A stretch of DNA of 64,000 nt, taken from assembly GCA_001662655.1 (NCBI GenBank), contig KV460206.1. The stretch is one strand, 5' to 3'. A program made the position numbers and the translations under genes. The notes under the pieces were generated by a model. That model was given only the letters and a program-made list of their open reading frames with translations. It did no database searches and was not told the origin of the DNA. Positions 1 to 64,000 of this stretch are shown in pieces (position 1 is the stretch's first letter; every line of letters begins with the position of its first letter). The DNA is from Pseudogymnoascus verrucosus (taxonomy: Eukaryota).

Positions 1-499
1 ACCTCTGTTGTTGTGCTGTCTGCAGGTCCGTTTTGTGGAAATGGCAGAGGGACACTGGTAGGGACACAAGCTGATGCAATGCGAAATAGGTACGCAGGAA
101 TGGCAGCACCAACGCAGCAGCGACAGGGCGAGAGCAGCGGCGCGGCGATGAGCGTGCTTCTTAGCTGGCATGAGAAGGTCGTTGAGGTTGCGGGATTGGG
201 GTGTGTGGGGAGGGTGATGACGGATCGGAGGACTACCTAGATGGGACGCGCTGCTTGGGCTGGGCGAGATATGTGCTCTAAGATTGGGACGAGACGGGAC
301 TTGGTGGGTGGGTTCTAAGGGCACTGTACATGCTGGGTGCTGAAGACGGGGGGGGTGCCTGAAGAGAAGGTACTAGGGAGAGATTCAAGCTGGGCGTCTA
401 TGGAGCAGGCATCGGAGAAGCGTAGACAAAACAGACAGACAGGATGCCCAAAATCCAACTACAAAAACATTGTTCATACAAAATATCCTACAGCCCCCC

Positions 500-1654
500 T
501 CAATTTATACTCCCCCCTCCCAAAATATCCTTCATATTCACCTCTCCTGTCCCCCTCTCCAACGGCTTCATCTGATCCGGACTCTCCTTCCACCCAATAA
601 AAAAGATCACCCTAAAAGTTGCCGGTATCCCCTCCTTCCCGGGCTCCCCATACAACTCCTTATAAATCCCACTCGCCGCCGCCAACACCTCCCGTCCGAT
701 CCCACCCATTTCCCTACCTAGCACCGCGTTACTCTCCCCCATCGCCTGCAGGTCTCTCATCAGCGCGAAGATATCGGGGAACTCGACGACGATATCTTCC
801 ACATCCACTGTCAGGAGTTTGAACCCCGCTTTCGTCAACAGCCCGCCGATGTCCCGCACATCCGCCAATGGCGAAGTATGGGGCGCTACACCCCCGCGCC
901 GTTCTTGCGATGCGAGCTGTAACGCAGTGCGCATCTCGAACAACGTGTCCCCCCCAAACATAGCAGCTATAATCGGCGCATCTGGTTTCAACGCGCGATT
1001 CACATGTGCCAGTAGCGCGGGGAGGTCATTAACCCAGTGCAGCGCCAGAGAAGAGAGGACGGCATCGAAAGTATCCGCTTCGTATGGTAGGGACTCGAGG
1101 GTGGGGAGGACGGTGCGGGTTATGGCTAATGGCGAGGGGAGGGGGAGTGCGTCGTCGCGGTGGAGAAGCGTGGGCGAGGTCTCGGCGCAGGTTAAGTGCC
1201 CGATGCGCTCGCTGGCGGGGGCTTCGGTGGGGGAGAGGGGCGTGGTGAGGGCGCGGGAGAGGTTGCATGCGTTGGCGCCGAGGTCGAGGATGTGGGGGAA
1301 GTCGCGGTTGATGTCCTGTTGCGGGGAGTGTTAGCTTGGGCGTGTTCTTCTAGTTTATTCTTGGCTGGGGAGAGGGGGAAGGGGACGAACGAGCAGGCGG
1401 TCAGCGAGACGGGTAGCGATCTCGTCGCGGAGGTAGTCGACTTCGCGGCTCTGTTCTGGCTTGGAAGCTGCGCGCTCTTTCTGGAGGTGCTTGACGTGCG
1501 AGTTGAAGACTTGGAGGGTTGGTGCGCCGGGGGCTTGAATGGCGTAGGTGCGTGTGCGTGGTGTGAATGGGGAGGAGATTCGGGTACAGGGGAGGGAGGA
1601 GGAGATGGCCGGCCGGCGGCACCGGAGGAGGGGGCGGAGGGCGAGGGGTCTCAT
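500..1654 (-). CDS. NDUFAF5: NDUFAF5-like mitochondrial SAM-dependent methyltransferase-fold complex I assembly factor; 2 exons (1654-1391, 1315-500), ~359 aa
   Basis: Arg-rich presequence-like N-terminus; 'VFNSHVKHLQKERAA', 'DYLRDEIATRLADRLL|DINRDFPHILDLGAN', 'LALHWVNDLP', 'AMFGGDTLFEMRTALQLASQERRGG..PHTSPL', 'LMRDLQAMGESNA'. Intron 1316-1390 (GTTCGT..GCTAAC..CAG) joins the ORF pieces in frame. Confidence 0.9.
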
Positions 1655-3135
1655 GCTCGGCGTTGTGGAGTGGTTTGCGTTGGTGGTGCTGACCGGAGAT
1701 AGCTATGCGATCGATTGACTTTCTGACAGGGATGGGATGTTGGAGCGGAGGATAGTATGGCCGAGTTCCGGGAGGTTAGGGACGGGAAGGCCGCTTTTAA
1801 GGCGTTTTTTTAAGGCTGCTGCTTTTAAGCTCGGCTTGGCTTGGCATAGGGGATTAAAATAGAAGCGATCTTTGGAAGGGGAAGGAGTCTAGAAGGGGGA
1901 AATGGGGAGGGGGAGAGACAATGATGGTATTTGAAGATTTTAAGCCATTTTTGAATTTATACTGTGCTTATACTGTCGATATTCACTGTATTTATATGTG
2001 ATTTGCGTCCGCTGTACTGTAAATACACGACTAATACCAAGCACATGCTCTTGAAGCTCTATTGCTCTGTTCACTTGAGAATAAGATCGAAGTCAAATAG
2101 CATTGCCCTAGAAATATGGGAATACGCCAATGCATGCAGCAGACCTGATAATATAACAAATACTCCTTCCAGCTCTCTAGTCCTCCCTATTGAAAGAAAA
2201 CGTGACTTGTGGAGAGTACGTACCAGCCTCAGTGGTTAACGGTGTTCCCTGGAGAAAATCTAGGAGTAGCCGGGCCCACTATTTACTTATCGCTCAGGGA
2301 AGTCAGGGGTATTCAAGCTTATCCATTGGTCGGATGGCATCGGGTATCCCTGACCCGAAAATGTTTCAGACGCTACAACGGCAGGACTGGGAAAAGTACT
2401 TGGTTCGCTGTGGGCCGCTCCGCTAAATACGAAGTACCATCCCCTACTACCGCCCATCGTCCAGTACCTTGCCTTCATGCGCCCCTCCTACAATTGCGAA
2501 AAAGGCTTGGATGCCGTCGTCTTTGTCCAACAAAGCCAAACTACCAGCTTCAGCTCAGGAGGCGATTTTCTATTTTCTTTGCTCTTTCACTTCGCCTTCT
2601 TCATCCTCTCCCTTATTGCTACGACTTTCTCTATAGCTTCATTCTGCTTTGCCGCGTTCTCTCCACATCTCCCACCACCTACGTCAACACTCCACCAAAT
2701 CCGCATACTTTGAAACCCACTAGCATTTGATATTCACTCGCTGAACCATTCCGGGGAAAATCGACTCCCAAGAAATATCATCGACACTACCCCAGGATCA
2801 ACATTCTCTTCCGACTCTGCTTGCCACTTCCTACTTCTATCCCCAGCTCCATCTGCTACGTCAGACGGCTACAATCGTTTCAACCGTTGCACTTCCAGTG
2901 CTTTCCTTTTCAGACCAGGATACGAGCAACCCCTCACGGCCTGCATCCCAACTACGCAGCCCACGGCAAGGATCAGCAGCCTCGAGGGAAGAGCTGCTTC
3001 CTATAGTGACAACACCTGCATAATACATACTCCGGTCTATAGCCGGCTGTACCAACACCGAACACCACTGTTCGGCTCTACACACGCGACCAACACGGCT
3101 TCCTTCATCCCTCTGTGAGCTGGTCTCGCCATTCG

Positions 3136-5820
3136 ATGTCCTACCAAGCTGGAGTTTCATCGGCTAGACAGGGCGGATTTATACCACTCTCGAATACTGC
3201 GTCGAAAGAGACGCTACGCAACAACGACGCCATGAACTTCGAAGATATCCCCATGACCAAGGTCAAATCCAATGCCAGTTCGGCTTGGAAGCAGCGTGAT
3301 GGCCAGAGCATCTATGGCAACGACGGCGATCCATCTGGCGCACGACTTGAACCGCCCGGCCATGGTCACCACGGCCGTCGAAAGCTGAAGAAGATGAACT
3401 CGAGACAATCGAATGCCACAAACCAGCAGTCGGTGCTGACGGGCATGGGAAAGTTCTACGACAAGATCGTCAACTTCTCCATCGTTACCCGCTACCTCGT
3501 CTACGTCCTCCCCATCGCTGCCCTAATCGCAATCCCAATAGTCGCTGGCGCTACTGTCGCCCCGGATGCGAAGATCGGTGGAGTCCGCCTCCTCTGGTTC
3601 TTTGTCTGGATCGAGTGCGTCTGGCTCAGCATCTGGATCGCTAAGCTCTTCGCCAAGACCCTCCCATATATCTTCGTCTTCCTCTGCGGCGTCATCAGCC
3701 CCGGCACACGCAAATATGCCCTGATCCTGAAGAGACTCGAGATTCCCCTCTCCCTCGTCGGCTGGGCCGTCGCATCCATCGCCACGTTTGAGGCGCTCAT
3801 CAAACGCCCTGATAACGCTCCCCAACACTGGACAGATGTCATGAAGAAGATTCTGGCCGCGGCCCTCATCGCATCCGGTATCTACCTCGTTGAGAAGCTG
3901 ATTATCCAGCTCATCAGCATCAGCTATCATTCGCGCTCCTTTGATCTCCGTATCCAGGAGTCGAAGCACCAAACACATCTTCTCGGCCTTCTCTACGATG
4001 CATCCCGAGCCCTGTTTCCCCTCTACTGCCCCGAGTTTGCTGAGGAAGACTACCGCATCACTGGCAATGTCGACACCTTGCGCGCTGGTAAAAGGGCATC
4101 CGGCGCTGCGACTCCCATGAGGCTCATGGGCAATGTGAACCGCATCGGAGACAAGATCACCTCGGCATTTGGGAATGTTGCGTCTGAGATCACAGGAAAG
4201 AAAGTCTTCAATCCCAACTCTGCCCATTCCATCGTGCTGGAAGCCCTGGAGAAGAAGAAGTCCTCCGAGGCACTGGCCAAGCGTCTGTGGATGTCTTTTG
4301 TCATCGAAGGAAAGGAGGCACTGGGCATCGAGGACATCCGAGAAGTCCTCGGCCCTGCACACAAGGATGAGGCTGATGAGGCTTTTGCGTACATTGACGC
4401 TGATAACAATGGAGACATCAGTTTGGACGAGATGATTGTCAAGGTGGTGGCGATGAGCCGCGAGCGCAAGGCCATCGCCAACAGCATGCACGATATCGGG
4501 GATGCTATTTCCGTGCTCGACTCCGTCCTCGTCTCTGTCGCCTTTGTTATCATAACCTTCATCTTCGTCGCCTTCCTGAACGCCAGCTTCGTGACTACGC
4601 TCGCGACCGCCGGAACAACGCTCCTCTCGCTCTCCTTCGTCTTCGCGGTTACTTGCCAGGAATTCCTCGGTTCCTGCATCTTCCTCTTCATCAAGCACCC
4701 CTACGACGTCGGAGACCGCGTAGACATTAACAACGAACCCCTCATCGTCGAGCGCATCTCTCTCCTCTACACAGTCTTCAAGCGCATCGACTACATGAAG
4801 ATGGTCCAAGCCCCCAACATCGTGCTAAACACCATGTGGATCGAGAACGTCACGCGCTCCAAGGCCATGAAAGAGCAAATCGAGCTCTCCATCTCCTTCG
4901 ACACCAGCCTCGAAGACATCGAGCTCCTCCGCACCGAACTCGAAGCCTTCGTCCGCCACCCCGACAACAGCCGCGACTTCCAGGAGGACGTCATCCTCGA
5001 ATGCACCGGCGTCGGCACCATGGACAAGCTCGTCCTCAAGGCCGAGATCCGCCACAAGTCCAACTGGGCAAACGAATCCATCCGCGCCTCGCGCCGCTCC
5101 AAGTTCATGTGCGCCCTCGTCCTTGCCGTTCGCAAGGTGCCCATCTACGGCCCCGGCGGCGGCGGAACCGCCCTCGGCGAGCCAGGAAACCCATCTTACT
5201 CGGTCGCCGTCACCGATGACGTCGCCGCCGAAGCTCGCGCCCAAGCTGCTGAGAAGAAGGAAGCCAAGCGCCTCGTCCCAACACCCAAGCCGGATGCAGG
5301 TAAATCGACGGAACCTGGTGCTACTGCTCCAGAATCCGGCGTCCTCGCAGGTACCCACGAAACTGCTGCTGCGGCAGCGATGAATGCGCGTCGCCCCACG
5401 GATACCGGGCTAGACACCCAGCAGAGGGGTAGAGGCGACACCCTCGATCGCGCACGTAGCAGCGACATTGAAGATATCCGCAACGACCTCCTCCACCGCG
5501 CCAGCACCCGCGGCCGCCGCCGCGCCGACATGACCGCCTCCCCTCTCCAAGTCGGCACCAGCGGCGCCAGCATCGGGTTAACCCCCAGCAGCCCGCTCCG
5601 CGACCGCGCAGATGAGGACGAGGAGGCGAAGGTGGGCGGGTACGGAGGGTATCCTGCGTCGCCGGGGTATCCGGTGCAGGCGCAGCAGCAGCAGGGACAG
5701 ACGTATCCGACGCAGCAGCAGGGGCCGGGGGGGAGTTATGCGCAGTTTCCGGCTGGGGCGGCGGGCGGGCAGCAGTTGGGACAGCAGCCGGCGCCGCCGA
5801 GGAAGGATGGGAGGTTTTAA
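3136..5820 (+). CDS. MscS-like mechanosensitive ion channel with EF-hand (fungal Msy1/Msy2-like)
   Basis: Uninterrupted ~895 aa ORF (first ATG 3136, alternative 3232). Multiple TM segments, EF-hand 'DADNNGDISLDE', MscS core 'FLGSCIFLFIKHPYDVGDRV..LIVERISLLYTVF..PNIVLNTMWIENVTRS'. Confidence 0.9.
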   Translation: MSYQAGVSSARQGGFIPLSNTASKETLRNNDAMNFEDIPMTKVKSNASSAWKQRDGQSIYGNDGDPSGARLEPPGHGHHGRRKLKKMNSRQSNATNQQSVLTGMGKFYDKIVNFSIVTRYLVYVLPIAALIAIPIVAGATVAPDAKIGGVRLLWFFVWIECVWLSIWIAKLFAKTLPYIFVFLCGVISPGTRKYALILKRLEIPLSLVGWAVASIATFEALIKRPDNAPQHWTDVMKKILAAALIASGIYLVEKLIIQLISISYHSRSFDLRIQESKHQTHLLGLLYDASRALFPLYCPEFAEEDYRITGNVDTLRAGKRASGAATPMRLMGNVNRIGDKITSAFGNVASEITGKKVFNPNSAHSIVLEALEKKKSSEALAKRLWMSFVIEGKEALGIEDIREVLGPAHKDEADEAFAYIDADNNGDISLDEMIVKVVAMSRERKAIANSMHDIGDAISVLDSVLVSVAFVIITFIFVAFLNASFVTTLATAGTTLLSLSFVFAVTCQEFLGSCIFLFIKHPYDVGDRVDINNEPLIVERISLLYTVFKRIDYMKMVQAPNIVLNTMWIENVTRSKAMKEQIELSISFDTSLEDIELLRTELEAFVRHPDNSRDFQEDVILECTGVGTMDKLVLKAEIRHKSNWANESIRASRRSKFMCALVLAVRKVPIYGPGGGGTALGEPGNPSYSVAVTDDVAAEARAQAAEKKEAKRLVPTPKPDAGKSTEPGATAPESGVLAGTHETAAAAAMNARRPTDTGLDTQQRGRGDTLDRARSSDIEDIRNDLLHRASTRGRRRADMTASPLQVGTSGASIGLTPSSPLRDRADEDEEAKVGGYGGYPASPGYPVQAQQQQGQTYPTQQQGPGGSYAQFPAGAAGGQQLGQQPAPPRKDGRF

Positions 5821-6308
5821 GGGGGAGAGGAGTAATGACGGGGAGGTTGGGTGAGAAGGGGGGGGGATTGGAATATATGCCTTGACGGCTGAATGTGGCG
5901 TTTTTTTTTGTTTTTATTAGAGCGTGGTTGGCATAGGATACCACCGCGCATTGATTGCATATGTGGATGGATATTTGTAAAAAGAATAGAAGGGAGATGA
6001 AGGGGGGGGGTTATAGATGAACGAATAGGATACAGAATTCAATTCTTTTTACTATTTATAATGAGATCCAAACATCAGGGGAAGGGGTGCGCCCTCGTCA
6101 AGGATATAGTGGAAGGCAGAGGTCAGATTGTCCACCTGTGTAAGCCCATCGAAGGTCGATATTGTTGGCAATGGAGCCATACTGTCGTCGAAACGTTTGA
6201 TCAAAACGCACACGGGGATCACTACTCTTTTGCAGCACGGAGTTTAGGTATCGTAAAGCGGATAGCAGCGGCAACAGCAAGTGGCAACGGTAAGCAAGAA
6301 AGAACGGT

Positions 6309-6509
6309 GACAGCAGGCGGCAACGACAGCAGCAGCTAGAATGGTAACAGCAATATCGCTCCTTTCTTTGGGTCCAGTTCCACCCGGAATCCCATCCCAT
6401 GACAACAGGCGGCAACGACAGCAGCAGCTAGAATGGTAACAGGAGGTGGCAACGACAAGAGGTAACAGCAATATCGCTCCTTTCTTCGGGTCCAGTTCCA
6501 CCCGGAATC
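6309..6509 (+). repeat. Tandem ~83-bp direct duplication; copy 2 carries a 26-bp insertion
   Basis: 6309-6391 and 6401-6509 share GACA(G/A)CAGGCGGCAACGACAGCAGCAGCTAGAATGGTAACAG...CAATATCGCTCCTTTCTT(T/C)GGGTCCAGTTCCACCCGGAATC. Confidence 0.9.
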
Positions 6510-7449
6510 TCATCAAAGTGAAATATGGAATCAGTCCCGATTAGTCGCATGTTGCATAGTGAGTGCATTTGATGGCATGCGACGTGGGATTTTCTGCTGC
6601 TACTGCTGATGATGAACTTGGGAATGGGTTTGGGCTTATCTTGGAGATGACCACCGTCCTTTCACATTGTTGTCTCATGCATGTGGAGGGATTTTCGTGA
6701 ACTCCGCGGCCTCTCCAAGAAATTCCCCTTGTCGAAGTGGGAGGTTATATTCTAGTTCCCAACGCCAACCATCTCGTACTAGGACCACTCTTTTATCGTC
6801 GCTTAAACGATCGCGGTAATCAAGGACATCGAGGTCTCAGAACAGACAGGGATTAGCACGGCGAGGAGGCAAGAGCTTGTCAGTATGAGATGTAGGGGGT
6901 TCAATTGTGTTCGACAGCATCTGAAGCTTCACAGTTACGAGAAGGCAGCAGTGACAGCAACAGCAACAGCGATAGCGACAGTAACCGGCGACGGCAAGAA
7001 GCATGCGACGGCAAGAAGCAAGCGAAGTAAAAGTTTATGCTTCCACTCGGAGGTGGGCACTATAGCGCTCAGGCACATCGATCCTTTCTTCCAGTAGTCT
7101 CAAGGTCCTTTGGATCTCATCCTCTGAAGGCATTGTGAACCCCCGTGTGCTTGGATTACTAGATACTGTCCAATCTCGTTCGGAACACAAGTAAATTCAG
7201 AAAGTCTAAACAGACGAAAGAGATAGAAGATATACAGAGAAGGTGGGAAGGTAGAAGGTGGGAAGGTAGGAGAGTAGAGGTGAGAGGTAGAAGGTATAGC
7301 AGTTCAAGAAGGTAAAGTCTAGGAAATAAAAGTGAAATTAAGCGTACAATTCGACTATAAACGATTATTATGTTAATTAAGTTAGACAGCGTCTAATTCT
7401 GCTTACCTCAATCTTCTTATATATAGTCTTTTTTGTTAAGTTTCGAGAA

Positions 7450-7800
7450 ACACTTACTTCAGCATTAGACAGGTCTGTTTCTTCTCTTGCGTGCTTAGCG
7501 TTCTTCCCTTTCGCGACCTGAAGGTTGTTGACATAGAAAATATGTAGTATGGGTTAGACTTGGTCGAAACACACATCAACGACGGGACAGAGATCATCTC
7601 ACACAAACTCGCTCGCACTGGTGCCGTCCTGTGTAAATTGCACACATTTGATTCAGAAGCACGCAAGAAGCAGAAGTCATGCCAAGAGGTTAGGTTTTAA
7701 TCTTCTGCAATGATGCGGTTGTCCACAGTAAAAACGTGCCCTTCATCAACCTGTTGCGATTCCAGCTCTTCCCGAGGCAGTGAAAAAACCGCCAGGCCTC
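7450..7800 (-). pseudogene. Possible decayed coding exon of unknown family
   Basis: Minus-strand frames read LPREELESQQVDEGHVFTVDNRIIAED*NLTSWHDFCF... and, shifted, QDGTSASEFV*DDLCPVVDVCFDQV*PILHIFYVNNLQVAKGKNAKHAREETDLSNAE, ending at a GTAAGT donor. No family recognised. Confidence 0.25.
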
Positions 7801-7849
7801 AGGCGCGCTTACAATGGCCATAGCATGTAGTAATAGTAAGTGAGAGTTG

Positions 7850-7985
7850 AGGACAGCAAGCGGCGATGACAACGACGGGTAGTAATAGCAGCAGCAACAG
7901 TGACAGCAGCGGCAGCGGCAGCAGTGACAGCGACAGCAACAGCGACAGTGACAGCAGCAGTGAGCGGCAACAGCAAGTAGTAACG
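7850..7985 (+). repeat. Degenerate GACAGCA/GCAGCG low-complexity array
   Basis: GCAGCAACAGTGACAGCAGCGGCAGCGGCAGCAGTGACAGCGACAGCAACAGCGACAGTGACAGCAGC; related arrays at ~6265-6340, 6945-7020 and, inverted, 13280-13470. Confidence 0.8.
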
Positions 7986-8264
7986 TAACTGCAAGTTCAT
8001 CTTGTTCCTACTCGCCCCTGTCCCCTCTCCCCGCGCCTCATCCTCCTTTCTCATTGTTGGAACTTAGGAGGTCAATCGAGATAACCTATTTATTATCCCT
8101 AGTTGAGCTCAGCTGATGCGGCTGGTGGATTTTATCTTCTTGGCCCTATTCCCGAGTATCCAACATAAGTTTCCAACATAACAATTATAGCCTTTAGTCA
8201 CTGAGAGTTTTTATTTCCAATTATAGCTACTGAAATCCACCACCATCACCTCAGCTCGAGTTAT

Positions 8265-9214
8265 CTAACAAACATGTTCCACCTCCCCCCCACCCCCCAC
8301 CCTCTCCCCCAACTCCGTCCTCAAAACCCTCCCAAAAACTTCCTCCAACATCCCCCAACAAACCCTCGTCACCGCCCCATCAAACCGCCCCTTACTCATC
8401 TCATCCCTAATAAACGCATGCTGCGCCCCCGCCACCTCAAACCAACTAAACACCACCCCCGCCTCCCTCAACTTCAACCGAATCTTATCCCGTCCTGCCG
8501 GCGGCACATGCGTATCCAGCGTGCCATGAATACACACCAGTTCCCCCTTAATCTCCTTACACCTCGCCAGCGTATCATCCGGATTATTCGCACCCAGAGT
8601 CGCACTATGCAAATCCGTAGCAAAATACGCAACCGCCGCACTAATCCTAGGATCCAACGCACACCGGATCGCCAGGTGGCCACCGAGACACATACCCGTA
8701 GCCCCCAGCCGCCCGGTGCACGTCGGCAGGGCGAGAAGGGCGTCAATGGTGGCGGAGCTGTCGGCGTCGTAGGAGGCGAGGGTCTTCTTGGCTTTGAGGG
8801 CGTTGCCGAGGTCGGTGCCGGGGACGTCGTAGGCGAGGGGGTCCGAGGGGACGAAGTCGTGGTAGGAGGAGGGGGCGGCGACGATGTAGCCCGCGGAGGC
8901 GATGGAGCGGGCGAAGCGGGCGACGGGGCCGGTTACTTGGTAGATTTCGGAGAAGAGGGCTACGCCGGGGAATTTGCTGGGGAGGGGGGGTTAGTTTGGG
9001 GGTGGTTGGATCGGGGATGTGAAGGGATAGGGGTAAAAGGGCGTACGCGTTGGGGTAGCCGGGGATGGAAGGGTGGAAGAGGAAGATCCCTTGATGGATG
9101 TTAGTATGTGTTTAGAGCTGGTGGGGTGGGGTGATGGAGGGGTGAGGTACTCATTGATCCCTCCACGCCGTCTGCCTTGGTCGGCACATCTATATGGGAC
9201 TCTACGATAAGCAT
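8265..9214 (-). CDS. Dienelactone hydrolase family protein; 3 exons (9214-9151, 9089-9047, 8976-8265), ~272 aa
   Basis: Spliced product MLIVESHIDVPTKADGVEGSM-RIFLFHPSIPGYPNA-KFPGVALFSEIYQVTGPVARFAR; nucleophile motif G-M-C-L-G-G-H, 'HGTLDTHVP', 'AQHAF'. Both introns are GT..CTAAC..AG. Confidence 0.9.
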
Positions 9215-9331
9215 TTTGGCAGTTGGAAAGTGAATTGAAGAGATTGTTGATGTTGAGAATATGGAGCTCTGACAGCTTCAATCGTGGAGGGGTTGATAGT
9301 GGGGGCGGGGCAGGTGGGGTGGATAAATATA

Positions 9332-9379
9332 ATATCACGTGAGTATATGCAAGACGATGAATAACATATCACGTGATAT
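9332..9379. promoter_or_regulatory. Tandem extended E-boxes (ATATCACGTGA); the second is a 14-bp perfect palindrome ATATCACGTGATAT
   Basis: Sites at 9332-9342 and 9366-9379, ~120-165 bp upstream of the dienelactone hydrolase ATG. TCACGTG is a bHLH-type binding core. Confidence 0.55.
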
Positions 9380-10113
9380 AAACGAGTGAACATACACATG
9401 ACGATGAAGAGCTGTGAACAGCGTTGGTGGGGTATTTTTGGGTTGGCAGTGGTTGGCAGGGCAAGTGACAACACACTTCTGCCAACTCAACGTCATATTT
9501 CTGTGCTGCAGTATACGATACTTGGGCAGTACTTGGGTGCATCAGGCTGCAACTGGGGAATATTTTTTTATCGCCAAGGAGGGCCGGGTGTATTCCTAAT
9601 ATCCCAATGGAAGAAGTGAGGTTATTATGAGCGAGTCCTGTATTCTGGTGGTATTCTGTACTACGGTGGTTACCTACATAGGCAAATATAGCAATCAAGA
9701 AGTGGCCGGCTTCATGTAACCAGTAGCTATAGTAACTATTCACCTCTTGAACTGCCAATAGCTACTTATTCTGCGCTTTATTCTGACGGTTTCCACGGTT
9801 ACGTACTTGGCCAGCTCCACGTCGTTTGTTCGTCGTAATTCGTATAGTGGAGTGCGTAGTGGAGATATGGTGAGTCCTCGAAGCTGGAAGATATGCTAAG
9901 AAATGCTAAGAAATAGTAGGAATACTACCAAAATGCTAGGAAAAGGTAGCCTTGCGGGTCAAGCGGTGTGGTACATGTGTTTGTATGCCGTTACGTATGC
10001 ACTAAACAAGTACCTTTAACCCCTCATAGAGCTTTATCGGCATAACAAACACTCACCGATCATCCATCAAAAATCGAACTGACAGGGCCCTGTCGCAAAA
10101 TCCTAAAAATTAT

Positions 10114-10334
10114 AGAACATTCTCCAGCTTTCAGGGATCATCCAGTTTAAACCACAATTAAATCCGTACAATTACCATAATTACTATTATTAAATCATTG
10201 AATTCTTTATTTCCCCTCCCGGCTATGACGTTGTTGCTGGGCCTCCCGCGAATTTTTGCGATGATCCTAGAATGTGCGTGGTGGTTCCAGCCACTAGCGC
10301 CATTGGCTTAGAAGTTGCTGGAACTGCCTGGAAA
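10114..10334 (+). promoter_or_regulatory. Heat-shock elements upstream of Hsp70
   Basis: AGAAC-ATTCT-n5-TTTCA at 10114-10133, and GAA at exactly 10311, 10321 and 10331 (nGAAn-5bp-nGAAn-5bp-nGAAn, step-type HSE). Confidence 0.7.
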
Positions 10335-10529
10335 CCACCGCCTGCTGCAAGCAGTGCATACAAAACCTCGAATCTTCCTCGCACACAAATTCTTTTCTTC
10401 CTTCTACTTCATACCATAACAAACCTCCCTCTTCTCTCACCACGATCACAATTGCTCTTCTACTTCAACATCAAGGTTGAAGATTCTTATACCAACACCA
10501 CTTAATACATCTACACACACAGAGCAACG

Positions 10530-12539
10530 ATGTCTGCGTACGTTGACCCCGCCAAACCTCACTCCCACCCCCATGACAATATACTAACTGGCCCCAGCAT
10601 CGGTATCGATTTGGGTACCACCTACTCGTGCGTGGGTATCTTCAGAGATGACCGCATTGAGATCATTGCCAACGACCAGGGCAACCGCACAACCCCCTCG
10701 TTCGTTGCCTTCACTGACACCGAGCGTCTGATCGGTGATGCCGCCAAGAACCAAGTCGCCATGAACCCAACCAACACCGTCTTCGACGCCAAGCGTCTGA
10801 TCGGTCGCAAGTTCGCCGACGCTGAGGTCCAGGCCGACATGAAGCACTTCCCCTTCAAGATCATCGACAAGGGCGGCAAGCCAGTTTGCCAGGTCGAGTT
10901 CAAGGGCGAGACCAAGGACTTCACACCCGAGGAGATCTCCTCCATGATCCTCGTCAAGATGCGCGAGACTGCTGAGGCCTACCTCGGCGGAACCGTCAAC
11001 AACGCTGTTGTCACCGTCCCAGCTTACTTCAACGACTCCCAGCGTCAGGCTACCAAGGATGCCGGTCTCATTGCCGGACTCAACGTCCTCCGTATCATCA
11101 ACGAGCCTACAGCCGCTGCCATTGCTTACGGTCTCGACAAGAAGGTCGAGGGTGAGCGCAACGTCCTGATCTTCGATCTTGGTGGTGGAACTTTCGATGT
11201 CTCTCTCCTCACCATCGAGGAGGGTATCTTCGAGGTCAAGTCCACTGCCGGTGACACTCACTTGGGTGGTGAGGATTTCGACAACCGTCTCGTTAACCAC
11301 TTCGTCAACGAGTTCAAACGCAAGCACAAGAAGGACCTCTCTTCCAATGCTCGTGCCCTCCGTCGTCTCCGCACAGCATGCGAGCGTGCCAAGCGCACTC
11401 TTTCGTCCTCTGCCCAGACCTCCATCGAGATCGACTCTCTCTTCGAGGGTGTTGACTTCTACACCTCAATCACCCGTGCCCGCTTTGAGGAGCTGTGCCA
11501 GGATCTCTTCCGCTCCACTCTCCAGCCCGTCGACCGTGTCCTCTCAGACGCCAAGCTCGACAAGACCAAGGTTCACGAGATCGTCCTCGTCGGAGGTTCC
11601 ACCCGTATCCCAAGAATCCAGAAGCTCATCACCGACTACTTCAACGGCAAGGAGCCCAACAAGTCCATCAACCCTGATGAGGCTGTCGCCTATGGTGCTG
11701 CCGTGCAGGCAGCAATTCTCTCTGGTGACACCTCGTCGAAGTCCACCAACGAGATCCTCCTTTTGGATGTCGCTCCTCTGTCTCTCGGTATTGAGACTGC
11801 CGGTGGTATCATGACCCCTCTCATCAACCGCAACACCACCATCCCAACCAAGAAGTCCGAGGTCTTCTCCACCTTCTCCGACAACCAGCCTGGTGTCCTG
11901 ATCCAGGTCTTCGAGGGTGAGCGCAAGCGCACCAAGGACAACAACCTGATGGGCAAGTTCGAGCTCACCGGTATCCCACCCGCACCCCGTGGTGTTCCCC
12001 AAATCGAGGTCACCTTCGATCTCGATGCCAACGGAATCATGAACGTCTCCGCGCTCGAGAAGGGCACCGGAAAGAGCAACAAGATCGTCATCACCAACGA
12101 CAAGGGCCGTCTTTCCCAGGAGGAGATCGAGCGCATGTTGGCCGAGGCCGAGAAGTACAAGGCTGAGGATGAGGCCGAGGCTGGACGCATCGGCGCCAAG
12201 AACGCTCTTGAGTCGTACGCCTACTCCCTCAAGAACACCCTCTCCGACGCCAAGGTCGACGAGAAGCTCGACGCCGAGGACAAGGCCAACCTCAAGGCCG
12301 AGATCGACAAGACCGTCTCCTGGTTGGACGAGTCCCAGCAGGCCACCAAGGAGGAGTACGAGGAGCACCAGAAGGAGCTCGAGGCCGTCGCCAACCCTAT
12401 TATGATGAAATTCTACGGATCGGAAGGCGGTGCCCCAGGCGGCATGCCCGGTGCTGGTGGACCCGGTGGCTTCCCAGGAGGCGCCGGCGGCCCAGGTGCC
12501 ACCCACGACGACGGCCCAACTGTCGAGGAGGTCGACTAA
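10530..12539 (+). CDS. HSP70: Cytosolic Hsp70 (SSA-type); exon 1 10530-10537, intron 10538-10597, ~649 aa
   Basis: [33 protein letters not shown] and C-terminal GPTVEEVD. Removing the GTACGT..CTAAC..CAG intron gives MSAIGIDLG. Confidence 0.98.
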
Positions 12540-13279
12540 GCGCCAGGTTTCTTCGGAATGGTTCAATTATAAAGCTTTCGGTGTTCACTGGGGTCATCAT
12601 GAATTGTAGACTTTTTATCTGCGGGTTTTTGCGTTTCCTTTACACTATGACGATACGATAAAAAGCTGGTGCAAAGACAAGAGATTTTTTTGTACTTGTG
12701 TATCTTTGGGCTGCCGATAGGGCGGTTTCCATAATGAAAGTCGTTAAATTTATATATGCTGTTCCTTGTGCACTTGTGATGTGAATGGTTATTGAAATGT
12801 TCGAACTCTTTATTCTATAAATGCTAGTAACTAACAACACTCGATCAACAACAGCCACCACCCCGTATGATTCTTGTTTATTTTCTCAGTGCAAGGGGGT
12901 TTTAAGGCACGGTTCCCAAACGGCGTGGGGGAATTTATAGACTAGCTAGTTGAGGCTTTTATAGGAGCTGTAAATAAAATATTATGAATATTTAAAACAT
13001 TTCAAAAAGCTAACCTCCCTCTCATAGCCGTTTCATGCCCCAAAACATACTACCTACACAGTATTCATTATATACACGACATTGAAATAACCATGGGATT
13101 TTCTTGAACTAGAAAATATATAAAGGGGCTCTCATTGTAATACGCTGTCCGTACCTAACGTCGTTCACAGGTAGTCCCATAGATAACACGTGTATGGACG
13201 TATTTGCATTCGCTCAATTCATTTCTGTCAGAACATTGATACCATAATGATGGTGATATACGTTTTTTCTATCGAGTGG

Positions 13280-13470
13280 CACTAGCTGTTACTGTCGGTG
13301 CTTGCTGTCACTGTCGCTGCCTGCTGTCGCCACTACTTGCTGTCACTATCGCTGCTTGCTGTCGCTACTTACTGTACCTTGTTAGCGTCACTACGTGCTG
13401 TTGCTGCTTACTGTTGTCGTCGCCGTTGATGTTGCTGTCGCTGCTCCTCGCTGCTACCGTTGTGGCTTGC
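13280..13470 (-). repeat. Degenerate ~19-bp minisatellite (GACAGCAAGCAGCGAYAGT on the minus strand)
   Basis: Plus strand GCTTGCTGTCACTGTCGCTGCCTGCTGTCGCCACTACTTGCTGTCACTATCGCTGCTTGCTGTCGC; same motif family as the 6.3-8.0 kb arrays. Confidence 0.75.
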
Positions 13471-14103
13471 TATGTTACAACGGATTGTTGGAGGAGGACA
13501 TGCTGGCACAAAAAATCTATCAAACTCCAGTCTCCCTCCACTGGTCTAAACAGCTTGATGGCACTACCACAATCGAGAACAAGGACTCTGTGGAGTTGGC
13601 TTTCGCTGTAATAATCACCATCATTCCGGGCAGAGATTTCCCAAGTGAAAACAACGGGCAAGTGAATTTCAAGCTATAAGGTTAACGTCCCGCCGAGGCT
13701 ACTAATAAACGGCGTTTAGATTTAATTAATATCAGCCTATGCTATAATAGATGCATATATCATCAATAGAAAATATAGCATGTATTTGGTTTTACCAAAA
13801 AAGCATTTGTAGAGCGAGTTAAGGCACCTATCAGTGTTGCATCGTTGATCCTCATCTCCCGTACCGTAGCGCCGATACCTGTTGAGGGGTTCCCGTTTGG
13901 TGGCACTGCCGCGAGCCTTTCCCGACCCTCTCACCAAATCTTCAGCCTCGCACAGCATTTCTTCACTGTTCATACGCATCCTCCCGAATCACGACTTCTG
14001 CATTAATCTGCCACTGATTTAACATCGTCTCTTCAACTAGCAACTCGCTCAAGATGACCACATCCTAGATCTCGAGCGTTGATTGCGAGTTGAGTGACGA
14101 GGG

Positions 14104-16167
14104 ATGCCGCGTCTCAACAATACTTCGCGGGCAGCGCGACCCTGGACAATCACAGATACATATGGTGAGGGCTGACATCCCCTTTGAACGGACTCATTGT
14201 GCTATGGGATATAGCTGACGAGAAATTATGTAGGATTTATAGCGACATATCTCTCGATTTCGCCCGGACATGGGCACCCGTCACGATTACTTCGTAGCCG
14301 ATTGCCAACTTTTTCACGATCTTACAGGAATGCATCATATATACCCATACTTGCGAATCAATTACTCGACAACTCTCCCCAGGCGAAACTGCGAGATGGC
14401 ATACCAGGCCGCTCTCTGCAGATAAGCCAGCGCGACTGCCTTCTCCCTCGCTCCCAGCGCCGTCACTTCCACAACTACTTCGTCACACACCTTCCCTCCA
14501 GTTCTCTGCACCCGGACTCCCGCTCTCCCCACCACAAACTCCCCCGCGCGGCCTCAATCCCACACACGGGTGCTAGCCCACCCCCAACAGCCGTCCCGCC
14601 CTTAGCTAGCTCGTCACGCGACCTCACGGTTGTACGCATCCCAATCCAGAGCGCGAAGCACCACTTCGGTGCGAAGACATCTCGTGGCACGCGCCCCTAT
14701 AATGAGGACCGCTTCGAGGCTGGCACGATTGAGATTCCGGCCTTCGCGAACCGCGCACCGATCAGTTTGACCCGCAGCGATACCGGGTCTGGGCAAGGAC
14801 CCGAGGCGACATCGGCGGACAGCGCGAGCGGGGACCCGCAGGTGTTTTACTTTGGGGTGTTTGATGGGCATGGCGGGTCGGAGTGCTCGGAGTTTTTGAA
14901 GCAGGATTTGCATCATTATGTGGAGGATGCGGCGAAGCAGTTTGGGCTGCAGTCGAGCTTGAAGAGGAGCCCGGATTCCATGGAGGATCCGGCGATGGGG
15001 ATCGCGGTGCCCGAGGTGAAAGTTGCGACTGAGGGGGAGCTGTCGAAGGAGGGGAGGAAGAGCTTGAATGCCGTGGCTATGAAGACGAAGGAGGAGACGA
15101 AGCCAGCTGATACGAGGAGCCCCAAGGAACAGGTAGCGCAGCGTCCGCCGGATGCTGAGCGCCTCAAGTCTGAGGACCCGCTGAAGCAGCGGATGGATAA
15201 GCCGAAAGCTCTCGAGCTAGAGGCATCTCTGCTTGATCAGTGGAAGAGCACAGTTGGGGGATATTTCCGGCGATTCAAACCGGACTACTTCGATGTTAAG
15301 GTCAAGTACCAGCACCGGAACCATAAGACAACCAACGAGCCCGCCAGCCCGGAAACACCACCCTCTATCGAGACAGTGCTCATGTATGCATTCCTCCGCT
15401 GCGACCTTGACTTCGTCATTGCGCAGGCCTCCAAGCCTGACAAAGAATCAATCTCCGACCTCCCCCTCAATCATGACGAGATCCTCGGCCGCCCCTCCCA
15501 AGCCGCCCACAACATCGGTGGCCCAACCCGCTTCAAAGGCGGCTCAACTGCCTCTATTGCCATGGTCTCAACCCCAAGCCCAACACCCTTCTGGCACCCG
15601 AGCTCGCCCTCCACTCTCCTCGTCGCCCACGTCGGGGACACGCGCATTCTCCTCTGCGACACGGCGACAGGTCTTGCCATCCCCACGACAACTAACCACC
15701 ACCCTAGCTCACCTATCGAGAGTACGCGCCTGCACCGCTACGCTGCGACATTTGTGACCGACTCCTTCGGCGAGGAGCGCATGTCTGGGCTGGCTAACAC
15801 GCGCGCCTTTGGCGACATGAAGTCGAAACGCATCGGCGTCAGCGCCGAGCCAGAGATCGTGCGCGTTGCGCTCGCGCCGGCGCAGTACAGCTTCGTCGTG
15901 CTGGTGTCGGATGGGGTGTCTGGGACACTGACGGACCAGGAGATTGTGGATATAGTGAAAGAGGCGAAGACGCCGGAGCAGGGCGCGCAGGATGTCGTGA
16001 CATTCGCAACCGAGACGACCAAGGACGGCGATAATGCGACGTGCCTTGTTGTGCGTCTTGGGGGGTGGGAGAGAAGGGCCGAGGGCGGCTCAGGGAGTTT
16101 GGGAACGAAGGAAATGAGGGATTTCAGGAGGCAGGAGGCCACCGATCCCAGGCGCAATAGGAGATAA
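14104..16167 (+). CDS. PTC6: Mitochondrial-type protein phosphatase 2C (Ptc6/Aup1-like); exon 1 14104-14164, intron 14165-14233, ~664 aa
   Basis: PP2C motifs 'SRGTRPYNEDR', 'FGVFDGHGG', 'VAHVGDTR', 'LANTRAFGD', 'LVSDGV', 'DNAT'. The upstream ATG exon splices in frame via GTGAGG..GCTGAC..TAG. Confidence 0.85.
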
Positions 16168-16433
16168 GGGTAACATGGTTGTGATATAGGGGACGTGGCG
16201 TTTGCACACGATGATTTTTTGGAAACTGGCGGCATTATACACAACGCTTGATTTCTAGGTGAGCAGATACGCTTCAATATACATAAACCGTACACGACAT
16301 ATACTCTGTATTCGGCAGTGGTGATTTCCCATGCTCTCCCCAAAAGTGACGACACCCAATGTTATGCCATCTGGACAATCCAAAATATACACTCCGAACA
16401 CCACATACTTATCATACAACCCGTATCTCACCC

Positions 16434-17105
16434 CTATACCGTCCCCCCATTCCTTCCCTCCCTCCTCTTCCTCTCCCTAACATTCCACTCCTCATCACTC
16501 TCGCCCGGCAACAACTCCTCCACCCCCTCCGAAAACGCCTCCCCCCACTCCATCTTCTTCTCCCTCCCCTCCCACACATCCTCGCTACTCGGCCCAACCT
16601 TATACTTCAACGCTTTCTTCCGATAATGCTCCTTAATCATATCCTCCCGCTGCCCCGCATAGCTCTTCGACCTCATGCAGAACCAGAAACTCTTCCAGTG
16701 GTCGCTGCATGACTGCATCCCGCCGTACCGGTACACGGCGTTGAATTGGCCGCCTAGCGATTGGCAGTAGAATGCTGCGTCGAAGGCGTCGCGGCAGGAC
16801 ATGGTCGTTGGGTATAGCGAGTCTTCGACGTTGAGCTCACCGTCGGGAGCTGTGGCGGGAGTGCCCTCCGTGGGGGCTCGGGGGGTGCGTCTGAATATGG
16901 GTTTTTTGGGCGCGGAGGCCTTATTCTCGGCATCGAACTCGGCCAGTGCGGCTTGTAGGTCTTGCTCGGCGAGCTGGGCGGGTGTGAGTGGTTGAGAGGG
17001 GGTGGTTGCGGGAGGCGGCGCTTGTTTTGTTGAGGTGGTTTGAGGTTGGGAAGTCGGCGCTGCAGCATCAGCTGGCGTGGCCGCGGAACTCCATAACCAG
17101 CCCAT
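16434..17105 (-). CDS. EMI1: EMI1/DUF3128-like twin-CX9C protein, 223 aa
   Basis: 'MSCRDAFDAAFYCQSLGGQFNAVYRYGGMQSCSDHWKSFWFCMR' (two CX9C) and 'GPSSEDVWE'; MGWLW start. Confidence 0.8.
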   Translation of the reverse strand: MGWLWSSAATPADAAAPTSQPQTTSTKQAPPPATTPSQPLTPAQLAEQDLQAALAEFDAENKASAPKKPIFRRTPRAPTEGTPATAPDGELNVEDSLYPTTMSCRDAFDAAFYCQSLGGQFNAVYRYGGMQSCSDHWKSFWFCMRSKSYAGQREDMIKEHYRKKALKYKVGPSSEDVWEGREKKMEWGEAFSEGVEELLPGESDEEWNVRERKRREGRNGGTV

Positions 17106-17197
17106 TGTTGCGGTTATAGGATGGATTGGTGAGAGGTTATTGCGGTTGATATTGGGATGAGGCTGAAGCTATCTCGGAAATTCTTGGGTTTTATGAG

Positions 17198-17210
17198 ATA
17201 TCACGTGATC
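17198..17210. promoter_or_regulatory. E-box ATATCACGTGAT in the 310-bp divergent EMI1/YME2 promoter
   Basis: Sequence ATATCACGTGATC between head-to-head starts at 17105 and 17416. Confidence 0.5.
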
Positions 17211-17415
17211 CACGAGTATGAGCTTCAGCCTTGCGGTGGAGATATGACCTCATGTGGTAAATAGTACCTTGGGTAAACCTGTGCTGGCTTGCTGTAGACC
17301 CTGAATCCCACGAATCTCATATCAAAAGAGAAACATATTCTTTCTGTGGCTACCTGTTCTTTCGCGCCATGCGATCTGAGCTGTAAAGGCACATCAGATC
17401 GCGGCTGTCAGCAAG

Positions 17416-20032
17416 ATGAGCGTCCCCGCCAGGCGCGCGGTGTTCAATCCCACCAGCATCCCGGAATTGAGACCGCGACGAGCCTATATCCAGCCGGCGA
17501 GGACGATACCAGGACGACCGCCTGCAGGGAGGCCGAAGAATTGGTCATGGAGGGTTGTGAGGAAGGAGAGTACGGAGGTGGGGGAGAATCACTCGGGGCA
17601 CATTGAGGCGCATACCAACGAGGGCATTCTCTTCTTCGATAGTAAGCCCCAAACCCATCCCTGCGCCTATGATAACAGACTAACAGCCTCTAGGTATATT
17701 TCCGCTGCGATTTAACTTTGGGATGCACATGAGACTGCCATTTTTTAGGCATCGAAACTTACCAGAGCTCCTCGAGCGCTTCAACTCCGCGTCGCTCCAG
17801 GCATTGGATCCTATGGTTATGGTTAAGCGTGCTATACCAGCCAATGTACCCATAACAGTGACGGAGATCCTGCCCCGTATCAAAGACGGCGGCGCGTTCG
17901 TCAAGTTCTCACACCCGGATGGCGTCTCGTCGCAAGAAGTCGAGAGTCTCATCATCGGGTACTTGAAGGAGAAGTACGTCCGGCCGTGGTTCAACCCGAT
18001 GCGGCCTATGAAGGCGAATCTCGTCCGCGGTGTACCCTGGCTGGAAGATCTCCACCGCTTCCCGAGCTCAAGAATCAAAGTTGAGTTCGCACCCACGAAG
18101 CCGGGAGGTGAGGCGGCAGAGCTATCGCAGGAGACCCTGTACAGTCTATTCCGTCGCTACGGGATGCTTGCCGAGATCTCCTCGCAGCCTGCAGACTCGA
18201 AGGTCCTGCCTAGGTTTGCGACCTTGGACTTTGCGCGTCTGCGCAATGCGGTCATGGCGAGGAACTGCATGCATGGGTTTAAAGTCTTGGAAGAGGCTGG
18301 AGGAGGGGTCGGCGGGACACAGCTGCGGTTGTCGTATGAGCAGAAGATTAAGGCACATATGATACGCGACTGGGTTGTGGGACACCCCAGGATTTTCATT
18401 CCCCTTATGGCGGCGCTCCTGGGTACGCTCGCTGTTGCCGTATTTGATCCGATCCGCACCTTCTTCATCAAAGCTCGTGTCACGCATTCTCTAAAGATCA
18501 GGGATTCGAGGATATACAAGTGGTTCAGCAGCCAAGCAAAGGACATGTTCACGTTTAAGAAGCGCAATGTTGAAGAGGCAGGGCTGGGCGCTATCTGGGA
18601 TGACCGCAGGAAACTCATTGACCAGCTCCAGACTTGGATGATGGAGACCACGGATACATTCATTATTGTGCAGGGCCCGCGTGGTTCCGGAAAGAGGGAA
18701 TTGGTGCTCGATCAGGCATTGAAGGACCGCAGGAACGTCCTACTCATCGACTGCAAGCCTATCCAGGAAGCTCGTGGCGATTCTGCGACGATCAACTCTA
18801 TTGCACAACAAGTTGGCTATCGACCCGTGTTTTCTTGGATGAACAGCTTCAGCAGCTTGATCGATTTGGCTGCACAAGGCACAATCGGTGTGAAGTCTGG
18901 CTTCTCGGAGACGCTGGATACACAGCTGGGCAAGATCTTATCAAACACTGCTACGGCACTGAAGCAAATCGGCCTCGAAGACCGGGATAAGCACGACAAG
19001 GATGCCTCAATGACCGATGACGATTACCTCGAATCCCACCCAGAACGTAGACCAACAATTGTCATCGACAACTTCCTGCACAAGAACGAAGATTCATCGG
19101 TCGTCTACGACAAAATCGCTGAGTGGGCAGCAGGTCTAACCACGGCAAACATTGCGCATGTTATCTTCCTTACCAACAACATCTCATACTCCAAGTCCCT
19201 CGGCCGTGCCCTCCCAGACCGTGTCTTCCGCCAAATCGCCCTGGGAGACATCACCCCAGCTGCTGCAAAGCGCTTCGTTATCACTCACCTCGACAGCGAA
19301 GAAGATCCCACCGGCACGGACTCCAAGCTCTCCGAGGGCCAACGTCGCCGAGACCTTTCCGAGCTGGATGCCTGCATAGACGTCCTCGGCGGCCGACTAA
19401 CAGACCTCGAATTCCTTGCCCGCAGACTTAAGACAGGACAATCGCCACAGAAAGCCGTGGAGGAGATCATCGAGCAGTCCGCTAGCGAAATCATGAAGAT
19501 CTTCCTACTGGCCGCGCGTACCAACGACCGCGAAGACCGCACCTGGAGTCCCGAGCAGGCCTGGTTCCTGATCGAGCAGCTGGCCAAGGCCGAGGCGCTG
19601 CGCTACAACGAGGTGCTCCTCTCGAATACATTCGCGTCATCGCTGACGCCGTCGGCGAGCAATGGGGAGGCTGTCCTAAACGCGCTGGCCCAGGCGGAGC
19701 TCATCTCTATCAAGACTGCCAAGGGACGCCCTGAGAGCATCAGGCCGGGGAAACCAGTGTACCAAGCTGCATTTAAGATACTGACCGAGGACAAGGTGCT
19801 AAAGGCGCGGATGAACCTGGCGGTATTGACGGAGCTGTCGAAGATTGAGGGGAAGAGTATTGATAAGTGTGAGGCGGAGCTGGCGCTGATTGCGGGGATG
19901 CCGAGGGTACCGCCGCAGGTGGCGCCGAGGGTGGAATATCTGCTTGGGAAGGTGGAAGCGAGCCAGAGGAAGGTGGAGCAGTGGGATAGGGAGATGGGGG
20001 GGTTGAAGAGGGTGCTTATGCGGGAATACTAG
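17416..20032 (+). CDS. YME2: Mitochondrial escape protein 2 (Yme2/RNA12); exon 1 17416-17641, intron 17642-17693, ~854 aa
   Basis: 'EGILFFDSIFPL', 'PRIKDGGAFVKF', RRM-like 'LSQETLYSLFRRYG', TM 'HPRIFIPLMAALLG..FDPIRTFFIK', Walker A 'GPRGSGKRE', 'VLGGRLTDLEFL'. Confidence 0.92.
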
Positions 20033-20386
20033 AGTGGAGTTGGGTCGTGGGATGAGGGGAATGATAATCCCCACTCGGTTCTTTGAGATAAGTATTTGTA
20101 TATATGTACAGTATAGTACAGGAGATATGTATTTGGGGACAAATTTAACATTGTGATTATACCCCTAGAAAGTGGGTTTACGAAGTGAACCGGGCAAAAT
20201 GAGGAAGCCATAATAGGAACGCCCATCAAGGAGGGAACCCAACCCAGACTACTCTGTGCTTATTTTCGACGAAAGTGTATATTTTCTAGACATTGTCCAG
20301 ATTGCGATAGAGAAAATGGATGACCCCATCGAATGTCTCCGATACGATGGCCGGGAAACACTAGACTGGTGAATAGCTATTTGGCG

Positions 20387-20525
20387 GTGAGAGGGCAGAT
20401 GTGAGAAGGCAGATGTGAGAAGGCAGAGGTGAGAAGGCAGAGGTGAGGAGAAGACAGAGGTGAGGAGAAGTCAGAGGTGAGTAGAAGACAGAGGTGAGAA
20501 GAAGACGGAGGTGAGAAGTCACAGG
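20387..20525 (+). repeat. Purine-rich minisatellite; 14-bp unit GTGAGAAGGCAGA(T/G) grading into 17-bp GTGAGGAGAAGACAGAG
   Basis: About 9 consecutive imperfect units; a similar purine array AGAAGGTGGGAAGGT lies at ~7238-7295. Confidence 0.85.
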
Positions 20526-21816
20526 AGAGAAAACTACGTGGGCGAGAATTCTGCACTGGCGAACTTGTTGGAGGTCACCCAAAGTTAGTTCTGCGAATAT
20601 CCCGAGTGCGGCTGTGCTGTTGAACTTGAATATCAACTCTGTGGGACCACCAGCGCGAGAATTTATTCCGTAAGCTCGGCCACTCTCAGAGTCTCCCCCG
20701 TGAACATCGTACTCCTGCTACTATCGTTGATCGTAGACTTTTTCAGTTCTGCCGTTCAGGGGATGCACCAATAATACCCCAGATAGATATTAGCACCACT
20801 AACTAATATTGAAGCTTCCACTTATCATATCACAGAGCAAGGAATCAGATCCGTTCTCACTGTGAGCGAGACTTAGGATTGAGTTGTATCGTTTGATATC
20901 TCAGATTTAGTACCTAGGAAAGCAGTCCGTAGTCTTCGCGAGCAAAGACATGAATGACATAACTTACGAAGTACTTTTCATCTCCGCTTGCATAAAATTA
21001 TATATGGTTTGAGCTGAACCAACTTGAAAGGGAAGGGGGCCCCAACCACAACCAGTATCATCGTTATGTCTCCTAATTGGGGTTTGGCATGAGTTGATTA
21101 ACTCGGGGCGCCAGCACATTAGGCGTTGGGCCTAAATCTTTCAATTATTCGACGGTTTGGGCAGACCCCTACGTGGGCTTCCCGTATTCGGCAATATCCT
21201 CAAACAACCTCGCTGGCACCGACAACATATCGCCTGTTGCCAGCATTGACTACTCCGCTTATCGTCTAGATCTGGTTAGGTTAGGACTACCCGCCCGCCG
21301 TTATATTAGCCCGCACAGGAGTTACCTCCGCACAGACTGATAACTCGGCAATTTCCTCTCCTAATCCACACTGCGTCCTTTGTCTCATCCTATCAACACA
21401 TGGCAACACATGGCAACACGCGGCCACAAATAGATCTTGGATCATCATTCCCTTGTTTAGATGAACTTGTCACTGTGGAAACGCCTTAGTACCCTTGGCA
21501 CCTTCCCGAGGGACTTCTATGGGTTGATCTAGACCTGGGGGTTTGTTTGCGGATCATGGTTCTGCCGTCCTGGATCCCTTGCTGACGGTTTCATAGTCTA
21601 TACATAGTAAAACGCCAAATTTTTGACTATTTTACTCTTCTCTCCTTCTCTCCTTCTCTCCTTCTCTTCTTTCTCTTAATTTCAATCTCCTCTGTCTTGT
21701 GTTTCCTGTGTTTCTTATTCCTTGCGATGGTAACGTAATAACTACTAATTCTAGTCTGGTGTCATCCTTTTTTCCAATCATACTTTAGACAAACTAGGAC
21801 ATTCACCTAAATCAAA

Positions 21817-23563
21817 ATGGCCGATGACGCGCCAGCCCCACCAGGAGGAGCACCAGCTCAAGGGGAAGGAGGAGGAGGAGGCGGAGGCGGAGGCGGAGGA
21901 GGAGCACCAACTCAGGGAGGAGGAGAAGGAGGAGTAGGAGCACCAGCTCAAGGAGGAGGAGGAGGAGGAGGAGCCCAAATTAACTCACATGCCCATCTGC
22001 ACGAGAGCGTCCGACAGATGAAGGAGAGCACACACACGCGCACTATAACCAAGGATGCCCTTGACGCTCATGTCAGTGGCATTGCCACCCCCATGAGTCG
22101 CCCACTTTCCCACCACAGTTTGGATTTAGATGATTACTTTGTGAGTTACCTTCTCTCGAGATACAGTCAAGGATATCTTGGACATGAGACAGCGCACCTA
22201 CTAATACCACACGTAGGTTGGCCCACGCGATCTCGATGGACATTCGAAGCTTCCATATTTCATGCGTATGCATGGCAGTGTTTTGCCGCGAATGATTATA
22301 CCTCTTTTCTGCATTGGAGCATGGGCCACCTTCATTACCTGCATCTGTGAATTTGTCACAAAGCGTACGACCCCCAAACGATACTTCCAGGTCAAGCTAA
22401 CCTTTAAACCTTTGCAGTCGGCGTTGACACTGTCCTTCTCACTGTTCTCGGTTTCGTTGTCGGACTTTCTCTCTCTTTCCGAAGTTCGACAGCTTACGAA
22501 CGGTATACTACTCACTATACTTACAATCCAAACAAAGCTGATAGTCGCCTAGTTATTCGGAAGGCCGCAAAACATGGTGTACACTCATGATCCAATGCCG
22601 AAACATCGCCCGCTATGTCTGGGTTCACGTCGAAGAGCGTGAAGGCGACCAGAGCAAGGAAGATCTCCTCCAAAAAATCACTGCGATGAACCTGGTCCTT
22701 GGTTTCGCCGTCGCAGTCAAGCATCGTCTTCGATTCGAACCGTACGCTCATTATGATGATATCGCAGGGCTCGTTTCCCACCTCGATACCTATGCCAAGG
22801 CTGCGTTCAAAGAAGAGCACTTGGAGAAGAAGAGAACGAGTACTTGGAAAGCGTTGGGTGAGAAGCTCGGCTTACCATTCGCGCTCTCAAACCCCAGAAA
22901 GGAAATGAAGCGATCGGATCGGCCTTTGGGTAATCTTCCTCTTGAAATTTTAGCCTACTTGAGCGCATACTTCGAGGAAGTTTCCACGAATGGTCAAATG
23001 AAGTCAGCCGTGATGGGGGGTCAATTCCGTAAGTAGCAATCTTCTTTACTCGCCATCGAATACTCACCCCCACAGTGACCGCCCTTGCTGGCATGACAGA
23101 CACCGCCGGCAACGCGGAACGTGTCCTTACAACCCCCCTCCCTGTCGGATACAACATCCTGATCTCCCAAATCGTTCTCCTCTACATTTTTCTGCTCCCA
23201 TTCCAGCTGTACGACAAGCTTAAATGGATCACAATCCCCGGCACCATTGCGGCCGCCTACATCATCCTCGGCATCGCGACGATTGGCGACGAGCTGGAGA
23301 ATCCCTTCGGCAATGACGTCAATGACCTCCCACTCGACCAGTACTGTGCCGAGTTGGGCCGGGAGCTAGATACCCTGATGAGCACGCCATGTCCGAAGTT
23401 CACTGACCACGTCGATCTCAACAAGCATCTCAACCAGCCGCTATGGCCTTTGAGCGCGAGCAGGTATCAGGAGTGGAGGGAGAGGAGCGAGACGGATATT
23501 CGCAGTGCGTTGAGGACTAAAGTTGTTGCGGGAAAGGGATCTGTGGGTAGTGTGTCTATGTGA
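21817..23563 (+). CDS. Bestrophin-like/UPF0187 membrane protein (putative anion channel); introns 22141-22216, 22365-22417, 22503-22552, 23029-23075
   Basis: Spliced motifs 'DDYF|VGPRDLDGHSKLPYFMRMHGSVLPRM', 'LLTVLGFVVGLSLSFRSSTAYER|YSEGRKTW', 'ERVLTTPLPVGY', 'IGDELENPFGNDVNDLPLD'. Gly-rich repetitive N-terminus. Confidence 0.88.
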
Positions 23564-25373
23564 GCTTGTTGTCCTTGATCTTATTGATATGCCCTTCGTA
23601 TTCTTTTAGCGGCCCAACTCCTGGTGAGTTCTCAAACATTTAGATAATGCGTACCACGATGCCTCACTAGCTTAACGTTCCTATTATATTGCAGGCTAGG
23701 TCCTCATTTAATGACATGCGCCTGCTGCTGCTGTTGGGGCTCTTCCATGGGTCGCTGGAAGTGTGGAGGGACCAGCGGATGTTGTTAGGGAGAGGTGGGA
23801 GTGGCGCAGGTCGCGAGTCATGCAGGTGCGGGACAGGAGCGGGCCGTCCGGAAGCGGAGCTGAAGAAGAGGTTTAAGGGTAAAATCAATGGTCGAGGGTT
23901 TGAGTGCTCGGTTTGCGCCTGCTGCCAGGAATTAGTTTCATATCATTGTAGCTGCCTACCCATTAACTCGCTGAACTGAAATAATGTCAAAATACAAGGT
24001 AAATGATGCATACCACAAGTTATATGGCGCTCGTGACAAGCTAAGCAAGCTTTTATAGTCTCCGTCCGTCTAGGTCTTAAAGTGTCCTTAATGTCTTAGT
24101 GTTCTTAATGTCTTAGCCCCCAACTTCAGTCTAGTCATGTCATCGTGTGAAGTACTCTCACTAACCATCGATTAGGTCAAAGAAGGAAGAGGTGAACGAA
24201 GGAAGGGAGGAAGAGGACAAGGAATGAAATGGAGAAAATAAGAGGGGAAGGAAAGAATAAGGAAAGGTAAGACAACGCCACAAACAAGTTACGAGCTGAG
24301 CTTCCTAGAGCTCAGCTGTGACTGAGTATGGTGGCTGCCAATAGGGAAAGCCACCAGCCAACCCGAGCCAACCGGGGGGATCTGGACAGTCCGTTAGAGA
24401 AATCCGGAATTTTTGGTGTGAAACACCACGGTATTCTCCAGGGAAAGTCCCGTTCATGATTGGACGCATTCCTGACGATAAGCTACGGCAGGACTGAATT
24501 ACACAGGAAAGGTTGTGAAACATATGCAGAATGAGAACCCAACCAGAACTCCCGCATTACAAAAGCAACAACGTTTGCGATTAGTCGAGATCTAACATCC
24601 GTGGGGCTTCAAATTTTAGTAACTTATCAACTGCGGGGTAATCAAAACCTCGCTGCCGCAAGCCGAGCAGTGCTAGATGCACAGGAAGGTATAACGACGG
24701 GCGAGGAGGTGAAATAAGACAAAGACAACTTATCTTGCTATAAATTAAACCAGAATTTGCAAACCAACGATGGAGCTTTATGCCCCTTGTGAGGGAATGT
24801 CCTTAGGACTGTACCTCGAACGTTAAATAATCACACATGCACACAACCCAATCTATCAATTAGATTCCGCAGATCTCTCCACTCATTCTCACCAATGAAA
24901 ACGGAAAGGCCAACTAGGTGGACAGCTTTTCCAGCGATTCTAGTATGTATTGCATTATTTTTCTAATCTGTGTCCATTTTGTACTTGCTGCCGCTGCAAG
25001 CAGACCAGATTAGCTTTTAAAGTATGTGTTACGGCCCAACCACCAAGTAGGCTCCTTGGTGGCTGGGTCAGACCATATATCGCCAGGGAGACAGGCAAAT
25101 CAGACAGAAATGGTGTGCAGTACAGATCGGCCTTCAAGGAACCTCACTAAGAGGCGGGCAAATCAGATGGAAAATGGTGCGACACACATGTTTGGAGGCG
25201 CTATTTGTGGAGGTCATTTGATGCTCGATAGTTACCCACACTATCAGTACAAGTGACGAAGAGGAGGTGATACATAAAGCTATACTGATACCAGCCTCTT
25301 CTAACTCCTCGTCCGCTTCTTTTGATTTTGCTTTATTGCTCCCTATTACAACACGAAGCCGAGGCTACTAACA

Positions 25374-27322
25374 ATGTTCTCTTTAGGTGTTTACCTCCAA
25401 GTCGCTGCGTCCCTAGCTGTGACCTTCGTCTCTTATTTTATTTGGACATATCTAACCTCCCCAAGTAAGCTTCAATTTGCTATGTTATTCCGTCAATACA
25501 CTACCTACTCTCTTAGAGTGACTTGGTTATCTTTGGTTGTCGTCAGTGCCTTCCGAGGCTCCCCCAGAGCATTGCGTTTAAAAAAAATTCACTAACTTTC
25601 ATCGAGTCAAAAACATACCTGGACCTTTCCTTGCAAAATGCACAAACTGGTGGCGATTTTTTAGCATATATAACAATCACTCGGTACAAACCCAACTCTC
25701 CCTCCACGATAAATACGGTTCCGCAGTGCAATTGGGTCCGAACCTTGTAAGTCTGAGCGACCCTAAGCTCCTTCGAACCCTTTACAATACCCGGGGCGAT
25801 TATCTCAAGGTGAGAACCCTTGCTAACCAAATTTCAAATTCGGTGTCTTACAAATTAGAGCAAATTCTATGATGTCAACTCCTCCAAAGTTGGCCACGAA
25901 ATCATATACAACGTCTTTTCAACAAGGAGCAATAAAGCACATGCTCACGCCATCAGACCTGTTCGGAAGCTCTTCAATCTCTCCTCCCTTCTAAAAACAG
26001 AACCACTTATTGACACAACCATTCAAACGCTCCTCTCCAAACTTGACTCCAACTTCGTTCTTGGCGAAAATTCCGGGAAGACGTGCAAGATGGACGACTG
26101 GCTTCCATTTTTCGCCTGGGATGTCATTGGCCGTTTGACATTTGGCGCGCCCATGGGCTACCTGGATAACGGTTGGGATTTCGATGGCTCTCAACGATCT
26201 GGAACAGAAACTTTCTTCTATTTCGCATGTGTTGGACAGATCCCTGAGCTGGACTACTTCCTGGCGAAGAACCCTGTGTGTCGCATTGGGCCACCCGCTT
26301 TCAATGGGCCGGCGATATTGTGTGCACAGCGAGTTGCTGAAAGACAGAAAGAGTTTGAAATTGAAGGAAAGGCCGATCATCAAGACATGCTTGAGGATTT
26401 CATGAGGATCAACAGAGAGGACCCCAGCATAATGGATGACAACGCTGTTGTAGGAGCACTCATTGTGAATGTTCTTGCCGGAGGAGATACAACTGGTATC
26501 CTACTCTGTGCTATCATCTATTACGTACTCAAGGACCAAGTTGTGTACAGGAAATTGATGGAAGAGCTCGATGCGGCGAATTTGACATGCCCTGTCAGCT
26601 ATGCGTCTACTGAAAAGTTGCCTTACTTTGATGCTGTGGTTAAGGAAGCTGCTCGTATGCATCCCGGTGTCGGCTTGATACTTGAGCGGGTTGTCCCTGC
26701 CGAGGGCCTCACGCTCTCAGATGGCAGGGTTCTTTCTCCAGGGACTGTCGTCGGTATGAATGCATGGGTGATCCATCAAAACAAGGAAATCTTTGGCGAC
26801 GACGCGGCGTCTTTTAACCCTGAACGCTGGCTGCGTGGTGAGGCAGAGACAGAGGAGGTTTGTGAATTTTCGTCATTGGTTTCCTGCTATCTCTTGAGAG
26901 CTGAGAATGCATTAAGAGTGCATCTATTGAAGACATCCTTACAGCTGTACACTCAATGCACTCCCGACATTCTCTCAGATCTTTAGAATTTTGTGAGAAA
27001 ATTATGCTAATTACTTAACCAGGGGTATCAGGCTCGGCTTAGCATGATGAAGAGTCATGATTTGACGTTTGGAGCTGGCAAGCGGGTCTGTATGGGCAGA
27101 AGCGTGAGTATTCTGGAGACATATAAGGTTATGACTACCTTGTTTTTGACGTATGAGGTGAGTCGTAAATTACTTGAATACTCTAGTTTTAAGGATTGAA
27201 TTAATGTTTATTAGATGAGTCTTGTGGATCCCAGCAAAGAATGGCACATTCTGTACTCTTGGTTTACGAAGCAGACTGGGATAGATGTGAAGCTTCGGAG
27301 AAGGAAAAGGATGGAGGTCTAG
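25374..27322 (+). CDS. Cytochrome P450 (pisatin demethylase-like); introns 25465-25606, 25810-25858, 26858-27022, 27158-27214
   Basis: N-terminal TM, 'IPGPFLAK', 'LHDKYGSAVQLGPN', I-helix 'AGGDTT', 'EAARMHP' (ExxR), 'FNPERW', heme motif 'FGAGKRVCMG'. The frame is continuous after splicing; intron 1 uses a rare GAG acceptor. Confidence 0.92.
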
Positions 27323-27515
27323 GTACGCTTTGTCAAATAGCACCACTACTCTAGTTAATACTGCCCTTCAATCGCTATGAATCTGCCTAGATTTGCCTTA
27401 CTTATGTTGGCCTCTACCAGCTACGATAATCCCCTTTTGCCCTGTAGTCATAATAGTATGGCGTTTTTATATTGGTTAGGATTAGTATTTATTCTACAGT
27501 GTGATAGTAACAAAC

Positions 27516-27576
27516 ACATACGACCATAGACTCAAGAGAGAAGGGAACCCCGTCCGCTCTGCCATACACAAGCTTG
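27516..27576 (+). pseudogene. 5S rRNA gene, 5' half only (truncated at ~nt 61)
   Basis: ACATACGACCATAGACTCAAGAGAGAAGGGAACCCCGTCCGCTCTGCCATACACAAGCTTG matches the filamentous-ascomycete 5S 5' end (ACATACGACCATA...CCCGTCCGCTC.GCC.TAC..AAGC). The expected ..TTAGTAGTT.GGTGGGTGACCAC..GCGAA..CTGTTGTATGT does not follow. Confidence 0.85.
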
Positions 27577-27899
27577 CGTAGCACCTAGACAATGGTCTCA
27601 ATTGTGCCAATGGGCATAGCGTATAATCTGAGCCCCTTGCCGCCGTAACGTCTATCACGGAGTCTTGAGCAAAAATTCGAGTCTCTTCCTACTATTTATA
27701 CTGGAATCATCGCCAGGAATATTGAAACTTTCAGTAAGACCAACGAGTTGCAGTCGATTGGCTTTCGCAGTGGTGTTTGGAACCCAGCTGTAATGCACGA
27801 TTGATTTTTTTTCTAGATAACTTATAGGAATAGCTTTGAGGCATGCCCTTTATTCATAACTACTTACACTCCTTCTGCTAACTTCCACAGGGCCCATAT

Positions 27900-28170
27900 C
27901 ATCTAGCAGCATGCGCTCTGCTCGTATGTGATCTTCTGCTGCGATGGCAGGGTATTCTGCGTGTACGGTCCATTGCTGTTGTTTCCAGTAGTGCGGATAG
28001 ACAGGATCTGCTTCCGAATGAATAAACGCGAACGCCGGGAGGCAATTCACAATAATGGCTGCATAGCGATGATTAGGCAAGTGATTGCAACGGATACTAG
28101 AAATCCAATGAATGATTTGACGTACCAACAAGACCTTCAATAGACGCATTACATGTATAATGTCAGGTGG
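27900..28170 (-). pseudogene. Relic of the last TM helix of a PTH11-like (fungal rhodopsin-domain) integral membrane protein
   Basis: Splicing intron 28125-28059 (GTACGT..CTAAT..CAG) gives ASIEGLV|AIIVNCLPAFA, resembling the W..IE..VAII..CLP signature. Just upstream are stops/frameshift (LTLYM*), and no N-terminal part is visible. Confidence 0.5.
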
Positions 28171-29145
28171 GTGGTTACACTATTAACTACCAGCGATCAA
28201 CGCAAGAGCAGTCCGAGCCTACTGTTGTATAACGCAAGCATTGGAAATTTCTAACAGCAGATGTACTATATAGTGTCGAATGGCCACATGGTCTTTTAAT
28301 TGCTAGATTTCCTTCAAAGCTCCGGATTGCGCCGCAATAACCCCGGTATGGTAAGCTTTTTTTATATCTGTCGGAATTACGCAGCATTGTCAGATTCTAA
28401 CTGGCTGGGTAAAGAGCGTGGCTGAATCGAAAGATCAAATTAATTCAAATGTAGTCGTGAGAGACAGGCACTTTGCTTGACCTATACTCGACCTTGCCAC
28501 ATCAATAGCCCCCTGCTACGCTACGCTACGTCTCGTAGTCATTTTGAAAACAAGGTGTATTTGTATGACCAATTTCATGGAGTAGGGGAGGCCGTGCTGT
28601 GTGGGGATGAAACACCTTGTATGTACTATTACCCCAGCCCCTGTGATGATTATATACTTATCGACTATTTTAACTATAAGTTAATGCTAGCTATGTCATC
28701 TTATTTATAACATTTCACATAAGTTGGGAGCTGGATGTGGATTTCAATGAACTTCACGGAAGTGCCGATAATTTATCTCCTCCTAAACGAGGCATTTTTT
28801 GGTTCGCATAGCTCCAACCAACAGGGCTAATATATATATATATATTAGCCTGTATGCAAGCCAATTCCTTCGCGTACGTTGCCTTGCACTGTTTGACTGC
28901 TGTGTCTACTATGTGGTCTCCGCGGCCGTGAACTAGACCACTTGCGACCACCTTAACCTAAATAAGACCTTACGACATCTCCATACGCATTCCGTCGCTG
29001 TTGATTATTTAGAGTACCTCTCTGGAATACCTTGCTAGTGGGTTATTGCTTATTCTTAAGAGCTATACATACCCACATTTTTGACATTCGTGTTTGTTAA
29101 TTGTGTCAATTGCTTTTCTTGTGTTAGATTTGCGCCATCGAAGTT

Positions 29146-30824
29146 ATGAAGTGGACTATCACAGCGTCGCTGCTCCTGGCAGCCTTCAGCCAGACTGTTG
29201 TATCTTACCAGCTCGATGCTGCTTCATTTAGCAGATGTACAATAGCGGTATGTAAATCCGCTTCATTTCGTACATTATAGCCCCAGAGTATTAACAGATC
29301 AAATTAAATAGTGCCGAGAGTTAGATCTGCTCCTAAGGGGCCGAGTCGCGCTACCTCAGAGCTCAACATACCTGCTCGAAGATTTCCAACACTGGTCCGC
29401 CCAGCAGTCCAGCCAACGACCAGCCTGTCGTGTAACCCCCAAATCTGCACTAGACGTCTCTATAACCTTGAAAACACTCAAGGGTAACAAGTGCAACTTT
29501 GCAGTCAAGAGCGGTGGACATGCTTCATTCGCCGGTGCATCTAATATCGACGGCAGCGGTGTGGCTATCGACCTGAGAGATCTTAACAAGTTGATTGTCT
29601 CACCCGATAGGAAGCAAACGTCCGTGGGCGCAGGAATGGTCTGGTCTTCCGTTTACATGGAGTTAGATGCTCATAATCTAAGTACAGTCGGAGGAAGATC
29701 AGGCGGAATTGGTGTAGGGGGATTGACCCTTGGAGGTGGGATTTCATTCTTCTCTGGTCGATATGGATTTGCTTGTGATAATGTCAACAATTACCAAGTA
29801 AGATACATTAAATATCCCTCTTAGGAGTTTTGGCTGTGCGTCTAACAACTGTCGTACAGGTTGTTTTCGCTGATGGATCTATCAACGACGTTAATAAGAA
29901 GTCCCACCCAGATCTCTTTTTTGCCCTTCGAGGAGGTGGCAATAACTTTGGCATTGTCACTCGATTTGATCTCGCTTCCTTTGAGCAGGGCAAGATGTGG
30001 GGTGGCCAGCTTGCTTATACACCCGACAACATGCTCGCACTGAATACAGCACTCTATAATTTCAATATCAACCACTACAAGGACCCGTACGGTGCTGTTA
30101 TCCTCGCCTACGTTTATATTCCAGCCCAAGATTTTTTCATTAGTAGCCTTGATCTCGAGTATGGCAAGCCCATTGCTGATGCGGCAATCCTGGCAAACTT
30201 CACGAAAATCCCCAGCATCCAGAGTTCGGCCCGTATCACCAACCTGACAGATCTTACGATTGAATTAAACGCAACACAACCATCTGGCTTAAGAGAGACA
30301 TTTTGGACGTTCACGGTTCGTAATGATATTCAAATCATGACGGATATCCAAGCCCTGTTTGCATCTCAAGTTCCCGTTATTGCAAACGCAAGTGGCCTCC
30401 TACCAGCTTTAGTCTTCCAACCTATCTCCACGGCCATAACATCACATTTCACCGCAAACGGTGGTAACGCTCTCGGAATAACTGACAAGGATGGTCCTCT
30501 TATCCGTATGTTCTCCTATCTCCATTTGACGGCAATCTAACAACAGCTCTTTCAGTAATCAACATCTCCATCGCATGGGCAGATATTAAGGATGATAACC
30601 GCATCATGAAATTCGCAGCCAATTTTATCGACAGCGGCGTCGCGCTCGCAAAAAGCCGAAAGCTGGATCACAGATATATCTATCAGAACTACGCTGCTGC
30701 ACAACAGGACGTTTTCCCTGGTTATGGTCCAACCAACAAGGCGCGACTGAACGCCATTCAAAAAAAATATGACCCAACGAACGTATTCACAAAGCTGCAG
30801 CCGGGGTACTTTAAGCTTCGTTAA
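29146..30824 (+). CDS. Secreted FAD-binding oxidoreductase (berberine-bridge-enzyme-like); introns 29248-29311, 29798-29859, 30506-30555
   Basis: Signal peptide MKWTITASLLLAAFSQTVVS; 'FAVKSGGHA' (covalent-FAD His), 'VGGRSGGIGVGGLTLGGG', 'DLFFALRGGGNNFGIVTRF', C-terminal 'YQNYA..KKYDPTNVF'. Confidence 0.92.
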
Positions 30825-30874
30825 ATAATACATGAATATACAAGACGATAGAATACATAGAGCAGTTATGGTTT

Positions 30875-31190
30875 TGCTATATGGATCACAAGCTTCGGCG
30901 TGTGCTGGGACTAGGTTTGAACCACCAAACTTTAATTGGCGTTGCCCACCCACTGTGAAGGGTGATCTATTTAGTTTTGGCTCTACAATTTATACGATAA
31001 TCACTAGCCAATACCCGTTTCAAGAGGTCTCAAGCGACGAGGTCATAGAACGTTATAAGGCCCACGAGTTTCCTGATGTGACAGGAATAATGTGTGGAGA
31101 GATAATCAGCCGGTGCTGGCGCTGCGAAGTTGATTCTGCTCAAGAGATATATGATTCTATTCAAGCAGAAATAGAGCTACCCTATAAGTC
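30875..31190 (+). pseudogene. 5'-truncated protein kinase fragment (C-lobe only)
   Basis: 'LYGSQASACAGTRFEPP..PTVKGDLFSFGSTIYTIITSQYPFQEVSSDEVIERYKAHEFPDVTGIMCGEIISRCW' corresponds to subdomains VIII-XI. No N-lobe, catalytic loop or DFG; it starts ~50 bp after the oxidoreductase stop. Confidence 0.65.
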
Positions 31191-31589
31191 CTACTATTCA
31201 GAGATATCGCCAATACTGACGACTGCTTTCCCAAGTCGAAAAGTAGATATCTAATGATATGCCCAACCTAAGTCGCGCTTGCATTAAGAGTAGATTTGAC
31301 TTTCCTCTCGGAGATGTGAGATGATAAGCAGAGACTTGTATATTCATCAGTTGTTACTGATGCCTATGTAGGGATAAGTAAGTCATCTCTCTGTTCATTA
31401 GGGTCATCTTTTTGCATACAGCAGGATAAAGGAGTCAAGGGCGCTCCTAGAGATCAATGGGAACATTTATCACATGGTTCTGGTATATAGAACTTCAATA
31501 CCTGGATTGACCAACATTTATAAACTGCAGTGCTTTGTACAGCAACTACCTCGACCCGCTTATAAGATATACAAACTATACACACTCAC

Positions 31590-34388
31590 TCACAGCATCT
31601 CATCTTCAAGCATACTCCCATCCTCCCACACCCCCCTAACCTTCCCTCCTCCTCCTCCCCTCCCCCCTCTCACCTCCTCACCCATCCCCTCCGTCCAAAT
31701 CCCCCACACCCACCCCCCAGCCCTCTCTCCCAGCCTCAAAAGCGACCACCCAAACGCCGGGCCATTAATATCATAATCCCACCCCGACGCAAACTCCGGC
31801 TTTCCAATCCAAGCATACGCCACGCACTCCGCTATATACACCATCATTCCCACCAGCACCAGCAACCCAAACCACGTCAGCCTTACCCCTGACATCCGCG
31901 ACCGGTCCCGGAACCACAGCCGCGGAAGCGGGATCGTGAGGTGGTACACGCTACTCTGCGACGCGCAGTGTGCGCATACCGCTGTCCCCCCTGGCACAGC
32001 GACAACCTCTTTAGCCACCGCAAGCGGCGCAGACGAGACAACTTGCTCCAGCTTCTCGATCCCCCGCTTCGCGTCCCTAATACTCTCAAGCCCATGACTA
32101 AGCCCCCTCTCCATCTTAACAAGCTGCTGCTCGCTAAGCCTCCTCTCTCGCGCACCAGCGCTGAGAGGCCGACCCTTTTCATCGCGGTCTGGGACCGGGA
32201 CAGGTGGTTCAGTGGGGAGAGGAGAGGAGGAGAGCAGATCCGTGAGGTCGTCGAGAGTGCTATCTTCTATGGCGGCCTCGTGCTGGATGCGGAGGAGGTC
32301 TGCGGCTGCGGACGGTGGAGGGGCGGAGTTAGTGAGGCGTGGGCGGGGAGCGCGAGGGGCGGGTTTGAGGCGCTCGATTTGTGGGTTTGGAGCGGAGGGT
32401 TCGGAGGCGGGAGGGTTTCGTGAGCGGGAGGTGGAGCGAGAGGAGGTGGATGAGGAGCGGCGAGGGGGTGAGGGTGCTTTGGATTGGGGTTTGGCGGGTT
32501 GTATGGGTTGTGAGGGTTTGGTGTCGGGTTTTGGATTTGCTGTCTCTGGCGCGGGGGAAGGGGGTCGGATCCTGGAGTGCCGGACTGTGGGGGCAGGCGT
32601 CTCGATGAAGGCTCCCGTTACGACGGGTGTAGCCATAGTAAGGGGGTTCTGTTTCTGCCTCGGCCGCGGCGTCTCCTGTTCTGGTAGCTCATCCTCATCC
32701 GCAGGCGACGGTTCGCGCATAGAGTTCCTCTCCGACTTGTTATCCGGGATCTCAAAGAGGTCTTTCTCCGCCGCGATGCGCTCCTCGGGGTCAATATCGG
32801 ATTTCGGCAGACTGCTTGAGCGGCTATGTCGCTTCTCCTCTGGTGCTTGGGAAATGGGTCGCCGTCGTCGCGTGTCCTCTGGCGGTTGGTTTTCTTTTTC
32901 TTCGGATTTTAAGGGTATGGGGCTTGGGTTGGGGCTGCTAATTGCGGCGAGACGGCGGAGGGTGTCGTAGGAGTCTTCGCGTTTGTGGCCATCTTGTGGC
33001 CTCTCCGTGTTCCGGAATATGGTGATGGGGGTCCCGGGGATTTGTTCGCCTTCTTCCTCGAGGATTGTCTTCTCGTGGAACTGGTCGGGGTCATCCTGGG
33101 TGGTCCTTGACGGCGATGCTCTGGATACCCCAGGTCGTTCCCGAGACCGCGATCTCCTGCCCCGTTGGATTTCTTTCGGCTCCGTCTTCGTGCCTTTGAT
33201 CTCTCCAAACAAGCGCTCTGTTGCCGGGCCGGCCTCCAATGACTTCCCGCTTTCCACAATTTCAAACGACTCAGTCGACGTCCTCCTATATGCTGGATTC
33301 CTCACAACCGGCGACGGGATCCTCGTAGGCTCCCTCACAGCAGCTTTCTCCACCTGCGGCGACATCGACCTCTCCTCCGAAAGCCTCTCCCTTATCTCTT
33401 CCAACCGCGCCGTCGCAACCGCATGCCTACTCATCCCCTCCCTCTCCCTCGCCCTCACCTCATCAAGCTTCGTATTCCGTATCCTCAACTGCGGGCTCTC
33501 GCCCCCCATCAAAGACGTAGCCGTGAAATCCAAGTCCGCATCCCACACCGCTGATTTCTCAGGCTGTGCTGACGCAGGCCTGGACCGCGGCGGCGTCAAC
33601 TGTTGCTGTCCAGCCTCCCCCTCCACAGTCGGCAGTGGTGTATCCGCGGCCGCCTCTGCCCAGTTAATCGTACCCCCCCCCTCCTTCTTCAGCGGCTCAT
33701 CAACCTCCCCCGACGACTCCGGCGACACAATCCTCTGCATCCACTTATCCGATTTCCTCGCCCTCCTCCCCCACTGCGCCGGTATCCTCACCCCCGGCTC
33801 CTTCTCCTCCACCACCCCCTTCACCCCCCCGCCCACACTATTACCCCTCCTCGCAAAAATCCCCCCCCCCCCAACCAACCGTCTCGCCCTCTCCTCATCC
33901 CTCGCAAACCTCCCCATCTTCCTATCAAACTCATCTCCCTCATCCGTCCCCGTCAGACTCCCGCTCTCGCTCCCCGTCGTGCTCCCCCCTCCCACAGCCG
34001 GACTCCCCGCGCTCCGCCGCCAGAGATCCAGACCCCGCCCGTCATTATCCCTATCGCGTCGACTCTCCGCTGTGGCTCTGGGTATGGCAGTTGGACCACT
34101 CCGCCGCCTCGCAGCAGGACTCGGACTCCCCTCCCCCACACCATCTTCGAGGGCAGCGCGCTCCCATGCGCCTCGTAGCGTCGTCGCGGGCTCGGCATAG
34201 CTCTGGGCGCGCGCGTGTGTATTCGTGTTTGGATTCGTAGCTGTAGTCGTAGTCGTGGGCGCACCGGGCGCGCCAGCCGCCGTGGAAGCACCAGCAGTGC
34301 CGAGAGCAAAGTATTTCGGCTCGCGCTTCCTCGCCGCAAAAAGAGGTTGGTCTGCGCGCCGCAGCGGGGCATCGGGCCGCGTCGTCAT
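31590..34388 (-). CDS. Hypothetical 932-aa largely disordered protein with a coiled segment and a C-terminal TM helix
   Basis: Long ORF with coding-like bias; low-complexity E/P/S/R; 'GLESIRDAKRGIEKLEQVV', CxxC 'CAHC', TM 'LTWFGLLVLVGMMVYIAECVAYAWI'. Confidence 0.75.
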   Translation of the reverse strand: MTTRPDAPLRRADQPLFAARKREPKYFALGTAGASTAAGAPGAPTTTTTATNPNTNTHARAQSYAEPATTLRGAWERAALEDGVGEGSPSPAARRRSGPTAIPRATAESRRDRDNDGRGLDLWRRSAGSPAVGGGSTTGSESGSLTGTDEGDEFDRKMGRFARDEERARRLVGGGGIFARRGNSVGGGVKGVVEEKEPGVRIPAQWGRRARKSDKWMQRIVSPESSGEVDEPLKKEGGGTINWAEAAADTPLPTVEGEAGQQQLTPPRSRPASAQPEKSAVWDADLDFTATSLMGGESPQLRIRNTKLDEVRAREREGMSRHAVATARLEEIRERLSEERSMSPQVEKAAVREPTRIPSPVVRNPAYRRTSTESFEIVESGKSLEAGPATERLFGEIKGTKTEPKEIQRGRRSRSRERPGVSRASPSRTTQDDPDQFHEKTILEEEGEQIPGTPITIFRNTERPQDGHKREDSYDTLRRLAAISSPNPSPIPLKSEEKENQPPEDTRRRRPISQAPEEKRHSRSSSLPKSDIDPEERIAAEKDLFEIPDNKSERNSMREPSPADEDELPEQETPRPRQKQNPLTMATPVVTGAFIETPAPTVRHSRIRPPSPAPETANPKPDTKPSQPIQPAKPQSKAPSPPRRSSSTSSRSTSRSRNPPASEPSAPNPQIERLKPAPRAPRPRLTNSAPPPSAAADLLRIQHEAAIEDSTLDDLTDLLSSSPLPTEPPVPVPDRDEKGRPLSAGARERRLSEQQLVKMERGLSHGLESIRDAKRGIEKLEQVVSSAPLAVAKEVVAVPGGTAVCAHCASQSSVYHLTIPLPRLWFRDRSRMSGVRLTWFGLLVLVGMMVYIAECVAYAWIGKPEFASGWDYDINGPAFGWSLLRLGERAGGWVWGIWTEGMGEEVRGGRGGGGGKVRGVWEDGSMLEDEML

Positions 34389-35167
34389 TATCTATCTCGC
34401 GCCTCTGGTGGTGGGATTACGGGGGGCGCATGCTTTGTCGGGCGCGGTTGCTATGCCTGGGGGTGTTGGGCGAGACGCGCGCGGGGTGCTGGTGGGTCGA
34501 GGATGGGGTTTAAGAATAGGGTGAGGTAGATTGGTTGAGGTATTCGGAGGTCGTGGAGTAAGCAAGATGCGGCGGGAGCGAAATGCGGTGTGTGGTGAGG
34601 CGTTGTGGTGGGATAGGCGCGTGGGTGAAGCGGTGGGGATGTTTGTTTGGATTGGAGATCGAGGGTGTCCAAGCTCCCGTGCTGGCGATGCGGTCACCAC
34701 GTCGCGGCCCACACGAGAACGGCGCATCGGTGAAGGACGTGCGCGATGATTTTCATACTGTAGCAATGATATACTTAAATCTGGATATAAGGGTGCTTGT
34801 TGGACTAGGTATGTAATAATAATAATAGAGTCTTTCTTATGGCGGTCTCATCTCTCAATAAAAAAAATATGCAGAACTCATCCTAATATCCAGGTTTGGC
34901 GGTGAAGCGGTAGAGTATAGTGTATGTAAATGATCTATTGCGTCTTTAAAGCTAAAAAGAACCAAAATATATCTCCCTCCATATTTGCGATCGCGAGCTT
35001 TGCTTCGTCTATTGTTTTGTTACTACCCCAAGCAAATGGGTGCCTCGCCCACCAGCACATCGCCGAGTCGGAAAGGCCAAAATGCTCCCTATAAAATGCC
35101 AACGAAAGCAACAAATTACTATGACTATCAATATATCCCCCTCAAGATGGCCCTCCCTTCCACGCAT

Positions 35168-36476
35168 CTAATTCTTCTTCCCCGCCTCCGCCGTCGCCTT
35201 CTTCTCATCAAACCTCCAAATCCCTCCCGTCTTATCATCCTCCACCAGCAGCCCAATCTTCGGCGCCAGCGCCTCGAGCAACTTATCGCTCTCAACACGC
35301 GTGAAGTACCTCCGCGTCCACTCCGACCCATCCTCCTTCTCCTTCGCCCTCAGCGCGCGCTGCTCATTCTCAATCTTGCTCTTCTCCACACCCGTAGCGT
35401 CCATGTCGCCCGCTGCAATGCCAGCCGCAACCTTGGACCACGCGCGCCGCGACTCCATCGGGTCTTGCTGCTCGAGGGGGGCGATGGTGAGCGGGGTGGG
35501 CGCGGAGGCCTCGGCGTCGTAGTCGTCGATCACGGCGCCCTTCTTGCCCTCGCGGACTTCAAAGGTCTTGTTCCACTGCCCCGTGATGGTGTAGAGGATG
35601 GAGCTCTCCTTGCCGGTCGGGTAGAGCGTGGCGGTGAAGCTGTTCTTCTTGCCTGAGACCCAGCCGCGGCCGGAGTAGTCGATCTTGGCGGTGAAACCTG
35701 AGGAGCTGGTGATGTAGGTCTTGTCGTTGAGCTCGACGAAGGGGGCGCCGAAGACGAGGCCCTCGATGTGTAGGTTGGGTAGCGTGATTAGGTAGGTCTC
35801 GTCGAAGGCGGGGATGGAGTAGACGGCGTGCCCGATCTGCTTGACGTTGATGGTGCGTGCGAATGAGGCCTTTTGCGCATTGTAACCTTGGAGTTGGACG
35901 CCCTTTTCCTTGTTATAGATCGAGTAGGCCGTAACTGGCGGGTGATGGCTGCCAGCAGAGTTAGTCTTGCAACCCCCATTCCAGAAAGCGGACCACAGTA
36001 TACCTGACTTGCTCCGACACGAGCTCCGTCGTGCCAGCGGCATCGACCCACTTCCCCAGAAACAGCTCTCCGAGGAACGGGTTGAGCGGCTTCTTCTCAT
36101 TGCCGTACTTGTCGCTGCGGCTGGCGTATTGCTGCTTGAGGGTGCTGAGGAACCACTTGAGCACAAGCAGCGCGCGCTTCTGGGGGTCCTTCTCCGCGGC
36201 CGGTGCAACGAAGATGGAAGGGTGCTCAGCCCAGTAGGACGAGAACTCCGTGAGCGAGGTCGAGGAGAGGATGAACGGCGGTGCTGTCAGCGAGGACAGG
36301 TCGCCCGAGAAGTTCGCAATCGACTATGCAACCCGCCAAGTCAGCACGCGACCATGGGGATTGAGTGTGCGGGGTGAAATGAGGGGGACCGGGGGTTGGT
36401 GAGAGCATACCTTGATAAAAGAGGACCATCCTTGCTTTTGGCCCTGCGGGACTCCTCCTCCTTCAGATTCGGCCAT
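35168..36476 (-). CDS. KES1: Oxysterol-binding protein Kes1/Osh4; exons 36476-36411, 36323-36004, 35948-35168, ~388 aa
   Basis: '[26 protein letters not shown]', '[13 protein letters not shown]', OSBP signature 'EQVS|HHPP' restored by splicing, '[12 protein letters not shown]'. Confidence 0.93.
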
Positions 36477-37394
36477 GGCGATGCGCTGGTGAACTGCTTC
36501 GCTGCTCTGCGTTCTGTTCTATTCCCAAAGACTCGTCGTGGGGTGCGATCGGATCAGCTAATGCAAGTCGCAGTTCGTCGCACAACCGACAATCTCTCTC
36601 AGAATCACAAAAAAATAAAAAGCCCCCTTTCTTCTGTCACAGCAGCAACTCGTAACAAAGATGCAAAATATCCTGAACCGACGGTGTTTTGCTTGCAATG
36701 AATAGTGATGAGCTGTAAGAGTACAAAAAAAGGGTGTTGTCCAAGTTTAGGAGTAACGGAGTGGCTGTCGTTGTAGTCGTCGGGTCTGTCGTGTGCCATT
36801 TCCGGTAATAGCCCACTTTCCCACCTCCCACCACTCAAGACGTCATTTCGTGGTCTAACAATCCAGTGAGTCGTGCGCCGGTACCCCGCTACCGTTTTTC
36901 CGCCGCCCGCCATCGCGGCACCGGGCTGACTACGTAAATTCGGTCCGTAGTAGCATGACGCCGCGTAGAACAATTCTTTTGGTGAGGCTAAGGTTTGATT
37001 TGTTAGTGAATCCATGGGGAAAGAAGGGGCGATTGGGCTTGCGTGGCGTACGTGGCTTGTGGTTTAATGCATCTCCCCTTTGCCACTGCACCCCAGTGAC
37101 CATTTCTGGAAATTTTACGAATACGAAAAAGGAAGCTGGGCTATCGGATATTGGAATGTCAGTAGCACAGCATAGTTCTAGACCCAGTAGCTACAGTAAG
37201 CAAAGCCTGGACATTTATTCACTCTCACATCACGGGTATAAACGTAAAAGAGTCTGAGAAGCATTGATACATTGCGCCCACTGGCCTGTTTCAATCTTTT
37301 AAATCTGCCACGCCATCATGCTCCATAATCACTCCCCCACAGCCACTTAAACACATACCCAAAAACCTTGTAAATCGACATTGCGACTAGACGC

Positions 37395-37837
37395 TTACAA
37401 CTGGTTGCTGGTGTTGAAGTCCTTGAGGCCCTCAGTCAGGCGCGCGGACATGGTCTTCTCGCCCTCGCGAACCCAGACTACATTGTGTTAGTGACCTGCA
37501 ACCTGCAACGTGTTTCTGGGAAGGGGAAATCATACCTCTTGGGTCGAAGTACTTCTTGTTTGGCTTATCCTCTCCGTCTGGGTTGCCGACCTGCTGCATG
37601 ATGTAGTCCTTCTTGGCGAGGACGTAGTCTCTGATACCGGTGAGGTAAGCGTACTGGAGGTCAGTGTCGAGGTTGACCTTGACGACACCGTAGCTGATAG
37701 CGTCGGTGAACTCCTTCTTGGCGGATCCGGATCCACCGTGGAAGACGAGGAAGACGGGCTTGTCCTCCTTGGCTCCGATGGCGTCCTTGACGTACTTCTG
37801 GTGCTTGCCGAGGAGCTCTGGGTGGAGCTTGACGTTG

Positions 37838-37869
<32 letters not shown>

Positions 37870-37981
37870 GCCGGCGGCGATGGAGAAGAATGGGGAGATG
37901 GGGGAGAGGGCCTGGTAGATGGCAAGGATGTCCTCGGGCTGGGTGTACAGGGAGTTGTTGTCAACATCCTCGTTGTTGACT

Positions 37982-38014
<33 letters not shown>

Positions 38015-38699
38015 TGAAGTGACGTTAGAATCTCTGATGAAGAAAGCGGGCTCGGGATAACTCACCATCTCGAGCCACTGCTTCATTGGGGCAGCGCGCT
38101 TCAGGTACTCGGCGGTGGTCTTGATGTTGTAATCAACCTCCTCCTCGGAAAGATCGATCATGTGAGAAGAGAAAAGCGGCTCGCCCTTCTCCTTGAAGTA
38201 GGCCTCATCAGCATCGAGAAGACCATCCAACCACGGCAGGAGCTTCTTGGCGCAGTGATCGGTGTGCAGGATGACTGGGATACCGTATGCTGGGGCAACG
38301 GCGCGGATGTAGTGGGCACCAGCAATGCCACCGGCGATGGAGGCCTCCTGCTTGCCATTGGCAACGCCCTGTTGGAGTATCAGTCAGAATGGTTCATGCG
38401 AGATCTGATTCTGGGGTATTTTTACCTTTCCGGCGAAGTATGCGGCACCGCCCTGGGACATCTGGAGGATGATCGGGGCCTTCTGGTCGCGGGCAGCCTC
38501 GAGGGCGGCGACGACGGTGGAGGAGGAGGTGACGTTCTGTCTGTGTCAGCATGTTTGTCTCCAGATAACGGGAATAGCAGTGAATACTCACGATGGCGGG
38601 GATGGCAAAGTTGTGCTCCTGAGCGTAGTTGAAAAGCTTCAGGACATCATCGCCAACGATGACACCGGTCTTGCGGGTGAGGACGTCTTGGCAACCCAT
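37395..38699 (-). CDS. FBA1: Fructose-1,6-bisphosphate aldolase class II; 4 introns (donors at ~38591, 38425, 38065, 37535)
   Basis: 'FAIPAI|NVTSSST', 'LHTDHCAKKLLPW', 'LFSSHMIDLSEE', 'LEM|EIGITGGEEDGV', 'FGNVHGVYKPG', 'VFHGGSGS', 'KKYFDPR|VWVREGEKTM'. Confidence 0.97.
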
Positions 38700-40925
38700 G
38701 TTTGCGAAATTGTTTGTTGTAAATTGAGGCTTTACGACTATAAAATCTTTGTAGGAGACAGAAAAAAGTCAGCTTCTTGAGAAAGTGTTGAGCTGCAGGA
38801 AACTTTTGTTTTGTATGATGGAGCAAGGGAGGGGGAGGAGGAGGTTGTGTGCAGACAACTTGTTGATTATTGCCCCGCTAATGGTGGGGGTTATGACGAC
38901 CCTATCGCGCAGAGCGGGCGACAGTTCTGGTCATTGGCCATAGTCACCGAAACCGAAAGAGCGCGAAAGATAGATAGGGGACAAGACTCACTTTTACAGC
39001 TGTATAGGACGATATTTTTGAACGATAATTGAGGTTTTTTGTTAAACTATTAAGGATTATATTTCTAGAGCGCAGAATATGGGAGGGGAGGCACTGCATG
39101 AGGTAATGGCGGGGTTAGTGAAACTACTTGGGCAGTATTGGGGTGTACCAGCCAGTACCATAACCGTCTATGATGCTTCGTTTCCGTGTCATTCCGTCAC
39201 AACGACCAATATCCGCGGCTTAGCTAGGAACGACGGCGGGGAAAGGCATAATTCGGGACATACAGTCCCGTAAGTGTGTAATCCGTACCTGCTGTGGGTG
39301 TCAGACATAGAATCAAGGGGTTCATGAGGCATTTACAACTATTTACAACTATTTTTACGGGGTATCTTTGACCATTTGATAGCTGTTGTGATCTGCCCTC
39401 TATCATCGTCTTGCTTTCGGCCCTTTCGATCTCTGCTCTGATACCCTTCAAGCCGGGCGGCGCATCGACGGCCGAAACCGGACCGCCGTATTGGTAGACA
39501 CATAATATGGCTTGATGACTGGCACGACGGCATGGACTGGTCTCGTTGCCTATGGAATCACTGGGCCAAGATGGCCTCAGCCAATTTCAGGCCTAATGCC
39601 AAGCCGTTGAGAGCAAACATTTTATACGCTGACAATTCTATGACATACCCGCGGTCATTGGCGGATAAGACTAAGGAATATCAATCAATGTCTTTGATAC
39701 CAGATATAAACTGCAGAATATAAATACCTCAACTGCTTGTGTCGATCATAGTGCTACAGATGTACTGCAGCGCTTGACCTACAGCAAATAAGAGATGTGG
39801 CATATCACGTAGGACACCAAAGTCGACAACACAGACAAACACGACAGGCGCATATTGGCGTTAGCACTTTCTAACTACTACGCGACTAACGAATATCCAA
39901 TCCATCTCTCATAGAACCGTCCTACTTATCCCATTCTCCAAGCAACTATTTAACTGTGCTTCCTAGAGCCGGGTTGAACCTAGATTTCTATATAAGAGGC
40001 GGGATGGGCTACAAACGATACAAAATGTAGCCCGATGCCCCATAAAAACTACCTCTATACCGAACAAAAGTTTGTTGCTATTATTATAAGCTTGAAGATC
40101 TCATCGACCCATATCTCTAGAAAGCACTAGATACTATAATTAAGCTCAAGCTAGCACTTCTCACTTACCAAAAACCTAACTGTGTTGTGAATCACGACGT
40201 CCTCAGAGATGCCATGCTTGACACACCTTAGTGTCTCCCTAGCAGCTGAACGAGCGTGTTGGAGTCACCACTCACCTCATAAGCAAGCCAGACACTCAGT
40301 AGCTACATCATGCTTTCTCTAGTAGAACGAGGTTGAAAAAATGAGGTTGTTAACCTCGGTTTGAAAGACGCTGGTTATGATACTTGGCCGCTCTCGAGGC
40401 TGGCCGCTGCTCTCGAGGCTCTAGCGACCAGAAGACTTTAATTATCTTGCAAATGACCTAGGGTGGCATTGCATACTTCGCTAGGAAGGTATAGAGATCC
40501 ATAACCAGGCCTTGTATGAGCCATTCTAGCTGGTGCTGGCTGCAGCAAGGCAGGCCAGGCTCATTCTCACTCAAAAATAGGTGCTATAGTTGGGCCTTCC
40601 TGCCCACTCCTAATAGAAAGGCACAGAATAGGGCACTACAAGGCGAAGTGCAGTGCCACGAATCTATTGGAACGCTAAACCTACTTACAACGGTTGCACA
40701 AATAACACCTGCGAAGATAGAGTTACAACATAATCCAAAAGCATGCTTGGGGACATCGCCACGCCTGTCACACAAGAAAGGGGTCCCGCCCAACGCCCCC
40801 AATCGCTGTCTGTAGTCATACTGCATTCCCAGGCCCCGCGCTATGCCACGTATCTGTATCCGTATCTGTACACCGTGCTCTCATATCTATACAAGTATAA
40901 AAACATCTCAACCCCTCTCCCAAAT

Positions 40926-41885
40926 CTACTCCTGCGGCTTAACCGTGACCGTCCTGCGCACCGCCTGTTCCCCGCCCTTGATCTTGATATGCACCTCATA
41001 CGTCCCCAAGTTCTTGACGCGACCCTTCTCCTCCGTCTCAACCGCGAACGTGATATCCTCCGGGCCCAACACAAGGCGGGAGCCCTCCTTATCTTCAGCC
41101 AGGATGGCGCGGATGCTGGACGCAATGTCGGATGTCGAGACGGATCCGAAGATACTCGCGTTTGGATCCAGCGGCGCTGGCTCTGGTTTGACTCCTATGG
41201 CCTCTTCGGATAGCACTGAGCTTGCTGGTAGCGATGGGGAGCGTTTCGGGGCTGGGGCAGCGGGCACGATGGCGGAGCGGTAGAAGTCGATGTTCTTCGG
41301 GATGAGCTTCGCGATCGTAGCTGCGGCTTGCTCGCCCTGGGTGCTGTTAGTCCACTGCACTCGCTCGGGCATGGATTGGAAAGTTAGAGGGAACTTACAC
41401 TCAAGAGGTCGAGATCAACTGCTACCACCTTTTTTGCTGGCGCAGCCTTGACCTCTGGCTCAGCGGCCTTCAGACTCTCGGCGTCTACGATGCCAAAGGT
41501 GAAATCCCTCTCCAATATCACGTTCTCTAATCCAGCTTCCTTAATCTGAGCTTGCGTCATATACTCTGCCATCTTCCTCGGGAAAAACTGGTTCCGCATA
41601 CGTCCCGGCGGTAGGGGAATGACGGATCCTGAGGACAAGTCCGTTAGCACTCGCCCTGTAATTGCCATCCATTGCAGCAGAATTGGAGCGCGACTCACCC
41701 TCCTTTCCATAGCGGGTAACATCCTTCAGCAGGCGGACATTGACAGTCGACACCTTCGCCAACCGCTTCTTCCCCCTGACCTGCTGCTTCGTCGACGCGA
41801 GCCACGCATCGCCGACGCTCGTCGTAACGCGGCGCATGCAGGACATGCATTGGGGAGCCCGTAAGGAGCCCACGAGGGAAGACAT
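40926..41885 (-). CDS. Mitochondrial ribosomal protein L9 (bL9m)-like; introns 41698-41629, 41398-41337
   Basis: Presequence ending 'QQVRGKK'; L9 N-domain 'VNVRLLKDVTRYGKEG|SVIPLPPGRMRNQFFPRKMAEY'; C-domain 'IFGSVSTSDIA..RVKNLGTYEVHI'. Confidence 0.85.
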
Positions 41886-42607
41886 TGCACTTCCCGAGTC
41901 GACAGGCGGGTAATTGGCTGTCTGGTGGGGTTGCGGGCGCGGAGTGAGATGCGCGTTTGGATGGTAGCTGGCGGTCCTGTTTGAGCTTCAAATCTACGAT
42001 TTTTGTGATCGTCCCAAGGTATCTCGAGAGTATGTACCCATGTACCTCTACAGGTACGTTGCGGAGATCTCCGCGTCCATGACAAGACAGACCCTTTCTC
42101 TCCATTATCGGCATAAAATTAGGACCCCGAGAAATTCATATATTCATATATTTTCAACTGTTTGTTTGTGAATATGAATGAGTATTTAACATACTTCTGA
42201 TTCCGAAACGGTTATTAAACCTCATAATACAGTAGCATTCATCGTGGTGGCCGTTCCCGTATACTTTTTATACTAAAGTAAGCCGTTCCTCACTGGTCAA
42301 TTACTTCTCTTTATCCCTTCCTTTCATAAAGTAATCCATCCATGCAAACGCACCCCCAACTACCCCCAATTACACGAACAACTTCTACCGCGACTTCTAC
42401 CGGAGCCTCGTAACTAAATCCACAAAACCCGGCTGACCCGCATTTGCACAAAGTACCCCATAAACCGAGCCCTACGAGCCCTCCAGCACGAACTCACCCA
42501 AGCGCCGCGCCTCCGGAGCCAGACCAGGGCCGCCTCGGACTGCGATGGAAGCAGCTCAACAGCACCACAGCCCCCGCCCCTAAGCACCCCGTCTCTCAAC
42601 CGGCGCC

Positions 42608-44563
42608 ATGCCCGACAAGCAGCTGCAGATGGCGACGTACGCCGCGGGCGCCTCGCTCGCGGCTATAACGCTGGTCTACGTCTTCGCCCCTACCTTCTTC
42701 ATCGACGGCGAGGCGGAGTCGTCGTCCAGCTCGCGGAAGCGCGGCGTTGTGGGTCTGCATAACCAGGCCAACGACTGCTTTATCAACTCGACGGTGCAGG
42801 CGCTCGCGGGTCTGGGAGACCTGAGGTTATACCTGATCCGCGAGACGCACCGGCGGGCGCTTGACGGGCCGGCGGTGTATAGGAATCTCGTTGAGGATCC
42901 GACGAGGAAGAATCTGGCGCCGTGGAAGATAGAGGGGCTGCAAGAGGGGCTGATTACGCAGGGATTGAAGGAGCTGCTGGATACGTTGAATGAGCGGCCT
43001 ATATACAAGAAGACGGCCAGTGCGTCGGGGTTTGTGAAGTGCCTTGAGGGCGCTTTCAGGCAGCGGATAAGCAGGCAGCAGCAGGATGCACAGGAGTTCT
43101 TGCAGATTGTTGCAGAGAGACTCTGTGATGAGTATCATGCTGGGAGACGGGCGAGAAAGCGGGCAGCAGAACTGGGCACAATTATTGTGGACGACGAAAC
43201 ACTCCAAAAACGGTTGACTACCCTTACACTTGAAGCTGCAGACGAGGAGGCATCGACAGTGGAGATATTGGATTCCGGCAAACAGCCAGAAATGGAGAAG
43301 CCGGAAATTACAAATTCGGAAAGTGTGGAATCTCCAACAAAGACGGAGTCTCCAACAACAAAAGCGGAAGTGGCACCGTCAGCTGGTGAAGGAGAGCCGG
43401 AGGAGGAATCCTTCCCCCTTGAAGGCGGATACGAGTCACAAATCGAATGCCTCACATGCGGCTTCAAGCCGAAACCCAACATCTCGACCTTCTGCACCCT
43501 CACCCTGAATGTCCCCGAACTACCCTCCACAACCCTCTCATCCTGCTTCGACGGGATCTTCAAAGTCGAATACATCGACGACTTCAAGTGCGAAAAGTGC
43601 CGCCTAATCCACGCCGTCGAGACCCTCCAAAAAGACCTCCAAAAATGCAAAGACGAAACCCTCGCCACCGAAACCACCAACATGATCGCCCGCATCAACG
43701 AAGCCATCGCCACCGACCCCGAAAACCCCGCCACGGACCTCACCCTCCCCGACCCCCGACACGCCCCAAAGCGCAAAATCAAGCGCCACATCCGCATCAC
43801 CTCCTTCCCCAAAGTCCTCGCCCTCCACCTCTCGCGCTCCATCTTCGAGGCGCGCGCCTCCACCAAAAACGCCGCAAAGGTCTCCTTCCCCGAGACCCTC
43901 CCCTTAGGCTCTATCATCGATCAGAGGCGCTATAAGCTCCTCGCCCTCGTGACTCACAAGGGCAGCCACAGTAGCGGACACTACGAGACTTTCCGTCGCC
44001 AGACCGTCGCTCCACCTTTTGCCAACCAAGGGCCATTTGGTCGCTCCGATGTATACAGTCGCACTGCCACGCCCGCGGCGTCCACGCCCCAACTCCGCGC
44101 TACCCCGATTCGACCACTCACGCCCGACGTCCCCTCGCCGCACCCAGCAGCTAGCTCAAGCTCCCTTACGGACTCGAATTCGCAGCCCACGACTGACCAT
44201 CTCACGACTGCGTCGGCGGAGACGGTAGCGAGCAGCGAGCCGAGTTCGTCGTCGTCGGCGCCGTCGCCGAGGGGGAGGGAGAAGGATGGTGAGGGGTCGT
44301 CGTTGAGGTCTGCGACGAGGGCGTCGCTGAGTAAGTTGTCTAAGAACATCTCGTCGTCGATGTCGAGGCCGGGGACGAGGGATGGGACGCCGGCGGGGGG
44401 GAAGGAGAATGAGAAGGTGGGGAGGGTGCAGGCGAGGAGGCAGAGGAAGGCGGCGGAGAGGTGGTGGAGGATTAGTGATGAGAGGGTTAAGGAGAGTAAG
44501 ACGTCTGAGGTGTTGGGGATGCAGAAGGAGGTGTATTTGTTGTTTTATGAGTTGATTAGGTGA
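42608..44563 (+). CDS. UBP16: Ubiquitin-specific protease with N-terminal membrane anchor (Ubp16/USP30-like), 651 aa
   Basis: TM 'YAAGASLAAITLVYVF', Cys box 'GLHNQANDCFINSTVQAL', 'QQDAQEFL', two CxxC, His box 'THKGSHSSGHY', 'WWRISDERV..YLLFYE'. Confidence 0.88.
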   Translation: MPDKQLQMATYAAGASLAAITLVYVFAPTFFIDGEAESSSSSRKRGVVGLHNQANDCFINSTVQALAGLGDLRLYLIRETHRRALDGPAVYRNLVEDPTRKNLAPWKIEGLQEGLITQGLKELLDTLNERPIYKKTASASGFVKCLEGAFRQRISRQQQDAQEFLQIVAERLCDEYHAGRRARKRAAELGTIIVDDETLQKRLTTLTLEAADEEASTVEILDSGKQPEMEKPEITNSESVESPTKTESPTTKAEVAPSAGEGEPEEESFPLEGGYESQIECLTCGFKPKPNISTFCTLTLNVPELPSTTLSSCFDGIFKVEYIDDFKCEKCRLIHAVETLQKDLQKCKDETLATETTNMIARINEAIATDPENPATDLTLPDPRHAPKRKIKRHIRITSFPKVLALHLSRSIFEARASTKNAAKVSFPETLPLGSIIDQRRYKLLALVTHKGSHSSGHYETFRRQTVAPPFANQGPFGRSDVYSRTATPAASTPQLRATPIRPLTPDVPSPHPAASSSSLTDSNSQPTTDHLTTASAETVASSEPSSSSSAPSPRGREKDGEGSSLRSATRASLSKLSKNISSSMSRPGTRDGTPAGGKENEKVGRVQARRQRKAAERWWRISDERVKESKTSEVLGMQKEVYLLFYELIR

Positions 44564-45048
44564 GGTGGGTGTGGGGGTTGTGGAGTTGGGGGGGGGGGGA
44601 TGGGGGGATTGTATATATGACAGGGGTTTGAGTCGGAGAGTTAGAAGTTAGATGGGCAGATGGGGAGGTTGAACGAAGGATAGATGCATCTTCAGACGGC
44701 GCACGCAGGGCGGCACACGGAGGTATAGGGAGCTAGAAGATGGCGGTTGGCGTTTATTCTATTCCGAACCGCTCGCTTAAACGACATTTATATACTACTA
44801 TAGCCCCTTATAACATCCAAGTCTAATATCATCAAAAAGCTGAAGGCAACAATTGTGTTTCCCATGTTCCACTGGACAGCCTGATGCAGCAGTGGCCGTT
44901 TGCGTAGAGCGCACCGAGAAGGGGGTGCAGAGCCTTCACTAACAAAATATGTTGTAATAAACTTATTTACGTAGCAGCACCGACTATGAGAAGAGAAGGC
45001 GACATAGGAAGAAAGCTCATAAGTGAGTCGGCGAGTTGACATTCCACA

Positions 45049-45998
45049 TCATTCCTTGGTCGCTAAGAACGGGCAAGACTCTGCGCCTCCTTCAGGAGCC
45101 ACATTCGTCTTGCCTGGTATGCCGTTCGGTGCAATCTGTCGAAACATCTCGAGCGGATCAAAGAAAGTTTCTATACTCTGGATTTGCATCGATGCGTTGA
45201 CACGGGCTATGGTGACACCCTGGATATCGATAGTTGCTCCATGTGCCGGGACCGTTACTTTTTCGCCCTTGCTATAATATTCGCATGTCAGAAGATGTCT
45301 CAAACAGGGATAGGAGATATCAATGGGTAAGAAACAACCCCCAGGGGAAATCGGAGTTCATACTCATTCAACGAAACATAATCCCTCTTCATCTCCCCCC
45401 AATGGCGCCACTTAAACGCCACCAGCGGCGGTCCACTATAAACCTCCAAAACCTCCCACGCAAACGCCGGCATCATGCGCTTGAACGTCTTATGCGAAGA
45501 CGAGAAGTCGGCGTGTTCCGGGCTGTAGAACTCGTTCGGTGCGATGATGGCGTTGTAGGTGCCGACGCTTAGCATGTGCTCGGCGGACTGGGGCGGGCCG
45601 CCGTTGACGGAGAAGGTGTAGTTGGATTGGTCGATGGTGCGCCAGTCGGAGATGGAGGTCTTGAAGCTGGCTTCGATTTCCCAGTTTTTTACGAGGTTCT
45701 CGACGAGGAAGGGGAGGCTGCCTGGTTCGTGGGTTTTGGTTTTGGCTAGAGAGGTGTTAGTTGTGCATAGCTTTATGTTGGTCTGGGTGGAGAGTTATGA
45801 TTGGGAGTAAATGATATATTCGAGAAAGCGGTTTCTAGACTTACTCTCGCCATATACCTTCCTGGTACCAGAGTAATCGGGAGGTTGACCATATCGCCAG
45901 TTGGCGCCAGTGTCGTTTAGAACCGCATTTGGATCCAAGAGATAGTCTGGCAACTCGGGGGCAGCAGCAGGAGGAGCTTCGACGTCGGTGGTAGCCAT
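45049..45998 (-). CDS. Pathogen-related protein family (NTF2/SnoaL-like fold); introns 45844-45746, 45363-45272
   Basis: 'WRYGQPPDYS', 'GSLPFLVENLVKNWEIEASFK', 'GTYNA', 'FAWEVLEVYSGPPLVAFKWRHWG', 'IETFFDP', 'CPF'. Confidence 0.85.
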
Positions 45999-48167
45999 AG
46001 CTCAGTCTTGAGTGCAATGCTAAGAAATATTCACAAAAACGAATCACGAAGAAGAGGCAATGATAGACAAGAGAAATGGAGGAAAGAAGAGAAAACGAAT
46101 GCCACCCACCCGAGAGCGAAATCAACCAACATCAGAAGCAACTGAAGCCCGCTCGGGGCTCCCGGATGATAAGCTGCAGCAGCAAGTAATCCCTGAACCA
46201 TTACGCATCCTCATTTGAGGGTACTATCATTGGTCCCATATGTAAACGTGCCTCACCAGCTATATCCCGCACAATCATCCATAGTACAGAGCCAAGATCC
46301 TCACCGAGATTCTCAGGCTCAACTCAAGCTCAAGCAAGGGATTTTGCTCCACTCGATTCAATATTAGCACCTGAGCCTACCGATAGGTAAGAAGGACTGA
46401 GTGAAGGTTGTCCTGCTCGACACTGATCCCAGTGAGTCCTAAATCTATATGTGTATGCTCGGTTCGCCGACATATTCCCTAGTTTCTCAGCCCCCAACAC
46501 AATCCATGCTCGGAGAATATACCTCGGACAATAACCCGCTATCCCTCCAGGATACCTCATCACCACACCTCACCACATCTACAAGACCCATCGACGACCT
46601 TCTCAAAGCACGCTCATCCCCTCAGGATCCCTACTATTCTTCCCTGACATACAATCTTACATGAAACACCACAGCAGCTCGCAGCGGCAGACATCGCTAC
46701 TGCCTTGAATCTGGCGAATGTTCTGGATTCTCCATTGCCCTCCCCCCTGCCTTGCTCCACGGTGGTAATGAGAAGCGCTGGAGTGAGTGGCCCGCTAGAT
46801 CTTCGTCGCTAAGGATGATCCTCTTAGGCGCATGGTTTAGGACGCTACTGCACGTGTTTTTCTGGCGCTACTGCAGGGCGAGCGTTCGTACGGCGATAAG
46901 CGGAGGGTTTGGAAATGTTATGCCTGGGCGCTTGACTGAGGGGTTGTTGTTGAAGCGTCGGGAAGGTTGTTGGGTTATGTTGATGGAGTTGGCAGTGCTT
47001 TATATGTAGTCTTCCCACTGACATTGCAAAGCTTGATTAGTTAATGGCTCATTCATGTGATGCCGACAGGCCTGATTTGTGTGTGTGATGCAAGTGAGGA
47101 ACACAGCTTAGTTAGTTGACTTCCAGTACGACGTTACAAAGGACCGTATACCTCTTCAGCTTCATTGCATTGTGCAACATTACCGATAGCATTCAATTAC
47201 AACAAACCATAGAAACTCTGCAGTCCTTTACAGTCACATACTCAGTCACAGTCACGTAGTAAAAAAGCCAAAAGTCAAAATCCATCAGATCACTCAGTCC
47301 ATTGCTCATAACCCCCCAACTAAATATCTCAAGCCCCCCCTCACTCCCTCCCCGAAAAAAAGACAATTTCAACTCCCCCCAAAAACCACAGAAAAAAACT
47401 ATGGTCTCTCCTCCCGCCATTGCCCCTGCCCTTTCCCCAAAAGCAAAACGCAGATTTTAACCGCCTCCCCCCCCCTTCCCTTCCCTTTCCCGGAATTCCC
47501 ATCCAGCATCCAGCGAAACAAAATTACCGGTGTGCGCGAGACACAAATTTCGTTGTCTGAAGGACAAAGTGCGCGAGAGCAAAATAACATCCGAAGAAGA
47601 AGTCGAAAAAAACCGCAAAACCCGTGCGGGGAGGAGCAAAAAATCGAGGTCCCTAGAGGAGGGAGGGCGGGAGGAAGAGCGAGCGCGAAAGATTCCTTTT
47701 CAGGCGGGAGCCGAACCGGGCGGGACTGGAGCGAAGCAGAAGAGGTTCCAGCGCAAATTATCTTCAAAGAAAACAAATTCTCCTGATGGAGGGGAAGTTC
47801 CTTCTGGGAGCTGGCAATTTTGTGATGGACGTTGGTACTAGTAGTGACAAAATTACAGATTTTTGGATGGTTTGCTTCGTAGGCTGTGCGTCCTTTCTTG
47901 CGCGTGCGCGCGCGCGACGTTGGAAAACAAAAAGCGGAGGTGGTTTGGGGTACGTCCCCTTTATTGCGATAAAAACCCGGAACGATTGGGGAACAAAATA
48001 ACTTCTTTGGAAAAAAGGCGGAAAACAGATAACATTGATGGTAATACACACAGATCTGGAGTGGGCCGTTGAAATCAGGAACACGGGTTCCAACGCAAAT
48101 GTGTTGCGTTGGAAGCCGCGCCTGAAATATTCAATGGCTTCCTAGATCGAAGGTAGGTGATGGTCAC

Positions 48168-51129
48168 CTAATGTTGGTAGTTGTTGCCCCAGCCGCCGCG
48201 CTGCTGCTGGTTGTTGCCGTAGTAGCTACCGGTGAAGCCTTGGCCCTGGCCGTAGCCGCCGGCGCCGCCGTACTGGCTGCTCTGGTGGCCCTGGCCTGCA
48301 GCCTGGTGAGCGCCGAGCCCACCAAGAGCACCGTACTGGCTGCCGGTCTGGGCGCCGTGAGCGGTGTGCTGCTGCTGCTGCAAGTGGCTAGGGTATCCAC
48401 CGTAGCTCTGCTGCGAGGACTGCGGGGGTGGCAGAGTGGACTGGCCCGGTGCAGTGTTTGCTGCTGATCCGGGGCGAGCGGCCTGCGCGGTCGAAGGAGC
48501 GGGACCATTGGCCGACTTCGCATCTCCGAACGACTTCAGGTCGTCACCGGCGCCCTGCTGGCTGCCCTGTCCGTATTGCTGACCCTGGCCCTGGTAAGAG
48601 GAGTTTCTTCCGAAGGCATCAAAGCCGCCGCTGGCCCCGAGGGGCTGGGCTGCCTGGGACTGCTGGGAGCCACCACGGCCATATTCGTTAAGTCCACCTC
48701 CGACAGCGCTCTCACGGCCGTGAAGCGATGACTGGGAGAAGGCTCCGGCAGCGGCAGGAGACGACGCGTGGTCGTACGGGGCCTGAGGAGACATGCCATA
48801 CTGGTGGGGCTGGTTGTACATGCCACCCTTTCCGCCGTATGGGCCAGCACCGTAGCTACCCTGACCGTAGCCTTGCTGGTAGTTGGTCATGTACGCAGCG
48901 TAATAGGGGCTGGAGTAGTATGGGTTTCCATATGGGTACTGAGCACCTGGCTGTCCCTGCGGCTGGGAAGGATGAGCTTGCTGAGCTTGAGTAGTCTGAG
49001 CAGCCTGCTGGGCCTGCGCGACTGGGTTGGGGGTAGTGTGTCCGCTGGTCTGGGCCTCACCAGCCGTGGCGTATCTGGACTGTGTCTGCTGGGCAGAAGA
49101 TTGGGGGAAAGGAGAGGCGGTGTCGGTTGGCGGGGCGTTGTATCCGCTGAAAGCGCGCTGCTGAGTGGATGGACCTTCCTGGGTCTGGGCACTCTGCTGC
49201 TGGCCGTACTGCTGGCCGTAGTAGTTTTGATACGCATGGCGTTGCTGGTCTGCGGTGTAATATTGCGAGTATTCGCTAGGGGCAGATGAGAAGGCACCAG
49301 CCTGGGCCTGGGTTTGTGCCTGGTTTGGCTGGTTGGGGTAGCCTTCGTACTGGCTTGCAGTGGCTGGGGCTTGCTGGCTGAATGGGTCGTATGGCTTCTG
49401 GCCAAAGGCGGATTGCTCCTGTCCGGCAGGTTGCCCGTAACGGCCATACTGCGAGTATTGGCCACCTTGGGAGCCCTGCTGAGACATGGACTGTGCGCCC
49501 GGGAGGGGCGTAGGGAGACCAGGGGCGGCAACTGGGTGTGGTGCAGAAGGGAGGCCTTGGGGTTCCTTTGCGGTAGGAAGGCCCTCGGCGGCCGCCTGTG
49601 CGGGTGCCGGTGGCAGAGAAGCCCTTGGGTGGGCAATTGGGGAGTGCTGGGGAGGCTGGGCACGTGTCTCTGGCTCCTCACGGTCGCCATCAACATCTTC
49701 CTCGCCTGCACCTCCCAAGCTGAAAGCGCCGAATTGAACCGCAGCACGGTCAACCTCGCGGTTGCCTGGCATACGGACGGCTTCTTCCTGGTCGAGAACG
49801 CGACGCTGGTAGCTTGCAACGCGTGGTGCTGGGCCGGTAGCCTTCATAGCCGAAGCCGCAAAGCCACTGGTTGTCGGGCGTGCAGCAGCGGGTTGTCCCT
49901 GGAGACCCGAGTATGGTGTTCCGCTTGTGGCTCCGCTGCGAGGATCCCATGAGCTCGCAGCGGTACTCGCAACCGTTGCAGATGGTGGAGGTCCCGACTC
50001 GTCCAAGACTTGCTCCAAGTTTGTCTCCGTAAGTTCGTCCTTAGATGGTGGAAGTGCAGCATCCGCCTCGACCGGTGGAGCCTCAGCTGCTGGTGCCTCC
50101 TCTTGAACGGGCTCTTTGGCCGCAACCACTGGTTCGGCAACTTCAGCCTTGGGTGTTTCTTCGGTAGCTTCAGGCTCAACTGGTGCTTCGGGTGCAACCT
50201 TCTCTGGAACCCTGTGCAATTAAGTTAGCAGTATTCAATGTATAGCTGTGAGAATGTAGCCTACTTCTCTACTGGAGCCTTCTTCTCCACTGGCTTTGGC
50301 GCGGGCTCAGCCTTGAACATGCTCGCCCAGGTCCTCTTTCCATCTGGGACTACGGTCGATACAACGGCCTTCGCGATGTCAGCTGCACCTCCCCACGACT
50401 CCTCAGGCTTAGTATCGTCCGATGGAGCCTCCTTGGCCGAAGCGTTCCAGACAACCGACTGGTCAGTTGGAACCGAAAGAGGAGCGGCTGGCTTTGTGTG
50501 TGTGCCATTTGTCTGGACGGTTGCCGCACCGCGACCTCTACCACCACGAGCACGCTCGCTGCTGCCACGTCCACGGCCACCGCGTCCACTATCCGCGCCG
50601 CTTCGTGCAGCGCGTGGCGCATTACCGGAGTCGGTGTGGATGTTCGCGGCAGTCTCCTTGACCTTGGACTTCGATCGGTCCTTCTTGGCCTTCGATACCT
50701 CTCCCCACTGTGTGATCGTGCCTAACCAACACGTCAGCATCTCCATTCTCAACACCCTCAACCGCAGCACGAAAATATCATCGCCGGGTGAAGTCGATGG
50801 ACACGAAGTCACTTACCATCAGTAATCCTCTCTACTGCAAGCTCTAGATCGCCTCCGGTCTCTTGCAGAGCAAACACGACATCCTCATCTGTCCAGTCTG
50901 GGTACATCTCCTTGATGGTGGCGACCTTGGTACCGTACTGCTTCTTCAACAGACCGACGCCTGCATCACCTTCAATTGATGGCGCTGATGCGCTGTCTAG
51001 CCTGTCGCCGTTGGTTGCGTGACTTCTTCCACCACGACCGGCGCCGCCTCTCGAGCCAAAACCGGCCCTGCCACCGCGCGAAGCGCCTCTGCCTCGCGGC
51101 GCAGATGGTCTTGATTGTACCTCAGACAT
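48168..51129 (-). CDS. DEF1: Def1-like RNA polymerase II degradation factor (CUE/UBA-like domain plus Q/G/Y-rich tail); introns 50816-50722, 50264-50212, ~937 aa
   Basis: RGG-rich N-terminus, 'IKEMYPDWTDEDVVFALQETGGDLELAVERITDG|TITQWGEVSK', 'TWASMFK', 'EAVRMPG..VQFGAF', long Q/G/Y/S low-complexity C-terminus. Confidence 0.85.
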
Positions 51130-52267
51130 GGTATGAGGTTGTGTGTATTGACAGGCAAAGTGGGTTTTTGGTTTACACTGTCAGGAAGGTTGTTGTATTT
51201 CGGGAGAAGGATGTTGGTTGTGGAATAAAGAGGTTACGAAGATGTTCGCGTAGGGGTTGATGAAAGAATCAGGTAAGTACTGTGTAAAGTTAGGTAGAGA
51301 GAGGGAAGAGCTAAGGATCCCGTCTCGCCTGAGCCTCAGAAACAGCCCCCAGCAGCCAGCAAACGTGATAGATCGCATGTGGAAAGAACGCGAAAAAACG
51401 CGAAAGGGAGAGGGGATTCGGGAATTAAAGAATAGCCAGTTTTGAAGGCAGAGTTTATATCTATATTACAGTATACTACATAGTAAAAGAAGTGAAAAAT
51501 GAAGCCATGGAGAGTACCTCTTCATTCCACCGAGGGCGAATTTCTGTTACTGTGCACTGTTGTACTCTACATCACTGTACAGCCCAAAGTTGACGCTAAG
51601 CCTAAAAAGAACAAAGACTCAGAAATATTTCTGCTCTAAGCCTCCTGACGCACTAAATGCGGATGTAGCACGTGACTGGCCGAGGTGAGTGGCTGTTGTG
51701 GTCCAGTGAGGTAATGGGGATAATGGGGATAATGGGCATAGAATGTACGGATGCAGCTGCTTTCTCAGGGGTGCAATATATCTGGTGTTAGGTATAATCG
51801 ACCTATCGGAATATTATCATCTATTACTGTGCCTTGCTGGGTCTCAGTTGTCAAAAAATGTAAGAACCTAAGGTTATCGGATTGTTACACCTCAGCTTCA
51901 TTCTTCATATGCTTATATGGTGGTGGTAGTGGTGGTGGGTGGGTGGGGCGAAAGGATAATCCGGATACCACCACACTACTACTGTGTTACTCCGCTTCAT
52001 ACGCTTCACACGCTTCATAATCACCCTCTTCTGCCTGGACAATACTCGAATACTCCAACAACAGCCAGCCAATTCCTCCTCTCTCGAAGCGTTTATATAC
52101 GGACACATTCCCAACAACCTCGACACTTTGGAAGCGAGGCAATAGAAAGACGTGGCAGCCTCAACTGGGTTGCTGGCTCCATCTACCCTCCGCGGGCATC
52201 GCCCAACTTGAACACACTCAACCCACTATACACCGCAATCCAGCATACACCACCAGCGTAAACCACA

Positions 52268-53662
52268 ATGGTTCAACCCTCACCCCATCTCCTGCTACGC
52301 CCAGCAGCAACACTGGCGGCAAACTTCAACATCTTCGCACATCCCAAGGTCCCGTTGACCCCGAATGAATCGAGGCAACTGCTCAAGGCCCTGACGACTT
52401 CCTTTCGGAGACAACTCGCCGAAGAGCACGATACCAGAACACCGAATCCTGTACACACCGTCTCGGCATCAACAGCCACTACTACTCTGAGCTCGAGTTC
52501 TCCGAAGAAGCGCCCGGCACGGCCAAATGTGACTCCCACCGACCGCCATTTACATGATGTGCTCAGCAACCCTCTCCTCTCGTTCCAGCCACCCCCGACG
52601 CGGACGGGTCAGAGAGACCCTATGGACGTGTTTGAGGAAGCGTGCGCGAGAGGCTATATGAATATTGCCCGGGCAAGAGCCTGTCTACAGGGTAAAAGGA
52701 CTTCATTTGGAGAATCGCTAGAAGAGCAGCGGGCAGGGATGAAGACCTCAGGTGCGGGGTCGAAGGTTTTACAGTGGCTATTGTCGACCGGGGCAGAGAG
52801 TGATGCCGCATGGCTACAGCCAAATAGTGGAGGATCTGCATGGAAGAAGGATATCATCATTGACTTCCTTGTTCTCGAGGGCAAGCATGAGGCCCTCTGG
52901 GAGCTTTTCGGGCGTTATGCGGCTCTAAATGCTCGCGACGGGCAGAATTTCTTGTTCCAACTAAGCAGGAGCATGGCCCAGAATATATCCGTGGATGCCG
53001 GGCTTGAAAGCGTGGTCAGAGCCAACGAGATTCTTATCAAAGCAGAAACACCATTGGCAGACCGCTTAAGAATATTGAACCCCGCTATTTCTCTCTTGGT
53101 CAACTATGTCAAGAACACCACGTCAGAGAATGTTCAACAATCACCAGCACTTTTCGATGCATTCATAGGCGCCGTCCAGACATTACCTAGCCGAAGCACA
53201 GTCTCAAAGTCAAATCTATTCATACCACAACTCTACCTACGCCATCCAACAAACCCCGACGCAAAGCCCGCCCTCCGCTACCTCGAGAGCCTCAACGAGG
53301 CCTCATCCGAGCACCTCCTCCAAGCGACGAAAGTGCTTTCAAACTCGTTAGCCTCACTAGCTCTCGACACAGCCAAGCAACTAATAGTAACCGAACAATT
53401 CGACGACGCTCGTTGGGTGCTGGGTTTTGTCCAGAAGACATACCCAGAGCTCAACCAAGGCGATTCCCAGCCTGAAACCAAACCCAGCCAGAGCGCGAAG
53501 GCAATGGAGTTACTGGGTTTCGTGAAGCAGAGGTACGCGGAGCTCAAGGTGCCGCCGGTGAAGATGAAGAAGGTTGGGAAGACCACGTCTGTGCAGGAGG
53601 AGGATGATATCGCGAGCGTGGAAGAGCTGGATAGATTGGACTTGGGCCTGTCGAGCTCATGA
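52268..53662 (+). CDS. Hypothetical 464-aa protein, possibly mitochondrial and alpha-helical
   Basis: Single-exon ORF with an acid-free N-terminus, 'PLTPNESRQLLKALTTSFRRQL' and 'LYLRHPTNPDAKPALRYL'; no family confidently recognised. Confidence 0.7.
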   Translation: MVQPSPHLLLRPAATLAANFNIFAHPKVPLTPNESRQLLKALTTSFRRQLAEEHDTRTPNPVHTVSASTATTTLSSSSPKKRPARPNVTPTDRHLHDVLSNPLLSFQPPPTRTGQRDPMDVFEEACARGYMNIARARACLQGKRTSFGESLEEQRAGMKTSGAGSKVLQWLLSTGAESDAAWLQPNSGGSAWKKDIIIDFLVLEGKHEALWELFGRYAALNARDGQNFLFQLSRSMAQNISVDAGLESVVRANEILIKAETPLADRLRILNPAISLLVNYVKNTTSENVQQSPALFDAFIGAVQTLPSRSTVSKSNLFIPQLYLRHPTNPDAKPALRYLESLNEASSEHLLQATKVLSNSLASLALDTAKQLIVTEQFDDARWVLGFVQKTYPELNQGDSQPETKPSQSAKAMELLGFVKQRYAELKVPPVKMKKVGKTTSVQEEDDIASVEELDRLDLGLSSS

Positions 53663-54259
53663 GAGCGAGCGTCCTCTTCAGATTTACGAAAGTCACGCTT
53701 ATGTCCTGTTCCCAATTGCGCTCCATACCTACCTACCTACCATTTCCTCTAGAGATACCCCATACCATAACTTAGCCAATACAACCCCACAAATTCCAAG
53801 TACTACTGTACCTACTTACTATGCATGCTTTAGACCAACTTTCAAGATTCGGAATGGGGGAGGCTGATCCCCTTCCGCATCAGGAATCGCTGTGATCGTG
53901 CCTGGCACGGCAATCGGATCATACGCCCATCTACTGGCTATGGGCGACCACAACGAGCGCGTCAGACCCTGACGTCACACCCCGGACTCGCACCCTCTCT
54001 GTTCTCACAATCGCACACACACCCATCCCATCCCCAGCCCATCTCTTTCTCTCTACATAATATATTAAAAACGAACCACACACACACGGTCAATTGAACA
54101 ACCTTGCATATCTCCAACCTACGATCATCGTTCAAAAATCAACATCAGTTCTCAAGAAAGCTCAGCTACCACCGCAGCTTTTATACCGTTATTCAATTGC
54201 TTCCATTGCGAATCGCTGGAGGTTTATAAGGGACTGTAATTACGTCATATCAATCCAAG

Positions 54260-55455
54260 ATGTCGGAATCGAATCAGCAGCAGCAGGTCAGCAATGGGAC
54301 TGAGAGTGAGTTTTCCTTTCTTTATGAGTGTTATTCTCCGTTTTATACTCGGTCTTGGCGTTTGAAGCGCGTGGATTGGGTGTTGGGAGGTCCAATTGAC
54401 CCTTTTCTCTGGGCTCAATTGGGAGGGTGATCGTGTGAGCGCGGAGGTGGAGAGGAGTGGTGCTTGATGGGCATTATGCGATTGCCATTTCCCGCTGCAT
54501 TCTCACCTTCTTGCTCATCCCCCCCCCCTTCCTCCTCTCCCAGCTACACACCCCATCCAGCATACCCCCTCCACCTTATCAAACTCCGAACCTCCAACTA
54601 ACATCCCCCTCCCAAGACAACGTCCAATGGGCCGCCACCCACGTCGCCCCCGCCCCGGGCGTCGTAACCCAAGTCCGCTCCGAAACCACCACCTACGCCA
54701 CGGACGGTGACCGCTTCGTCGAGCGGCACGAGGTCCTCGCCGGCCCCCTGGGCGAGGAAGAGGGCTACGTCGAGAAGCGGGAGGGACACCTGGGGGTCCC
54801 CAGCGGGGGGGTCGTGGAGGAGGTCGAAGAGGAGAGGGAGATTGGGTTGTTGGAGCCGGAGGGGAAGGGGGGTGATGGTATTGAGGAGGAGGGGGAGGAA
54901 GAGGAGGATGAGGGGGGGGAGAAGGAGATTGGTGCTGTTAATGGGGATGCGGGCGGTGTGGTGGGGGAGGAGGATCTTACTGCTGCTGCTGCTGGTATTA
55001 TAGGGAAGGAGGATGAGGGGGAGGGAACGAAGGAGCCTGAGCCTTCTAAGGCCGGGACACCGGACCAAGGCGCTACTACCTCCACCAAAAAAGCCGAGGG
55101 CGGACCAGCTGCAGCTGCAGTTGCCGACGAAACCGATAAGAAAGCCGAGAAGAAAGCGGAAACCGGTCCAGCTGCGACAGTAGCTGCTGAGGCGGCGGGC
55201 GAGGCGCCGGTGCGCGCGGCAAGGGAGAAGGAGGCGGAGGTGACGTCGACTAGTCTCCCCTCTGGTGCTTCTGGGGGGGAGGTGGAGGAGGCCGGTGGTG
55301 GGGAGGATAGGAAGAGGAAGGCGGAGGGGGGGCATGGGGAGGGAGAGAAGAGGGGGAGGGGGAGGCCGGCGAAGGGGGAGGGGAATGCGGGGAAGGGGAA
55401 GGAGCCGGTGGAGGGGACGAGGAGGAGTACGAGGGCTAAGGGGAGGAGTGAGTAG
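54260..55455 (+). CDS. Hypothetical acidic ~294-aa protein with a C-terminal basic NLS/AT-hook-like motif; exon 1 54260-54305, intron 54306-54616
   Basis: ATG exon MSESNQQQQVSNGTE splices via GTGAGT..CTAAC..AAG in frame into ORF 54457-55455; tail 'RKRKAE..KRGRGRPAK..TRRSTR'. Confidence 0.65.
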
Positions 55456-55524
55456 GTTGGGGGAGTTGGAGGGTGGGATCGGGGGGTGAAATAAAAAGTC
55501 TGTTTGTGCCTTTTTTTTTGGTTG

Positions 55525-55721
55525 GTAATATTGGATGGATGGTTGGTTGGTTGGTTGGTTTAGTTGGCTGGTGGTGTTTGTATATATAGATGCAGGCATA
55601 CACTGTGTATTGTAAATTGTACGACTTTTTTTTGGAGTGGTTTGGTCTGGTCTGGTCTGGTCTCTGTTTTCTGATTGAGGGTTGGTTTTGTTTGGTACGG
55701 TCTCTGTTTTCTGATTGAGGG
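55525..55721 (+). repeat. Microsatellites (TGGA/TGGT)n and (TCTGG)n, plus a 23-bp direct repeat GGTCTCTGTTTTCTGATTGAGGG
   Basis: Direct-repeat copies at ~55659-55681 and ~55699-55721. Confidence 0.8.
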
Positions 55722-56423
55722 GTGGTTGTGACAGTTGTCTGTGATTGATGTACTGTATGATAGATGTCTGTATGGTTGCTGTATTGTACGATTGCCATGC
55801 TGAGTGATTCCGTAGATGTGACTGTGGTCGGTTTGTATATGTAGGCGCATACAACACAGTCTATTATCTAGTAGTTAGGCCTGCGAGCTTCTACAAACTT
55901 ACCTTCCTGTATAATACCAAAGCAAAGTCAGTATCCAACCCTCGTGACGCGTACTACACTCACAACTGAAACACACCTCAGCTACTCGTCACCGAACCAA
56001 ACTTCTCAGTCAAACCCATATCCATCAGTACCGTACCGTACAATAAATACAACTCTCTCAAACCACCTCATCTCTCTATTCCACCTCCGCCTCCATCTCC
56101 GTCTCTAAACGCTGTCTGCAGAAGAGCTGTCTGCAAAAGAGCTATCTCCCCTCCAGCTCTGTAAACTTGCTTGGAGTCGAACTACCGGCCCGGAGCCGCC
56201 CGTGCCCAGCCGCCCAGCTTGCACTTAAACGCACTTACTGGTGTACTACTGTACTGTTCCACCTCCAACGCCACTTCAGCTTCAGCGCCACGCACCGCCA
56301 CGCTGGGATCACAGGGCCTGGCCGCGTTGAGACTATTGGCGGGGGGTTTTTTTTTCTGATATATCGTGCGGGTGGTGGTAGTATTGTTTTGGCGTGGAAG
56401 ACGGGAAGACGTACTGGAAGTGT

Positions 56424-56481
56424 CCGTGGAGTCGCCCGTGGAGGCGTCCGTAGAGGCGTCCGTGGAGGCGTCCGTGGAGGC
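56424..56481 (+). repeat. 12-bp minisatellite CCGTGGAGGCGT, about 5 units
   Basis: CCGTGGAGTCGC CCGTGGAGGCGT CCGTAGAGGCGT CCGTGGAGGCGT CCGTGGAGGC. Confidence 0.9.
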
Positions 56482-58034
56482 AGAGTATGTATAACTTGCT
56501 CGCTGAAGGCGTCCTAGAAGCGTCCTCGTTGCTGGTTCTGGCTTGTTCCCTCTCCTCCTCGTCCATGCAAGAATGTGGGGTTGTGGGTGTGCTATGGAGT
56601 GGTTTGTGGGTGATATTGTGGGTTTTTGGTGGAGGGGGACGAGACCGGGCTGTGGATGCTGAGGGAGTTACTCGTCTCCTCCCTTCCCCTCCTCCACTGG
56701 GTTGAGCCAGCCGCGGGTGAGGAAATACTCAGCCAGTCTTATCCATAATAGGAGATAGATGCCCTGGGATGATGTTAGCAAAACTTTGTCTTTCTTTTGC
56801 TTGCTTGTTTGTTCTGTGTATACTCCCTGATTGACACAACACGTTCCATCATCTACAATACTGTAAAACACAGTAAGCAGTAAACCCATCAACCTTCCTC
56901 CATCCATCCAGTCCCTCCGAAATAACCATCTCGTATCCCTCCAGCTCCCTCCCCTCCAGCCACAGTAAACAGTAAATCCCCTCGCCGATCGCTGTACCTC
57001 CCCGCGGTGAATACCGTATAAACGGTACTTCTCTCGTGTCCACTACTCCTGGCTATAGTGGACCACCACTGACTGAACCACCAACCAACCAACCAACCAA
57101 CGACGGCGGCCCCGATTCTAGAAGACTGTAACTGGCCGTGGGTGTGCCTGCCGTTCCTTTTTTCTAACAATAGATTCCGGCCAATGGCGATCGGGGACTT
57201 GAACCTTGCACTGGGACCACTGGACCACCCTATCATGCCTCTATCCCACCACCTAAAACTCTCTGCTGGGTAGAAAAAGTTTATATGGGAATGGGAATTT
57301 TTATGGGTGAGGAGTGGGTGAAAGTAAGGTGGGTGCATGGGGATGGGGATATGGATACGAATGTACCTTTCCTGCTATGGGAGGCTGGTGTGGTACCTTT
57401 GTGTTGTGGTACCCGTGTGGGTTTTCGCTCACGAGATGCTGGTGGATGGTCAATACTGCAACTCTTGTCCATGTATGTAACCTTAACACACTTTCCTGCT
57501 TTATTGCTTGTCCATATCCTCCCTCAACATCCCCATCCCCCCCCCCCATCTTCTTCAGGGAAATCCTGTCCTCTCGTTCATTTGTATTTTATACCACTCC
57601 GATCTCTACATATATTTCTCCTCCTCACCCTCACTGTCGCTTCCTCCAGCATCTTGATATACCCATCATCCCCCTCGATAGTGCATGAATCGACTCAGCA
57701 GTAGTGAGGTTTCAGATACGAGCTCCTGCTGCCACCACCCGCATCACCCGACGTCTACGAAAATTGTACTGTACGATACGATCGAAACGACATTTCTTTG
57801 TTCCCTTGAAACGCTGCGTCATTTGGCCTGCCATTGCCATTGCCATTATTCACGAACATACACACACATCTCGACTTTGCCTGCTGAAGGAAGGAAGGAA
57901 GAGAGATAGAAAGAGACGAAGGAAGCGTCAGCTTACAACTTTTGCTTTCAGGCAGAGTCAGCAACCACCGATATATCTAGGACTCGAACCACGACCTCCT
58001 GGCAAGGCCTCTGGCCACACATACACTCGTTACC

Positions 58035-61000
58035 ATGCGCGCGGCGTTTGAGGAGCTTCTCCGGCGGACGGAGGGCTCAGACGAACTGCTCGAGCTCTTA
58101 AAAAAACCATTCAGCTCTAATGTAAGGAATCCCGAGACCTTACCCCAAAAATTTATAGCCCAGGTGCTAACCGCGGGCACAGTTCCAACAAAACTCGATA
58201 TGGGCGTCCTTCGGCACCTCCATCGGCTTCACAGTCCTCATCGCAGTCGCCTTCTCCCTCCTGCGACCCTACAACTCCGTCGTCTACGCCCCGAAGCTTA
58301 AACATGCGGACGAAGCACATGCACCCCCGCCGATGGGGAAGGGCATTCTGGCATGGCTGGGGCCGGTGATAAAGACGCAGGAGCAGGATCTGATCAGACA
58401 CATGGGCCTGGACGCTGCGGTCTTCCTGCGCTTCACCCGCATGTGCCGCAACATCTTCCTCAGTATATCCGTCATCGGCTGTGCGATCCTCATCCCGATC
58501 AACCTGCGCAAAGGCACTGGCTCATCCTTCGTCGAGAAGCTGACCCCGCTCAGTACGTCCGGTTCGCCCACCTGGGCACAAGTCGTGTGCGCCTACCTCT
58601 TCAACGTCGTTGTGTCAGGCTTCCTGTGGTTCAACTACCGAAAGATCGTGCAGCTGCGCAGGCAGTACTATGATAGCCCGGAGTACCTGGCAAGTCTGCA
58701 CGCGCGGACGCTGATGATCAACGATATTCCGAAGGCGTATTGCACAGATGAGGGTATTGGCCGTCTTATTGACGAGGTGGTGCCGACGTCGTCGTTCTCG
58801 CGCACGGCTATTGCCCGTAACGTCAAGGACCTGCCCGATCTGATCGCACAGCACGAGGGCACCGTCCGAAAGCTCGAGAAGCACCTCGCCAAGTACCTGA
58901 AGAACCCGGATCAGCTTCCTCCTGCGCGACCAACCTGCGATCCCTCGAAGAAGGACCCCTCGTATGGCTCTTATGCTAAGGGCCAGAAGGTCGATGCGAT
59001 TGAGTACCTCACGGGCCGCATCCGCGATCTAGAGATGGAGATCAAGGACGTGAGGCTAGGTGTTGATAAGAGGAACGCTATGCCTTATGGTTTTGCCAGT
59101 TACGAGGATATCGGAGAGGCCCACACCATTGCGTATGCAGCTCGCAAGAAGCATCCTCATGGCACCACGATTGTGCTTGCGCCCCGCCCTAATGACATTA
59201 TTTGGCAGAACATGCACCTAGACCAGAAGACGAGACGTTGGAGACGCATTGTCAACAACTTGTGGGTTATCCTCTTGACTCTCCTGTGGATCGGGCCCAA
59301 CGCCATGATATCCATCTTCCTCGTCAATTTGGCGAACCTGGGCCGCGTGTGGAAGAATTTCCAGGCCTCCCTGGATGCAAACACGACCATCTGGTCCATC
59401 GTACAGGGTGTAGCTTCCCCAGCTGTAACGTCGCTCATTTACCTCGTCCTACCCATCATTTTCCGCCGACTATCGATGCGTGCGGGTGACCGCACCAAGT
59501 CCGCCCGCGAGCGCAACGTCACGGGCAAGCTGTACACGTTCTTCGTGTTCAACAATCTGATCATCTTCTCGGCGTTCAGCACGGTGTGGACATTCGTCAG
59601 CGCTGTGGTTGAGAAGACGGGTAAAGGCCAGGACGCATGGAAGGTCATCCAGGAGGAGGACATTGCGCGTGTGCTGTTCACTTCGCTATGCAACATCTCG
59701 CCCTTCTGGGTGACCTGGTTGCTGCAGCGTAACCTCGGTGCCGCCATTGATCTCGCCCAGCTGTGGACGCTGTTCTGGAGCTCTTGCGTGCGCAAGTTCT
59801 CGAGCCCGACGCCCCGCGAGCTGATCGAGCTTACTGCACCACCAGCATTTGACTACGCCGCCTACTACAACTACTTCCTCTTCTACTCAACCGTCACACT
59901 CACCTTTGCGACGATTCAGCCCCTTGTCCTCCCAGCCGCCGCCCTCTACTTTACCATCGACGTCTACTTGAAGAAATACCTCCTCCTCTACATCTTCGTA
60001 ACCAAAACCGAATCCGGCGGCATGTTCTGGCGCGTCCTCTTCAACCGCATGGTCTTCGCCTCCATCCTCGCCAACCTCGTCGTCTTCCTCGCCGTCTGGG
60101 TGCAGGGCGACCACACTCACATCCAAGCCTTCGCCGTGGTCCCCCTCCCCTTCCTCATGGTCGCCTTCAAGATCTACTGCAGGCGAGCCTTCGACAAGAA
60201 AACACACTACTACTCCCTCCGCGCCGTCGGCCGCCACGGCGACGACACCGCCGCCGCACCGCTCAAGAACTCGCGCAAGGCTGACCGCCTCGCTTCCCGC
60301 TTCGGTCACCCGGCGTTGTATAAACCACTCACCACACCTATGGTGCACGCGCGCGCACAGAGCATATTGGCATCCATATACAGCGGCCGCCTTTCCAACC
60401 CCAACAACCCCGACGCACACGACATCGCCTCCGTCAGCGGCTACAGCGACACCTTCACGCTATCCACCATGAAGTCCCCCCACGGCGGTGCTCCCGGTAA
60501 ACTCCAACAAAACATCATCCCAGGCTTCGAAGTCGTGCCCGAATCCCAGCTCGACTTCTCGTTCTACAAGAACCGCGCTGAGTTCGGAGACGATCACGGC
60601 GCAGGGGATATCTTCACCAGGACACCCAATCCGTATGACCGCCCCGGGACCGCGGATACGTATCGCTACACCGCTTCCTCCCCAGGTAGCTCCCGCGCAG
60701 GTAGCCCCGCCCCGCCGATGCCGGGGGTGCCGAGTCAGTATTCTCGCACCCCCCTCGGTGGTGGGGATTCGCGGTATAACACCTCCAGTCCGCCGCCGCC
60801 GTTCTCAAGCCGCTACAACACCTCCTCCCCTCCCCCTCCCTTCTCAGCTGGGGGGGTGGGACGCGAGAGTCCGTATAGTGCACCCATCCACCCTGCTTTC
60901 CGCAATGATGACCGCAGACGGGGGAGCGGGAGTCAGACGCGGGAGAGTCTCGTTAGAGCGGCGGCGGGGATGCCGGATAGTGCGCCTGTGAGTGTTGCTG

Positions 61001-61122
61001 TTCCCCCTGGGTTCTTGGGGGGTGGGCCGCAGGGGTATGGAGGGTTGCCGCAGGAGGATGCGGATGTGGCGGATGGGAGGGGGGATTATGATTATTATCG
61101 GGGGAGGAGGGGTGCGCGGTGA
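58035..61122 (+). CDS. OSCA/TMEM63/CSC1 (DUF221, Rsn1-like) stress-gated cation channel; exon 1 58035-58121, intron 58122-58182, ~1008 aa
   Basis: 'FSLLRPYNSVVYAPKLKH', 'GLDAAVFLRF', 'ARTLMINDIP', 'LAPRPNDIIWQN', 'YLKKYLLLYIFVTKTESGGMFWRVLF'; many TM segments. Confidence 0.92.
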
Positions 61123-61479
61123 TTTGGGGGTTTTTGAGGTAGTGGTGAGGTGAGAGGGGGGAAGGGGTGATTTAATGGCTGTATATAGATAGCAAGCGTT
61201 GTTGGGATAGGAATTTTTTCAATGGAGTTTTGGGGATAGACTGACTGGCTGGCAGGCTGGCTGGATGAGAGATAGGAAGAACAGGATACAGATTTTTTGT
61301 AATGAGATGACTAGCAGTGATAGATAAACGTGCGGGTGTATATGTTTCGACCTTATGATTTAAACCTTTCTACTTCGTGTGTGTGTGTTTGTGTATTGGT
61401 GTTTTCTATGGACTTCTTTTGTGGGTTATGGGGTGTTTCGACAAGGAGGGGGGTTGTTATGGTGGCTGGGAGAGAGGGT

Positions 61480-61510
61480 TAGAGGGTGAGAGGGTGAGAG
61501 GGTGAGAGGG
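61480..61510 (+). repeat. 8-bp tandem repeat (GAGAGGGT)n
   Basis: AGAGGGTGAGAGGGTGAGAGGGTGAGAGGG. Confidence 0.8.
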
Positions 61511-62415
61511 TGTTATATTGTGCTGTGGTTCTTTGGGATTCGATGGAGTCTTGCCTTTGTCGATGGACTCAGGTTCGCCTCAAGGTAGTGAGGGGTTTAA
61601 CAACCAGCCTTGTGGAGTATTCTAGAATCGGAATCGAGTCTCAAACGACGCCCAGCTACAGTGCCTTTGTCTTCTATGGGGACCCGGTTCAATCCTCGAC
61701 TCAACAGCCCCGACTCAATGGCTCTCATGGCACTTTTGGATTCTTTTGGCGTCTATACCGAGTCTTAGACTGGGAAATGTGTTAGGACCAGACTGCTATG
61801 AGCGGCGATGGTGTGGAAGCGCAAGACACCTGTAACGACCACAACGCCGACAGCACGGCTAGACTGAGAAACGAAAGCCGTGCAGATAGCACCCCTTGGC
61901 TTTGAAATGAATGACTACAATCAATCCCTCTGTTTAAAGAGGTATATTTGTCACCCCGACCGAGTTCACCATGGGGGTGTTAGGAGAACAAAGATGTCTC
62001 GCACAATAAAGGCGTCTCACATCCCCCCGACACCAGTTTTCCTGGCAACCGTCAACAGCAGGGGGACTCGTAGTGCGACACTCGATGGGCCATGGACAAT
62101 GGGTTTTTGAGAACACGGGTGCTGTTCATGTCGCAGACTCGAGTTGATCAAAGAAAGCTATTCACGAATGTCTCCCGCACAGCGACCACCTCATGGACCA
62201 GAGCCCCTGAGCGGTCCTTAGGACTGTTCAGGACGGGAGTATAAATATCTCTCAATCCCCGGATTCTGTTTTCTTTTCTTCTCCAGAAATCTCAAGCCTC
62301 GAGATCCTGCAATACCAGTTACCACAACAGCACAATCAAAAGCACCCTCTACACACATGAGCAAACACATACACTTCCAACCACAACCACCACCACCACC
62401 ACAACAACAACAACC

Positions 62416-62910
62416 ATGCCTCCACCACCACCACCACCACCACCTCCTCCTCCCCCCATTCCTCCTCCCCCTCCCCCACCACCCCCCCATCCCCAAACCC
62501 CCAACCTCCTCCCCACCCGCTCAAACGCCCAACCCCTCTGCTCCGGCCCAAATCGCCACAACGGCGGCGGCAGCTGCGACATCACCTCCCACCCCACCAT
62601 CCGCAGCGGCAAAATATGCGCTACACACCAGATAGTCTCCATGATATGCCCTGGGAACCCGAGGCATCTGATTACGCAGAGGTGTACGAGTTGTATGGGG
62701 AGGGAGAGGGCGGAGGAGAGGGCTGCGAGGGAGGCTGAGAGGGTGGCTAGGGCGGCGGCGGCGGCTGCTGAGAGGGCAGCTGGGGAGGCGGCTGAGGCTG
62801 GGAGAGCGGCGCAGACGGCGAGGAGATCGAGGTCGGTGACGCCGGAGGTGAGGCCGGTGAGGAGGAGGAGGGGAATGAATAGGAGAGGGGGGAGGGGGAG
62901 GAAGCTTTGA
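62416..62910 (+). CDS. Putative orphan 164-aa protein: poly-Pro, Cys/His cluster, Ala/Glu/Arg helix, basic tail
   Basis: TATAAATA at 62240, CA-rich leader ending CAACC-ATG, and the C-rich to G-rich codon shift seen in real genes in this window; no homology recognised. Confidence 0.45.
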   Translation: MPPPPPPPPPPPPPIPPPPPPPPPHPQTPNLLPTRSNAQPLCSGPNRHNGGGSCDITSHPTIRSGKICATHQIVSMICPGNPRHLITQRCTSCMGRERAEERAAREAERVARAAAAAAERAAGEAAEAGRAAQTARRSRSVTPEVRPVRRRRGMNRRGGRGRKL

Positions 62911-64000
62911 GTTGAGAGATGGCGGGAGAGAGATGGATGAGGGGAAGGGGCTGCTGGATGGCTCTGTTTTCCTACCACTGTTGAAGATCCACTGTTGGGT
63001 CCTAGGGTATTGAGACATGGGAGAAGGAAGGCGAAGGATATAGAGTGAGGGGATCAGCAACGCCTGAGTGGCCTTGTCTATCCTCGGGGTTTCTTTCTTT
63101 TTTTTTTGGGGGGGGGGGGGATTTTTAGAAATATTTATTGGGATATTATTGGAGTTAGGATAGAAGGGGGGGGGGGAATGCAGTTTATCGCAACCAAATC
63201 TCACAGAATTACGATGCCGGCTTAACTCCGAGTTACTCCTACTGGTCATGATATATGGAGACCTAGTCGCAACGTGGCTTATGGGGCGTGAAATGTAGTC
63301 CGGGACATCGAGTATCAACTACTCCCGTAAACCCTATTTCAGATTTAAAATCAATCTCCCTCTTCGCGGAAGAGAACAACTTGACCTCAGCACTAATGTT
63401 AGTGGGACCCCACTCAATAATTTGACAGACTATTGTGAGGTCTTCTTGCACTCATATTGGCCGTGGACTTCACTAGGTAAGGGAAGTGAAGAACATACAG
63501 ACTTTCATGTTAGTACAAAAACAGTAGGATGTGTTAATTTTAGTACATTTCATTACGTCCGGATCTGGCTTAACTAAAATTTAGTCAGGGCACACGTGGA
63601 GGATAAACCATCGGGATCTTGTTGGAGGATTTAGGTGGGCTCAGACGCAAGCTGGCCGCGATTTACTCAGTTCGGGGATTGCCACTCAAATTAGCTGGCG
63701 ATCCTAGAGGCGAACGGAATTATCACGTAGAGCACTAGGTGATTCTGGATGCGGGTATAACCAACGGCACAGTATATAGATACGGTATATAGATCATATA
63801 AATTCTACTATTCAACTGTCTAATGGGTCTATGTATTATTTGTAGACTGGCCGTAAGCATTGTGCTATAGAACGTATAGTACGTTTTCAATAACATTGAC
63901 TTTATTATGCTCTACAGTCCTTACAAGCCTCCTCCATTGTCGTTGAAAGTCAACTTTCATATTCTAACCGCTGCAAACCCGGTGCATCTAGCTAGACCTA

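Follow-up and report, generated by a model that had tools for sequence, protein, structure and literature searches.

Osiris of Aspergillus fumigatus (PMC12153272; 10.1101/2024.06.28.601215) has an Enterprise-class captain and, in the part of the paper available to us, is described as inserting into and fragmenting 5S rDNA. Its direct repeats (aagcc, ttaagccac and aagccacacg; Table S3, PMC12153272) begin at the AAGC of 5S, as do those of the family studied here, a likeness drawn from the shared motif and the Rfam consensus; in both, short inverted repeats lie inside the direct repeats. The Osiris copies covered there are intact and segregating, range from tens of kb to ~140 kb, have other terminal sequences and occupy a genome with 28-33 5S copies. 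In the family here, by contrast, the captains seen beside termini are broken, paired remnants span 3-33 kb, most ends are orphan and about 50 5S genes are broken.

Voyager of Macrophomina phaseolina is likewise a DUF3435 Starship that always inserts into 5S rDNA, but it belongs to fam10 and inserts 20 bp from the 5S 5' end, whereas the family here inserts at nt 57-61 (PMC9156397, as far as its accessible text goes). A second, rarer 5S-targeting family in the genome, with an ~18-bp duplication of 5S nt 16-33, is nearer Voyager's target region; it was seen at L134 (C20:317719-322237), L128, L131, L157 and L166, and includes one 4.5-kb pair with HET and kinase ORFs. The consulted part of PMC9156397 also describes derelict Starship regions, in which the captain is lost or broken and the cargo persists, as here; those regions were defined by cargo genes, whereas the present remnants can be recognised from their termini and the halves of split 5S genes, even where a 72-bp scar is all that is left. 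HEPHAESTUS has been tested experimentally: it has target-like ends, is recombinase-dependent, acts in trans, is RIP-sensitive and leaves no footprint on excision, but it targets TTAC(N7)A rather than 5S and has a captain of another family (PMC10104507, in the portion seen). Our literature search found no report uniting Pseudogymnoascus, Starship and 5S rDNA; the one review that combined the first two looked unrelated.

The half 5S gene and its surroundings in the window

The window (the whole stretch of 64,000 nucleotides analysed here) contains nt 1-61 of a dispersed 5S gene, 56/61 (92%) identical to intact copies of the same genome; the start and the abrupt stop at 27576 reported by the first-pass annotation were exact. 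An intact 5S copy from the genome matched RF00001 positions 1-120. When the genome was searched with the 61-mer, the best 40 of 101 candidates scored comprised the fragment itself and 39 others at 92% (E 3.7e-18). Among the 30 5S loci returned, 22 run on to nt 120 and a T-run, and eight, the window copy included, end after nt 61. The window copy differs from intact copies at nt 25, 26, 27, 31 and 33. This variant is private, its one genomic match at two or fewer mismatches being the window itself, and its presence at a single place indicates decay rather than a second 5S type. Rfam cmscan, run on the window and on a 351-bp cut-out, did not report the fragment; a genome-wide Infernal tabulation with RF00001, as proposed earlier, would thus miss the half 5S here.

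Table 1. Features around the 5S junction in the window.
Feature	Position	Strand	Remarks
Cytochrome P450, upstream of 5S, host side of junction	25374..27322	+	PF00067; cluster of 12 named Pseudogymnoascus orthologues
TATA-like element	27486..27491	+	-30 to -25 of 5S start; the half gene's own upstream context retained; read from sequence
5S rRNA gene nt 1-61, pseudogene	27516..27576	+	Without intermediate element, box C, 3' strands of helices I and II, and terminator
Direct repeat GCTTG, 5S nt 57-61	27572..27576	+	Shared with captain-side junctions; reaches 7-8 nt in subtype A
Captain-distal (3') terminus of 5S-targeting DUF3435 element	27577..27648	-	Imperfect inverted-repeat arm (approximate), subtype D; repeated in genome
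FAD-linked oxidase (FAD_binding_4 + BBE)	29146..30824	+	Probably host gene, possibly very old cargo

The sequence after the break had been called unrelated. It is unrelated to 5S, but it is not single-copy: the 72-bp flank had 28 genomic matches, the window included, most of them at the same 5S break. It is the repeated terminus of an element, and inside the partner end lies a DUF3435 captain. Similarity to other copies stops at 27644-27648 in most matches. Terminus remnants elsewhere, among those with homology, range from 34 to 578 bp (median 154), and because these lengths vary so widely we dropped the idea that the retained 72 bp is a special length.

The window and the 66 kb beyond it were searched for a 5S 3' half or a captain-side end, and the sole one found was that at C1:1122281. 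That nearest 3' half lies 102.7 kb on, with subtype A against the tip's D and housekeeping genes between. What the window retains is an orphan 3' tip of 72 bp that has no partner; both the captain end and the 5S 3' half are absent. Since the captain reads antisense to 5S and lies inside the end that adjoins 3' halves, the window holds the captain-distal 3' end of a minus-strand element.

The neighbouring genes were compared with those of relatives. The closest named homologues of the window genes come from Pseudogymnoascus. The P450 and the FAD oxidase are adjacent in a relative, with 87-99% identity per exon, and in one relative's gene model they are fused, the oxidase being 95-99% identical over three large exons; this fused model includes a pseudo-exon matching 28309-28353, and ~56 of its residues had no match in the intergenic region or the other loci compared. 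From the P450 to UCH the distance is 7 locus tags in strain 05NY08 and 16 in WSF 3629, the two genes being on contigs of equal length; in a third strain they lie on different, short contigs. Among metagenome contigs, the P450 exon gave 71 pattern matches, with no relative confirmed. The linkage of the P450 and the oxidase in relatives indicates that the genes flanking the junction probably belong to the host and that the scar measures only about 72 bp. The cargo-like neighbours, earlier offered as a sign of insertion, accordingly lend little weight to it.

Other features of the window were recorded. Kinase-like fragments at 20805-21026 and 30877-31370, in opposite orientation, bracket a lower-GC island. 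Each of them matches the kinase ORF at G000:C61:79209, which itself sits ~20 kb downstream from a DUF3435 gene. Short degenerate tandem repeats, intergenic and at the start of the bestrophin gene, occur at 6308-6442, 6936-7991, 20390-20546 and 21843-21986.

Just past the right end of the window, a ~66-kb lower-GC region (G000:C1:1056287-1122281; L088-L082) starts with a captain fragment and subterminal pieces, and at its far end is a captain-side junction belonging to this family. The region holds a dual polyketide cluster, with a reducing PKS, a non-reducing PKS with terminal reductase, a P450, a transferase, a transporter and a transcription factor, and is probably a derelict Starship carrying a biosynthetic cluster as cargo.

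Split 5S genes, element ends and captains across the genome

Searches of the whole genome yielded 106 5' anchors and 79 3' anchors. Among the 100 5' anchors listed, 40 had a 3' anchor at the distance expected of an intact gene, whereas 60 were unpaired; 39/79 3' anchors were unpaired. The terminus was carried by 51 of the 66 5'-half loci examined. Breakpoint randomness, raised by the first-pass annotation, was thereby examined and the breakpoints are not random: the terminus core lies exactly 20 nt after nt 61 in 40/51, at 18-19 nt in three and at 23-24 nt in three, with offsets of 5, 9 and 46 among the remainder and no core found in two. The 15 5' halves below the terminus score end at nt 30-80; three of them are members of the second family, and another three stop at nt 61 and show only a degraded trace.

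A TATA-like motif was present at -38..-16 in 39/51 split 5' halves, compared with 4/51 in a control window, using a motif list chosen post hoc. The retained native upstream motif indicates that the split halves are native genes hit in place. Upstream flanks of the 51 junctions showed 21 short mutual matches, two of them over ~90-100 bp, so that independent insertions may number fewer than 51. The element family has broken about fifty of the genome's scattered 5S copies in the same way. One public metagenome assembly contained two captain-side junctions of the family at 85-90% identity, with no captain sequence in their contigs; viral contigs gave 0 matches to the junction pattern. Sequencing runs containing the window stretch exist, and no RNA run was among the matches listed.

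The second, captain-side end was found through terminus copies preceded by non-5S sequence, and it adjoins 5S 3' halves. Behind this terminus, 36 of 40 3' halves restart at nt 54-58 (nt 57 in 20, nt 54 in eight, nt 55 in six and nt 58 in two). The direct repeat common to both junction types is GCTTG to AAGCTTG, 5-8 bp, and is longer in one subtype (A). Aligned with each other, the ends make up an imperfect inverted repeat ~65-70 bp long, with cores near-perfect over 14-17 bp in the three end pairs aligned.

The outer 14-17 bp of the ends fall into four subtypes. Within 35 kb on one strand we found 13 end pairs, whose subtypes matched in 8/13 by automatic typing and 10/13 by eye; of the five mismatched automatically, C13 (a nested degenerate end) and C52 (a small deletion) were rescued by eye, and three remained mismatched. 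The paired remnants span 3.0-33.4 kb, beside the tens to hundreds of kb typical of Starships, 2/13 exceeding the 15 kb of the starfish filter, and all look internally deleted. They have ends and captain pieces in common, not cargo. Among 76 longer ORFs scanned, those in paired remnants elsewhere encode GH18/LysM, HET, HeLo-ankyrin, PNP_UDP-kinase and subtilase proteins, MFS and sugar transporters, GMC oxidase and AnmK, differing from remnant to remnant. The other loci thus have the Starship features of target-matching direct repeats at both boundaries, terminal inverted repeats and variable cargo.

Both ends show, in their outer 20 bp, a resemblance to 5S nt 62-81 (0/300 shuffles reach the score at each end); no such resemblance over shuffles was found to the reverse of 5S nt 37-56. 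By subtype, the likeness is strong in A, weaker in B (14/300 shuffles) and not significant in C (29/300) or in D, the window's subtype (55/300). As related copies are not independent, we treat it as a lead.

DUF3435 matches lay just inside the second end at C52, C25 and C27. The C52 remnant, with stops read as X, matched DUF3435 at E 1.4e-9 and has an intact homologue, RDL31538, in Venustampulla echinocandica. When RDL31538 was mapped back, its residue 1 fell 369 bp from the junction at C52, 357 bp at C27, 367 bp at C25 and 347 bp at C5. At these four loci, all outside the window, a DUF3435 gene thus lies within 2 kb of the boundary (347-369 bp inside), as is usual in a Starship, and the captain runs antisense to 5S. 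Every captain piece beside a terminus contains stops, mostly TAG/TAA, and no intact captain beside a family terminus was found among the best-scoring candidates of the genome searches. Between the C52 and C25 copies, 263/378 substitutions are transitions, and 118/210 with scorable context are at CpA. This pattern is RIP-like, as expected from RIP.

Residues R195, K241, H353, R356, H375 and Y385 of RDL31538 follow the R-K-H-R-H-Y order of Table S5 in PMC11162782, and Table S4 of the same paper, in the part consulted, places RDL31538 and OBT76035 in fam06, the family of Enterprise. Most Aspergillus elements of the Enterprise family target 5S, according to the text available from that paper. Judged by best hits, at 47-66% identity to the broken copies, the captain most likely belongs to Enterprise (fam06). 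A search of the starfish supplement (PMC11162782, the portion up to Table S10) for GCTTG, CAAGC and AAGCTT gave 11 occurrences; the six listed are TIR rows, with no matching direct repeat among them. One such occurrence, Aspergillus awamori GCB27642, was dropped as coincidence (fam01, DR attg). DUF3435 pieces of a different captain lineage, with few or no stops, occur at G000:C46:252464-253811 and C61:5060-5518, the C46 piece being ~39% identical to RDL31538; they are possibly the least decayed captains in the genome.

Three further arrangements were noted among the 5S loci. At four doublets, L044 (C3), L046 (C63), L059 (C57) and L023 (C15), a 5S 3' half comes first and then, 70-120 bp on at most, a 5' half with a new terminus. 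The captain-side end stands in front in three, C15 has the last 31 nt only, and the C57 and C15 spacers are homologous. Either tandem 5S pairs received two insertions, it seems, or the element carried 5S pieces along. At L014 (C22), L020 (C17) and L148 (C53), two intact 5S genes with their T-run precede the terminus and one 5S reaches nt 80 where it meets the terminus core; split genes may have been repaired here with an intact 5S as template. At L032, L039 and L040 there is no 5S: the direct repeat links a captain-side end straight to a captain-distal one, as a tandem insertion or an integrated circle-type junction.

Origin of the junction

Junction geometry, repeats, captain position and captain decay were observed directly, and the break at 27576/27577 is very probably the integration junction of a 5S-targeting DUF3435 Starship, most likely of the Enterprise family. 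The earlier proposal of a Starship insertion boundary is supported by the fixed breakpoints, the repeated terminus and the DUF3435 gene at the partner end. The caution that accompanied it, namely that without a captain this is at most a derelict element, also held: the window has no captain, and its locus is most probably the derelict end of a 5S-targeting Enterprise-type Starship.

Three other origins were weighed. The window tip could pair with the captain-side end at G000:C1:1122281 as one 102.7-kb element into which a 32-kb housekeeping block was rearranged or captured. The two ends lie on the same strand in the correct order, and a captain fragment, subterminal sequence and the ~66-67-kb lower-GC region with its dual-PKS cluster stand between the window end and C1:1122281. 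Their terminal subtypes, however, are D and A, and they align with a score of 8, where the end that matches best, on C3, reaches 28; between them, at 50-60% GC, are genes for OSBP, fructose-bisphosphate aldolase, UCH and RSN1; and the P450-UCH spacing in 05NY08 and WSF 3629 points to a layout common to relatives. We regard such a single element as very unlikely. The repetition of a 5S head plus tail in about 50 copies would also suit a 5S-derived SINE (SINE3) or a Cassandra-like element headed by 5S nt 1-61. A SINE3 has a 5S head with a complete internal promoter and moves as one unit, leaving its native upstream context behind. Here the heads end at nt 61, without box C, which is needed for internal Pol III transcription, and 39/51 retain native upstream context. 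Reciprocal 3' halves with the partner terminus and captain exist, the tails fade at the variable lengths given above, and the 5S-terminus chimera folds no better than shuffles (z -0.08). All of this makes such an origin highly improbable.

Ordinary birth-and-death turnover, leaving a truncated pseudogene beside a chance flank, deserves mention because truncated 5S pseudogenes are common in filamentous ascomycetes (PMC5555474, in the section available, citing Rooney and Ward 2005) and because most of the 15/66 5' halves below the terminus score end at scattered positions. At the window this explanation is refuted by the family terminus at the modal offset, and we give it next to no credence.

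For the Starship insertion, the following course can be proposed by analogy with HEPHAESTUS. The captain would have recombined the 5-8 bp overlap in the joined element ends with nt 54-61 (AAGCTTG) of a native 5S gene, splitting it into a 5' half joined to the element's 3' end and a 3' half joined to the element's 5' end. RIP may then have inactivated the captains and deletions eroded the element bodies, in this presumed order. At the window locus, nothing but 72 bp of the 3' end would have survived: the captain end and the 5S 3' half would be gone too, and the scar that is left would be immobile.

Meaning for 5S genes and Starships

Taken alone, the window locus is unremarkable, a 72-bp scar left by an element of a known kind; what stands out is how extensively 5S genes are broken in the genome. 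With some 50 left and 36 right junctions, all at a single target, the family far exceeds the handful per element in the papers compared, and so many junctions make recombinase specificity (overlap length, arm sequence and co-varying end subtypes) directly testable. Split 5S genes can also reveal captain-less Starship remnants that are missed by captain-first tools and by an Rfam scan.

We tentatively propose, as a possibility rather than an expectation, that a Leotiomycete Starship clade uses dispersed 5S genes as a genome-wide docking array, splitting more copies than stay intact and leaving different accessory genes at each decayed address, with a captain that would bind both the arms and the 5S internal control region in an att-like mimicry of the target. 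If this is true, the truncated 5S pseudogenes ascribed to birth-and-death evolution would largely be Starship scars, usable as markers of ancient sites of gene gain. For many truncated 5S pseudogenes of filamentous fungi, insertions of this kind are a concrete candidate cause.
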